NCBI GenBank assembly: GCA_946965045.2 | Contig: OX337233.1 | Coordinates: 1,364,001-1,428,000, forward strand | Origin: Epithemia pelagica | Taxonomy: Eukaryota; Protista; Bacillariophyta | Length of the DNA stretch: 64,000 nt | Reading direction: 5' to 3' | Shown: positions 1-64,000 of the stretch, piece by piece | How the letters are laid out: each line of letters begins with the position of its first letter | How positions within the stretch are numbered: position 1 is the stretch's first letter | Notes under the pieces: model-generated | Seen by the model: only the letters and a program-made list of their open reading frames with translations | What the model was told of the DNA's origin: nothing | The model's database searches: none | Translations under genes and position numbers: made by a program

Positions 1-2557
1 CCGTGATTCGTCCATATCCATACGTATGTTCAATGGATGCCACAGTCCATTCCGTTTCATACAGGGCTACATCGTCCAATAGTCCTCCTGCCGTTCCGAC
101 GGTAATATGCGTCGGTCCCCCATACTCGTGGGTCGTGTCGTGACAGTGACTTCGAAACAGGCCATCGCAGGTTCGCAAATAGGCATGGTAATGACCCGAG
201 ACGACCAAATCGACTTGGTAATCAAACAAGAGATTTTCAATTTCATAGCGCATTCCTATACCCACGGCATTTTGGTCCCAAAATTCTTCCGATTGATACA
301 AGGGACGATGCATTTCGACAATGACCCAGGGTGTTTGCGATCGATTCACGCCGCGAGACAAATCGGCCAAGGCCCAGGTATATTGAGGAGATCCAAACGA
401 CAAGTCATGTTCGGACGACAAGACAATGGTATGGACATTTCCAAAATCATGTGAATACCAAAAGACGCCATTGCTGGGAGGAAGAAGGGAGGCATCCTCG
501 TTTCGCTGGGGCATGGTAAATCGTTTGGTGGTGGGGACTCCACATTCTCCACCACTGTCATTTTCAAAGTTGCCCCAGGCGGGATGAAATCCATTGTACT
601 CGGAATCTGGAACGTTGTTGGAGGAATGTCCATTCTCATGATTGTTGTTGGTCCGGTGATGGTGGTACCGAGAACTGCTCGGGGGAGGAACCATCACGGA
701 CGGATCCTTGGTTCCTCCCGTCAGGTAATCGTATTCATGATTGCCCACGGCAATGTGCAAGGGGACACGTGCGGCATAGGGTTCAATCATGTGGAACCAG
801 GCATCCCAATGATGACCGGCACCCTTGGCATAACTCAAATCTCCCACATGATGAACGGCTCGAATCGGAAGGCTATTATTGTTGGTGGTGGTGCCCGTGA
901 TTTCTCGTTCCACCATGGCGGCTGTCCACGCCGATCCTTGACCCCATCCATTTTCGGGACATCCTTGATCGCCAAAGACCAAGTACGAAAAGGGTGGTAC
1001 ATAATAGTCGGGCTCCTCCATCGTCGTCGTCGTCGTCGTCGTAATACTACGATTGTTGTTATTGTCGGTGTCATCCACAGTCGGTCGGGGCACCAAGGGA
1101 GATTGAAAGGAGTAGACCGTCTTGGACCACGTGACACCTTGTCCATGTTGCAATCCCACTTGATAATAATACCGCGTATTGGCTTGCAATTGCGTCAAGA
1201 GGACGGTATGCAATTGTCCCGGATCGGTAAATTTGCCCGGTTCCGTCAAATTGGCCGGTTCCATACACAACTCGGCTGCCGTATAGGTTTGACTCGACGA
1301 GGGGGCGGCCGTAACTTTACTGTCGTGCGGTGGATTGGAGGTGCCATACACCACCACGGCCACCATGGCATTGGTCAATCCAGCATGACCGGAACCGGTC
1401 GAAAAAGACACTACCATTTCGGATGGATTGGATGTTCCACTCAAGTGAATCCCAAAGGGAGATGTGACGGAAGTAATATGAATCGGTGCCGTGGCGGCCA
1501 GGTAATGCAGTTCCACCGAGCCCTTGTCGTGGTTGTCGGCGTCGTCGTTGGCGTGCTTCGGAAATGTACTCTTTTTGTTCTTCAACTTTCTCGTCTTTTG
1601 CTGATACAAGAGAAATTGACAGTGTGAAAAGCGGTACACGGAAAAGTGAGGAATGTGCCATGTTCCTGAATTCCAAACCGAGGAATTCGTCGAGTGTGGC
1701 GACGACGAAAAGAGGGAACCCAACCGTCGTTGTCGTGCATTCCCCGATGAGATTGATGGTGGTTGTTCTTGTTCTTGTTCTTGTTGTGTAGTTTGTTCGT
1801 ACTCGTGTGTGGCACGAATTTGTGCCAAGGTTCCCACTTCCAACAGTTGCCGTGTACTCTGCAACACGGACCGTGGGTGGACAAACTCTTCGTCGTCCTC
1901 CTCCTCCTTCAGTTGCCAACAATACAAGGCCAAGACATCCGTAGGTTGCAATACCACCTGGGTGGTAGACTGGGTGGTCGAAGAAGGGACCTTCCAGTGT
2001 ACCGTCAAGGCGTCACCACCCGCAAGGACTGGAGACGACACTGAGAGCCAAGGTTCAGTTTCGTCGTCGTCCTGTCCTACTCCGAGGGTCCCTTCTTCTT
2101 CTTCTTCGGATCCCACAATCGGATACACATATGTGGCGTCTCGCAATTGCTCGTACAAGGGATTTTCCAAGGCATACAAGAGGGGATGCGGTGGTTCCGC
2201 GTCTCGCAACGACAAGAGCGTGGGCATGACCGAAGTGGAGGGTCGAACATACGAGGAGGAGGAGGACGAGGAGGAATCCGGGTGCCGCTCCAAGGAGTCG
2301 CCTCCTCCGCCTCGTTCCACCAGGGACCAATAGGCTGCCACCACGACCGATCCCACGCCCATCCAAACCACGAGCCACAGCGGACGTCCAAGGTGGCACC
2401 ACCATCCTTGTGGTGTACGCGGTGTGGACGAGGATAATGAGGAGGAGGACGGCGGTGGTGTCAAGGGATCTTCTTCACGGGAAATGGAGGCATAATCGGC
2501 AAAGGGTTTTCGCCGTGACTGTTGGTTTGTCTGCTTGTCCCACAAGAGTCGTCTCAT
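1..2557 (-). CDS. Purple acid phosphatase / calcineurin-like metallophosphoesterase, N-terminally membrane-anchored; 3' end lies beyond the window start
   Basis: Not in the ORF track because there is no stop in the window. I translated it manually from ATG 2557 (MRRLLWDKQ...). It has a hydrophobic segment PLWLVVWMGVGSVVVAAYWSL, an Fn3-like region (GIHLSGTSNPSEMVVSF...LHTVLLTQLQANTRYYYQVG) and the PAP metal-ligand motifs FGDQG, GDLSY, GNHE, VEMHRPLY and SGHYHAYLRTC. Confidence 0.92.
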   Translation of the reverse strand, partial: MRRLLWDKQTNQQSRRKPFADYASISREEDPLTPPPSSSSLSSSTPRTPQGWWCHLGRPLWLVVWMGVGSVVVAAYWSLVERGGGGDSLERHPDSSSSSSSSYVRPSTSVMPTLLSLRDAEPPHPLLYALENPLYEQLRDATYVYPIVGSEEEEEGTLGVGQDDDETEPWLSVSSPVLAGGDALTVHWKVPSSTTQSTTQVVLQPTDVLALYCWQLKEEEDDEEFVHPRSVLQSTRQLLEVGTLAQIRATHEYEQTTQQEQEQEQPPSISSGNARQRRLGSLFSSSPHSTNSSVWNSGTWHIPHFSVYRFSHCQFLLYQQKTRKLKNKKSTFPKHANDDADNHDKGSVELHYLAATAPIHITSVTSPFGIHLSGTSNPSEMVVSFSTGSGHAGLTNAMVAVVVYGTSNPPHDSKVTAAPSSSQTYTAAELCMEPANLTEPGKFTDPGQLHTVLLTQLQANTRYYYQVGLQHGQGVTWSKTVYSFQSPLVPRPTVDDTDNNNNRSITTTTTTTMEEPDYYVPPFSYLVFGDQGCPENGWGQGSAWTAAMVEREITGTTTNNNSLPIRAVHHVGDLSYAKGAGHHWDAWFHMIEPYAARVPLHIAVGNHEYDYLTGGTKDPSVMVPPPSSSRYHHHRTNNNHENGHSSNNVPDSEYNGFHPAWGNFENDSGGECGVPTTKRFTMPQRNEDASLLPPSNGVFWYSHDFGNVHTIVLSSEHDLSFGSPQYTWALADLSRGVNRSQTPWVIVEMHRPLYQSEEFWDQNAVGIGMRYEIENLLFDYQVDLVVSGHYHAYLRTCDGLFRSHCHDTTHEYGGPTHITVGTAGGLLDDVALYETEWTVASIEHTYGYGRIT

Positions 2558-2983
2558 GATGATGATGGATGGATCAATCGATCGTGCGTTGCGTTTTCTT
2601 TGAGAATTTCGGCTGGTTGGAACGTTTCGATACCTCTTCTCTTCGTTTTTTCACGTCCCTTTCTCCAGAATGCCCTTTCTCCCAATCAATGGTGTGCAGC
2701 ACCAACAGAACTGGAAAGCTGTCAGCGATCTATTATATTGTCAAGTCTTAAAGTCGACGAATTATGACAACAACTGAAAGAAAGACACAAGGACGCGCAA
2801 AACGAACAAAGCGAGCTGCAGCATTCTCTCCATCCATCAGCCACAAAAAAAAGCCGCAGAAACGAGCGAACTGCGGGTGTGCGTGTGTCTGTATTCGGTG
2901 TTCGGTGTTCGGTGTGCGTTGCATGACGTCATGGAACATCATCCATTCCTTCTTCGCGGGTATCGCATGTCGCAGTCCTGTCC

Positions 2984-5251
2984 TTGAAGATGCGAATGAG
3001 ATTCCGCGGGAGAAGCAGAGCAGTATCGCGCAAAGTGAAAGTGTACATCTACGACATGCGACGGACCACCATGAATGTCGCAGGAATTCGGAAGCACATT
3101 AATTTCGCGGTCGCGCGTGAAGATGATTCCACACGCTGTTTGGTCGTGTATGACCAGCCACATAATTTTGGTGCGGTCGACCATGAGGACAAGGCGTCCG
3201 ATCCAGAGACGAGTACCATGAACAGTCACTCACGCCCACCCAAACGTCGTCGTCGTCATTGTGATCCGGACCACCACCACCAGAATTCGTGGAGTGAACT
3301 CAATCCCCTGGCACGGGCTCGAGGAGGCAAGACGACGACCACAGCGACAACGGATCGCCGTTCGACAACGAATCCGCCATCCCTGGCCGACCATCGCAGT
3401 CATGTGTTGTGGCACAAGAAATCGGGTGGAGGCTATCTCTTGTTTCTGCAATATTACATGCAATTGACCCAACGACATGCTCTGTTAACTCCACCTGCAC
3501 ATGACAACACCACACACAAGACCGAACCTGCGATCCATCCAGACCATTCGTCAAGCCCCAACGACGGCAGAAGTATGTCGCATCCATCGACAAGCAGTAC
3601 CACCAACTCGTCCAATCCTGAACGACGAGGAGAATCGAGAGCCTCCAAACGTCGTCGTCGACGACGAGGCCAACCACCACCTCCAACAATACAGGAACAG
3701 GAACAGGACAACTCGCCGACCGAGAGCAACAAAAGTAATTCCCAAAGTAGCAGCAAAGGCTTCAAAAGCACTCCCTCCGCCAGTGGGTCGACCCAGGGAG
3801 GTCCATTTCAACTCCAACCATTACCACAGGAACAACCAGTGAATGGAAAGCAGCAGCATGGCCTGGTGCAGGCATGGAATCGTCTACTAGATTCTTCCAA
3901 AACCAACAAGGACGAGGAGAAGATTCTCAATCATGAGACAATCGACGCCTTGATACCGTGGATGACCAGCTTGACGTTGCCGCTGCCATTGTGTTTTCGA
4001 ATCCGTTCCTGGTTGGATCCAGCCCACCAAGATACATTGGCACACGCGGTCCGCACTCAATTCACCACGTGGATGGAACGACTGGATGTTGGACGATGTC
4101 CCACTACAAACGACCACGTGTATCTGTATCGAGCCAAGCCTCATTCGTCATCATCATCATGGAACCGCCATTGCGTCTCGAAAGAATCCTTGGGGAAGGA
4201 AGCACCCGAATTAAAGGCCTGGCTACTCGAACAATCTTCTCATTGTGTGGCACGTCAAGAATTGGGGAGCATGTTGCCCGTTCTCTTGTTGAGTCGAGTA
4301 GGACTGGTCGACCAACCGGACAAACATAAGGACTGTGCTGCTGCTGCTGCGACAAGGTGTTTGACGGTGGGAAGTCGCGTCTTGGATATGTGTGCTTCAC
4401 CGGGAAGCAAAACCTTGCAAGCCCTGGAAGTCGTGGGTGCCACGGGCAAAATCAAGGCCAATGACATTCATGCCAGTCGGTTGCAAAGTTTGCAACAAGC
4501 CGTCGAACGAGCCAATCCACCAAAAGAAACGAATCGTCGCATTCAATATACCAATGTCGATGCCAGTCAGTATCCCATTCCCAAACACGGACACAAATTG
4601 TATACCGCTATTCTCTGTGATGTCCCCTGCAGTGGTGATGGGACCATTCGCAAGGATGCGCACATTTTGCCTCATTGGACACCACAAACTTCCAATGCCC
4701 TCCATGCCTTGCAAGTACGCATTTTACAACGTGGCTTGCAGTGTTTGGCCGTAGGAGGTGTCTTGTGTTACAGCACCTGTAGTATGAATCCGGTCGAAAA
4801 CGAAGCCGTCGTGGCAGCTGCCCTACGGTCGCAACAAAAACAAGCATCACCGTCCTCATCTGCCCATGCCAATCTTGGGGGTGGTGGTGGTGGTATCCAG
4901 GTGGAACTCATCCCTTTGCCCTCCTTGGGACAAATCACTTTGCGACCGGGACTGTCGTCATGGAGTGTTGCGGATTTTGAGCCCGGATCAACGAGGGACA
5001 ATCGCCCGAACGATACTGACGACATGAAGAATGACGATGAGGAAGATGATGAGCTTCCAAAGCTCTTGTGGTACGACACATACGAGGAGGCCCAGCGACA
5101 CGGCATGAAACATGCTGTGCCATCCCTTTGGCCACCCACAAACAACAGTGACATCGAAACGTGTCTGCCGTTGGATCGGTGTGGTCGATTGTGGCCTCAC
5201 GATCACGATTGCGGTGGTTTTTTCGTGGCCCTGTTGAGACGAACGAGATAA
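2984..5251 (+). CDS. RNA (cytosine-5)-methyltransferase, NOL1/NOP2/Sun family (NSUN2/Trm4-like)
   Basis: Motifs VLDMCASPGSKT, KANDIHASR, ILCDVPCSGDGTIRK, YSTCSMNPVENEAVV and C-terminal HDHDCGGFFVALL. The ORF-track start is TTG; the true ATG is uncertain (2990, 3056 or 3218). Confidence 0.92.
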   Translation: MKMRMRFRGRSRAVSRKVKVYIYDMRRTTMNVAGIRKHINFAVAREDDSTRCLVVYDQPHNFGAVDHEDKASDPETSTMNSHSRPPKRRRRHCDPDHHHQNSWSELNPLARARGGKTTTTATTDRRSTTNPPSLADHRSHVLWHKKSGGGYLLFLQYYMQLTQRHALLTPPAHDNTTHKTEPAIHPDHSSSPNDGRSMSHPSTSSTTNSSNPERRGESRASKRRRRRRGQPPPPTIQEQEQDNSPTESNKSNSQSSSKGFKSTPSASGSTQGGPFQLQPLPQEQPVNGKQQHGLVQAWNRLLDSSKTNKDEEKILNHETIDALIPWMTSLTLPLPLCFRIRSWLDPAHQDTLAHAVRTQFTTWMERLDVGRCPTTNDHVYLYRAKPHSSSSSWNRHCVSKESLGKEAPELKAWLLEQSSHCVARQELGSMLPVLLLSRVGLVDQPDKHKDCAAAAATRCLTVGSRVLDMCASPGSKTLQALEVVGATGKIKANDIHASRLQSLQQAVERANPPKETNRRIQYTNVDASQYPIPKHGHKLYTAILCDVPCSGDGTIRKDAHILPHWTPQTSNALHALQVRILQRGLQCLAVGGVLCYSTCSMNPVENEAVVAAALRSQQKQASPSSSAHANLGGGGGGIQVELIPLPSLGQITLRPGLSSWSVADFEPGSTRDNRPNDTDDMKNDDEEDDELPKLLWYDTYEEAQRHGMKHAVPSLWPPTNNSDIETCLPLDRCGRLWPHDHDCGGFFVALLRRTR

Positions 5252-6311
5252 CCATATCCGTCTGATGGGAACGGTTCGTTTACACCATCTGATACAGCCA
5301 AGCTTGACCTTGTCAGGTCGGTAAGTCAATTGCATGTGTGTGCGCTCGCAGCAGCTGTAGAAGTGAAGCAGATTGCCGGTTTTGTCATGTCCAGAACATT
5401 GTCAAGCCGAAAATCTTGAGGCGATGCGTCGTGCCACCATCGGTTTATCAACCTTCTATTCGGAAACAGCGCCGAGAGAGAAACGGAGCACTCGATCAGT
5501 TGGTGTACTGATATCAATATGACAGCAATGCCTACGGCATCAAGCTTTGAATCGGCACCACCACGGATATCCTTTGTCCAAGGGTGTCTTTCGGAGAAGC
5601 AAAATGACAACTCCGCACGCTTCCGAGAGTGGGGATCAAACCTCCAAGCACCGAGAAAGAGATTCTGACGAGAGTTGATGGTTGATTTCGATCTGATTAT
5701 GATGCTGCTTTAATTGTCGAAGGGACTGTCTAGCAATCCTTGGTGCTCATGTTGGCGATAACCAAAACAGAGGTGCCTGGATCAAAACTTCCAACTAGCA
5801 CGGAAAGGGTTGCCAACGCTTCAAGAACGTAGCGTTCTCTGGTATCGTCAAATCATCCCTGCGTTTCTCGAGTTGTGAGATTAATCAACAAGAGCAGAAT
5901 GGTCGACGCGCTCCAGGGTCGTCTTTTCAGCAATGACAGATTCCATGTTGGTCTCATATCCAGGTTTTCACTCGTCAACTCATCAGTAAGAGCAGTGATG
6001 CTGACTTTTCGGCTCATGGAATCGATGATTTGATGATGATGCTTGTTGTGCCTATGGATTGTAATACTTCGCAATCTTCGTACACCCAAACCCAAACTTT
6101 CTGAGCAGGGATAAGGCCGGCAAAGGACGCCATCGAATAATGTATCCTGACAACGAAAATCCATCTGCAGAATGTGAAAGGGAGGAAATGAACAAAATGG
6201 AATTTCTCATCGTACCCTAGAAATGAAGTACCAAGAGGAATAACAAAGAAGCGAGTCGTCTACTTTTAGATGAGTGTTTAAGTATAGGGTATTTTTTCTT
6301 TGTATCCATGC

Positions 6312-7602
6312 TTACAAGTTACCACTAGTGATAGACATCATTTGTTCCTTATTGGTGTGATTCGTATGATAATAAACGACCAATGGAAACCCTTTCTGTT
6401 CGAATGGAATTGAACTCTGGCCCATGTACAATACCCATTGCCAAGGGATGTACACGAAGTAATCCGCCAAGCCCCAAGAAGACTTGAAATCAACCATCTT
6501 TTGCTCTTCTTTCATGCAGTCCTCCTCGGAACAAAATCTGGAAACTCCATTCTTCAAGCTGAAGAACGCTCCATCACATAATCCATTAAAGTGTAGACTG
6601 GCAATTTTGTCACGTCGTACCATTTGTTCACCGGGGTTTCGAAAAGGCTGTGTGGCTTCCCATCGGTCAGGAATTGGTCCAACTTTGGGACCAGGACGTT
6701 TTCTGTTCTCCAAATGACCCTTAACCTTGGTCAAGAGAATTTGGTCGCCCACTGCATTGGCATGTATTTTGGTCTCGCGAAGAGAATGCCAGAAATCCTT
6801 GGAAAACTTCTGATTGTTGAATATCATCACTCCAGAGCAGCGTTTTATTTGGAACATGTACTGCGGATCTGCGGCTTTCCACAAATCCTGTATGCTTGCT
6901 AATACAACAACATCTTGGTCCAAATATATCACTGGTCCTATCTTCGGAGATAGATACATACTTGAATAGAGACGATACCAACCGCCACCTCCACTGAGCA
7001 AAGACACAAAGATGAGTATTGAGAATACAGAAAAATCATTGCACATCAAAGCCTTTTTGGTGTGGGCATTCGACTACTTACTTGCGCATGCCAAATGTCG
7101 ATGACTGGTTTCGCCAAAATCGAATGTTGTCCCTCATAAAATGTTCGTCATCCTTCGAGACGTCATACAAATTTACGGCGATGGAATGTCTCCAATGTGA
7201 TCCTTCCAGCTGAGCCTTGGAAAGGATCGTTTCAACTCCCTTCTTGGCGTCTCCGTCCACGAGCAAGTGTATGGCTAACGGGTAGTCGACAGGAGCATTC
7301 AGCAAAAGAGATTTCAGGGACACCTCAAATTCGCTGAAGACATCAGTGCTATTGCCACTTAGGCCATACATCACATGAACTTTGTGGGATTCTTCATTAG
7401 AATCCTCCTTCTGAAGTGGATTCTCTGCAATTTTGACTGCACGAAGAGGACTTTCAAAAGACACTTTGTCTTGTGTCAGAAGGACAGCCCTGTCAATAGC
7501 ACCAGTGTATGAGAAGAAGATGGTGCCCACTGCTATGATGTTTGCAACTCCAAGACAAAGTATAACAGTGAGCACTGTGCAATGCCATTTGTTGTTCCTC
7601 AT
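6312..7602 (-). CDS. Glycosyltransferase family 8-like type II membrane protein (2 exons)
   Basis: ATG 7602 followed by a TM helix (TVLTVILCLGVANIIAVGTIFF), EFEVSLKSLLLNAP, GWYRL, the DxD motif YLDQDVVV and LHFNG. The GT-AG intron 6994-7081 (88 bp) joins the two ORFs in frame (GMR-N-GGGGWYRL). Confidence 0.75.
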
Positions 7603-8276
7603 GGTACGACGGGGTAGATCAACAGAGACAAGTCTGACTGGAGAAAATGTGAGAATGGTTTTTATGGTGAGAAGATGCAGGAAGATTTCCATCCATTAAG
7701 CTGAACCGGGGTTCCAAGTTCGATAACAGGTCCACGAGTCCTCAGATAGGGAGTCGTGTAGGGCAGTGCACACAACTTCCTATTGCACGTGTACAAACTA
7801 CAAACAAATTTGGCTCTCGATCTGTTATGTACCAAAAAATTAAGCAGGCGTGCGTTTCAACGTCAGAGTTTGGAATGGACGCCGGGGGACACGACTGTTG
7901 GTCAAATCGGTCCCACTCCGCACCACACTCTCCACGGGAGCATTTACGTCATTGCTCTAGATATCCCCAGCTTCCTGCTACTGATTAACAATACGTGCTT
8001 TTCTGCTTGATGCGCTTAAATTCAATCAAACCCACACATGATCTATTAAACGTTGAGCAAATGGAGCATTGTCGATGTACAACCAAAAACGTCATTTCAG
8101 CTCGCTTCACCCTCTTCGTCGTAGATTTGCAACCTGTCGAAACGTCCGAATCATGTATGGAAACAAAGTCCTGGATAAATCAACTCTTTTGTTTGACACG
8201 GAAGAATAACAATCCCATTTGTTTCTAGCCGTGTAGTACAATAGTCAATCAGTCAGCCTTATCATCGGGAGATCCA

Positions 8277-11200
8277 TCAGTATTGATATTGCTGAACGAC
8301 GCGACGGCTGAGAGCATCCTTTAGCATTTCTTCGACTGTGCCACTGATTCCACCCATTCTCGTCATTGCGTCCACATTACCAACACAAATAAGCTGATAC
8401 TTCGCCCGTGTAAGCGCAACATTCATGCGCCGATCGTCTCTCAAAAATCCAGCTGCCGCAGTTCTCACAAACGACAGAATAACGATATCCGCTTCGCAGC
8501 CTTGTGAAGAATCCACGGTTGCCACTACCATTTCACTCAAATTGTGCTTGCTCAGTAGCTGCTTGATGAGCGCTACTTGTGCTTGGTAGAAAGTAATGAC
8601 TCGTATGCGACTTGCAACACTCCAGTCCTTGACGTATATCCTTACGGAAGAAGATTTTAACTTCTTTATCAGATCCAGCACACAAGACGCCTCGGCCTGG
8701 TTGCGAGACGATCCACCTGCGCCTTTTTCTTCTTTTCCAGTAACGGACAAAAAGGCGTATGGACTGCCATCGAGCAAAGAAATCTGTCCAGCGTAGCAAG
8801 GGCTCAGCACGTTGTTGCCATCGACAATCTGGGAATTGTAGAATTGCGCGGAAGGAAAGGAAGAAATATCTGGACGCATCCGGTACTGGACATTCAGCAT
8901 TACATGATTGTACTTACAGGCGTACATGAGGCGGTCATGTAGACTTTGTGAAAGTCCAAAGAAAGTCGCTCGACGACTCAACACAGTAGCTGGAAGCTGC
9001 AGCGGGTCACCTACACATAACTGCCGTTCATCCGCGAAAATCATTCCACGAAGGATCAGATACATGACATCTTTGCGATGAAACACATGGTTGCTGTACC
9101 TACCATTCTCATCGGTTTCAAGTGAAAGGGGATGTACAAGGTCGGTTCTGTAGCTGCCGCGGCTTCGTCCACAATCACATCAGAGACAGAATGTTTCTTC
9201 AAGCAAAGCCCACCAGCACTGACCAGGGTACAGAACAGAACGTCGGCACTCGAAATCAGATCATCATGAACAACATCCCACTTTTCCTTGTTCATATGAT
9301 TCAACGTACTTAGCAGTTCACTTATGGTGATGATCGATTCATCATCCAATGCAGGTTGGAGACCTGCTTTTATGGCACCGGTGACACAACTGATAAGGGC
9401 TGCTTTGTCCATAATGTCCTCGGGGAGATTGACCAAACGAGATCTCAACTTTCTTTCCAATGTACACGCCAACTTGTGTAAGCTTTCAGGAGTCAACATG
9501 CTTCTGCGTGTTTGCTTTTTATTTGTAAATGGGTAGTTCTTGATCTTGTAGTAGTCTTTGATGATAATCAATAACCAGGAATTAATGAAAACAGATTCCA
9601 GCAAATGCTGACTCTTTGACGGAGTCTGACCTTTGCTAATTTTGATGCGTTTACGCTCTTCCTCGAACAGCTTATCGGCCTCTCCTATGATCAAAACGTT
9701 GTAAGGACATTGATCTGGATCCACCATAGCTTTCATGAATTTGGTGGCAAGAACAGTGACAGCCTTGTTGGTGGGAGCACAAACCAAAAGCTTTGTTCCA
9801 TCACAGGTCAGTGCAGCATGTTCAGACAAATAGCGACAAATGATCGAGACCAGAAGTGTTGTCTTCCCTGTGAAAAGGGCCCGAACAAAGGAACATTGAA
9901 GAACAAAGGATGTGAGATTCCGAATCCACGACACTCGTTCCAGAGCCAAAGGCGACGCCAACAGCAGCAACCAAATCCTACACACCTGTACCGGGCGGAC
10001 CTTGAGTAAGAGTGATTGTTCTTGGTGGAGAATATAGAAACGTGTCGGCAGCATTTTGCTGCGTCTTGTTAAGCATTGGAAAACAAAAGTGCTGATCTAT
10101 TGGCGTCGAGTTCGAGAACAAGGACCTCATGACTGATTGTGGCGACGTGGTCAAAGTCGAAAGTCTCGCCCGAGTGTCACTTTTGCTGTCTGGTGGGGTA
10201 CACAAACCAATGTATCGTTCAGTTTTGAGTTGAGGATGTGGTTCTTTCCCTCGGTGTCCTAGCAAATCAAAAAGAAAAGGAACGCTCAGAACAGAAGATC
10301 TGGTCAATGCCTCAAAGGACCGTAGTTTGGATATCAACGTTGATACAGGTGTCAAGATCCACCGCGTTTTCAGAATGTCCTCAAGCTTATCCGGAATATT
10401 TCGGAACCAGTACATGGAAAAACTCTGTACCTGTGGTGGGACAGTAACATGATCACCTTCTCCGCTTTCCCAATCGCGAAAGCCCGGTTTCAGTGTAGCG
10501 TTGGTTACAAATCCCAATATAACGTTCTCCAGGCTCGGATGATCGTCTTCCGATAGACATTGAAAAACCGTGGCAAATCGAATCTGGTTCATTTGTTCTT
10601 GCGACAAGGGATTAAACAAGGACTGCACGAAGGTAACTTTCACATGACCGGTCCACTGGTTTTTCTCCTCCGCATTAACCGCATTTACCACAAATGTTCT
10701 CTTGTCCTTATGACCCCGATCGTCCCCCTTTGTATCCCCGGCAGTCTTATTCCATATGGAAGCCAATGATTGCGCAATTGCACAACGAGCTTCTTCCATG
10801 ACCAGGGTTGCACGAGAAAGAAAGTGCACATGTGCTCGTTCCATTCTGTATGTGGGTGGGAGCGGAACTGTGGGCATGTAATCTGTGAGACTCACTCGAT
10901 GGCAAATCGTTTCCCAACTTTGCCATGATCGAGAGGATTGACTACTTGGAAGATGATTGATTTTCTCAGTATCATCATCTTCTTCTTGACAAGCAACAAA
11001 GACAAGAGGACTGGTTCGTAAGAGAGCAGTCGCAAACTTTTCCATGGACATATCGCCATACTTGTTCGGGTCCAGCGCCTTATTTAAAAACTGGTCCTCT
11101 TCGTCGGAAGTTCGAGCTCTTTTGCATGGTTTCCGAAATGACGGCGTCACGATTTTCTGTTTGTACGGATTGCCTGTTGTCGGAAGGAAGGTGGAAGAAG

Positions 11201-11375
11201 AACATGTGGTTGTGGGTGACGATGAGCCCAGACTCGTTGCGATCCTTGTTCCGTCGGTATTCTCCTGTGACATGGTTGTCGTTGATAGGCGATGATGCTT
11301 GGATGCATCAAGTCCTCCCGACGCGAAACTCGAAACCGCACAGTCGGCTACCGCGTCTTTGGAAGCTTTTGCCAT
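8277..11375 (-). CDS. Sen1/Upf1-like superfamily 1 (DNA2/NAM7-type) helicase, paralog A (3 exons)
   Basis: After splicing introns 9868-9985 and 9021-9103: QGPPGTGKTT, LLVCAPTNKAV, IVDEAAAATE, LCVGDPLQLPATV, MLNVQYRM, TVDSSQGCEAD and RRMNVALTRAK. Start ATG is 11375 or 11273. Confidence 0.9.
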
Positions 11376-11588
11376 TACTCGAAATTAACTTGTATGGTCA
11401 CTCATTTCTCATGGTCTCATCGATTCGCCTTCTTCTGACTGACAATGAGAAACGGGGATGCTTTTTTTGCTTCCGACCAAAAGGTCCTTCCATGCGCGCG
11501 GCATTGGCTTTTTTCTTTTGGCTTTTTGCAAAAAGCCAAGAAAAATCGAGTCACGCAGGACCGTGCTATGATCTGCTTTGAGGTAAGG

Positions 11589-11610
11589 TTACTCCTACGA
11601 TTAGGAGTAA
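11589..11610. repeat. Perfect 9-bp inverted repeat (hairpin) built from the TACTCCTA/TAGGAGTA motif
   Basis: ttactccta-cgat-taggagtaa read directly from the sequence. Confidence 0.85.
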
Positions 11611-11896
11611 TTTTTAGTGAGAATAGAGCAAATGATGAACTAGGAGTAAATTACATCGACCGTCTTTGGTCTATAAAAATCCAGGAAGGCAAGTACGAAA
11701 ACCAAGAAACGCAGTCCATGCAATATCAGAAGCTGTTCTTTTCCTGGCGAACCGCGGACGTCACCGTGAAATCCGTGCACCAAATGAGGAGAGGCAGAAA
11801 GCACCATCCAAGGTTCATTTCTCCTCCTCACTGACCCGCACTCCTGCTCGTTCCACGAATGCGTACTTGCAATGACCTCACCGTCTTTCCTCACGG

Positions 11897-14218
11897 TCAT
11901 CTCTGTTCTTGTGGTTGCAGAGTTGGTTCCTCTTGTTGTTGTGCGGGGGCTTGGTGTGACTGGGACTGGCTGTGGGCGGAAGCATCTTTGGGAGTCGTTG
12001 TTGTTGTCATGGTCAAATCGATCAAGATGTGGGCTTTGGCAATGTCCTTCCAACTTTCCAAGGTGGATTGCAATTGATTGGCAGAGATTTTGGCTTGATC
12101 CATGCGATCGACCGAATCGTCCACACGCACCACGACATGTGCCACCTGGTTCTCGTGGAACAACGCAATGGATTCTACACTGGAAATGTCGGGTATGGAC
12201 ATGGCCTGTTGTCGAATCAATTGTTTCAATGCATCGTTGTCATGACTATCATCGTCCACAAGATTCTGCAGATGGTCGTGATCATGGTCGTGATGGTCCA
12301 CTGGAGACGATGGGAATTCCACCGAGGCAACAACCTCCTGTTCATCGGTGGTGGCTGCTGCATGAGACACGGAGAAAGCTTGGACTTTGTTTCCGCTTGT
12401 CTCACCCCACGGATCCGGACCACTGCCGCTTCCTTGTGGCGGCGGTAAGGCCCGTACTTCGGCATCCAAAATGACATGGGCCACCGAGTCGTGGGTCAAA
12501 ATGTGGTGTCGTACCTCTTCTTCCAAACGACGCGTATCGGCCGCCGAACAGTGTTGTGCTTGTTCCATGGTGGTGACCAATTTGACATCCACCAAGGCTT
12601 GGGATCCCACTTGGCGGGCCCGTACTTGATGGACCTGAACACGGTTGTTGTGGTTGTTGGTAGTAGTACTGTCGTCGCCGTGGGAGTGTGTAGCGAGAGA
12701 TGACTTGGTATCATTGGTTTGTTGTTCTTGTTGTTGTTGCGCGGTCGTATGTTCTTGTACAATTTGCGTCACTTGTTGCACCAAGGCTTCATTGTTGGTA
12801 TCGGACAATTGGTTAATGCTTTCTCCCAAAATGTCCGCCCCCGTCATACAAATCATGCCGGCCACCAACAAGCCGGCAAAGGAATCGGCCGCCAACATGC
12901 CCGGAACAAACATGGCCAATCCAATACTGAGCAAGGCCAAAATGGACGAATAGGCGTCCGATCGATGATGCCAGGCATTGGCCAACAAGACTTGCGAATT
13001 GAGGCCTTGGGCCACGACACGGGTGATCCGAAACAACCATTCCTTGGACAAAATGGACACACCGGCCATGAGAAGGGCGGGAGGTTTGGGAAGGGCCACG
13101 GCGGTCGTTGCGGTTGCTGCTGCCGCCGCAGCCGTACCAGTACTCCCCCGACTGCTCAAAATTTGCAACATGGTTTGATTGGACATGGCACCGACGGACA
13201 AGCCCGTGGCCAACAAGGTGAGGGCCAAAAACAGACTCCCCAGAGCTTCAAATTTGCCATGACCATAGGGATGATCGTCATCGGGTGGTAAGCGCGCGAC
13301 TTGAACGGCAAAGAGGGTGACAAAGTCGGATACCAAATCACTGAGGGAATGACCGGCATCGGCAATCAAGGCCGCCGAATGACAGGACACACCCACGACC
13401 CATTTGCCAATGGACAAGACCAAATTTACCACCACACCCAATAAGGTCACACGAATGGCGGGGTCGCCACGACGACGACTACGACGTTGGATGCGACGAT
13501 TCTCCCGTGGAGAAGGAGCCATGAATGTCATCGATTCCTCATTCTCTTCCTCTTCTTCGGCCGGACCACTACCGAGTCCAAGGAGGTTGGACCATTGGAG
13601 GGGCGGCAAATGTTTGACCACTTGTTGCATGGTGGCTTGTAGTTTGTGTACCAACTGTGTCAACTCGGATCGAATGGGATGGGCAAAACTCAAGGCCAAG
13701 GCACTCACACAAAAGGCAGTCCAATCCGTCGTGCGAAAGTGAAACAATTGAGACAAGGACATGGTGGTCGTCCAAGGGGACGAGGCAGCGGCCCACCAGG
13801 CGGCTCGTGTTGTTGCTGCACCACCCGCACAGGCCAAGCCATTTCTCCAATTGCAAACCAACCGAGGTCCCAAGGTAACCATGGCACAAAACAACAAGAG
13901 TGTGACTTGTCGACGCCAAAAATGCCGTTGCAATACTCGATGTTGGGACGACGATGAAGAAGAAGAATGATCGTGATGATGATGATGACTGTGCGAATGA
14001 CCCATGTGCATGGATAATGATCGAGGCGTTCTGGTTGTAACTCTCCTTGCTGGTGCATGCCAAGAACCCGACGACGACGACATGGACACGAGCGTTTGAT
14101 GATTGCGCGGGACGCAAAAGCCTTGTACGGATGATGTTCCCAACAGCAATAGACCAACAAATCCCACCATTATGAAGCAGATTTGCGGCTTGACCCTATG
14201 CAATAAGGATATCATCAT
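11897..14218 (-). CDS. Cation diffusion facilitator (CDF) metal transporter, FieF/MMT-like
   Basis: ALIADAGHSLSDLVSD (TM2 HxxxD), DDDHPYGHGKFE and LLANAWHHRSDAYSS (TM5 HxxxD), plus the His-rich HMGHSHSHHHHHDH. Probable start is ATG 14170 (MVGFVGLLLLGTSSVQG-FCVP, signal-peptide-like). Confidence 0.92.
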   Translation of the reverse strand: MMISLLHRVKPQICFIMVGFVGLLLLGTSSVQGFCVPRNHQTLVSMSSSSGSWHAPARRVTTRTPRSLSMHMGHSHSHHHHHDHSSSSSSSQHRVLQRHFWRRQVTLLLFCAMVTLGPRLVCNWRNGLACAGGAATTRAAWWAAASSPWTTTMSLSQLFHFRTTDWTAFCVSALALSFAHPIRSELTQLVHKLQATMQQVVKHLPPLQWSNLLGLGSGPAEEEEENEESMTFMAPSPRENRRIQRRSRRRGDPAIRVTLLGVVVNLVLSIGKWVVGVSCHSAALIADAGHSLSDLVSDFVTLFAVQVARLPPDDDHPYGHGKFEALGSLFLALTLLATGLSVGAMSNQTMLQILSSRGSTGTAAAAAATATTAVALPKPPALLMAGVSILSKEWLFRITRVVAQGLNSQVLLANAWHHRSDAYSSILALLSIGLAMFVPGMLAADSFAGLLVAGMICMTGADILGESINQLSDTNNEALVQQVTQIVQEHTTAQQQQEQQTNDTKSSLATHSHGDDSTTTNNHNNRVQVHQVRARQVGSQALVDVKLVTTMEQAQHCSAADTRRLEEEVRHHILTHDSVAHVILDAEVRALPPPQGSGSGPDPWGETSGNKVQAFSVSHAAATTDEQEVVASVEFPSSPVDHHDHDHDHLQNLVDDDSHDNDALKQLIRQQAMSIPDISSVESIALFHENQVAHVVVRVDDSVDRMDQAKISANQLQSTLESWKDIAKAHILIDLTMTTTTTPKDASAHSQSQSHQAPAQQQEEPTLQPQEQR

Positions 14219-14884
14219 GGTCTTGGATATACAATAGACTCCTCGTCAAATAGAGATAGTTTGATGATCTGTCACAGAGATGGAGAAGATGCAATGGGAC
14301 AATGTGGAGAAAAGAAAGAGATGCGGTCGTCCACGCACCGACACGCCGTCCGACGGAAGATCCATGCAGTAGCACTACTTCACGGAGGACGGGGCTGATG
14401 GATCCAACGACTTTGTTGATTTTCACCAAATAAGAACCCTGGGGTGTAATCACCTCCGTGGATTGGACCAGATGGAGAAAGAAGCGTCGAAGAATGTGCG
14501 ACATGGAATCCTGTACGATGGGACAGAGTTTGGACATGCGAATCCACGGTCTGTACGACGCCTCGAGTTTCGACAGGGAGATTAAAAAAAACGAGAGAAA
14601 AAAAATGGCCTCTTTCCATTTTCGCCGTTCATGTCGTCATCTTCTCATCTCTCTCTTGTGGAACGAACAAGAACACACAACATATAGCCAAATAACAATA
14701 ATCCGTTGAAGATAAGCCAACCCAACAGTGAGCTAGTTACACGGGAGAGAAAGAGCGAGGCTGACACTGTTGGAGTGTTGCAATCTTCCCGAATTCCGTT
14801 CCACCACAGTCGTTCCATGATTGGGAACCTTTGCCGGTTTGAAAGAACGAATTGTGGTTGCTAGAGAGAGTTTCGTGACACACC

Positions 14885-17800
14885 ATGGATACCTCCAGTA
14901 TCAACGCGTTGCTCACAGCGTCGGGTGTTCCCGTGACGGGGAGTTTGGGTAGTACGACAGTCACACGAGACGATTGTATTTCCACCATGGAACAGTGGTT
15001 GGGAATCACCACCACCACCACCACCACGACTGCATCATCATTACCCAATCAGGACCTTCCACAACAACAGCTTCATGCCGACTCCGTGGCTAACGGTTTG
15101 CCCTCGACGGACCACCCCAATGCAGTGACCAATGAAGCTGTTTGGTTGGCCTGGCGACGCATCTTAATTTCTGCCTGGCATCCCGAATCGCCAACCATTG
15201 CTGCTACACCCACGACGAATGGTTCTGCTACTTCCACACCATCTTCCTCCAATCCTCCTTCCTTCTTGACGGCTGCCTCGGCATCTCATCATCATCATCA
15301 TCATGTGAATTTACTCGTGGAGTCCACCGTGTCACCCGAGCAAATTTCCTTGACCCGTGTCTGGGATGCCGTTCGTGCGACGCACTGGCTGGAAGCATGG
15401 ATGGAATTGCCCCTGGATGCCATCCCCCTTTCACCCGATACCACCAACGACGACGACGACAACAAGAACGCTTTCTCCATGGATCATCATTGGGTGGGAG
15501 TCTTACTGTGGCACGACCAACAACAACAACAACATCAGCAGTCCTCAACACTAGCAGCAGCCAGTCCTCGTCGCTTGATTCAAGCCTTGTACCATCATTT
15601 GGAACAATTGCCACTCTTACAAGCCCACATGCACGCGTATACTCATTCCTTGCAACAACCAGCAGGACAGGACCCTGTGCCCCATCGATTGCAATCGTCG
15701 GGAGATGGACCCCGTGCTTCGTCCCACGACCGAACCACCAACCACAACAACCGGAAAAAACCGGACATGGCGGCTCGATTGGCCGCCTTGCAACTGTCGC
15801 AATCCGTATCGGCCCGATTGCTGACGGAATGGAAGGCTCACGAACAACGGTTGCAACGCATCTTGGCCGTGTGGTATCGTGCCTCGTCGGCACCCTTGCG
15901 AGCGTATACGCGCACGTGTTTGGGCCGTGTGTGGAAACGGTATTGGTTGCGGACCGCAGCCGGTGGGGGTGGTGGTGGTACTTTGGTGACGCGGCATGAA
16001 AATACCCAAGCCGCTAGTTTGTCCATTACCCTGCAAACCTTGCTCGTCATTGTCCAAGGACGACAACGACAAAACGGAACGACGGCCGTGGCGCGAGACT
16101 TGATTCTGGAATTGTTGCTTCCTCTTCATCAACCCAATGCCTTGGTCTTGTGGAGAGATCAAACACCCGTCTTATCCTTGTATCATGAACCCTTGACGCA
16201 ATGCATGGCGACCCTGTTGGCCTTGCCCACAACCAAACAGGCGGAACATGACGACCACAAGAACGAGGAGGATTTGATGCCTCTCGTCTTGCAGGCCTTG
16301 ATTCAACCCGACATTTTTCCAATGGCGGGTCATACCAATAAGCAAATCCTGCTCTTGCATGAAATGGATACCTTTTTAGGTTTGTTTGCCTCGTATTGTG
16401 ACGATTCGAAACAAGGCCCGGAAAAACAAGCACCCACCCACGTCCCATGGTGGCTCCAAGGACCGCAACAACAACAACATCAACCGCCACTGGACTCGAC
16501 CTGGTGGGTCGATGTCTGTCGCGTGGTGGCACGATGCATGGCATCGGATCATTCCGGCTTGGCGGAACAAGCCTTGCAATTGATTCGCAACACTGTCTTT
16601 GTCACCTTGGTACAACGACATGCCGAGTCCTGTTTGCCCCTCTTTTTGCAAGCCTTGGTTCCCTCCTCCTTTGTCCATTCCCCACCAACGACAACGACTG
16701 CCACATCCACAACAACCACCAGCAGCGCCACCACCAGCAACTCGTCTCTGGTTTCGTGGAATCCCACGGTGCGCAAAATGATTTATTTGGTCTTGAGCAA
16801 ACTTGTCACTGTGATTTCTCCCTCCATTGTACAAGCTGCCGCTCAACAAGCCTTTTTTGCGGCTCGGCCCGCAGTCGCCAAGAACGAGGATGCATTGTCC
16901 GAGATTCGTAGCAGCACCACCAAACCAGTTTCCTCCTCCTCTTCCAAGACCAAAGCAACCACAACCACGACCAAGCCCACAACCGGTCATCGGTCCTTGT
17001 TGCCTCCTTCCGTTCATTCTTTGGGACAACGCAAACCTCGGTCACTTGCGGCACCACCCCCGAGCTCCAGCTCGTCGGGGGGAATTTTGGGAACCTCCTG
17101 GAAACCCTCCAAGACAACGAGAAAAGGTACCAGTGGTGTCGTCCGCCATGGAGGAATGCCTCCACCCATTGGTGGTCGTCCTCGTCGTGGTGGTGGTGGA
17201 GGAGCATCATCGTCATTATCACATTCCCAACAGCAACCACCCGCGACCATTACCGGTGTCGCTCCGTGGGCCACCAGTAGCAGCCCAGGCACTGGACGTG
17301 AAATGCCGCCACCACCTTCAACCTCCCAAGCAAAGTCCAAGCAACCACCCGTGACCATTACCGGTGTTGCTCCCGGGGCCATGAGTGGTCCACCCCTACC
17401 GCCGTCTGCGAGACGGGCACCGAATCTACCCAAAACGACACACTCCATCCAATCCGGGGCTGACAAGACAAGTAGTCTTGGGGGAATTGCGGAAGGCTCT
17501 ACTATTCAGGAAGATAATGATGATCATCATCATGAAACTCCAATAGATGGAAAACCGTTGGAAGAGAAGAAACGAGAGGATACTATATCTGAAAACGATG
17601 TACCTGTGAACTCTTCATCTCTGGAAACCCAGTTTCAATCTACGGCCTATCAACGTGTGTTGGATTATATGGAAATACTGAAACCACCACCCGAGGAAGA
17701 AGGGGCGTCGTCATGGAGCAAGGTTCAAATGGCCGAGAGTCCAACCTTGTTACCCACTCTCAAGTTTCACAATTTGGTCTTTGGACATGATTTAGGAACT

Positions 17801-19180
17801 GGATCGTTTGGGACTGTTCGCTATGCACGTTTGATTGAACGAAACAAGACGCGGTCCAAGTGGCCGGAGTATGCCGTCAAGATTGTGTCCATGGACAAGA
17901 TACAGTCCTTGGGCTACGAATCATCGATTCAACGAGAAATTGCCATTTTGCATCTTTTGTCACACCCCGGTATTGCTAGACTGATCTCGTCCTTTCGTTT
18001 CCGGGAAGGCACGGTCTATCTAGTGTTGGAGTATGCCAGTCGAGGTGATTTGTATACCCTCCTTCGACAACAGGGTTCATTGGATCATGATGCCACGCGC
18101 TTTGTCATTGGCGAGTTGGTGGCAGCCTTGGCCAGTATTCATGATTTGGGTCTGGTGTATGGCGATTTGAAACCAGAAAACATTGTCATTACTGAAGTGG
18201 GACACATCAAACTGACGGATTTTGGCGCTTGTCGACCCGTCACGGAACAAGCAAAGAAACGAATCCATAACCTGGCCAAGACATGTTTGAAAAACCTTCG
18301 AAATGGAGACTGGAAAGAAGACGAGAAAGCAGCGACAAAAGAAAGTGAGAGTGGAAAAGAAAGTGAATCCAACAACCTTGGAGAGGAACTTGACGACCTC
18401 GAAATGGATGATGACGTCCAAGATGAAAAGGAAGATGTGCGGGTTGAAGGGACGACAACCTATCTGCCACCTGAGGTTGTTCTCGGTGCCTATCCAACTC
18501 AGGCTGCCGATTCGTGGGCGCTGGGATGCGTGCTTTACCAGTGTTTGTCGGGACGACCACCACTTCTGGACGTTGATGAAGAAGCTACTCGACAACGAAT
18601 TGTTACGTTTGCTGCCGAAGCTAGCAGTTCTTCTTCGACGAACAATGACAGTCATGTATCGAAACTGTTCGAAGACCGACATTCGTCGGGTGTGTCGCCG
18701 CTCGCACGTGAACTGATTCGAACCACATTTGCACGCGATGCCAACAGCCGTCCCAATATGTACCAAATAGCACGTCACGAGTTTTTCGCAAGTGCCGGCG
18801 TACAAGTTTTTACATTGTACCAACAGGCTGCATCGCCATTGGAAGTGGGGAATGTGGCACCTCCCACGGCGGCGGAAGCGGAGGACGCACAATGGGCTCG
18901 ACGACAATACAGTTCCATATGGGCACCGCAACCTCAACAATACACTTTGGGCTCTAGGACGGAAGAACAAGGAAATGATCAGCAAACCAGATCAACCTTG
19001 GCAGCTATGGCGGCATCGCCAATACCAGAAGGAAAGGAAGTGACAGCGTTTTTCACAGCACGACAAGAACCGGAGACTGGAGGAGCTTTGGCTCCCTCTT
19101 CCGTTGCATCGCTAAGTTCACAAACACCAGTGTTGGGAAGGATTTCAGAACGAAGACCTTTTCTGCCTTCTCCCGGATAG
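14885..19180 (+). CDS. Fusion protein: PP2A B56(B')-like HEAT domain plus C-terminal PDK1/AGC-like Ser/Thr kinase
   Basis: Uninterrupted 1431-aa ORF. Kinase motifs: [48 protein letters not shown]. B56-like motifs at about 15827-16803: [48 protein letters not shown]. Confidence 0.88.
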   Translation: [1431 protein letters not shown]

Positions 19181-19490
19181 TGACACAGAGCAGCCTTATG
19201 AGCCTTTGGACAAAAGTCCTTCTTTGGGTTGTCGAGTGTCGAGGGCTACTCTTAGGGCACTAGAGGCCACTTTAGATTATGTAGGAGTACTCGTAGAGGA
19301 GTAGGAGCTTAGAAGTTGAGTAGTTGGGTCCTGGATACCTTGCCAGTCCCGTGAATCGTAATTTTGCGCGCGGATTTCGTGCCGGCGTGTGGACAAGGTG
19401 CCGTGCGCGCACATTTTGAATGTCGTGCTCTCTGTTTTGTGTGTCTTTGAAACAAAAAATCTTTTGGAAGAGACAACAACAAGTAAAACG

Positions 19491-19964
19491 ATGGTAGCAA
19501 CGACGGAAGCAGCCACATCATCCATCAAGCGCAAGGTATCCTTGTCCCCAGAAACTAATAAGGTGCCTCCTGCCAAAAAGGCACGCACCACCAAGAGCAA
19601 ACTTACAGAAGAAGAGGCACTCAACAAGGCTGTTGGGCAAGTTTCTCGCAAACTTCAAGCCCAGATCAAGTCCAAGCTGCAATGGAAAAATAGTTTCTGT
19701 GCACTAAAGAATGGTGCGACGCGAGGAGCACGTGTAGAAGTCACATGCAACGACCCAAAAGTCTTTGAAAAAATTTTCAAGTTTGCAACGGTCAAGAAAA
19801 CCAAGGATCGCCTCTCATGCAGCCTCAAAACAGACGACGAAGTTGACGACTTTCCTTTTTCAGGAAAGTCCTACAGGTACAACACCTCTGTGCTCAAAGC
19901 TCCCATTTCGGCAAGTTTGAAGGAAAACACACTCACGCTTTCGTTCAAGTATACCATCTATTAG
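19491..19964 (+). CDS. Small basic hypothetical protein with NLS-like segment
   Basis: ATG 19491 opens a 157-aa ORF that is Lys-rich (KRKVSLSPETNKVPPAKKARTTK) and followed by a globular-looking alpha/beta region. No family recognised. Confidence 0.6.
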   Translation: MVATTEAATSSIKRKVSLSPETNKVPPAKKARTTKSKLTEEEALNKAVGQVSRKLQAQIKSKLQWKNSFCALKNGATRGARVEVTCNDPKVFEKIFKFATVKKTKDRLSCSLKTDDEVDDFPFSGKSYRYNTSVLKAPISASLKENTLTLSFKYTIY

Positions 19965-20412
19965 CTGAATAGGCCACGCCGTGGAGAAGGGAGTAGAAAC
20001 ATAAACTAAGTAGTCAGACCTCAGGTGGCGGGAGCCTCTGGCTGGTATTGGTATCCCATTATTAGCCAAGCTCCTCAATCCCGGAGGCAGTTAACGAACG
20101 AATTGCATCTTCTCTTCCGTGTTCGTATTACAGATACGGAATACGGATGATCTCATCGCGATCAGAGGCCGAAGAGCATGCGGAGCTGCAGTCATGCGTA
20201 CGAGTATTGTATTAGTGATTGCCGTCCTTGTGTCTGTGTCCCACTTACTTTCCGACATCTGGGACACGCTCGCGCTCACTTTTTCGACTTCCCGCCGCTA
20301 CCCACACACCGATCCAGATTCCTCATATCCCACAAAACCGAGGCATCGATATTCGGCGTCTGTGGAGCGGAACGAGAAAGAGGGAGCATCTTGTTTACTT
20401 GGATGTTGACCT

Positions 20413-23400
20413 ATGAATGGTCATTTTGCGAAACCATCCATTCGGTCCATGACTGAGACTCCCAAAGATCTGACCGGTCTTGATCCAGCTCTCGGCTCAG
20501 CAGTCTCAGCACACCAAAGTAAGAAATTTGCTTCCAACAACGAATTCGGCCTGTCACACGAGCAGGAAGGAAGTGTAGTTGATACGAATGTCCAGCATGT
20601 AACATCTCTTGATGAGAAAACGGGTGCAACGTCAGATTTAAAATCTGTACCATTCGTTCATCTGCCGACAGCCGTGTCACTCCCATTCAGCGCGTCTGAT
20701 AACTCGACCGTCGCTTTCGCTACAACTCCCACAACAAAATCAGCACCGAGACTTGGGACATCAAGCGTTTGCATCCACCCAACAGTTGCCACCGAAAAGA
20801 AAATTCTATCCTGCAACCCATACAAAAGGAAAACCGTAACGCCGATTGTGAAACAATGCAAAAGAACTCGGTATTCCTACGCCGAGGAGCAACGGTTGAA
20901 GGAACCACTGGATCTTCCACACTATTGCGAAATGCGCCCAGTGGAAAAGTTTGCTGCTGCTCTCCTGCGTACCAGTCCTGCTGATTTTGTAGCCTGTGAA
21001 GAAGATGACGAAGCAGCGGGAACGAGCAACCTTTTATCGAGTCCGGACTCACGTTCCTGGAGGGTATGGGAAGAAATCTGTCATCGACTGAATATAGCAG
21101 CTTCTATTCCCAAACATCCTCTACCAGACAGGTTCGACTTGAAAGATGAAAAGCTACACTTTGAATCTCGCGCAACGCTGGTCCTTGAAGAAGCAAGGAA
21201 ATCTATTTCCCAACCACTAGCATCACTGTGGCACAAAGGAGCTCATGAATTGAAAAGAAACAAAGATGCTCTAATCGTAAGAGTCTCCTCGATGGAGAAG
21301 GACAACGCAACTGGTCACGTTAATGTAACCTTGCAAGAGGATAAACCATTCACCGCAGAGCAAGCGAACCAGATACGATGTGCTACTGTTTATCAATGTT
21401 TGTGTACGAACCAGTCTGCAAGTTTGAGGAATGTTATTTTGGGTTGGGTGTCCAGTGGTGTGCGACGATGTGATCAACTCAGTCTGGAAGAGGATGATGA
21501 CGATGAAGGTCCTCTCGAATTGAAGTCTCGCCAGTTTTCTATGTACTGGCTTCGAGATATTCCCGACGGTATCGAATATACTGAGTGGATTCTGACACCA
21601 ATATCTACTCTGATTTCGGAACTTCGGTCTTTTGAGGCCTTGACGAGTGCTTCTACCTTGGATATCCCTTTTCTTTCAGACTTGCTTGGACATGGTGGCA
21701 AGAACCGACTCGAAGAGGATAGCATAGATCCGCTTTTTCCCAGCGATCACTGTATCTTCTCGTCAAACAGGGAAGGAAACAATGGTGTTTGTTCATTAAT
21801 TACCCCTTCATCTCTTCCAAAGGAGAATCTCAATAGTCAGGCTACACATGCGAAGATCTCATCCGATGAAGCACATCATTTCAAAACACACCAACGAGGA
21901 GGACGTCTTGCCGGAACAAGACTCGTCAATCAAAGGGAAGATTGTAACGGCACCACTGACGACAGTTTTTGTCTTCCAGGCCAGACATGCAAGAATCTTC
22001 CGACACCCGTCTCACCCCCAAGCCGCGCATATCTGGACCCGGCAGTAGATATATGCTCTCGGACTACGCCGGTAATAACACCAGCACCGAGAATTGGGAC
22101 GTCAAGCGTTTGCATTCACTCTACAGTTGCCACCGAAAAGAAAATTCTACCCTGCAATCCTTATAAAAAGAAACCCCTAAGGCCATTAGTGCAAAATTGC
22201 AAACGAAATCGGATTTCCTTTGCTGAGGAACAACGGTTAAAGGAACCATTGGATCTTCCACACTATTGCGAAATGCGCCCAGTGGAAAAGTTTGCTGCTG
22301 CTCTCCTGCGTACCAGTCCTGCTGATTTTGTAGCCTGTGAAAAAGATGACGACGCAGCGGGAACGAACAACCTATTATCCAGACCGGAGTCACGTTCCTG
22401 GAGGGTGTGGGAAGAAATCTGTCATCGACTGAATATAGCAACTTCTATTCCCAAACATCCTCTACCAGACAGGTACGACATGAAAGATCAAGAGCTACAC
22501 TTTGAATCTCGCGCAACGCTGGTCCTTGAAGAAGCAAGGAAATCTATTTCCCAACCACTAGCATCACTGTGGCACAAAGGAGCTCATGAATTGAAAAAAA
22601 ACAAAGATGCTCTAATCGTAAGAGTCTCCTCGATGGAGAAGAACAACGCAACTGGTCATGTTAGGGTAACCTTACAAGCCGACAAACCGTTTACGGCAGA
22701 ACAAGCGAACCAGATACGATGTGCTACTGTTTATCAATGTTTGTGTAAGAACCAGTCTTCAAGTTTGAGTAATGTTATTTTGGGTTTGGTTTACAATGAT
22801 GCCGATGAGATTACCCGTGGATCGAAGCATGGCCAGTTTTCCATGCTCTGGTTTCGAGACATTCCCGACCACATTGAAGATACGCAGTGGGTTGTGACAA
22901 GAATATCGTATCTAATATCTCACCTCGGATACTTTGAGACCCTCGGTATTGGTGTCAGCTCATCTTACGGGTCAATCAAGGACGATGGTAGTCAACATCG
23001 ATATTCCATGTCTTCTTCAAGTCGTACGACCGAGTCATCGTCGGTGAACCCACGGTTCTTCCGGATCCCTCTGCTGAATGAGAGGCAGCATCATGCAGCC
23101 GACACATTTCTACATTCTGCACCAAATACGATCACGCTTATTCAAGGACCACCCGGTACTGGTATGACTTTATTGCAGTTGATGTCCATGTCCAGCCTGA
23201 CTTCGAGAGTTCTGAAATCTCACTCGTTTTTCGTCGTTGACATCATCACAGGCAAGACGACTCTTTTGGTCTCGATCATTTGTCGATATTTATCGGACCC
23301 GACTTTTTGCGATAGACGAGGACAGCTGTTGGTTTGTGCGCCCACGAACAAAGCCATCACAGTTCTAGCCAAGAAATTCATGGATGCAATTGTGACTCCG

Positions 23401-24839
23401 GATTATTGTCCATACAATGTCTTGATCATTGGAGATGGTGACAAACTCCTTGAAGAAGACCACCCTCAAAATACAGCGAGCGGAGCTAAACTCATTACCA
23501 AAAGGCAATCCTCACTGAGCTCTGTTTTCCTTCATTCGTGGTTGCTGACTGTCATCAAAGACTTCTACAGAATCAAGAACTACCCGTTTGCTAATCAAAG
23601 GAAGACCCAAAGAAGCCTTTTATCCAAGAACGACTTACACACGTTGGCACATAGGTTGGAGCTGAAGTTAAGATTTCGTTTGCCTAATCTTCCCGAATCT
23701 ATTTTGGATAAGGCAGCGGAAATCAGCCTTTTGACGGGCAAGATCAAGTCTGGTCACCGAAGTAACTCTGAACTCAATTCGACAGTCAGCTTGCTGCTTA
23801 AAGACCTGCGTGATTTAAACAAGAACTTCAGCGTGGTTCAGAAGGACCTCATTTCTTCAGCTAACGTTTTATTTTGTACGCTGGTTAGCGCTGGTGGGAT
23901 GTGCTTGAAAGGACACTCTGTCGCTGATATGATCGTGGATGAATCAGCAGCAGCCACTGAAGCCACGTTGTCCATTCCCTTCTTCATGACTCCAAGGCGA
24001 ATGGTAGGTGGAGCGACTATCAAAAATTGGAACGTGGTCGAGTACGTTGCTCACATTTCTTGTCATTCCTCGTTTTTTATCTCTCGAAATGGAAGTTGTG
24101 CGTGGGTGACCCGTTCCAACTTCCGGCCACCGTATTGAGTCGTCGAGCGACCCTCCTAGGCTTCTCACGAAGTCTGCATGAACGCCTCATGCTTTCGTGC
24201 AAGTATAACCACATAATGTTGAATGTTCAATACCGAATGAATCCGCAAATTTCTTCCTTTCCTTCCTCACAATTTTATAACTCACAGATTGTCGACGGTG
24301 GAAACGTGCAGAGCCCGAGTCATATGGGAAGCATTTCCTTGTTAAATGGGAATCCTTATACCTTTCTTTCCGTTAATGGGAGTGAAGAGAAAGGTTTTGG
24401 TGGTTCTTCTCGGAATCAGGCCGAGGCGGGCTGTGTGGTGGATTTGATTAAGAAGCTCAAGTCTTCTTCCCTTAGGAAGAACATCAAGGACTGGAGTGTT
24501 GCAAGTCGCATACGAGTCATTACTTTCTACCAAGCACAAGTAGCGCTCATCAAGCAGCTGCTGAGTAAGCACAACGTGGGTGAAGTGGTAGTGGCAACCG
24601 TGGATTCTTCGCAAGGTTGCGAAGCGGGTATCGTTATCCTGTCGTTTGTGAGAACGGCGACAGCTGGATTTTTGAGAGACGATCGGCGCATGAATGTAGC
24701 GCTTACAAGGGCGAAACATCAGCTTATTTGTGTTGGTAATGTGGACGCAATGACGCGAATGGGTGGGATCAGTGGCACAGTCGAAGAAATGCTAGAGGAT
24801 GCTCTCAGCCGTCGCGTCGTTCAGCAATATCAATCCTGA
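20413..24839 (+). CDS. Sen1/Upf1-like SF1 helicase, paralog B, with internally duplicated N-terminal domain (3 exons)
   Basis: Introns 23162-23251 and 24004-24095 are at the same positions as in paralog A. Motifs QGPPGTGKTT, LLVCAPTNKAI, IVDESAAATE, LCVGDPFQLPATV, MLNVQYRM, DSSQGCEAG and RRMNVALTRAK. Confidence 0.9.
20741..21450 (+). repeat. Direct repeat unit 1 inside helicase paralog B
   Basis: Near-identical to 22082-22791 at an offset of 1341 bp (for example cagcaccgag at 20741/22082 and agtttgag at 21421/22762). Confidence 0.92.
22082..22791 (+). repeat. Direct repeat unit 2 inside helicase paralog B
   Basis: Copy of 20741-21450. It includes an identical run gatcttccacactattgcgaaatgcgcccagtggaaaagtttgctgctgctctcctgcgtaccagtcctgctgattttgtagcctgtgaa. 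Confidence 0.92.
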
Positions 24840-25097
24840 TGGATCTCTCGGTGACTACCTCGGCATTACCCCTTGACCAAGTGGCAACTTTACAACTACC
24901 TAGGACTGTAAACATGTTGAAACGACGTTTTCTGTTCTACTTTGATATTGTTTCATTTGCTAAATCTAGTTACTGTCTGTTCGGTGCTGGGGCTTCAACT
25001 TTCTGTTGTCATCGATAATTCTACATTGCCCGACCTTGTTGGTATGGAAGACCTTTGCTGGTACTTCCTTATCATGTCGTAGTGCGATCCGTATCCT

Positions 25098-26732
25098 TTA
25101 CAGCATGTTGCCGTTGATAAAGTTTTGCAAGACTGTCGCGAGCTCGTGGGCCGTGGTGCACTCCCGCAAGGCCTGTTCCAACCCCAAGGCTTCTACAGAC
25201 TCCACGCTATTGTGATTGTTCTTGGTGCTCACTGATGAACCTTCCATGAGTTGCAACATGATAAATCTCAATCGAGTCATGTCACTTCCAATTGGTCCCA
25301 ATCCTTCCCTCCAGGCTTGCTCTCGTTGGGGATGAGGAAAGTGGAGCGGCTCTGGGCAATAATTGCACGTCGACGGGTTCGTGCCATCCAAAGAACAAAC
25401 AAAGTGGTCCTTGTGTTCGAGGCTGTCGCCTTGTGTGGCCTTGGTATAGCGCGGAACGACACTGAGATATGAATTGTCAAACAAGACAGCACGGTAGTCG
25501 TCCTCTTCGTCGTCGCCAGTCTTCTCCGCCATGGGTCGTTTCACCAAACCAATGTTTTTCTCATGGATATCTTGATGAGCCAATCCCATATCGGCCAAAA
25601 ACGCCACTCCCTTTACCACTGGTAACATGGCACGAGCCATGCGAAGGGGTTCCATCGTTCGTTTGGTAGTCATGTCGGACGGTTCTTCTTCTTTGTTGGT
25701 CGGCGTGTTCATGTACTTTTGCAACGACATGGCCATGGGTTGAAGGGGCATAATGACGCCCATGGTCTTGCCACCTTCTTCCTCTTCATCCACAATCAAT
25801 CCCCAGGTGGGAATCAAGCCATCTTGATACTCACCCGTGAGGAATTGAGCGTACCAAGGCAAGGCTCCCGTATATTCCCCTTGCAAAAAGCTTTTGTAGA
25901 CCTTCAAGTTGCGGTCTTGTTGTTCCGCACTGGGTGTCAAAGACGCACCGTTCCGCAGTGCCGTGACTGCTGTTGTAGTAGACTTGGACGACAAACAAGA
26001 CCGGGCTTGGTTCTTGTTCTCAAGACTATGCTCTTCGTTGGTATCGAAGCAATGGTCAGTCTTGACTGCAACCGTGCAAAAGGACATGGGAGCAGCGTCA
26101 CCCTGGTTCTTGTCTTTGGTAGAAAGAGACGGCACTTGTAACGTTGCTTGATAGACTCCTCCGCTGGAGCCCTTGCCCAATGCGGCATCCTTGCTATCGT
26201 GTACGGACGAGACGGGGACACGAAGGATGCGGTCCTCCAAGGACCAACACGAAGAAAAAGAGGTCGTATCATCCTGCAGTGATGGTCCAAATGCAGTGTA
26301 CAGTTGCATAAAGGTACATGCCGGTGGTGCTGACGGAGGAGTGGATGACGCGGCCTTTTCGTGTCCATTTTCGATAGAGTCGGCGAGATTCCTGGAACGA
26401 AGCAGTGGAAAAGAATGTTGCCATGGGGGCGGTGGTGACGACTGAGAGTCAGGCATATAGTCGCCAAAAGTTCCTTCTATTCTCAACCATTGGAAGCGCT
26501 GACGAATAAACCAGGTCGACTGTAGTAGGGCCACCAACAGGAAGGCGAAACGCCGTTTCGAAGTGTTGCTCCCGCTGCTGGTCGTCAAAGACAAGTCGGT
26601 GCTTGTGCTCGTGGGACAGGGCAATCTCATGTTGGAGGATGAGTCAGCCTTGTTGCTGCTGGAATGAACGGAACGAAGGGAAAGCGTTCCTCGAGGAGAG
26701 CAAGGAGAGGACATGGTAGGTGATGACTTCAT
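25098..26732 (-). CDS. Protein-kinase-like protein with N-terminal signal-anchor helix
   Basis: Probable ATG 26732 and TM-like RRFAFLLVALLQSTWFI. Kinase-fold motifs LGKGSSGGVYQATL, VAVKTD, LAHQDIHEKNIGL and VLFDNSY. Confidence 0.7.
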   Translation of the reverse strand: MKSSPTMSSPCSPRGTLSLRSVHSSSNKADSSSNMRLPCPTSTSTDLSLTTSSGSNTSKRRFAFLLVALLQSTWFIRQRFQWLRIEGTFGDYMPDSQSSPPPPWQHSFPLLRSRNLADSIENGHEKAASSTPPSAPPACTFMQLYTAFGPSLQDDTTSFSSCWSLEDRILRVPVSSVHDSKDAALGKGSSGGVYQATLQVPSLSTKDKNQGDAAPMSFCTVAVKTDHCFDTNEEHSLENKNQARSCLSSKSTTTAVTALRNGASLTPSAEQQDRNLKVYKSFLQGEYTGALPWYAQFLTGEYQDGLIPTWGLIVDEEEEGGKTMGVIMPLQPMAMSLQKYMNTPTNKEEEPSDMTTKRTMEPLRMARAMLPVVKGVAFLADMGLAHQDIHEKNIGLVKRPMAEKTGDDEEDDYRAVLFDNSYLSVVPRYTKATQGDSLEHKDHFVCSLDGTNPSTCNYCPEPLHFPHPQREQAWREGLGPIGSDMTRLRFIMLQLMEGSSVSTKNNHNSVESVEALGLEQALRECTTAHELATVLQNFINGNML

Positions 26733-27397
26733 TTGGATCGTCTTGTTGTTCTGCTTGAGGCCTTGGAAAAGTGTGTTCGGATGATGCTTTATGGTTGATG
26801 CTGTCACTGTGAGTGTTATGGAGCGTGCGATGACCAATTTGTTCCTTCGATTTTTTGAGAGTGGAAGGAAAGGAAGGAAGGGAAGAAAAACATGATGACG
26901 TTATTTGGAATACGGAGCGAAATGGATCGATCCAATTCCGAGCATCGAAAGGAATGGACAAGAACTATAACTATGGACAGGAGAGGTGCAAGGATTCCAA
27001 TCATGGAGGGATCGATGTATTTCGATGGCTTTGCCCCGCACCTCTCTTCCTTTTTCCTGCTTGACATGGGACTGATGGCGCACAATTTCTTGAAATGCCA
27101 TTTCCTACAAAAATGTGGAGGAGCACCGATTGGACGCAACCTCGGCGGACGCGCGCGCATATTGAATCGGGCGCGGGAAGCGGGAATGCCCCAACCATGG
27201 ATATAGCTATGGATGCTACTACATCAATCCTTACGCCTACTCCTACGAGTTGGGGACCATCTCGCTTCTATTTTGATCAACAATCCGTACTACTCCTATC
27301 CTGTTATGTTCCTTCAATCCATGCCGTTCCATTACAATCAGAAAGACCTACACACGATCTATTAAGAAAGAACAATGTCCTAGCTTGCTTTTTGGGA

Positions 27398-30300
27398 CTA
27401 GCGGGTCCCATAAAAGTCATCCAATCGTTGATCCAACAAGTAGGACTTTTTGTTTTTCTTGTAGTCTTTCTGAGAGCGCACCACTTGACGATTCCACGCG
27501 TCGTGGGCCAATTGATACAGTGTGCTGGTCCCTTTCGTCGTCGTAGTAGGAGAAGAAGAATTCGATGCCACTGTCATTCGTGCTAGTCCTCCCACGTTAC
27601 CGACACAAATCAATTGGTACTTGGCCCGTGTCAATGCCACATTCATGCGGCGATCGTCACTCAAAAATCCAGCCACTGAATTCTGATTGCTCCGTACAAA
27701 GGAGACCAACACAATGTCAGCCTCACATCCTTGCGAAGAATCGACAGTGGCCACCACGACATCCCCGGTCTCGGTACCATGTTGTTTCAACATCCGTTTC
27801 AACAGGCCCACTTGTGCCTGGTAAAACGTAATGACACGGATGCGGCTTGCCGAGTTCCATGGACCAATGCCGTTCCCGCCGGCTTCTTCCCGCAACTGCA
27901 AAATCAAGTCCACCACACAACGGGCTTCCATTTGATTCCGGTACGAGCCGCCACCACCCTTTTCTTCCAGTCCGTCCACGTCGAGAAAGACATACGGACT
28001 CCCATCCACCAACGAGACGCGTCCAATGTGATTCGGACTTTGTACATTGTCTCCATTGTTGATTTTGGATTCGTAAAACCGCATGGAAGGAAAGCAAGAG
28101 ATTTCGGGATTCATACGATATTGAACGTCCAGCATAACGTACTCGTGCTTACAACGGTACATGAGTCGTTCATGAAGGCTTTCGGCCAATCCCAATTCAA
28201 CGGCTCTTCGACTCAAGACTGTGGCTGGAAGCTGGAGAGGATCTCCTACACAAAGCTTTGAAATAAGAAATGAAGGACAGGAAAGAGAGTGGTAAGTGGG
28301 GGGCCGACTATCCCGTGGGTGGAGTGATCGATTCCTGGTGATTCGTACCATTCTTTGAGGTTGCATATGAAAGGGTATGCAAAGCTCTGGTTCCGTAGCA
28401 GCTGCAGCTTCATCCACAATCAAATCATTAACGATATGGTGCTTCAAAATGATTCCTCCGGCACTGGCCAAGGTGCAAAACAAAACGTCGGCATTGGCAA
28501 TGAGTTGTCGACAAACAAAATCTTTGGAATTCTTTTGAAGTTCCACTAACTCGGCTACCAAAGACTCGAGTTTGGTCGTCAAGGAGGAACTTTTGGCGCC
28601 GTCCTTGCCGGATGCCAGTTCGCCCGCAATGGTCGACACCTTTTGAGCAGTCTTTAATATATTGGAGGGGAGGTCGGGTAGATTTGAGGTGAGGCGTTTT
28701 TCCAATCGACATGCCAGTTTGTGTAAATCGGACGCTGACATTCTGCTGTTGCTTCGTCTGGCACCAGGGAGTTGAGTCTGTCCTGCGGACAGCAGTGAGG
28801 TGGCAATTTTCCTGTATTCGTCAATGACTGTCTGCAACCAGGAGAAGACAAAAACGGAACGGAGTTGTTGCTGGGAAGAGGACGATTGGGACTGGTATCG
28901 ATTTTCCTTGTTGTGGCTGCCGTTGTAACGGCCACGTTCTTCGGCCAACAACTTATCAGCGTCTCCTACCATCAATGCATTGAATCGACACTTGTCCGGA
29001 TTCCGTGCCGCCATGAACCGTGTGGCAAGGACGGTAACCGCCTTGTTTGTGGGTGCACAAACCAACAAGCGCCGTTTTTGCTCAGCGCTGGGTTGTTCTA
29101 GCAAGTAACGGCAGATAATCGAAACCAGTAAGGTCGTCTTTCCTGTTTCATGTAACAATAAAAGGCAACAAAGAAGACAGAACACGCAATGAGTCTTTGT
29201 CGAACGGTTGCTAGTTCAAAAGAACCACCCTGTAGATGACAAGATTCAATCGCAAGTCAGAAGAAGGACACATACCTGTGCCTGGTGGTCCTTGAATGAG
29301 GGTAATTGTACTTGGCGCTGATTGCAAGAATGTATCGGCCGCTTGTGCTTGCCGATCATTGAGCGTGGGCAAGGCAAAGGGACCTGTGGTGGTAGAACTG
29401 CGTGTGGGTTGAAAAAAGGACGTGATGGTCTTGGGTTTCTTCCTTTTCGTATGACCGGGATGTGGTTGTGGATCGCCCCACTCATCAAAAATAGTGTGCG
29501 TGCCCGTTGGCATATCTTGGTCTTGTGGACCGGACGCCGACCGTCCCAGCAAATCCGTCAAGAAGGGAACTCGCAGTATTTGGGCATGTGTCATGGCTTC
29601 GAAACATCGCAATTCGGAAATGAGGGTGGACAGGGGCGACACGGTCCACTCGGTTCCCACAAGCATGGCACTGGGAGGTACATCATCCTGAGCACGAAAC
29701 CAAACCAACGAAAAGTCGCGCTTGGTCAAGTCCATGGTATCTCGTGTTTGCCCCGAACTCATGACAAAGCCCAAGACGACATTGGACAATTGACGAGGAC
29801 TGTCGCAGGGCAAACACTGGTACACAGAGCCAGGTCGAATGGAAAACAACTCGTCCTTGGTAAAGGGAGTCGACTTTTGAAAGGATATACGCGCATGACC
29901 GGTATTGGGATCGGGGTCCATGGCGTGCAACGTAACCCGAATGGTCCCCGTGGTGTTGTGATTCCGGGGATTCGAAGATTGCCCCCACCGTGCGAGCAAG
30001 GGCTGGGCCAGGGCACTGCGCGCTTCTTCCAACACCAAGGCAGCTCGTACCGCAAAATGCAACCGGGCCTGAGCCGCCGTATACAGGGCCGGGAGTGGCT
30101 CACTGGGAATGGCCGCTTGCAAGTCGACGCGGGTACAAATTTCGGTCCACACCGACTGGGCAGTGACACGAGTCGAGTTGGGAGTTTCGCTGGCGACCAA
30201 GTCGCTGGGACGTGTCCGTAACAAAGCTGCCGCAAATCGTTCCATGGGAGGCAATCGAGGCGCCTGCCGTTTCCATTGCTCTTGTTTCCGTTGTCGTTCC

Positions 30301-30776
30301 ATGGGATTCACAATTTTTTTGGCTTTGCGACTGTTGCGACGCGCTTGTTCGGCGCCGCCCACAAAGGGCCGCTTCTTGTTGTTGTTGTTGTTGTTCGTTT
30401 TGGCATAGGGATTCACAATTGTGGTCGAAGCGGGTGTTTTGGTCGTTTCGCTTGCCGTTGGAACAGTTTTGGTTGTTGTTGTTGTCGTTGTTGTGCAGGT
30501 AGTCGATGGAACAGGAAAGGGAGTCTCGGAAGGAGTAGCGTTGGGAAAAATAGAGGCCGAGGCCGAAGCTCGTGAAATCGGGTTGTGGATCATTGGTGGT
30601 GGAGTGCGACGGGAGCTATTGGTTTGGTATGGATTTCCTGGACGACTCCCCAAAAATTCCACTTCATCATCATCATCATCGTCGTTTTCGATGTTGTTTA
30701 GGGTGGGTGGTGGTCGAGGAACTGCCACCACCACATCGCCCTCAGCGTCCTGTCCGGTGAAACTGGAAGACGACAT
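27398..30776 (-). CDS. Sen1/Upf1-like SF1 helicase, paralog C (3 exons)
   Basis: ATG 30776, with introns 29143-29275 and 28256-28348 at the conserved positions. Motifs QGPPGTGKTT, LLVCAPTNKAV, IVDEAAAATEPE, LCVGDPLQLPATV, MLDVQYRM, DSSQGCEAD and RRMNVALTRAK. Confidence 0.92.
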
Positions 30777-31059
30777 GCTTATTCTTTGGGACACTCCTTA
30801 CGGTATCTTCCAGAGAGAGGAGGAAGGGGTCGATGGCTTCCGTTGTCTTTTGTCTCTCGTGTTACGGCCACGTTTCCAACAAACAACAACAACACAATTC
30901 TTCCTCCGTCATGGTCCTCGTCGTCGGCGCGCACGTCGGGCGGGTTCGCCCGTCACTCTCCGAAATCGCGCGTAAGTAGTCGCGTTTCCGTTTCAGTCGC
31001 TCTTACACCCCCTCATTCTCGCCGCCGACCACAATTGAAAACCATGGCACGGAGGGGCC

Positions 31060-32625
31060 ATGGTGGTTTTTCGGTATTGGCCGCTCTTCCATCGTTGGAT
31101 CGGGGCAGGAATTTTCGTGTCTGCATGCCTTTTGCAGTCTGTAGAAGGTCGTTTGTTGGACACCCGAACGGCGAATGAAACCCAAGAACCCACAAGGAAT
31201 ACTACGACGATTGGTGCTCAGTCGTCGTCGTTGGACCAGAGTCATTCCACCATTTGGCGGTTTCCCTTGCATCAAGCGTCGGGAACACAACATGTCAATT
31301 TGTACATTGGACAACCTCCCACACGACAAACATGGATTCTCGATACCGGGTCCCGATTTTCGGCCACCTTGTGCGGTGCCTATTGTCCGGGTTGTACTGC
31401 AACAACATCCTCTAAAACAGCAACAACAACAACAACGAGAAGAAGGATCAATCCAAACCCCGCCTATCCCGGAAGTTTTACCAACAAAATGGTTCCTTGT
31501 GGTGAATGTCAAATGAAATCCACTTGTGAAGGCTTTCCAACGAGGGACGAAGGCAAGGCCATGCTTTCTTCGGCCTTTTCCTCCGCCATGAATGGTAGAA
31601 GCCAATCTTCTTCCACCACTGCAATGGATGCCTCGTATTGTCGATTAAATCAACGTTATACGGAAGGATCTCGCTGGACGGCTTGGGAAGTCAATGATAT
31701 CGTGGCCATGGAGGGAGCGGAACGTGTCTCTGGTGAAAATAGTCAGGAAAGGGATGACAAGGATATTGCTTGGGATATGGCAGTACCCTTGGCGTTTGGC
31801 TGCCAAACGGACATTCGGGGATTGTTTCGTCAACAATATGCCAATGGAATTTTGGGATTGCAACCGTCGAATTACTCCATTCCGTCCATTTGGTATCAGC
31901 AAGGCCTCATTCCACAAAATGGATCCTTTCGTTTATGCCTCCATCCTACGGGAGGTTGGTTCATGGTGGGACATGGACCCCATCACGTCACGCTCACGCG
32001 TCCGCCCCACACACCGCTACGCTATACACCCTCTGCGGCCGCGGCGCTCGGCCCCGAAACGACCAACCGCAACCAAAAGTTATGGTACGGCGTCTTGGTA
32101 GAATCCGTGTGGATGGGTAATCGTCTCTTGGCCGATATTGGTAGCAGTGCAACGTCCGATATAATACAGGCATTTCGTCATGGCAAGGCCACCTTGTTGG
32201 ATTCGGGAACCACCGATACCTTTCTGCCAGCCGCATTGGAACCCATTTTTTCTCAAGCATGGCAACAAGTCACGGGAATTCCCTACAGCCACCAACGACA
32301 GGACTACACATGGCTCCAATTTCAAACCTTGCCCGACATTTCCTTGATCCTCGAGGGCAATGTGACGTGGACACTGCGGCCCCAGTATTACATGGAAGGC
32401 GTGCCGCTCCGATCCATTCCAAACGACGACGACAACTCCACAAGGACGGACGATACAGGTGTGGTGGTGGAACCATGGTCCGGCACCAAACCATTGATCA
32501 ATCGACTCTATGTCGATGAACCAATGGGTGCTGTGTTGGGTTTGAACGCCATGATGGGGTATGAAATCGATTTCCACATTCCAACCAGAACCATTGGCAT
32601 GGCACCCGCAAACTGTCATGTATAA
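31060..32625 (+). CDS. Aspartic protease, pepsin (A1) family, secretory
   Basis: Signal peptide (WIGAGIFVSACLLQSVEG), the two catalytic motifs WILDTGS and TLLDSGT, GILGL and C-terminal AVLGLNAM. Confidence 0.9.
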   Translation: MVVFRYWPLFHRWIGAGIFVSACLLQSVEGRLLDTRTANETQEPTRNTTTIGAQSSSLDQSHSTIWRFPLHQASGTQHVNLYIGQPPTRQTWILDTGSRFSATLCGAYCPGCTATTSSKTATTTTTRRRINPNPAYPGSFTNKMVPCGECQMKSTCEGFPTRDEGKAMLSSAFSSAMNGRSQSSSTTAMDASYCRLNQRYTEGSRWTAWEVNDIVAMEGAERVSGENSQERDDKDIAWDMAVPLAFGCQTDIRGLFRQQYANGILGLQPSNYSIPSIWYQQGLIPQNGSFRLCLHPTGGWFMVGHGPHHVTLTRPPHTPLRYTPSAAAALGPETTNRNQKLWYGVLVESVWMGNRLLADIGSSATSDIIQAFRHGKATLLDSGTTDTFLPAALEPIFSQAWQQVTGIPYSHQRQDYTWLQFQTLPDISLILEGNVTWTLRPQYYMEGVPLRSIPNDDDNSTRTDDTGVVVEPWSGTKPLINRLYVDEPMGAVLGLNAMMGYEIDFHIPTRTIGMAPANCHV

Positions 32626-34139
32626 TAATAGTCCACAGACCTTCACCCACACCACACGGCATGTCAGGATGATTACGAATGGTAGTTGACACAATGCCAT
32701 TTTGGGTTATGAAGCCCTGGGCAGGAGCAACAAACCGTTTGTTAATGGACTCTCTCTGGATCAACCAGCATGATCAGACTTGAAAGTCATAATGAGTACG
32801 GAAATTCGTTTGCAGGCGTTTCAGCCAGAGCCATTGGAATTGCCTTCACTCACAACTGTTTTACATGGTTGGCTGATGCTACACTCAATATGGCAACCCG
32901 ATTGTGGAAATTCTCCCACGAATTCTCCGACCTATGCCCAGCACATGATGGTTCCCACATTTTGTAAAAACGGATTCTATGGATGGAAACGACTTGGTGA
33001 CCTAGAGGGGTAGGTAGTGTTCTGTCATTCCCCGAAATAGGCGGCCACTTTTACAGTCACGCCTTCCTCGATGAAAAGGACGTGTTTCGAACTCCATGAT
33101 ATTTTATTAAGAAGACAAAGGGATGCTCTTCACCAAGGGTGGTTTGATCTTTCGAGAGTCACCTTTATCAGAAAGGACCAGCCATATCAGACTGCTGGGA
33201 ATGCCAATGAAAAGAAATCAATAGATTCTTTACCAGATAGGGTAGAGTCGACCCAAGCCTTGAGAGGATGAGTAGGATAGGGTGAGTACTCCTAAAAGAA
33301 AAACAATGCATAGTAAGAGCAGCTTTGTGAGAGACTAGGTAGGTACTCCTAGAGATGGACCTAGAGGACACATGCCTAGCACCTCTAGAGAAGAAGATCC
33401 GCTACCCCTTGGACTTCTTAGGGCAGGTCATTTACGCCTAATCACTAGGAGTAATCATCAGACGATGTGCGGCGTACACTACAAACTCTATTTAGTGGTT
33501 CTACAAAAAATCCATGGTGTCCATGGTCCACCGATCACGAAATCAGCGGCATGTATAGAAAATCGAGTCTTTGGTCTATGATGTATCTGTTGTCTATGTA
33601 TGCATGCTTTATGTTTCGTTCGTCGGGCTTGGGATCGGGCCGATAAAGGTGTGATTCTCGTCTCTACAATGAGAACTGAAATCAACGGGCTAATGGTTAT
33701 CCAAAGGACAAAGGACCATTGCTGGTCGCCCACATGAAGAATCCCAAGCGAGTGCCATTCTTTCACTATTCCTAGGACTATCGAGGTTCTACTGCTCAGC
33801 AAAAGAGCTACCTAGCGTCGGATTCACAGTTCACACACCCCAATGGACTTGGGTTTGCCGAAAGCAAATCTCCTGGATTGAGGTATACCAGGAGAAAATC
33901 CATGAACAAATCTAAAGATAGAGACATCAATTCCCAATATTGAGTTCTTAATGTGGGACGTATCTATTGTCTATTGTCGTGGGAAATGGTGACGGTGAAT
34001 AGTGCTAAGTGCCGCCAAGGGCATTTTGTGGCGGCAGTCGTCGATCGTCCGGCGTGTTTTTGGGATAGTTGCACGTTGCGTCGTTACGTCTTCCCTCAAG
34101 CATTCAGCCATTCGCTGACTAGATTGGATCTAAGACGAT

Positions 34140-34630
34140 CATCCTACTAGTTAGTAATTACTATGTACTGCCCTGTAATTTGTAATGATGACAATATTGA
34201 CTTATCTAATAATATAAGCACTTAGCAGGTTGCAGCTTAGTGGTAGATTTTTGCCGGTGCCACGAGAAATGAATGTTTCTCCTTTCCTCCGTCTGCCGTG
34301 ACCATTGACTTTCTATTCTCTCTATTGTTTGCTAATATTTCTGAAGAAAACATTCATGTACGAGCTCTGATGGCTGATGGGGTATTTCTGAAGAGTATTT
34401 CAGCTAAGTAGATTACTAACTCTTTAACTACAAGCTACTAGAGCTAGAGGAACATTGAACATTATTCATTATTTGTTCATTGCACAATAGGAGTACATAA
34501 TATTATTAGTACAAGTACTTATAATATTGATTTTAGTATTCTAATTTTTATCACGAGTTACTAGGTAGTACAGGTAGCTTTCCATTACGCTAAATCCCAT
34601 CGCTTGCCTTCTTGAGAAGGCTTCATTACC
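34140..34630. other. Low-GC, TpA-rich intergenic island
   Basis: Hand counts of three 60-mers gave about 30% GC (34141), 40% (34201) and 18% (34501), clearly lower than the flanking genes. No ORF of 60 aa or more in the track here. Confidence 0.6.
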
Positions 34631-34921
34631 TCAAAATGAGTGTGTTTGTGGTTATCGATTACCTACAACACTCTCCGCGAAGGAGTGCAAGAAACGGTCT
34701 ATCAGTAGTTTGTCCGACGTCATGGGATTACAATTGCCCCACTGGGTAGGCCTCACCAACTTAGGTTGGCTTAGTTACTTAGAATCGTTTATCTATTGTA
34801 GTGTTGTCGGTGAACTCCGCCATTTCATCGGAAAAGAGAACGAGACCTCATCCAACATCCAAAAGACAGAAGATAAGCATTCAACCGCTGTATTTCGACA
34901 ACAGCTGAATGAAGACAAAGA

Positions 34922-36784
34922 ATGAATGATGAAACTGATCTCATTGACGTGATTGGATTGCCCTCGTCGCGGGCATTGACTTACAAGGACTACGCCGAGG
35001 TTCCAGCTCCACCGGAATGCGGTGAATCCAAATATCGAGGAGGAATCACGACCCATTTCCCCGCCTTGTTACACGCCTTGTTAACCAAGGCTGAAGTGGA
35101 TGGTTACAATGACATTTGCTCTTGGTATTCCCATGGACGAGCTTTCGCAGTGCATGATCGAGACAAGTTCGTTTCGGAAGTGATGCCTCTCTATTTCCGT
35201 CAAACGCAGTTCGCAAGCTTTCAAAGGCAATTGAACTTGTATGAGTTTCACCGATTGTGTCATGAAAGCTACCAAAAGAGTGCTGGATCATACTATCACC
35301 CCATGTTCCTTCGCACAAGACATGATCTATGCCCAGCGATCCAAAGACCAACGGAGAAGGAACTTAAAGAAGCCAAAAAGACAAGCAGACCAAACCCAAG
35401 AGGCAACCCAAATGATGACCCAGACTTTTCTACCATGAGACCCATGCCGCCGTCCCGACATAAGCATATCACAGCTGCGAGGAACATAACTCTCCCTCAG
35501 AGGAAAGCACCCTCCTTTGCGACAAAGGAAGAAGAGCCACCGAAGGCAGCTAAAATGGGGCAGCCGGGTGCTGTCGCCAAGAAACCCACTGAACTTTTGG
35601 CTGGAATGTTGGGCCATTCCTCAACAAATCAAGTCAGTGATGCTTATGAATCACTTTTCCTCGTAGATGGCGCAACGTCACAAGAAGAAGTCGACCTTTC
35701 GTGGATGGAACCGCGGCCCATTGCTCCTGAACTTGTTCCCTTGCTGCGAAATTCTCAAGTGTTAGCCGACCCTCCCAACGTAAGAGACTTTATGCTCCAA
35801 ACACCAGTTGCGCGCAGTTTCATGGTTGACAAAATCTCAAACCGTGAACCACTTTTACAGAGTCATAATGGAGAAAAGAAATCTCGTGATGGATCTATGA
35901 TTGGAGAGTCTTGTGCATCAGCCTTCGGACCACACTCGGTAAGATGATGCACAGTGGTGTGACTTCGCTCGAGGTATCCGTACAGCTCTGGCTTATGTGT
36001 TGCATTTCACTTTTTCTTCCAGGGAGACGTGAGGCTGACAATGAAGAGGAGTCTTCCTAGAGGCAATAGTCTCCTCCCTCCAATAGAAACAAACACGCGA
36101 CCATTCTCGGATCATAATGATCTCGAATTACCAGATTCGCATGAATTGCCACCTCCAAATAAAATCATGAGTGTTTTATCTTCGAAAGGAGAATCAGTCC
36201 ACCATCAATTTGCCGTGATGAACACGGCAACTGGTGAAGGTCAGAACACAAATTCGTAACTCTGTCTGGTCTACTGTACACGTTGCTTATCAATTCCATT
36301 GCTTGTTTCTACAACAGACTCGAAACGTCCATGTCCAGCCTTGGCGGACGTATGTCAATTAAATCGATCATCAAGGAAAGGCCAGGTACAGCCTCCATCT
36401 CTCCCCCGTACTTTCCAACAAGTTACGGATTTCCCCGCCGACCAATCGCTCATGATTACAAGTTTAGATTCGCCTTATCTCGTTATCTATGTCAATCCAG
36501 GATTAGAGATGTCATGGGGAATCAAGCGCGATGACATTGTGGACAAGCCTTTGCAAGGCTTGTGCAATACCGGAGACCACGCCAAACTTAATGCAGCCGC
36601 CTTCACTGTACTGCTCACGAAACAGTCAGAGAATGAGGTTGAACTCTCCTTTCAAGTTGGAAGGAGGATGCTAAAATTTCAAACACGGGTTGGATCATTC
36701 TACATGGCAGATGATCCAGGCCAACTTAATGATGCTCAATACTTGGTATGGCATCACGTTGAATTGGACGCCCCGAGAGGGTGA
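34922..36784 (+). CDS. Heat-shock-factor (HSF) family transcription factor with C-terminal PAS-like domain (3 exons)
   Basis: HSF DNA-binding domain FPALLHALL...SWYSHGRAFAVHD...YFRQTQFASFQRQLNLYEF...YYHPMFLR. Introns 35939-36022 and 36234(or 36240)-36317 join exons in frame to the PAS-like SLMITSLDSPYLVIYVNPGLEMSWGIKRDDIVDKPLQGL. Confidence 0.8.
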
Positions 36785-36990
36785 TCCGATGATTTTGTTA
36801 AGAATGATGCCCATTGCATATATCGTCGTCAAAAAAGACATTTTTGTTCGCTTCCTGAATCACTAAGCAGCTCGAAGTATTAACCTTTTTTTTGTTTCAA
36901 AAGGTGTCGTTCCCTAGTAGGCTCGCATACTGTCTTCAACCACTTCGGTTGGATAGGTCATCCACAAACATTCCTCATCCAAATTTTTGT

Positions 36991-39456
36991 TCAGGATCGC
37001 AACAGTGTATCGAGTATTGAACCAGCCCCATCTGGTAAACTTTTGTTCCATGTACTGGGTAGATTTTTTAGCAGCAATCTTGATGCTGCGGGGTCCCTCT
37101 TCCAATCATGGCCTGGACTTTTCTGAAGCTCTACGACATGACTTGCCTCGGCTTCCGAGAGGAGAAACACTCTACGCAAAACCGGAGTTCCAGCCATGGC
37201 GACTTCCCAGACGAGCTCCTGCGTTACCAAGGCGCAGTTCTTGGCTTCGCAAAACAAGGACTCCATAAAGGCTGGGGACGCGGCACTCTCATCCACCACA
37301 CGGGTCGCGTTGCAAATCCAAGCCATGACGGTATAGGTTTTCCAATTTCGTTTTCCATCGTGATACAAGTCCAAGGCAATGCCATATGCGTGCTGCCAGC
37401 TTTCCGGGGACTTGGCCTCCTGAAACACTCGAACACAAGATTTTAGAACGGAATAACAGTCCTCTGCCGGATACTTTTTACGTGACAGTCGATGGTCCGT
37501 CTCGCGCAGCATGGCGACGGTCTTGTTGAGGCAAAAGAGCTCATCGGTATCCGGAGGTACCGCCTGTTGAGCCCATGCCTCGATTGCTATCTTGGCAACA
37601 CTGACATTCCACTGGTCCCAGGCAGGTTTTTCTTCCAAGTATGCGCTCACATGTTCGGCTGCGAGAAGGTGGCCATGCTGACCCTCGTGCCGTTCGCCTC
37701 CCGCGCAATGACGAAGCCACGACTCGAGAACCAATCGAAGGTGTTTTGCATTGATTCGGTAATTCCGCGTTTCCATCTGTTGTAGATTTTGCTCGTTCCA
37801 TCGTGGAGCGTCGTCATGATTCGAGTTACGCCATGCGTCCATGACTAGATGAAAGGTCTGGTGATCGGGCAGGATACTTTGTCCTTGGTCTAGATTGTCC
37901 AGGATTGACTGCATGATAACAGGAGCATTACTGATCCCTGAAGAAAGCCATTTCTTTAGATTGGTATTGCATTGACGCGTTTCATCATAGGGCGTGGTAA
38001 GGGCACTGTCGGTGAGATGCTTCAATCGTGCTTCCTTGTCAGCCGCAGAAACGGATGAGTTGTGGTGCCAGGCGTTGTACAGAGAAATGAATATATCATG
38101 GTTTCGGTGCACTGGGTAGGTCTGAGATTCCAGCGGAACAGCATTCTTCGTTTCTTCCACCATGGAACAAACTGCATTATGAATGCGTTGCAGCCATTGG
38201 TCCTTTGCCTCTTGTGCGACGGATTCATTGTCGACAAGTCGACGGCCGGCATCCACCAGTATCTTTAGTGACCAGGAACGGTACGAATGGCCTTCTTGGA
38301 CAAACAAATCCACAAATTGGTCCGATGTGTTGATATGTCGCCGAAACTCTTGGATCAGCGACTCTAGTTCCGTCATAGTCTCTTCGTTAATGCACGTTTC
38401 GTCGGCCAAGAGTACGGTTCGATAACATTGCAGCATGAAATAGACACTGGACCATTCGAGTCCAATGTGAGGACTGGCCTTCATTCGTTCAAACAAACGT
38501 TTGGCACGCTCCAGTGATTGGGCTTCCGTGGATGCCAGTTTGGCGTAGGCGGAAAGAAGTGTGTTGTAGCAGGCGCGATCGGTCTGTGGTGGCACGGGCG
38601 CAATGCCCAGACTGTGCGACGGTGGACGGTTCTCCATGATTTCCAAAACGATCGTTTCCGCCCGGACAACACCTTCCCACGTGTTGGCAAAGGCCCATGC
38701 TCGACTCAGGTACTTGTAGGTTGTCATGTTGGGAGGGGGAGGCGAAACGACTGTCCTTGCGCCTCTTTTTTCGTCCTCCGTCATGAGTTGAACCAGACTT
38801 TCCGCTCGTTTGGCACCCTCAGTGGTTCGCAACGAGCCTTGAATCAAGCAGATTGTGTTGTAGTCGTCAATATCCAGCAAGAGAAGATGATTGGCGTTCC
38901 TGCATTCGGCATCTGTGTTTGTGTTGTGCAGAGGAAGACGAGAAAGGCAATTCAACAAGATTCGTTCGGCCAAATCCGCAACTCGTGATGGATTCTTGTT
39001 CATCAAAACCTGACAGGCACCGAGCAAGGGTTTGACAATCGTATCATGATCCGCTCGGAACAATGGCTTGTGCTCCAGTTCCACCACAGCTCGTTCCAGA
39101 TCTTGTACGGTTTGAATTCGACCAATCAGCTGGCCGTGTGACACATATTGATTGAACAAGATACGATTTTCACGGTTGTCCCAATGAGAGGAATGATATG
39201 GTTGACCTCCTCCTCCTCCGGCGTACCTGTCGGTACTGGTGGAATGGGAACGAAAGTGCGTGAAACGAGAATGATGGTCGTGGCGCGTGGATCTGTGACA
39301 ATCACTGTTCGCGGAGAAGCATCCGACGCCATTGCCTGTACATAGATTGAGACCAGACGGAACAAGGACCGACTTCAAACCATTGCTCTTCGAAAGCCTC
39401 TCTCGCACTATCCATCGGAAGGAGCGCTGCCGAAACGGGTGGGCGGCAAACACCAT
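36991..39456 (-). CDS. Pentatricopeptide-repeat (PPR)-like helical repeat protein
   Basis: 821-aa ORF with degenerate PPR-like units: PNMTTYKYLSRAWA, TDRACYNTLLSAYAK, PDHQTFHLVMDAWRNS, INAKHLRLVLESW and NWKTYTVMAWIC. Confidence 0.7.
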   Translation of the reverse strand: MVFAAHPFRQRSFRWIVRERLSKSNGLKSVLVPSGLNLCTGNGVGCFSANSDCHRSTRHDHHSRFTHFRSHSTSTDRYAGGGGGQPYHSSHWDNRENRILFNQYVSHGQLIGRIQTVQDLERAVVELEHKPLFRADHDTIVKPLLGACQVLMNKNPSRVADLAERILLNCLSRLPLHNTNTDAECRNANHLLLLDIDDYNTICLIQGSLRTTEGAKRAESLVQLMTEDEKRGARTVVSPPPPNMTTYKYLSRAWAFANTWEGVVRAETIVLEIMENRPPSHSLGIAPVPPQTDRACYNTLLSAYAKLASTEAQSLERAKRLFERMKASPHIGLEWSSVYFMLQCYRTVLLADETCINEETMTELESLIQEFRRHINTSDQFVDLFVQEGHSYRSWSLKILVDAGRRLVDNESVAQEAKDQWLQRIHNAVCSMVEETKNAVPLESQTYPVHRNHDIFISLYNAWHHNSSVSAADKEARLKHLTDSALTTPYDETRQCNTNLKKWLSSGISNAPVIMQSILDNLDQGQSILPDHQTFHLVMDAWRNSNHDDAPRWNEQNLQQMETRNYRINAKHLRLVLESWLRHCAGGERHEGQHGHLLAAEHVSAYLEEKPAWDQWNVSVAKIAIEAWAQQAVPPDTDELFCLNKTVAMLRETDHRLSRKKYPAEDCYSVLKSCVRVFQEAKSPESWQHAYGIALDLYHDGKRNWKTYTVMAWICNATRVVDESAASPAFMESLFCEAKNCALVTQELVWEVAMAGTPVLRRVFLLSEAEASHVVELQKSPGHDWKRDPAASRLLLKNLPSTWNKSLPDGAGSILDTLLRS

Positions 39457-39903
39457 TGTTGAGTCAAAAGATGATTCGGTCTATCCGAAAATCTACGATA
39501 GTTCGCTCGCTTTTGTATCGCTCTAATTTGCAGTCGCATTTTCAGAAGGAGAAGCGCTTCGGTCGCATTTGGTGCTTCGTTTCCTCTCGAATCTCGCGCC
39601 ATCATTCGCATCGACGCATACGCATTTTTCTCCTCTCGATCGTGGCCACCTCTTCCAATTTTGAGAGACAAGGACTTGTCGTTCCTTTGTTTGCACACAT
39701 AGAGGCGCTGCTTGGCCACTCGTTGTGGAGAGGAATCTTCTTACGTGGATAGAGGCTGAGAGCCAAAGACTGAGATCCACAACAATACCACTTCTTGCTC
39801 TTCCTCCTCCATTGCCCCTCGACCAACGTTACACTTTCGGTTGTACCCATACGCAACAACTCCAGGGAACGCAACAACATCAGCAAGAAACAGCAGCAGC
39901 AGC

Positions 39904-41658
39904 ATGGCGTCCATCACCGCATCGACGACACACAAAATGAAAAAGCCGGCGGCCAAACCGGTTCCAGGCAAGGCTGGCAAAGCAAGTGCCAGCAGCAATG
40001 CCGCGAAACAACGTGGATGGGCTCCTCCTCTCAAACCGTCCACGTATACATCGAGCACTGGTACTCCGTTGATGGATCTCAAATCGCTGGAGGCAACGGC
40101 GCGTCACAACGTGATTCGTGACTTGTTTCACACCGTCTTGGGCGAAACACCGACGACGGCGCAAAATTTGAGTGCCCCTCGTGTGGCCAATTCCACCACA
40201 CAAGATCGATCGGCCGCCGCGGCCGATTTGGCCATGATTGCCAAACACGTGACTGGTATTCGCTTTCTCATCAAGGACTGTGGTATTCATGAGCAAATGC
40301 AGAAATTGCTCTTCCCGACTGGCATTGAAGCCGTCATTAAAGTAAGCCCCGATGGTGCCTTGGATCCGAATGCCGCCGACGATAGCATCACACCGGCAGG
40401 GATCAAACCCAGTCGTTCGGCCATTAGTTTGACGAGCATGGACGACGCCACCACAGCCAGCAGCATTGTGGGAGGAGACGAAACCACGGCCGTGTCAGAT
40501 TCCAAGCGAGGGAAAACAACACCGGCCAATGCACGTGAAGGTTGTTTCTTGTTGATTCGAGCCTTGTGTGAAACGGTGGGCAGTCCGACCGTGGAACCCT
40601 ACGTGGTGGGAGCCTTTTTGGCAGCTGCCTTGGATGAATGTGCCAGTGGCAATGGTGCCATTCGACAAGCCGCACAAGATACATCCTTGGCCATTGTTCA
40701 AGTAGCCAATCCATGGTCATTTTCGTCGATTCTGCGGCCTTTGCTCTTGCAAACCATGCTCAATACCACCGAGTGGCGAATCAAGGCAGCGGCCTTGGAA
40801 TGCTTTCAACACTGTGCCAAAAGCAAGCCTGCCGTGGTACAAAAGCTCATTCCCAAGTTATTGCCACCCATGGTCGGCCAAGTATGGGATACCAAACCAC
40901 AGGTTTCCAAGGCGGCCAAAAGTGCATTGTTGGCTGTCTGCGAAACAAATACAAATCCCGATGTGAAAAAGACAATACCAGCCGTCGTGAATGCCATTTG
41001 CAAACCCAGCGATACTAACAAGGCCATATCAGAACTCATGGGTACAACCTTTGTGGTACCCGTCGATGCCTCCACCTTGGCGATTTTGTGTCCGGTTCTG
41101 GCTCGTGCTCTCAAAGAAAAGTTGGCTATTCACAAACGTGCCGCCTGTTTGGTCATTTCAAACATGAGTAAGCTGGTAGAGCGACCTGAAGCTGTGGCAC
41201 CTTTTGGATCACTGTTGGTTCCAGAATTGCAAAAAGTGTGCGAAAATGTACAGTTCCAAGAAATTCGAGATGAGGCCTTGAAAGCCTTGGCCAATCTCAC
41301 AAAAGCCTTGGGAGACTCATACAAGGTGACGGAAGAGGCGTCTGCTGTGAATGAAATGGAAGCAGAACAAGAGCGAGTGGAAGCAGAACAAAACAGAGTG
41401 CAGAAAGAAAAGGAGGAAGCACAGGCCAGAGAAGAAGAGCTGAAACGAAAGGAAGCTGAAGAAAAGCAAAGATTCAAAGAGGCCATGGATGCACAGCGCG
41501 AACTTGACAAACTAGAGGCGCAAAAAGCTGCCGAAAAACGACGGGAGAAAGAGAATCAGCGAGAAAAGGCCAAACTGAGTACAAAAGAGGCAAGTGGTAG
41601 ATGCCAAGCCTGTGGTCTCAAGAAATGCAAAAAGACGTGCGTGTTCGCCTCGAAATAA
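39904..41658 (+). CDS. HEAT-repeat protein resembling the eEF3/GCN1 N-terminal region, without ABC domains
   Basis: TEWRIKAAALE, VWDTKPQVSKAA, TFVVPVDASTLAILCPVLARAL and KRAACLVISNMSKLVE, followed by an E/K/R coiled coil and C-terminal CQACGLKKCKKTC. First ATG is 39904. Confidence 0.75.
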   Translation: MASITASTTHKMKKPAAKPVPGKAGKASASSNAAKQRGWAPPLKPSTYTSSTGTPLMDLKSLEATARHNVIRDLFHTVLGETPTTAQNLSAPRVANSTTQDRSAAAADLAMIAKHVTGIRFLIKDCGIHEQMQKLLFPTGIEAVIKVSPDGALDPNAADDSITPAGIKPSRSAISLTSMDDATTASSIVGGDETTAVSDSKRGKTTPANAREGCFLLIRALCETVGSPTVEPYVVGAFLAAALDECASGNGAIRQAAQDTSLAIVQVANPWSFSSILRPLLLQTMLNTTEWRIKAAALECFQHCAKSKPAVVQKLIPKLLPPMVGQVWDTKPQVSKAAKSALLAVCETNTNPDVKKTIPAVVNAICKPSDTNKAISELMGTTFVVPVDASTLAILCPVLARALKEKLAIHKRAACLVISNMSKLVERPEAVAPFGSLLVPELQKVCENVQFQEIRDEALKALANLTKALGDSYKVTEEASAVNEMEAEQERVEAEQNRVQKEKEEAQAREEELKRKEAEEKQRFKEAMDAQRELDKLEAQKAAEKRREKENQREKAKLSTKEASGRCQACGLKKCKKTCVFASK

Positions 41659-41981
41659 TGAGAGGACTCGGGAGGTAGACAATTTTGGGTGCATTCTTAG
41701 CACAGTGACTGAGTCTTCCAAACACAGGAGATCCACAATATTTACAGTCCGACTTAGACTCAGATAAATCCATATGTTAATACCATTTGGTTTTACATGC
41801 CATATTTGTTGCTTCTTTAAGTTGTCAGTCGAACTGTCATATCACAGTGGGCACATAGCTCTCGGGGTAGCTGTTGCAAATTGCAAAATCCAAACGATCC
41901 TAACGAATGCTTCCAGACAAGGGGCATTGACAGTAAGAAAGATTGACGGGGAATAGGAACTACACTATTTATGTGCTTAAA

Positions 41982-44900
41982 TCAGTCACGCAAATCTTCA
42001 ATGCTTCCTTCATCTTCTGAAAGGTGACCAACGTTTCCATTTCTAGATACTTGTGGGAGGGAATTTGTAGAACGTGACTGATTGCGAAGGGTACGGTATT
42101 CTTGGATGCTTTCACGAAGGGATGAATACACATTTCGGCGCCTGGTAATTATCTTGTCAACTGCCACAATGTAATCTTCAATCCCCAGTTGATTTGATTC
42201 CACAGCATGGACCAATTCAATTTCTTTATTGGTCTCGTCCACCCAGGTATCAACACCTTCCTTATGTGTCAAAACCACTTGTTGTATAACTTCTGCGGCA
42301 GGGTCTGTTTCTCCAAGTATTTCATCCAGGGTGTTTGAATTGAAACTATGATCCGACGAAGCTCTTGAAAGTGCTCCTGATGTCTTTTTTGGACTTCGTG
42401 CACGATCCTTTTGAGTTTGTTCCCTCTTTGATTCATTTGTCGATCGAGGTTCTGCGGCAGAGCGAAATAATTCATCGAATTCATCCTCCTCTTCATTTCC
42501 ATCTTGTCGCGGTGCATCTTCAACATCCTCCTCAGTACTTTTAGTAGCAGACAGAGCACTGTTTGATCGTCCACCATGGGCTCTGGAGGATGATCGCGGT
42601 TTCGTCTTTTTGGTGGAAGACACTGACGACGTTTGGACCAACGCCGACAACTCGCCCGTGTCGGGGTTCCGTTCTTTGACACGATTTGCATATCGCAAGG
42701 TGTTGAGGGTTTGTTCACAATCTGCAATGTTGGGAGAAACACAAGCAATCATCACCGATCGGCAGGATTCTCCCACAAAGGATTCTTTCAGAACTTGGGT
42801 CAACTTGCTCCCACGAAAGGGAACATGGGCCATGGAATCTCCAGTGGCCAATGCTCGAATCACTTCCTTCAAGGCCAATAAGGAAGTATTGATTTCGGCA
42901 CCCTCCATCCGAGTCTCCTTACTCGATGTGTATGTATCTGCTCCGCGCTCGCTTCCCGCCAGATCAATAAATGTGAGCCGACTAAATTCCGTTCTCCGAC
43001 TCGATGCACGACGGCGAGTGGGTGGAGGTTGATAAATGTGAAGTTGCAACACAGCATGGGAACGACTGCTGTCGGAATTTCGAGATGTTGATCCAGTGGA
43101 GCGATTGCAAGAACCTTCTTCAATCATTGCAATCAAGGCATCCGCGCTATCCAGGTCGTGTTCACTGAGGCCTGGAAACCGAACTTTTCCATGTTGATCC
43201 TCCAAACATTTGATCTGGGTTCGTTTATTGAGCAAATCAAAAAGCTTTCCACCGTAAATCTCAAACAGAGAAACGCACACCGAAAAATGCTCAAAACCGG
43301 GAGTGGCCAATGCTTGAAATATATCCAGAGCCGCCATATAGTAAAGTCCTAAATTGTTCATCCTATTGGCGTCCCTGTTGTTCTGGTTTGTGGTCATGTT
43401 GGAACCCATCCTGTAATAGTCGAACGAGTGAAGAGCCATGAATTGTGAGACTGTTGCTGCGACACACGTACAGTCAAAACTGTATGGTTCCAACACTTAC
43501 ATGGTAAACGTTTTGCCGCTTCCCGTTTGCCCATAGGCAAAGACACAACCCCATTGTCCTTCAAACAGGGGTGGGATGAGATTGCGAACCGTGCGTTCAT
43601 AAATTTGGGTATTGGTGCTGCCTTCATCAAACACATTATCGTACGAAAAGGGGACCGTATCAATTTCCTTGGTCAAATCCACGCGGGTTTTGGGCTGATA
43701 GACCAAGACGCGTCCGTACGGTCCGTAATTGAGCGGATGAATCACATCCACACTGCCAGTCGCAGACTGTTCGGTTTGAGACATGGGGCGTTTTCGAACA
43801 ACGACACGAATCCGCATGTCGTCTTCCTCATCGCTTCCATCAGAGGAAGCCGATGACAAGGCTTTAAAGAGTTCTTCGTGTTCTTCGTCATTGTCGTCCC
43901 TCAAATCTTCGATTTGATCCTTGAACGAAGTGGGGTGATCATAGGTTTCTCTCCGTTGTTGTGGTCCTCGCGACACCACTCCTACTGTTTTTCGTCGGGT
44001 ATCCTCCTTTCGTTTCAGTGGATCCGTTACTCCTCGATTGTTGTTATTGTTGTTCTTGGTGGTGGTACGAGGCCCTGTATCGAACCGTGTCCTCCGACGT
44101 TGTTGACTGCCCATACTCCCAACACTGGTCCGACTTGCGGTCGAACGTTCGGAATCACTCGAATTGTCCAACGATGTTCGGCGTGGTTGCTTGGAATGAT
44201 GTTGCTGCTGTTGATTCGAACGACGGCGAGAACCGGTGGAATTTTGGCTACTGTTGCTCATTCGTCGCTCGACGCGACCACTGCTTCGGCTGCGAGCATT
44301 CTTGGGTGTCACGTCCTCGTTGGAATGGACCTCGTCTTCCCCACTGACACTCTTATTGTCGGATTTGGTGGACGATACAAAATCCATCAACGGAGACATT
44401 GGAAGGATTCGGTCCGAATGAATAATCGAGAGTGATTTCCCAGTTCGATTCGATTTGGGTTGATTGGCTCGCAAACCACTCGTTTTCGTTGTGGTTGTTT
44501 TTGACAACACTGCGGTGGTGTTCGTCCCTGTGTTGCTGCTGCTACTTGTAGGTCTTTGGATGCGTTGTCGCGGGGGTGTCAAACCACTCCCATGCTGTTC
44601 TGATGTGGCTTCGGTTGGTCGTTGTTGTTGTCGCGACCGTGCCGAGCGTGTCCGAGAGGCAATGCTTCCCTCTCGGACAGTGGATGTTGGTTTCTCCTTG
44701 GCTTGCGGCGATGCCACAGATGGCTTCCATTGAGAATCTTGTGCTTGATTTGTCGAATTGTCATCCGCTTCCTCCTGTTGATCCTCTTCCATGGACCGCC
44801 TCTGATTGTGAGGGCTTGTGGTCGTCGTCGTCACTGTTCCATGGTTTGCTTTTTCATCCTCTTCCATGCTATCGTTCGAGCCCTTTGTATTGATCATGTT

Positions 44901-45851
44901 TTGCTCGTTCCCTCGACCCTCCTTGGGAGGTGGTGGACGTCTTTTTGGTTGCGACAGTCGGTCCGAACCTTGTCGGGACATTCCAGCCAGACGAGACGTT
45001 GGTTTCGTGGCGGCCATGCGAGTTTTGGCGGGTTGCTGCAAGGAGGTACGTGGGGCCTTGCTCAACGTGGCAGTCGAGGAAGAAGCGGACGAGGAGGGGG
45101 GAACCATTCGAGAGGTGGGCCGTGACGTACTGTTGTTGCGTGGAGATACAACCGCGGCCGCGGCTTGTACTTTGCGACTGTCCAGTGCCAGAGAATCTCG
45201 AGGCGATTGGGGTGCAAAGGATTCTCCCGTCGCTGTTGTGGACGCGGACGTTTTTGCCGAATGAATCGAGCCACTCGCACGGGTAGAAGCCGTAGACGCA
45301 GGCTTGCGAGGAAACGACGTGGCGGATTGCTGAGGTGCCAGTACGACTTTGGAAGCCAAAACGCGTCTAGCCTCTTGTACTGGAGTTTCGGCTTCTGCTT
45401 GGTCGTCGTCTTCAAAGTCTTCCTCCTCATCTTCCAAGACAGGCTCGTCCTCTTCCTCTTCGGTGCTCGTGACATCGGGTAAGGTCGACGTCGAACGAGA
45501 TTGGCTGTGCGGATTGCTTGGTGGTTGAGACAACTCGAGTGACTGTTGTTGTTGCTGTTGTTGTTTTTCTTGTTGTAGCGTATCGGCCAAGAGCTGATCC
45601 ACTGTCGACGCCACATCGGATTCGTTGGCGTCCCCGTCGTTGCTGTTGCTGTCCTTGTCCAGCGCCATTTTGATGCGAGTAACAAGATAAAACAGTTTGA
45701 GGCGATCATCGGGACCGGAAATGCCCAGAGCAGGGAATACCTTGGGATCCAAATGTGCCAATGCCGTAGGTGTCACAATGCCTGCCGCTTCAAAGGTTGG
45801 CCAGGCATAGGCCAAGCCAACTCCTTTCAACCAGGTATACACCAAACCCAT
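41982..45851 (-). CDS. Kinesin-13 family motor (KIF24-like) with N-terminal SAM domain (2 exons)
   Basis: ATG 45851 with SAM-like VYTWLKGVGLAYAWPTFEAAGI...LGISGPDDRLKL. Motor motifs IRVVVRKRPM, QPKTRVDLTK, FAYGQTGSGKTFTM, SSRSHA, DLAGSERG and EINTSLLALKEVIRAL. Intron 43411-43500. Confidence 0.92.
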
Positions 45852-47368
45852 TCTTCCTGTTCCACAGCGTCTCGACGAGAAACCAGCCAAAGTTGACAAG
45901 TATTCCCAATAAAATACACTCGATTCCGTAAGTAACGTCTCAAGCAGATTTCCACTACTAAGGGAATCAAGTAGCAAATGCAATGATCTCTTGTTTACAG
46001 CAGTGTTGCCAAGGCGTCGCCTCTTTCGACCATGGACAATCGATGGCGTTTCTTTCCCAAAAACGACAGAGCCAAGACTCCACTACTGTTCTGTCAGTTT
46101 TCTTGTCGGCGCTCTCTAAATCGGAGCGGCCTCATGTCGAAAATCATCGAAATATCTTATCGAAGAACGACGTTCAGTAGTGTTTGGTCCACACTTAGTT
46201 CAAATGTACCCTCATTTCTACTCTATAAGATAGAGTAAAATGAGAGCTCGGTCACGCCCGCACCTCTTTCTGTCACATTCTCATCCGCGCGTGTCGGGCA
46301 CCTGGCGCATCTGTACTTAGGATTCATGGACGCCCAGCGCATGTGAATGAGCGGGAGATTCCTAGAGAGGAGGACGAGTCACCTTCCAGTTACATCGGCC
46401 AACATTCTCACAAACTGCAGCAAGATCTCTGTGTGTTCCGCAACAAGATCTCGTTCCGCCAGCAGAAACCACTGGGGGCATCCTCTTGCCAGTCCTGCAT
46501 CACCCAATGAAAGAACGCATGTATGGACAAATGCATTTGTGGGTTATCATCCTTTACAAATGGAGCAAAGTGAAACCGACATCGTTTTCTCCCGAACGAT
46601 TTCTTGGCACCAACTCGCGCTTTGTTGTCTCTCCATGGGAGAAACACAAACACAACATGACAGAGAGAGGGAGGGAGGTACTTCTTTCGACGCCCCTTGA
46701 GAGTATTGGCCCTGAACCAACCAACATGACGATATCAGTTTCGTTTTCTCGTCATGAGATTGCGTGATCCCAGAGTGAGGTTTTGAATATTGCTATGCAT
46801 CCCAAGTCGGAGTCACCGCCTCTGATGGTGATGATAATGATCTTGCAGTGGTATGTATGGCTAGCAGTCACTCATACTTGTATGGACTTGATTCTCTTGT
46901 TGCGGGACGAGCAAACATTCGTCGTTGTTGCTCATGACGCGAAAACGTGGGCATTCAAGCAACCAAGATCCGGGCCATTTCTGTAGAGTCTTTCCCAGTG
47001 TCCATCACTTTGGGGTTTGAGGAGACTCCCTCAACCTTTTTTCGCGCTTTTGATGGAGCACTTATTTGATCGGGCAGAAGGAAACCAACTTGGTTCACCA
47101 GTGTCCAGGTATTCCGAATACAACGGTTTGCGGCGACGATGAACAAGGCAATCCTACCTAGTCTAGGGGTCTGCAGGGGAACACGAATAGCCAATAACAA
47201 TTCATTAGCTAAGGTGGTGTTACTCACAGCAATCACGTGTGTCCGTCTAAGTTAAGCAAACATCGCAACAGCTGTGTAAACAGGGTGCCCATGAGAAACG
47301 CATCCGCCCATAACTCACAGCAAAAGAAAGAACGCGCCAAGAAGAAGCCCACTTCATGCAGTATCTAT

Positions 47369-47971
47369 TTAGAAAGGAGGGACAATGTCATCGACGTTTC
47401 CGAGTTGGTCGTGGACCATAAGACCAAGAATACCCATCTGGGCGGCACGTCCGTTGTTCAATTCAATGGCACGCTTCTTCATCTTGGTGGCATCGTCATA
47501 CTTGTCCCAGCCAAAGTCGATGAAGCCATTACGGAAGTCACCGACAAATTCGTTGCTGCCAGTGGCATCCTTCATGAAGGCAACCTCCAACACACCGATG
47601 AAGGCAATAATTTGGCAGACACCAAAGTTTCCAATGGCCTTGAGGGCGGCGAAACCAGCAGGGACATCGGCGAATTTCAAACCGTCGTAGTTGATATCAC
47701 CATCGAATGTGATTCCGGCCTTTTCAAAGAGGTATCCAACGACGGCCAACATGGCAATACGGCCGTGCTTGATCTCTACATACCGAAGACGGTCAAACTT
47801 TTCTTGGTTGCCGTCCTTGCAAAGTCCCAAGGGATCGAAGAAGCCAAGAGGAGCTTGGGCACCCAATTCTTCCTTGAAGGCCGCGAGACTAGTCGAAGCT
47901 TTGTTCTGGGTGGAAGGGGCAAATGCGGCGGCAGATGCAAGAAAAGCGGTGAAAACGGCAGCAGACTTCAT
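47369..47971 (-). CDS. Lhcf: Fucoxanthin chlorophyll a/c-binding light-harvesting protein (Lhcf type)
   Basis: MKSAAVFTAFLASAAA-FAP bipartite presequence, LGAQAPLGFFDPLGL, EIKHGRIAMLA and ELNNGRAAQMG. Confidence 0.96.
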   Translation of the reverse strand: MKSAAVFTAFLASAAAFAPSTQNKASTSLAAFKEELGAQAPLGFFDPLGLCKDGNQEKFDRLRYVEIKHGRIAMLAVVGYLFEKAGITFDGDINYDGLKFADVPAGFAALKAIGNFGVCQIIAFIGVLEVAFMKDATGSNEFVGDFRNGFIDFGWDKYDDATKMKKRAIELNNGRAAQMGILGLMVHDQLGNVDDIVPPF

Positions 47972-48297
47972 CGTGGTTGCAGTTTCTTTACAAGAAAGGT
48001 GAGAATGTGAACGAAGTTGAAGCACAAGGATCGGGACGAGAAGACTTCTTTTGTGTACCGACGGAGGGATCTTTTGCGAGCTAGCCTGGGTAGCTGAGTG
48101 TTTGTGTTTGGGGGCGGGGGTATTTGGGGGGCTTTGATTGTTGCGAAAGAATGCAATCGCGGATCTTGGTGGGGCTATTGCGTTTTCGCTTCACCCCCAA
48201 ACTTGCACCGGCTAGGATCTGAAGCTTGAAGTGTATCCTGATGTCGCCGAGAATAGGTTGCTCAACTTTTCTGATACACAGAACAAGAAGATCCACG
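47972..48297. promoter_or_regulatory. Bidirectional promoter region between divergent Lhcf genes
   Basis: 326 bp between two head-to-head ATGs. It contains the inverted 9-mer gtttggggg (48106-48114) / cccccaaac (48194-48202). Confidence 0.6.
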
Positions 48298-48888
48298 ATG
48301 AAGACCGCTGTTTTTGCCTCCCTCCTTGCCGTCGCCGCCGCCTTTGCCCCGGCCTCCCAAAAGGGATCCTCCTCGGCTCTTTCGGCTTTCGAAAATGAAC
48401 TTGGTGCCCAAGTCCCCCTTGGCTACTGGGATCCTCTTGGTCTTGTCGCTGACGGTGACCAAGCTAAATTCGATCGTCTTCGATACGTCGAGTTGAAGCA
48501 CGGCCGTGTTTCCATGCTTGCCATTGCCGGTTACCTTACTGCCGAAAGTGGCATCCGTCTTCCAGGAGACATTGACTACTCCGGCACCAGCTTTGCCTCC
48601 ATCCCCAACGGATTTGCTGCCCTCAAGGCCGTCCCTGCTGCTGGACTTGCCCAAATCATTGCCTTCATTGGTCTTCTCGAAATTTCTGTCATGAAGGACA
48701 TCACTGGCGGAGAATTCGTTGGTGACTTCCGTAACGGCGCCATCGACTTTGGCTGGGACACTTTTGATGATGCCACCAAGCTTAAGAAGCGTGCTATCGA
48801 ACTTAACAACGGACGTGCCGCCCAGATGGGTATCCTTGCCTTGATGGTTCACGAACAATTGGGTGTCTCCGTGCTTCCTCCTCATTAA
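48298..48888 (+). CDS. Lhcf: Fucoxanthin chlorophyll a/c-binding light-harvesting protein (Lhcf type)
   Basis: MKTAVFASLLAVAAA-FAP presequence, LGAQVPLGYWDPLGL, ELKHGRVSMLA and ELNNGRAAQMG. Confidence 0.96.
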   Translation: MKTAVFASLLAVAAAFAPASQKGSSSALSAFENELGAQVPLGYWDPLGLVADGDQAKFDRLRYVELKHGRVSMLAIAGYLTAESGIRLPGDIDYSGTSFASIPNGFAALKAVPAAGLAQIIAFIGLLEISVMKDITGGEFVGDFRNGAIDFGWDTFDDATKLKKRAIELNNGRAAQMGILALMVHEQLGVSVLPPH

Positions 48889-49202
48889 GTCCTAGGCATT
48901 GGCCTTGTTGGTATATAAATGGTATAGATAACAGGTATACTAGCGACTAACGCATCTGTGTCGCGAACTCAAAGCACTTCTGCAGGGTATATGCCTAGTT
49001 TGACTACCCCACCACTCCTACTCTACAAGAATTCGCACAGCCACCTTCTCCCCTTAGTTCATGTGGCAATACACATCTAAGAAAGGACAGAGAGTGATTC
49101 CTCTCCAAGCCAGGCAGTTTCAGAGACGAACAATCCAATCTGTGTCCATGAACCGGAAACAAAACTGCTTTTATTACACACCCCCAAAGTGTTATCCCCT
49201 AT

Positions 49203-52200
49203 CTATTTGCCCTTCTTACCAACAGAGAGGCAAACAGAAACATATGCTTCCGGAAGAAGAAGCATTATTCGAATCGCCTCATCCGCGATTTCACCGCCTT
49301 CATCATTGTAGAGCAAACAATTATCAAAAATGAGTATCATGTCATCATAGAATTTTGAGGCCGCATCAGAGCCACTCCCGTATTCGCCTGAAATCACTTT
49401 TTTCCGCATGGTCGCAAAATCCATAGGACATTCAATTATTTCGAAATATCCAGGAGCATCATCTTCAGTGACAGGTTCGGCGAAAACGTTAAACTTGTCA
49501 ATTTTCTTCATTTTCCCCAACATTTCTTTGGCAACATCCGCGAACTTGTCATCTGATAGATTCGAAGGAAGGACCCATGGCCCTACGCGGGTCAAATAAT
49601 CTCGTGCCGCCTTAAACGAACCATCGAGATTCTGTTTAGCCTTCTTCCACAGGGCCAAATTGAACATCGACGATTCCTTTGATTTTTTCGCTGCGTCGCT
49701 CTTTCTCCGTTGTTGATCCCCAACTATAGTTGCTTCTTTTTCTTTGCGTTGAGGTGGCTTAGAAGACTTGTTATCCTTTTTCTTCGTCTTTTTTGGAATG
49801 GGTTCCATCATTTCGTAGTCTGAGTTGTCTTCGAGGAGATCGTTATCCGCAGAGTCTGTGGATCTCTTCCTCTTGGAACCCGCAGCTTTTTTTGCTTTCC
49901 CATCATCAGAGGTTGTGTTTACCGGGGCCTTCATTTTAATGCGAATTCGAGGCTTGCGAACAGCTTTCTCAGGGACAGATTCATCAGTTTCAGTTTCGTC
50001 TGGGTCCTTGCCTTTCTTCTGTTTCATCTTTTTCTGATATCAGATTAGACGTGAGGTACTTTTGATACTCGGTGATATTGACATGACATTCCTTACCTTC
50101 TTTTCAGTCGTTTTAGGTGCAGACGAACTTGCACCATTATTATCCCCATGCCCACTCTTGACTTTCTTCTTGACTTTCTTAACCTTTTTATCACCTTTGT
50201 CGTCATTCTTATTTTTCTTCTCAACCTTCTCGTCGTCAAAGATCTCAAGAACGGCTCCATCCTCCGCAAGAAAAAGATTGTGCTTTGTTGCTGCGTCTTT
50301 CAAAATCGTTGGTCTCATTAGATGCTGTTGCCGTGCCTCTTTGACGATGTCTGATGTGGAAGCATTGAACTTCCGGCAATTCTGAAGGATCAATATGAAG
50401 TCTTTCTGCATCGCCTGAGCGGACCGATATTCACCATTGTCCAGTTTCTTCTTCATCGTGCTGTAGTCCATTGGCTTTTGGATCTGTTCATAGTATTCAG
50501 GAAAGTCGTCCTTAGAAACTGGCTCCGAGAACACACCGCCCTTTGATTCATCATACTTCATAACTTCTTCAAGAACAGTGGAAAGTACTTTCTTTACCAC
50601 ATGTCTAGGGAAGACAGGCCAGGATCGCCCTGCAGCGGTTGCTGCATCGTCATCGGCACCCCAGACACGACGACGTCGAGCTTCTTTCCGACTAATGGAA
50701 TCCTTTTTCTTGGCTGAAGAATCATAGATATCATCACCTACATCCGACCAATCAGCTTCAGAATCAGAATGGTGGAGATACCCATCTTCTCCAATATATT
50801 CGCCAGAAGTGCGTTTTCTCTTCTTTGAGCTAGGTTCTTCCTCTTCGGTTTCTCGTTTCCTTCGAATCTTTCGCTTCCTGCCAGCGATCCGAAGGGCTTC
50901 CGGGATGACGTTACCTGATTCTTCTTCATTTTGTTGTTGGCCTGGTTGAAATCGTGTATCGGTCGTCCTACATCTTCGTCTTCGATCTCCTTCAAGACGT
51001 TTAAGAAAATGCCGAGCTTCACGTCTCTGTTCCTCTGAAAACACTCTCTCCTTCACCGATATTGTAAGTAACAATTTCTGACAAACATCTTTTTCTTCTG
51101 CTGAAAGCCCATCGTCTTCGTCGTCATCTTCCAGTATGCCCTGCATCATGCCCTTGAAGTCACTCATGAACTTGTGGACCTTTCTAACGCTGGTTCGGGT
51201 GAGTTTTTCATCCTGTTTGCCCTTCGATCGTGGTTCATCGTTATCTTCAGGATTATCTCCTTCTTCTTGGTCAGACTTATCCTGGTCTTCTTCCATTGGT
51301 TCGGGGGGTTTCTCATCTTTCGCTTTGTCTCCAGACTCTTGTTCCTCACCTTCAGAGGCCTTCTTCTTCCACCTGCCACGCCCACGCCCAGGACCGCGAA
51401 CACGTCCTTCAATCTCATCCAGCAAATCGTTTAGCTTTTTCATCATGATCGAAGGCGTGACAAAGTCGGGCATCACTTTCTGCCAGAACATTGGATCATC
51501 CATGTCAAGTTCATCTCCACCGGCTTCGGCAGAGAACCGCGATTTGCTAACTACCATGCCTTGCTTGTTCAACCAAGAAGCAGTTTTCGCTCCTTCCACC
51601 ACTCTCGTCCTCGTTCGTTTTGCGAGGATAGCATCGATGTCATCGGTGCAGAACTGCTGTGTAATTTCGTCATTGTCGTCGTCCAGTAACGCATACGCAC
51701 CCCTTTTGAGAAGCTGTTCCATTTCCTTCTGAGATGGTTTATCGTCTTCTTGCTCTTTCTCGAAAGTACCAAGCACAGCTTGTTCGAGTCCAAGCTTTTT
51801 GCTGGCTCGCTCAAACATCTCTTGTTCGAAACTTCGACTTGTTATCAAGCGGAAAACCTTGACTTCTTTCGATTGACCGATGCGATGACATCGGGCTTGT
51901 GCTTGTACGTCGTTCTGTGGATTCCAATCACTGTCGAAAATAATACAGATGTCTGCGGCCGTTAAATTAATACCCACTCCACCTACAAACAGAAGAATGT
52001 TTTGCATTGTCAAAGACCGTTCACACACTCGCAGCACATGCGAGAACCAGGAACGACCAACTTACCTGCTCTTGTACTTAGCATGAAAATGAAACTATCG
52101 TCCTCTCGCTCAAAACGATCAATTGCCTTTTGTCGTTCAACACCACGGATTCTTCCATCAAGTCGTTCAAAACGGAAATCGCGGAACTCGCAATATTCTG

Positions 52201-55200
52201 ACAAAAGATCCAGCATCTTCACCATCTGACTGAAAATCAGCACTTTATGACCTTCTTTGTGCAACTTTGGAAGTAATTTGTCCAAAAGGACCATCTTGCC
52301 GCTCGTCATGATGTACCCATGCTCATTCAGCATACGTTGCTGCTCCTCTGCTGATTTCCCGCTAAACTTTCCATTCTCAAGAAATTCTTTGAATTGCCTC
52401 TCGGACTCTCTATGCTCGACACCCTCCAGGAGAAATGGATGGTTGCATACTTTTCTAAGCTCCATCTGGATGTTCATCAATTTCGGAGCTGTTTGTCTCC
52501 CCCCTCCCATGTTCAGAAAGGCGTGATTGTGCTCGAAAATTGCTCGATAGTACTGCTTTTGAATAGCTGTGAGTTCAACGTCAATCACAGTCTCTTCCTT
52601 CGCAGGGATGTCTTTCGCAACATCTTCTTTCACGCGTCGAAGCATGTACGGAGATATCATTTTCTGTAAGTTTTCGACCTGCTCTCGACTTGCCATATTG
52701 CCGAAACGCCTCTGGAAATCATCAATATCCGGGAACTTAAAGGGCTCGATAAAATTCAGAAGCGTCCAGAGTTCTGTGAGATCATTCTGGAGTGGAGTCC
52801 CACTGATTAAAACACGACTTTGAAACCCGTACTGCATCGTGCCTCTGGCGCTAACCTCCCTCATACACTCCAGAAGTTTACCCTTTTGATTTCGCAAACG
52901 ATGGGCTTCATCCACCACAGCAACTCGAAACGGGATCTGACTAACAACGTCGAAGTCGCTGATAAGTGTGTCGTACGTCGTAACAAGCACGTCGAACTTC
53001 AGAAAATCGGCTATGTGTGGTCTGTCATCGTAGTACCATTCATACTCCCGCATCACATCGCGCCAAATTCTTTGCCTGTCATGATAAACGCAACAGACCA
53101 TGTCGGTCCAACCTTCGAACTCACGACGCCAGTGCTCAACCGTTGATAACGGGACAACAATAAGATAGGGTCGACGAATCTTTTCAACTCGGAACAAATG
53201 CTCAATGAAGCAAACAATTTGCACTGTTTTCCCCTGGAATCAAAATAATTTGAGTGGAGAGCATAACAAACAATACCTGCGCTTCCATCGTTACGTACCA
53301 ACCCCATTTCATCGGCAAGAACACACCCCTGTTTCTTGTACCAAGTACTTGCGAGCCAGTTTACACCATCAACTTGATAATCTCGCAGACGGTTATTGTT
53401 TTTGTATGGATGCGGTTCACTTGGGTCGTACAGTTTCTCCCGAAATTCTAGCCACGCCTTTTTAGCTTTCTTCCCACCGGCTCCAGTTGAGTGGTTCATT
53501 CCAGCAGTAACCTTTGCTCCTGTAGGCGCGTAACGCCATTTGTAACCTCCCACCTCATCACCAAGATCTTCGTCGTAATCTCCACTCAAAACCTGACGCA
53601 ATTGGTCTAATCGCAGCTGTAACGTGGCGGCCACCGCTTCGATGTTTGCCCAAACATGCACGGTTTCCCCTGTAGTCACAGACACTTGTTCGACCTTGAC
53701 GGTAGATCGCTTGACAACTTTGGAAGGGGAAGGAGATTGTTCTATTTCATCTATTTTTTCCTCTTCTTCGGGGGGTAAAGGATATTCATCAAAATCTTCC
53801 TCTTTTGGTTCAACTCTGAGAAGAGACGTAGCACATACAAGTTTTGCTTGATCGCCCAACCCGAGAAAGTCACTTTGTTTTGCAGGAAGCAATTCTTGTT
53901 CACTGCCTTTCATACCCTTTTTCTGATTAGACTGTTCCGGTTTCAAATTTTGACTGATGTCACATTCTCTCATGAAAGTACCATCCACACCATCGAAAAA
54001 GAAAGCACAATCCTCGTCACCACCTTCATCACTGGAGTAACCGAGATCAGCATCCAGAAGGCGTAAACCCAGGGACCGCGTATTCTCATGCTGAACAATA
54101 TGTTTCGGTGGATCAGGCTCGGGTTCTGGTTCCTCAATAGCATGTGTTTCTGTCTCTACTTCACTTGGTCCTTTTTCTCGATCCTCCGATGAAGCGGCGT
54201 TCGTTTGTTCTGCTGGTTCAACAGGATTCGTCTGAGATTCTCCAGCCGGTTCAGGCATCTTTTCAGGGGTACTAATGAGGCTTGGGAGAGGAGCTACCTC
54301 TTGGGCTTTGCCTGTGACGACCAGCTCCTCGTCGTCGCTTTCGGGCTGGAATTCTCCCTCGCTTCCTTCCTCAGATTCAGCATCAGAATCATCTTTCATC
54401 CCGCTATCGGCACCAACAGGAAGAGCACCCAATGGGTCATCATCCGGCTTGTGTTGCACCCGTTGAACTATATAACGCTGTCGATCCGAAGTAAATTTCC
54501 TCCTCAGCTCTTCAACTGCATAACGTCCTTTCGACCCCACGCTGGCAAGCTGTCCTTCACAAACTGCGTATTTACTCTCGATGAAACGCATATAGGCAAA
54601 CTTGTTTTTTCCACTCTCACGGAGCATTGCGATGACTTCCTTGAAAGACTTCCCGATTGTACTCGTACCGTCCACTGCGATAATCTTATCACCGACACTC
54701 CGAATCAGATGGTTCCGTTCGGCAGGCCCCTTGGTGCCATCTGGAAACTGACGATACCCGAGAAATGCCACGGAACCATGAATTTCGCCCACGTTCATCA
54801 AAAGACCTTTTGATGTTATTGGAATCACTGCGTCGTATTCACCAGTCATCGGAAGTGGGAGCGATGAGTCGGGGCGACCAAGATCCATGCGTTCACCTCG
54901 GTCTACACGAAACGTTAAATCCGACAAACATTCGGCAACCGTAACTTTACTGGATGTGATCATGAGGGGAAGTTCGTCGCCTTCACTCTTCGCCGAGTAT
55001 CTGGGACCGCATTCTGTTGCAAGCTGAACTGGAGCCCGCGACCCGAATTTTGAAAACTGAAAGCATCTTGTTTGTGCATACAACTGTGCCTTCAAACTGG
55101 ATAAAGGAGAAGGTTTCTTTGATGTGTCGCAATATACGTGTTTAGTCTCTGCCAGAAGCTTTTCAACGACTTCTCGAGAGATGAAAGAGTCATCCGCAAC

Positions 55201-57375
55201 CCGATTGTTGAGGCGACGATACTGAGCTATGAGCTCGTCGTCTGTTATATCAGCACGAGTTTCCCACGTACAATGTTCATAACCTAGTCCAGCCCACTTT
55301 ACCAGGTACATTGTTTGTTTGATTGTCTTCTTGGGAACATCGCCGAGTTCTGCACGTTTTCGAGCTGCGTTTTCGGCTACAGCGGAAAGCATTCTAGAGC
55401 CTTTGATTGACTTGAGTTTCGGTTTACACTCCGGGCAGTACCAGGCTTTTGAAGGTACTTTCTTTAACGGCGTCGGCAGACATTTGATGCTATACATAGC
55501 ATCACAGTGATCACATTGAGCCATTTCACTCTCAGGGGTTCCACATTTTCCATCGGTGATACGACAGGATGGCTCCCATGGACGTGCTCGAGGATCTGCC
55601 CACCGAAGATATCTCTCCCGAAAGTCTAATACCCATGCATGGTAGAGTCGTTCGAACTGCTTGGCCATGTAGTCCGCCACGTGCCAAATCATTGATCCAT
55701 GAAGATTATAAATTTTGCAGTTGTTCCAGATTTTTCTCATATCTCGAGCAAATTGTTCAGGAGCCTGGTACTTCTTCGTGGAAAGTTTTGTCCTCACAGT
55801 CCGCAAATCCATGGGAGTATCAACTATATCTATGTAGTCCGGGAATTCGTTGGTATCAACCGGCTCCAAGAAAATCTCGGCGAAACCGTCTGTAGTAAGA
55901 TGTTCCAAGACCATCGAACACCTTCTGAGTGGTTGCCACACTTCATTGGGTCGTTGGGCCTTTTCCATGAGAATTCTTTCGCGATCATACTGTTTTGATT
56001 CCTGCCTTGCAAGTTCTACGAATGGCTCTCGGTCTGTATCAGTCATGGTCTGCCATGTGTTTCCCATAAGAGTCATTAGCTCAGCCTGGGTTGAACGTGG
56101 ATTTCTCTTTTGAAAATATCCTCGCATAGTCCCCTGAAAGAACAGGTATGATGCTCGAGGCTTCCGTGGAGCTTCCTTTAAGTATCCGTCCCGGTATGGG
56201 TTGTCTGAGCCCTCAAATGTTGGATAATATGGGCCTTCTCGGTTGATGATTGCTTGGAGTTTCTCCAGCGGTATCTCGCTATAGGCTATTTCTTTATCTT
56301 CCCAGTCTTCCCCAACTTCGTTCCCTTGGTCTATAATTGAATACAAGTCACGCAACACCAGAAAGTCAGACATTGCCGCACATTTTACATGACAAAAGAC
56401 ATCTGCTATCTGCTTACCTTTCTTCTCCTCCTCGGATTTCGACTCTGTTTTGTTACCAGCATCTGAGATCGCTTTCGACGGAGACTCGCCATCTTCTTCG
56501 TCATCGTCCTCTTCAGCGGCCAGAGCGATTTCCTTTTCTCGCTGTTTCTCCCATTTCAACAGCTCTTTATCCGAGAGTTCGACGGTGATTTCTTGCTCCT
56601 GTTCGTCGACAATCTTTTGTGGCACCGCATAGGCCGGATCGAATTCAGGGTTCTCTATATCCTCTTCTGTCCCTTGGGCGATCTTTTTGAGGTAACGCCG
56701 ATATATTCCCTTGGCGCTCTTGTTCATTGATTCCAAGTCAGCTCCTCGTCGCCACTCCAGGTGAAGATACGAGCGCCCCCGGAACTTGACCAGATATTCG
56801 TATTCGGTCGGTCCGGAAGCTGCTGCATCGTTGGCGGAATCCTTCTTCTTGGGCGATGTTTTTTTGTTCTTACTTCTCCGGCTCCCTCTGGACCGTTTGA
56901 GAGACTCGTCATCTTCATCATCATTTTCCTCTTCCGCGTCGTCATCGTCATCTTTTTCAGCGGCATCTGCATCAATTTCTTCCTTTTCGTCCACCGGTCT
57001 CCGGCCAACAATGAGATCAATCTTTGGAGTCCCATCTTCTTCATATTCTGGAAGAAACGGGAAGCGTTCACGAATGGGAGGTAAGGACGGATCATACCCA
57101 GGCTCATTGTAGTACACACGCCCCGTCTCGTCGACTCCAGCGTCCTCTTGGGCGTTGCCCAGGCTTTTTCGGGAACTGCCGCCCTTGGAACGACGCCCAC
57201 CTCCGCCTCGTGACTTGCGGCCACGAGACGGGGCATCCTCGTCAGGGCTGTCTTCGAAGATATCTTCGTCACTAAACTCTTGTTCCTTGGCATAATTCAC
57301 CTTCTTGGTGGTCCTTCGACGAGACCGAGAGTTCTCCGGAGCAGGAGCTGCTGCTGCTGGAAGCTCTTCGGACAT
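49203..57375 (-). CDS. CHD-family (CHD6-9/Kismet-like) SNF2 chromatin remodeller with chromo, HMG, PHD, PDZ-like and three bromodomains (4 exons)
   Basis: ATG 57375; introns 53234-53298, 51983-52065 and 50034-50096 all keep frame. ATPase motifs [36 protein letters not shown] and [11 protein letters not shown]. Chromodomains [16 protein letters not shown] and [16 protein letters not shown]. Bromodomains FLEPV...PMDL...NCKIYN, FSEPV...PMDY...NCRKFN and FAEPV...PMDF...NCLLYN. Confidence 0.92.
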
Positions 57376-58799
57376 GTTTGGCTGTTGGCGGCAAACGAAG
57401 AAACACACACAAGCCAAAAAGATCAGATCAGAGTCCATGAGGTCAGAGCGACACAAAACAGGAAACAAGAAGACAACAGTGATGGACAACAAACTCCCAG
57501 CACTCTCAATACGACTGAATCAGCATGTCTTCTCTCTGTTACAGCGACAACGAGCGCCCATTGATGGATGGATGGATTGAGAGAGCTACAATCATTGTCG
57601 AACCCTCCAATGGCACGTTAGGATGGTGACGGCAGGTGGGAATGTGCTCTTGCAACCAGTTGAGGCCCAATCACCCACACCTTTTCCCCAACAAACCCAA
57701 GTGACATAGGGTTCATTGTAAAGAGAACAATTTCGAGAGAAAGAATATGTGGAAGGATTGTGCAAAGTGTGTGAAATGGTCCATGCCGATCCTGTGGATG
57801 CCACAAGATCGACCCGACCGAACATGAAACATGGCATTCTCTCCGGAGGGTTGAAAAACTCGACACAGACACGTTGAACTCTACAGTACCCCAGTACACA
57901 CAGAGCACGGCACGAACAAGGAAATTTTTCTGGGAACCAGGGGAGACCCAAAGTCGATCCAAACCAACACAATGGTTCCTTCCATCTTACCAATTGATCC
58001 AAACCACAAAACAAATGAATGGGTTCAATAATAATAACAAATCAAACAGACGTTCTTCCTCGTCTCCTTGTCTGCTTGGTACATCTTGGCATGAAACGGA
58101 GAGCGCTGGACTCGCCGTGGACACATCGGGAGATTTTAAATTTAAAAACATTAAGGAGACCCAAAAGCGACTTGATGTCGCATATCACTCCAAAGAACGA
58201 CTCTTATGCCCTTTCTTGCTATTAAATCCCGCGAGCATGTCTTCATCTGGCGGGACCAGCCACTCTAGGATAACGAACAGAGTCGAATCGGGAGTAAGAG
58301 TCATGCTGAAGTAAGCCTTGACAACGGTCATCCGTTGGATGGTGGAAAATGGGCTCCTTAGATAGTGTAGGATCTGCTTTCGTTGACTTTCCCGCCAAAA
58401 ACTTCCAATGCTTGGAACATGGCGGAGAAAACTCCAACTCCAGGATGGGCTTAAGTAATGACTAAAAAAAACATGGCAAGACGATGACCCTTTGATACTT
58501 CATACTTCATAGGCTTGCTTTACTTAACGCCAAGGGATACGTTAGCAAGAACAAACGGACGAGACACGAGACCGATAGGCACCGTTGCAACTTGTTTTCA
58601 CTCGTCCACACCGAAAGACAAGAAGCGCCACCAGAGCAACAACAGGCCCACCCATACACGATCCCCTTGTGTTCGCAACAACATATCAAATAGTATTCGA
58701 AAACCACTTGTCTCCTTCTCGGAAACGGCGGAGGATTGAACCCCAACACCCCAACCAAGACGTTTCGTCTCGAACAAGAGCTCATTCCGTTTTCACAGG

Positions 58800-61700
58800 A
58801 TGAAAGTAAAATGTGGAAGAGATCGAAGGTATATTCCCAAGGACGTGCTGGACGCGTCTCACTACAATACGGAAAATGGCGGTTCTCCCAACGACTCACA
58901 TGTACAAGCTCTGGGAATGGCCACGAGGTCGTCCTCGACGATTTTGCGGGACGAGAGAAACAACGAGGGGAAAAAGGGACCAACCTTTGTCTCGCACGAA
59001 AACCCGGCACTGGATGACAGTGGTCCACAACCGCCGCCTCTCCTGTCGACACCACCGAATGGCACTCACAGTGCGCGAATGAATCCTTCTTCCACGAGAC
59101 TGAAACGAGCGACTCTTCCGGTCGACCCCATCACGGAAACAACGGCTGTCCAACGATTGGTGGAGTACTTTGTAGTCATTTCCTGCCGACAATCCAACAC
59201 GGCTTGCCATCGAGGCCCTCCTCCACAAAGCAAGTCACATGGGCATTCGAGGGGCACGACTCGCGGAGGGGGCACCACTCGACCACTTCGGCCCGAATCT
59301 CGTGAAGAATCTCTTTCGTCGGAGGAAAGTGCCTCCCATCCACCCGAAACCAACAAAAAGAACTGGAAAAACTCCACTGGAGGTCTGGCATCCGGAGAGA
59401 AGGCTCCCACTCCACAGGAGCAATATTGTCAACCAAAAATTACTGCCCGATATCCACTCAAGGACCATCGTGACAATCCGCTCAATCCCATGATTCTTCA
59501 ATTTTGTTTCCCTACCGGTGAAGAAGTCACACCTTCCAAGTCCTACGAGTTACCCCGAATCCACTACTTTACCCTTACGAATGACCGAGGGCGAAAAGTG
59601 TACGGTATTTGCCTCACAGTGATGGAAGACTACCATCCATCTGTGGGAGAGAAGTGGACCCAACAAGCGGATATTAAGGAATCTTCTCGGGCGGATGTGA
59701 TTGAAGTGAGTGTGGACGAACCGGTGACCACTCTCTACGTACCCAAAGTACTGTGTTTGTTGAGTACGTGGCCCTATTTGACGGCCTTTCGAGAGTACTT
59801 GGCGCAGCTCTATCGACTGGCCACTGCCACAAATGTCATGACGGCACCGATCGAGAGATATATTGTCAATTTGTGTTGCGAAATCCCTGCTCCACCCCCC
59901 GGAGCCTACGAAATTCAGCTCTCCATTCTGGACTCGACAATTCGCTTTTGGGCCCCTCCGGCCAAGCTTCCCATTGCTTATGTCGCGCTTCCCTACAATG
60001 TTCTCTTTGAATGTCTGGACCTGGAACATATTCTCGAGCTGTTTTGTGCCCTCCTCATGGAACACAAAGTGGTGCTGGTTTCCAGCCAATATTCCATTCT
60101 GACAATCTGCAGTGAAATCTTGTGTTCCTTTTTATTTCCAATGAAATGGAGCCACTTGTACATACCCATACTACCAAAAATGCTGTGCCCCATGTTGGAT
60201 GCTCCAGGTAATTGGCTGAAACAAACGACACTCACGCTCACTCTGGAGAAACACTGATTTTGGTTCCCTTTGTGTTTTCGGTTTTGCTCTTTTTCACAGT
60301 TCCGTACATTTGCGGGGTAGTTCGTGAAAACTGGCTCCATGCCCAGGATCACGTGGCATCCGACGCAATCGTGGTGGATCTGGACCGCAACAAAATCAAA
60401 CTTGGATTTGAAACTCCAACAATCCCTTCCCCTCCCTCCAGGAAATGGAGTAAGTTGTCCATGACATTACGGCAATCCTTGGGCGACATATATGAAAGAG
60501 CACATGGCCACGATGCTTCGCATGACGGTCGGAAAACCGAGTCATTGAGACGACGAGATGTTAGGGAAAGTACTGTGTGGAAGGAGAAACTGGAAAGCTT
60601 GGATTTCGCCTTAAATTTGGCGTATTCGCCGGATTCCAACCTAATGGATGACTTCACGGCAGATGCCGCCATTGGTGCAAATGGACAAACACAATGGGAG
60701 ATTGTGCAAGAAGCCTTCTTGCGCTTTTTCGTCACTCTGTTTAAGGATTACCGAAAATACTTGAAAGTTCCGTTGCATGGGACTTCGCATGGACGGCCTT
60801 CTTTTGCCGTGGATGAGTTTTTACGTATCCAACCCCAAAACAATCTGCCATTTATGCAAGGTAAATATCGAAATTTTCTTTTTCCTTGTCACCCGTTCGG
60901 CCGTTGACCTCTGTTCTTATTTTTTGACAGGTATTTGTAGTACTCAACAATTTGATGACTTTATAACACGAAGGATGTACAGTCCGGGAGAACCCGAGTT
61001 GGTGTTTTTTGACCAGAGCATTGATGCCAAGATGAACCGAAGTAAATTGAAACTGAGAAAGGTGGAGACTCCATTTGTACAATACGCAAAAGCTCATAAA
61101 CAACTGAAGAAGATCAAGGCGATCGAGCCCAATGAAGAAGGACTCACTTCGTTCAACTTTGATCGGTTACTCAATCCTTATATTTATAAATGCTGGCCAG
61201 ATTTGCTGGATGAAAATCTGCTGTCCCATCCGCGCCCAGTCCCAAAAATGATTGCTGCTGAATTTGATCGACAGGCTTTGCATGTTTCGCGACTTCGAAT
61301 AGATGCGGGTGAAGTTGAGGAGGAAGAAGCTGAGTTTTTCGGTGGAGACTATGATCCATCTCCAGAAGTCGGAGCCTTTACTGTTTTCTTGTTTGCCTAT
61401 TCTGCCCTTGTTGGTTTGGAGTGGCAACAGTACAAAGAGAAAGCTCTTGAGGAACTTGAGCAAATGCCTCCTCGAATACCCACTGGAAGCTTGGAAATGC
61501 GAGAAGACCCAGAACCATATCGGGAAGAAGTGGAGGCAATCATAAATGCCGAGCATGCACAACAACTCACCTCCGATCAATGTGTTAATGATCAATGTGT
61601 TTCAGACTTGACGCTGGGCTTTTGCAGCAACTCCACTGGTGTTCAATCAACCCTTGTTTACGTGAACAAGAGTGCAGAAGAGACCTACACAGCTATACTC

Positions 61701-62924
61701 GCAAATGCCGCAAGTCGAATGGTGGAGCTTCAGCGAACTCTTAGCAACGACAAGGCGGAAGATGGAGAAAATCCGGGCGAAGCGAGGGCTGAGTATGAGG
61801 AAGCTCGAGAAGTTGCCTCGGCTCAGCTTGAGCTTGCATTCGAAACCCTGAAAACGGCGTCCATGAGAGGCCTTCCGGCCGATCTGGACGCGTACAAATC
61901 TCTGATGGAGGCGTGTGGCAGATGTGGGGATACTCAACGGGCGCTGCTGTTGATTGAATTGATGAAGAACGACGGATTTGTTCTCGACGGAGAGATCCTT
62001 TCGTGTTTTGTTCAAGCGTTTGCTCATGAACCCTCTGGGCTCGCCGCATCGGACGAAGAAAACGCTCCCTCTACTCCCCAATCGGTCGAGTTTTCCCCTG
62101 GTCGACTGAAGCATGATGCATATTCCGCATCCATACGGAAAGGTCTCGTGGCTTTGAAGGAGAAGGAGGGAAACGAAGACAGACCATGGCTGAGCTTTGG
62201 GAGTTTTACGAGAAAAAGATCAAACTCTTCGGATACCGATGATGTCTCTTCTCAGGAGGTGTCGTCTCACAATTCTCCCCAATCTACTGACACGGGTAGG
62301 AGCTCCCCCATGTTTGATTTGTCGGGTGGACGCGACTATCAGTCGCATAATCGCCAGGAAATTGCGAAACGAAGGAGACGGAAACGAAAACCCAAGCTCT
62401 CAAAAGAAAAGAAGGTTACTCAAATGGTTGCTACCCAGTTGGAACTTGGACAAATGGTTCTCGAATTCGTATACCCAGACCTCCAAATAGACACAAACAA
62501 ACAGTCGTGTCCTCACTGTTCCTACACCATGTCGGAAGATGAGGTGATTCAAGGATGGACGTCATGCTCCTTTGAAGACTTTACGACTAGTTGCATCAAA
62601 TGCCGACACCGTTTCGTTCCTCATTTCTCAGTGGCATGTTCCGCTCCGACATTTAAGGGTTCGCAAGGACCAGGAAGTGCTTTGTTTTGTGAGTTTCTCA
62701 GCCCTTGGGTAGTGCGCAAGGCTCTCCACCATGTTGTAAAAGGCGGGGGAGTGGGAATTCAAGGCATGCTCGACCCGGGTTGGCGTGGGGGAACGGACAT
62801 TCGTGCAACGCTCTTTTGGAACCTGATTGTTCTGTGTCGTCGATACAACCTACCGTATACATTTCTGCTTCAAGGCAGTGTGGAGGGGAGAATGATCCTT
62901 CCCCGAATGCCACAGGATATGTAG
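58800..62924 (+). CDS. DENN-domain Rab GEF, DENND4-like (3 exons)
   Basis: uDENN RLVEYFVVI/QFCFPTG/FTLTNDRGRKVYGICL, cDENN LMEHKVVL...WSHLYIPILP, dDENN EAFLRFFVTLFKDYRKYL, a PPR-like unit AYKSLMEACGRCG, and C-terminal CxxC pairs plus EFLSPW. Introns 60208-60299 and 60861-60930. Confidence 0.9.
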
Positions 62925-63259
62925 TGCTCGGAATCGCAAGTAGTCCTGACATGGGATTGCAGCCTCAAGGGTTGTTTCACGTTCCTCGCATGAGCGATCT
63001 GGGTTCATGGAATATTCTAACCAGTACTCTAGTGTCACGTGGTCTCGTTCAAAGTACCATCTCTGTAGGAGATACTTGCGCAGATATCTCCCTCCCTACC
63101 TACCTAGGTACTCCTAGGTAAATGTGTGTGGTGTTGATGAATTTTGCGGTGATATAGCGTGCGATATCCAAATAATGCGACTGGATTCTGGATCTTTTCC
63201 CGAAGATCTTTTCGAAAATGGCGAGTAACCGGTCTGGAGATGGGTGGAATGTGCACACG

Positions 63260-64000
63260 ATGAACAGACAACGAATACTACGACGGTTGTGGTGGATCGT
63301 ACCACTGCTATCTACCGAGCTTTGTTCCGGTCTGGTTGCCGCGGCTGCTCGTTCTTCTCCCGGTTGTTCCATTCGCGGATGGTTCCTCCTATACTCATCC
63401 ATCGGAATGATGCTACAGCAAACCCCGTCCAACTACCATGTAATGGGGTGGCAACCGACCATCAAACCTTGTTGGACAAGAGGAATGACCGTGACAAGCA
63501 AATGTCAACAGGACAGCGATTCCGAACACAACAAATCCACTGAACATTCGGAGGACCTGCCATCCAAACTCAACAATCATAAGAATCAACCTCGTCGTCG
63601 CGGCTTTCCGCTGAGTCGTATTACCGGAGATGGAACCCCCTATCAATTTGTTCCGTGGCGTCCCGTGTCCTGTCAAGTCCACTGGGCCAACTATTCATCC
63701 TCGCCCTTTACATCATACGATTTCTCTCGAATGGATACCTGGCACGATGGCTTGTTTTATGGACTCCCTCGTCTCGTCTACCATGTCGACGAACCAGCCG
63801 TGTGTGCCTTGGTGCAGTATTATCGGACCCGCATTGCGCCCCAGTCCCGCATTCTCGATATTGGTTCCTCGTGGACCAGTCATTATCCAACCGAATTTCC
63901 AGACACTATGCAACGAATTGCAGTCCTGGGCATGAATGCGATGGAATTGTATTGCAATGATCAAGTCGTGGCGGATCCAACACAACACACATGGGACCAG
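63260..64000 (+). CDS. SAM-dependent methyltransferase (type-11-like), 3' end beyond the window
   Basis: Not in the ORF track. Manual translation from ATG 63260 is open to the window end: ...DFSRMDTWHDGLFYGLPRLVYHVDEPAVCAL...RILDIGSSWTSHYP...LGMNAMEL. This resembles the plant/cyanobacterial methyltransferases with PRxVxHID and LDLxSSWxSH motifs. Confidence 0.75.
   Translation, partial: MNRQRILRRLWWIVPLLSTELCSGLVAAAARSSPGCSIRGWFLLYSSIGMMLQQTPSNYHVMGWQPTIKPCWTRGMTVTSKCQQDSDSEHNKSTEHSEDLPSKLNNHKNQPRRRGFPLSRITGDGTPYQFVPWRPVSCQVHWANYSSSPFTSYDFSRMDTWHDGLFYGLPRLVYHVDEPAVCALVQYYRTRIAPQSRILDIGSSWTSHYPTEFPDTMQRIAVLGMNAMELYCNDQVVADPTQHTWDQ

Follow-up and report, generated by a model that had tools for sequence, protein, structure and literature searches.

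A Diatom Protein Family That Joins a Very Diverged PP2A B56-Type Domain to a PDK1-Like Kinase

A Single Intronless Gene Encodes Both Domains

The window analyzed here, i.e., the whole stretch of 64,000 nucleotides from Epithemia pelagica, harbors a gene whose features are listed in table 1. Its open reading frame starts with ATG and continues through 4296 nt with no internal stop, and the ENA assembly ERZ21939226 holds an identical gene call. The 1431-aa product was colinear over its full length with 43 homologues, and because this colinearity included their N-termini, it supported the start codon as well as the lack of introns, which a preliminary description of this DNA had proposed. The same description had placed a B56-like domain on one chain with an AGC kinase of the non-RD, PDK1-like kind, which Pfam, profile, and structure matches bore out; the HMM search that it had suggested matched both B56 (PF01603) and Pkinase. 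We found that the gene is a real and intact diatom fusion of a very diverged B56 domain with an active-looking PDK1-like kinase.

Two adjacent genes merged in the gene model or in the assembly, or a chance resemblance to B56, might imitate such a fusion. The sequencing runs found for Epithemia pelagica were DNA-like contigs, and in one metagenomic relative gene calling had divided the region into separate genes, both of which would suit an artifact. However, this "split" relative was colinear and broken only by an intron-like gap, the frame of 4296 nt is continuous, and the order of the parts was identical in more than 120 relatives, including complete MMETSP transcripts, while chance resemblance was ruled out by the profile and fold matches to B56 (E = 8e-32, Z 19). 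An artifact is thus highly improbable and effectively refuted.

Table 1. Features of the B56-Kinase Fusion Gene (Positions Are Those of the Window)
Feature	Positions	Strand	Evidence
Whole gene, one intronless ORF, 1431 aa	14885..19180 (including stop codon)	+	Continuous frame; colinear with homologues
B56-type pseudo-HEAT domain (aa 140-669), complete but very diverged, several loops with low-complexity insertions	15302..16891	+	PF01603, family profile, AlphaFold2 and VIA
Groove segment equivalent to B56gamma 182-201	15851..15913	+	Alignment to B56
Family-specific E-N-T motif, nearly invariant; follows a Gly-rich insertion where B56 has the intra-repeat loop of repeat 4	15995..16018	+	Family alignments
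B56 PLH block, then family-specific invariant insertion V-L-W-R-D-Q-T	16112..16165	+	Family alignments
Best conserved B56 blocks (T-x-K-x-x-L-L-H-E; S-D-H-S-x-x-A-E-x-...), portion recognized by Pfam	16334..16786	+	Pfam, HMMER, profile alignments
Disordered Ser/Thr/Pro/Gly-rich linker, aa 703-952, with conserved short motifs	16991..17740	+	Homologue alignments
Linker repeat 1 (PPxTxTGVAPWA type, 12 residues)	17237..17272	+	Repeat count in family
Linker repeat 2, Gly replacing Trp	17345..17380	+	Repeat count in family
Linker LxxIxE-consensus motif L-G-G-I-A-E (aa 865-870), then acidic stretch	17477..17494	+	Motif count in family (see text)
Highly conserved extension directly N-terminal of kinase, G-A-S-S-W-S-K ... 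L-L-P-x-L-K-F	17702..17767	+	Homologue alignments
PDK1-like AGC Ser/Thr kinase domain, aa 967-1296, catalytic residues all intact	17783..18772	+	Pfam, PDB, structure, 103-sequence comparison
Catalytic loop V-Y-G-D-L-K-P-E-N, non-RD	18155..18181	+	No Arg in 103 members
Expanded activation segment: conserved N-L-R-x-G-D-W-K, acidic stretch of variable length, R-V-E-G-T end	18227..18439	+	103-sequence comparison; pLDDT 50-76
Invariant tail motif W-x-R-R-Q-[FY]..., basophilic Ser-Ser site	18893..18943	+	Family alignments; AlphaFold2 leaves motif undocked on kinase
Conserved tail motif x-P-I-x-E-G-x-E ... F-F	19016..19054	+	Family alignments, AlphaFold2
C-terminal LxxIxE-consensus motif L-G-R-I-S-E (aa 1417-1422)	19133..19150	+	Motif count in family (see text)

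The Fusion Is Conserved in Centric and Pennate Diatoms

Of 245 database relatives, the best 120 all had both B56 and Pkinase, as did all 43 colinear homologues. The pennate relatives named were Epithemia, Nitzschia, Cylindrotheca, Amphora, Fistulifera, Mayamaea, Seminavis, and Stauroneis, and the centric ones were Thalassiosira, Cyclotella, and Skeletonema. One ESM Atlas cluster of 159 members, labeled Bacillariophyta, had Pkinase in 100% and B56 in 97% of them, and MMETSP transcripts labeled "type:complete" also carried the two domains. Members of the family were about 1000-1600 aa long. The fusion is a family of centric and pennate diatoms, and the Epithemia pelagica gene is its local member.

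The possibility had been raised that this architecture is already characterized as a standard conserved family. It is indeed a conserved family with automatic two-domain labels; a study of the B56-kinase architecture was not found in the literature searched, in agreement with the earlier statement that no functional description was known. To our knowledge, every B56 subunit described elsewhere is a stand-alone PP2A targeting subunit, whereas the diatom domain is fused to a kinase, and we know of no description of a kinase covalently joined to a B56 subunit. Diatoms, whose signaling is poorly mapped, are major primary producers worldwide. Conservation of the family in both centric and pennate lineages suggests an important role. 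Moreover, since orthologues occur in the tractable or sequenced Cylindrotheca, Nitzschia, Fistulifera, and Thalassiosira, the hypotheses raised below are directly testable.

A Complete B56 Fold of Low Sequence Identity

Against PF01603, with its gathering cut-off of 25 bits, the whole protein scored 34.2 bits and aa 291-702 scored 39.5 bits, only profile positions 300-383 being matched. The profile of 44 family members matched the B56 chains of the PDB at E = 8e-32 to 1e-29, with human B56 at 8e-32. All five blocks previously assigned to B56 by eye were recovered in HMMER alignments to human B56 alpha, gamma, and delta, the first of them with a 1-residue gap. The AlphaFold2 model of this half (aa 122-705; pLDDT 73.9, pTM 0.76) gave PP2A B56 as each of its best 22 Foldseek matches, and VIA-align aligned 250-308 residues to B56 at Z 17-19, in contrast to Z <= 13.2 for the next best HEAT proteins outside B56. 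Residues 19..548 of the model (aa 140-669) superposed on B56gamma 42..415, so that the eight-repeat pseudo-HEAT fold is shared across nearly the whole core. The B56 region had been thought to begin at aa ~310; the fold in this alignment begins near aa 140 instead, and within aa ~310-640 the B56 match was present by Pfam, profile, and fold.

One reading of such a fold, and the first option in the preliminary description, is a genuine B' regulatory subunit of PP2A with a kinase attached, which would bind PP2A A and C and bring opposing kinase and phosphatase activities into one particle; the other option given there was that the B56 fold might serve the kinase as a substrate adaptor. The fold is of full length and the Pfam cut-off is passed; the signature blocks PLH, L-x-x-Y-H, P-K-x-x-x-x-L-x-E, A-E-R-A-L, and W-N-x-T of B56 (PPP2R5) are shared, and the blocks T-P-K, S-x-H-x-x-x-A-E-R-A-L, and W-N-x-T retain their length and key residues. 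Some of the blocks recognized by Pfam fall in intra-repeat loops according to our own placement of the repeats, and we know of no B56-fold protein that functions outside PP2A, which also counts for a B' subunit. However, the diatom domain was only 20-23% identical to human B56, while canonical B56 cores share 71-88% identity among themselves (PMC2257934), or about 80% (PMC4705670). In addition, the N-terminal three repeats were not recognizable from sequence by Pfam or by the family profile, the loops of repeats 4/5 hold insertions with the new invariant E-N-T and V-L-W-R-D-Q-T, and further loops hold variable low-complexity inserts. A genuine B' subunit is therefore a possibility that we regard as rather doubtful.

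The Kinase Domain Is Non-RD and Resembles PDK1

The Pkinase score was 166-171 bits, and the top PDB match of the domain was PDK1 both by sequence (E = 2.5e-33) and by structure (Z 32.7, rmsd 1.8 A, 274 aligned residues), with the highest identity (33-35%); Candida Pkh matched as well, at Z 31.9. Since PKG, Akt, and Aurora lay within 1-2 Z units of PDK1, orthology to PDK1 was not established. Among 103 sequences, G-x-G-x-F-G, the VAIK Lys, the alphaC Glu, D-x-K-x-x-N, DFG, and P-P-E were invariant. The HRD triplet read Y/F, then G/A/S, then D, and Arg was found in none of the 103, so that the lack of the RD arginine, noticed earlier in the Y-G-D of the Epithemia pelagica protein, holds for all of them.

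The usual activation-loop phospho-acceptor position (Ser241-type) was Arg in 101 of the 103 members, in line with the earlier reading of R-V-E-G-T as replacing a phosphorylatable site. An acidic insert of about 70 aa after DFG had also been described; the acidic stretch is present, but the true insert is shorter, about 50-55 aa (DFG-to-EGT spacing, 73 residues here vs. about 17 in the PDK1 alignment). The Pfam scan found no PH or other domain C-terminal of the kinase, again as the preliminary description had it. Besides these departures from PDK1/Pkh, the diatom kinase has its own long conserved C-tail. Judged from its residues, this PDK1-like AGC kinase is non-RD with its catalytic residues intact, and since the RD arginine and the phospho-acceptor are both missing, it is probably independent of activation-loop phosphorylation.

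The LxxIxE Groove Is Half Conserved

We compared the LxxIxE pocket residues H187, R188, Y190, R197, R201, E226, I227, S230, I231, K240, and H243 of B56gamma with their equivalents in 44 family members. Y331, R339, and R343, corresponding to Y190, R197, and R201, were kept in all 44; I389 (I231) was kept in 42 and G392 (equivalent to G234) in 43. In contrast, the H187 position was Gly/Ala/Ser across the family (A328 here), R188 was replaced by E/D, E226 by R/Q/K, and S230 by R, and K240 was replaced as well. The H243 position was H/Y in 32/44 members and Ala in the Epithemia pelagica protein. By this alignment, the canonical LxxIxE pocket is half conserved in the B56-type domain.

According to PMC4930772, R197A and H187A of human B56gamma each abolish BubR1 binding, and the standard pocket mutant of B56alpha is R222E (PMC8256288), which maps to B56gamma R197 by alignment offsets. 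Because H187 is Gly/Ala and E226, S230, and K240 are replaced, LxxIxE binding by the diatom groove may be absent altogether. The groove of the Epithemia pelagica clade was also less basic than that of most other members (V388, A403, and D405 vs. R, H/Y, and H); as the motifs were unchanged there, no sign of co-variation was seen.

Conserved Motifs in the Linker and C-Terminal Tail

The PPxTxTGVAPWA linker repeats occurred in 160 copies across 100 of 122 family members. The pattern [LMF]xx[IVL]xE was found at a conserved position of the linker in 46 of 124 members against 5.4 expected from shuffles, and at the C-terminus in 44 of 76 against 3.0, the shuffles in both cases ignoring relatedness; under a strict pattern, 37-58% of members had LxxIxE-type motifs. 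L-G-G-I-A-E and L-G-R-I-S-E match the consensus of the clients BubR1, RepoMan, and Kif4A and likewise lie in disordered regions, while the diatom candidate client, unlike these, itself contains a B56-type domain. From the BubR1 L669A result, a hydrophobic residue at position 1 is reportedly required for B56 binding. The tail motif x-P-I-x-E-G-x-E lacks this hydrophobe and resembles only the second half of L-S-P-I-x-E, which is L-S-P-I-I-E in BubR1 (PMC4930772). An RRQFSS-type Ser-Ser site sits 65-80 residues upstream of the C-terminal LxxIxE-consensus motif.

In the kinase-only AlphaFold2 model, the kinase core had pLDDT 85-98, and the rest of the protein beyond ~aa 1329 was predicted to be disordered. 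An AGC C-tail wraps the kinase and ends in a hydrophobic motif that docks on the N-lobe. The diatom tail was modeled with confidence up to about that residue. W-x-R-R-Q-F-S-S-I-W and the F-F motif had pLDDT <52, weak evidence that is compatible with docking elsewhere than on the kinase domain.

These motifs bring in another reading, in which the B56-like domain is a relic scaffold or binds an unrelated partner, and the link to PP2A is solely in trans, the LxxIxE motifs recruiting an ordinary PP2A-B56 holoenzyme that would dephosphorylate this kinase or its neighbors. It would account for canonical-consensus motifs at conserved positions in disordered regions, for an own groove that lacks key pocket residues, and for an invariant basophilic Ser-Ser site lying upstream of the C-terminal motif. 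Nevertheless, Y331, R339, and R343 are invariant, as are many surface motifs across centric and pennate diatoms, and this invariance argues for a working binding surface rather than a relic. We consider this reading unlikely.

A Possible Groove and Short-Motif Switch

Based on the non-RD kinase without an acceptor, the half-kept groove, and the protein's own conserved LxxIxE-type motifs, we hypothesized that a switch between the B56 groove and short motifs controls the kinase. This is the most likely mechanism in our judgment, and we give it about an even chance. The kinase would be active independently of activation-loop phosphorylation, and control and targeting would be supplied by the B56-derived domain as a peptide-groove module, which retains R197, R201, Y190, and I231 (essential in human B56 for LxxIxE binding) but has its Leu/His side rebuilt. 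The groove could bind the LxxIxE-type motifs of the protein's own linker or C-terminus, leading to autoinhibition or self-association, and the same motifs, or those of partners, might link the kinase to dephosphorylation of the PP2A-B56 type, with the nearby invariant R-R-Q-F-S-S site and the T-x-T-G-V-A-P-W repeats as putative targets.

The family is a natural experiment in re-specifying the B56 peptide groove, and it exposes candidate regulatory motifs, namely the LxxIxE-type sites, the P-P-x-T-x-T-G-V-A-P-W-A repeats, and the invariant R-R-Q-F-S-S-I-W tail. A more speculative and quite improbable scheme is a self-contained toggle, in which the B56 domain would still recruit PP2A A-C, the kinase would phosphorylate R-R-Q-F-S-S and the T-x-T-G-V-A-P-W repeats, which resemble an activation loop, and the LxxIxE-type motifs would gate the access of the phosphatase. 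If this were true, one polypeptide would set, sense, and remove its own phosphate marks, as a diatom-specific signaling device.

The proposed groove and motif switch has a parallel in B56delta, which, according to PMC10769853, carries a substrate-mimicking short motif within its own disordered arms. Both proteins have a B56 fold and motif-bearing disordered segments on one polypeptide. However, the B56delta arms regulate a PP2A holoenzyme, whereas the diatom arms include a whole kinase domain.

Integrity and Distribution of the Fusion Gene

The preliminary description held that the fusion is encoded by a single ORF, and this was borne out. The reading frame is uninterrupted over the whole gene, and a gene call with an identical 1431-aa product was found on contig ctg1357l of the ENA assembly ERZ21939226, with a cation-efflux gene (minus strand) on one side and a small ORF on the other. 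A word search with aa 291-702 retrieved 43 proteins. BLAST comparisons with five query pieces demonstrated that all 43 shared the same order (conserved N-terminal part, B56-like part, linker, kinase, tail); six of them were listed without a kinase, and these sequences stop at the first kinase residues. With the kinase plus tail as the query, 245 proteins were obtained at E <= 1e-60, and the best 120 of these 245 all contained PF01603 and PF00069. The named sources were both pennate (Epithemia, Nitzschia, Cylindrotheca, Amphora, Fistulifera, Mayamaea, Seminavis, and Stauroneis) and centric (Thalassiosira, Cyclotella, and Skeletonema), and the ESM Atlas held a single cluster with this domain set, comprising 159 members and labelled Bacillariophyta. 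Several family members were MMETSP transcripts marked "type:complete"; therefore, the B56 and kinase domains of these relatives lie on one mRNA. A seemingly split metagenomic relative (P0148) was colinear, its sole interruption being an intron-like gap. An artefactual origin of the fusion is excluded for practical purposes. Judged by identity to the query, the kinase (52-76%) is much better conserved than the B56-like part (27-51%).

Features of the gene and its surroundings (window coordinates)
Feature	Position	Strand	Remarks
Whole gene	14885..19180	+	Single ORF, 1431 codons
E-N-T insertion after Gly-rich insert	15995-16018	+	Invariant, family-specific; absent from canonical B56
V-L-W-R-D-Q-T insertion after PLH block	16112-16165	+	Invariant, family-specific; absent from canonical B56
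Linker motif P-P-x-T-[VI]-T-G-V-A-P-W-A, two copies	17237-17272 and 17345-17380	+	Strikingly conserved
N-L-R-[DN]-G-D-W-K motif	18293-18316	+	Conserved; stands first in the acidic insert of the activation segment, the rest of which is variable
Tail motif W-x-R-R-Q-[FY][11 protein letters not shown]	18893-18943	+	Invariant; basophilic Ser-Ser site
Upstream neighbour	11897-14218	-	Divergent 773-aa ORF (772 aa in ENA call), Cation_efflux (CDF transporter) domain

It had also been stated that no functional description of this architecture was known. Our literature search found no paper mentioning it, so that this part of the statement stands, but the two domains have already been assigned by automatic annotation, as in a JGI product name. 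As far as is known, the domain combination is unprecedented; B56 and the kinase are each of a well-known kind.

The B56 Half Is a Divergent Member of the B56 Family

The Pfam search proposed in the preliminary description detected both domains, with Pkinase scoring 166-171 bits and B56 (PF01603) 34.2 bits in the whole protein and 39.5 bits in aa 291-702 alone (cut-off 25). The PF01603 match was limited to the last quarter of the profile. When the PDB was searched with the single sequence, the matches were weak, yet the top 14 were all B56 (E = 0.013-0.3), and their alignments recovered the blocks previously aligned by hand. A profile of 44 family sequences (aa 122-705) matched human B56 delta, alpha, gamma, and epsilon at E = 8e-32 to 1e-29, covering B56gamma from ~182 (delta and alpha alignments; gamma from 197) to ~430. 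The AlphaFold2 model of the same region had a pLDDT of 73.9 and a pTM of 0.76, and its top 22 matches in Foldseek were all PP2A B56. VIA-align gave Z scores of 17-19 against B56 (250-308 aligned residues, 20-23% identity), versus 13.2 at most for unrelated HEAT proteins. According to this model, the B56 half adopts the B56 fold in full. Because model residues 19..548 (aa 140-669) span B56gamma 42..415, the domain starts near aa 140, and the start near aa 310 given earlier has to be abandoned; repeats 1-3 were recognisable by structure only. Canonical B56 cores share 71-88% (PMC2257934) or about 80% (PMC4705670) mutual identity, and the query domain, at 20-23%, lies extremely far from the rest of the family.

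PP2A-B56 binds the short docking motif LxxIxE in a peptide groove. The residues of this groove were mapped via the HMMER alignment, whose 1-residue gap sits in a turn predicted by the model. Among the B56gamma contacts described in PMC4930772, the Leu pocket comprises H187, S173, I227, T184, and E226, and the Ile pocket H187, I231, Y190, and S230; H243 and K240 hold the motif Glu, R197 contacts the peptide backbone, R188 and R201 are phosphate readers, and H187A and R197A lead to loss of binding. The equivalents of Y190 (Y331 in the query), R197 (R339), and R201 (R343) were each present in 44/44 members, that of I231 in 42/44, and that of G234 in 43/44. B56alpha R222, the residue usually mutated to disrupt the pocket (PMC8256288), matches B56gamma R197 by profile-alignment offsets. 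In the same 44 members, H187 was replaced by G/A/S, R188 by E/D, E226 by R/Q/K, and S230 by R, while the H243 equivalent was H/Y in 32/44 members and Ala in the query. Since the former residues are kept and H187, R188, E226, and S230 are replaced, the groove appears to be retained yet re-specified. No co-variation of groove residues with the tail motifs was visible; the query's clade had an altered groove and unchanged motifs.

The two family-specific insertions fall, by our own repeat placement, in the loops inside repeats 4 and 5. Because intra-repeat loops of B56 contact the C subunit (PMC2257934), the C-subunit-facing side may have been reshaped to fit an altered or different partner. With a complete B56 fold on one side and these loops on the other, we consider it rather unlikely that the protein is a true PP2A B' subunit bearing a kinase.

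The Kinase Half

PDK1 was the best PDB match both by sequence (E = 2.5e-33) and by structure (Z 32.7, rmsd 1.8 A, 274 aligned residues, 33-35% identity). Candida Pkh came next (Z 31.9), and PKG, Akt, and Aurora reached Z 31-32 at 27-30% identity. "PDK1-like AGC kinase" is therefore a fair label of likeness, not of orthology. The catalytic residues were invariant in 103 family sequences (Gly loop, Lys999, Glu1018, Asp1094, Lys1096, Asn1099, DFG, and P-P-E). The HRD triplet consisted of Y/F, then G/A/S, then D, with Arg in 0/103 members, and a Pfam scan of the query detected no PH domain, in agreement with the earlier view of a non-RD, PH-less kinase. The activation-loop acceptor position was Arg in 101/103. 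The DFG-EGT spacing was 53-110 residues (median 66; query 73), compared with ~17 in the PDK1 alignment. Judging from these residues, the kinase looks active, and by analogy with established non-RD kinases it looks as if it operates without the use of activation-loop phosphorylation.

Short Motifs and a Possible Switch

The linker repeat occurred in 1-3 copies per protein, amounting to 160 copies in 100/122 members. It resembles T-F-C-G-T-x-x-Y, the AGC activation-loop site phosphorylated by PDK1, and could serve for autophosphorylation or as a pseudosubstrate. A linker [LM]xx[IVL]xE motif (L-G-G-I-A-E in the query), located ~21 residues past the last repeat, was found in 46/124 members versus 5.4 expected from shuffles that ignore kinship. 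By the same kind of shuffling, again ignoring kinship, a C-terminal L-x-x-I-S-E (L-G-R-I-S-E in the query) was found in 44/76 members versus 3.0 expected, and a strict C-terminal LxxIxE in 35 of these 76 versus 0.5. Another tail motif, x-P-I-x-E-G-x-E ... F-F, was present in 121/130 members. It was rejected as a canonical LxxIxE, because its position 1 was S/T/N/A/K/D in the 121 members and never a typical hydrophobe. In a kinase-only AF2 model, the W-x-R-R-Q, x-P-I-x-E-G-x-E, and C-terminal motifs had pLDDT <52 (kinase core 85-98); thus, AF2 does not dock them on the kinase, and this model gives no support to an ordinary, docked AGC hydrophobic motif.

A single chain combines a B56 fold whose groove is conserved in part with an intact kinase of the non-RD kind, and it also carries conserved candidate docking motifs of the B56 type. 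We prefer, at about an even chance, the reading that groove and short motifs form a switch. Such a switch would serve in targeting or autoregulation of the kinase and would link it to PP2A-type dephosphorylation. A precedent is B56delta with its own substrate-mimicking arms, as described in PMC10769853. Given the groove residues kept and those replaced, it seems improbable that the B56 half is a relic scaffold and that PP2A-B56 is recruited solely in trans. The switch, the kinase-bearing B' subunit, and the relic scaffold are mutually compatible.

Observations on the Locus and Its Relatives

A functional link between the Cation_efflux neighbour and the fusion gene was not apparent. One relative's gene (L003:1588-6992) was called as three, its kinase region being broken by an intron-like gap. 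P0149 (L002:5001-6584), a metagenomic protein of 527 aa, matched the B56-like part over aa 162-447 only (26% identity), and the 5 kb downstream of it contained no kinase. This protein may be either a relative that stands alone or a truncated one. A search for RNA runs of Epithemia pelagica yielded none; the four runs found consisted of DNA-like Logan contigs from one study (longest records 440-510 kb). They revealed allelic SNPs and in-frame indels at the locus, concentrated in low-complexity tracts (window 15440-15540, 16465, and 16720, the last being an 18-nt in-frame deletion in a Thr-rich loop), and contig breaks near the His/Gln-rich tract. A protein of 1424 aa, P0001, was 96% identical to the query in the B56 part. 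It may correspond to the alternative allele, or the same contig may have received two gene calls.
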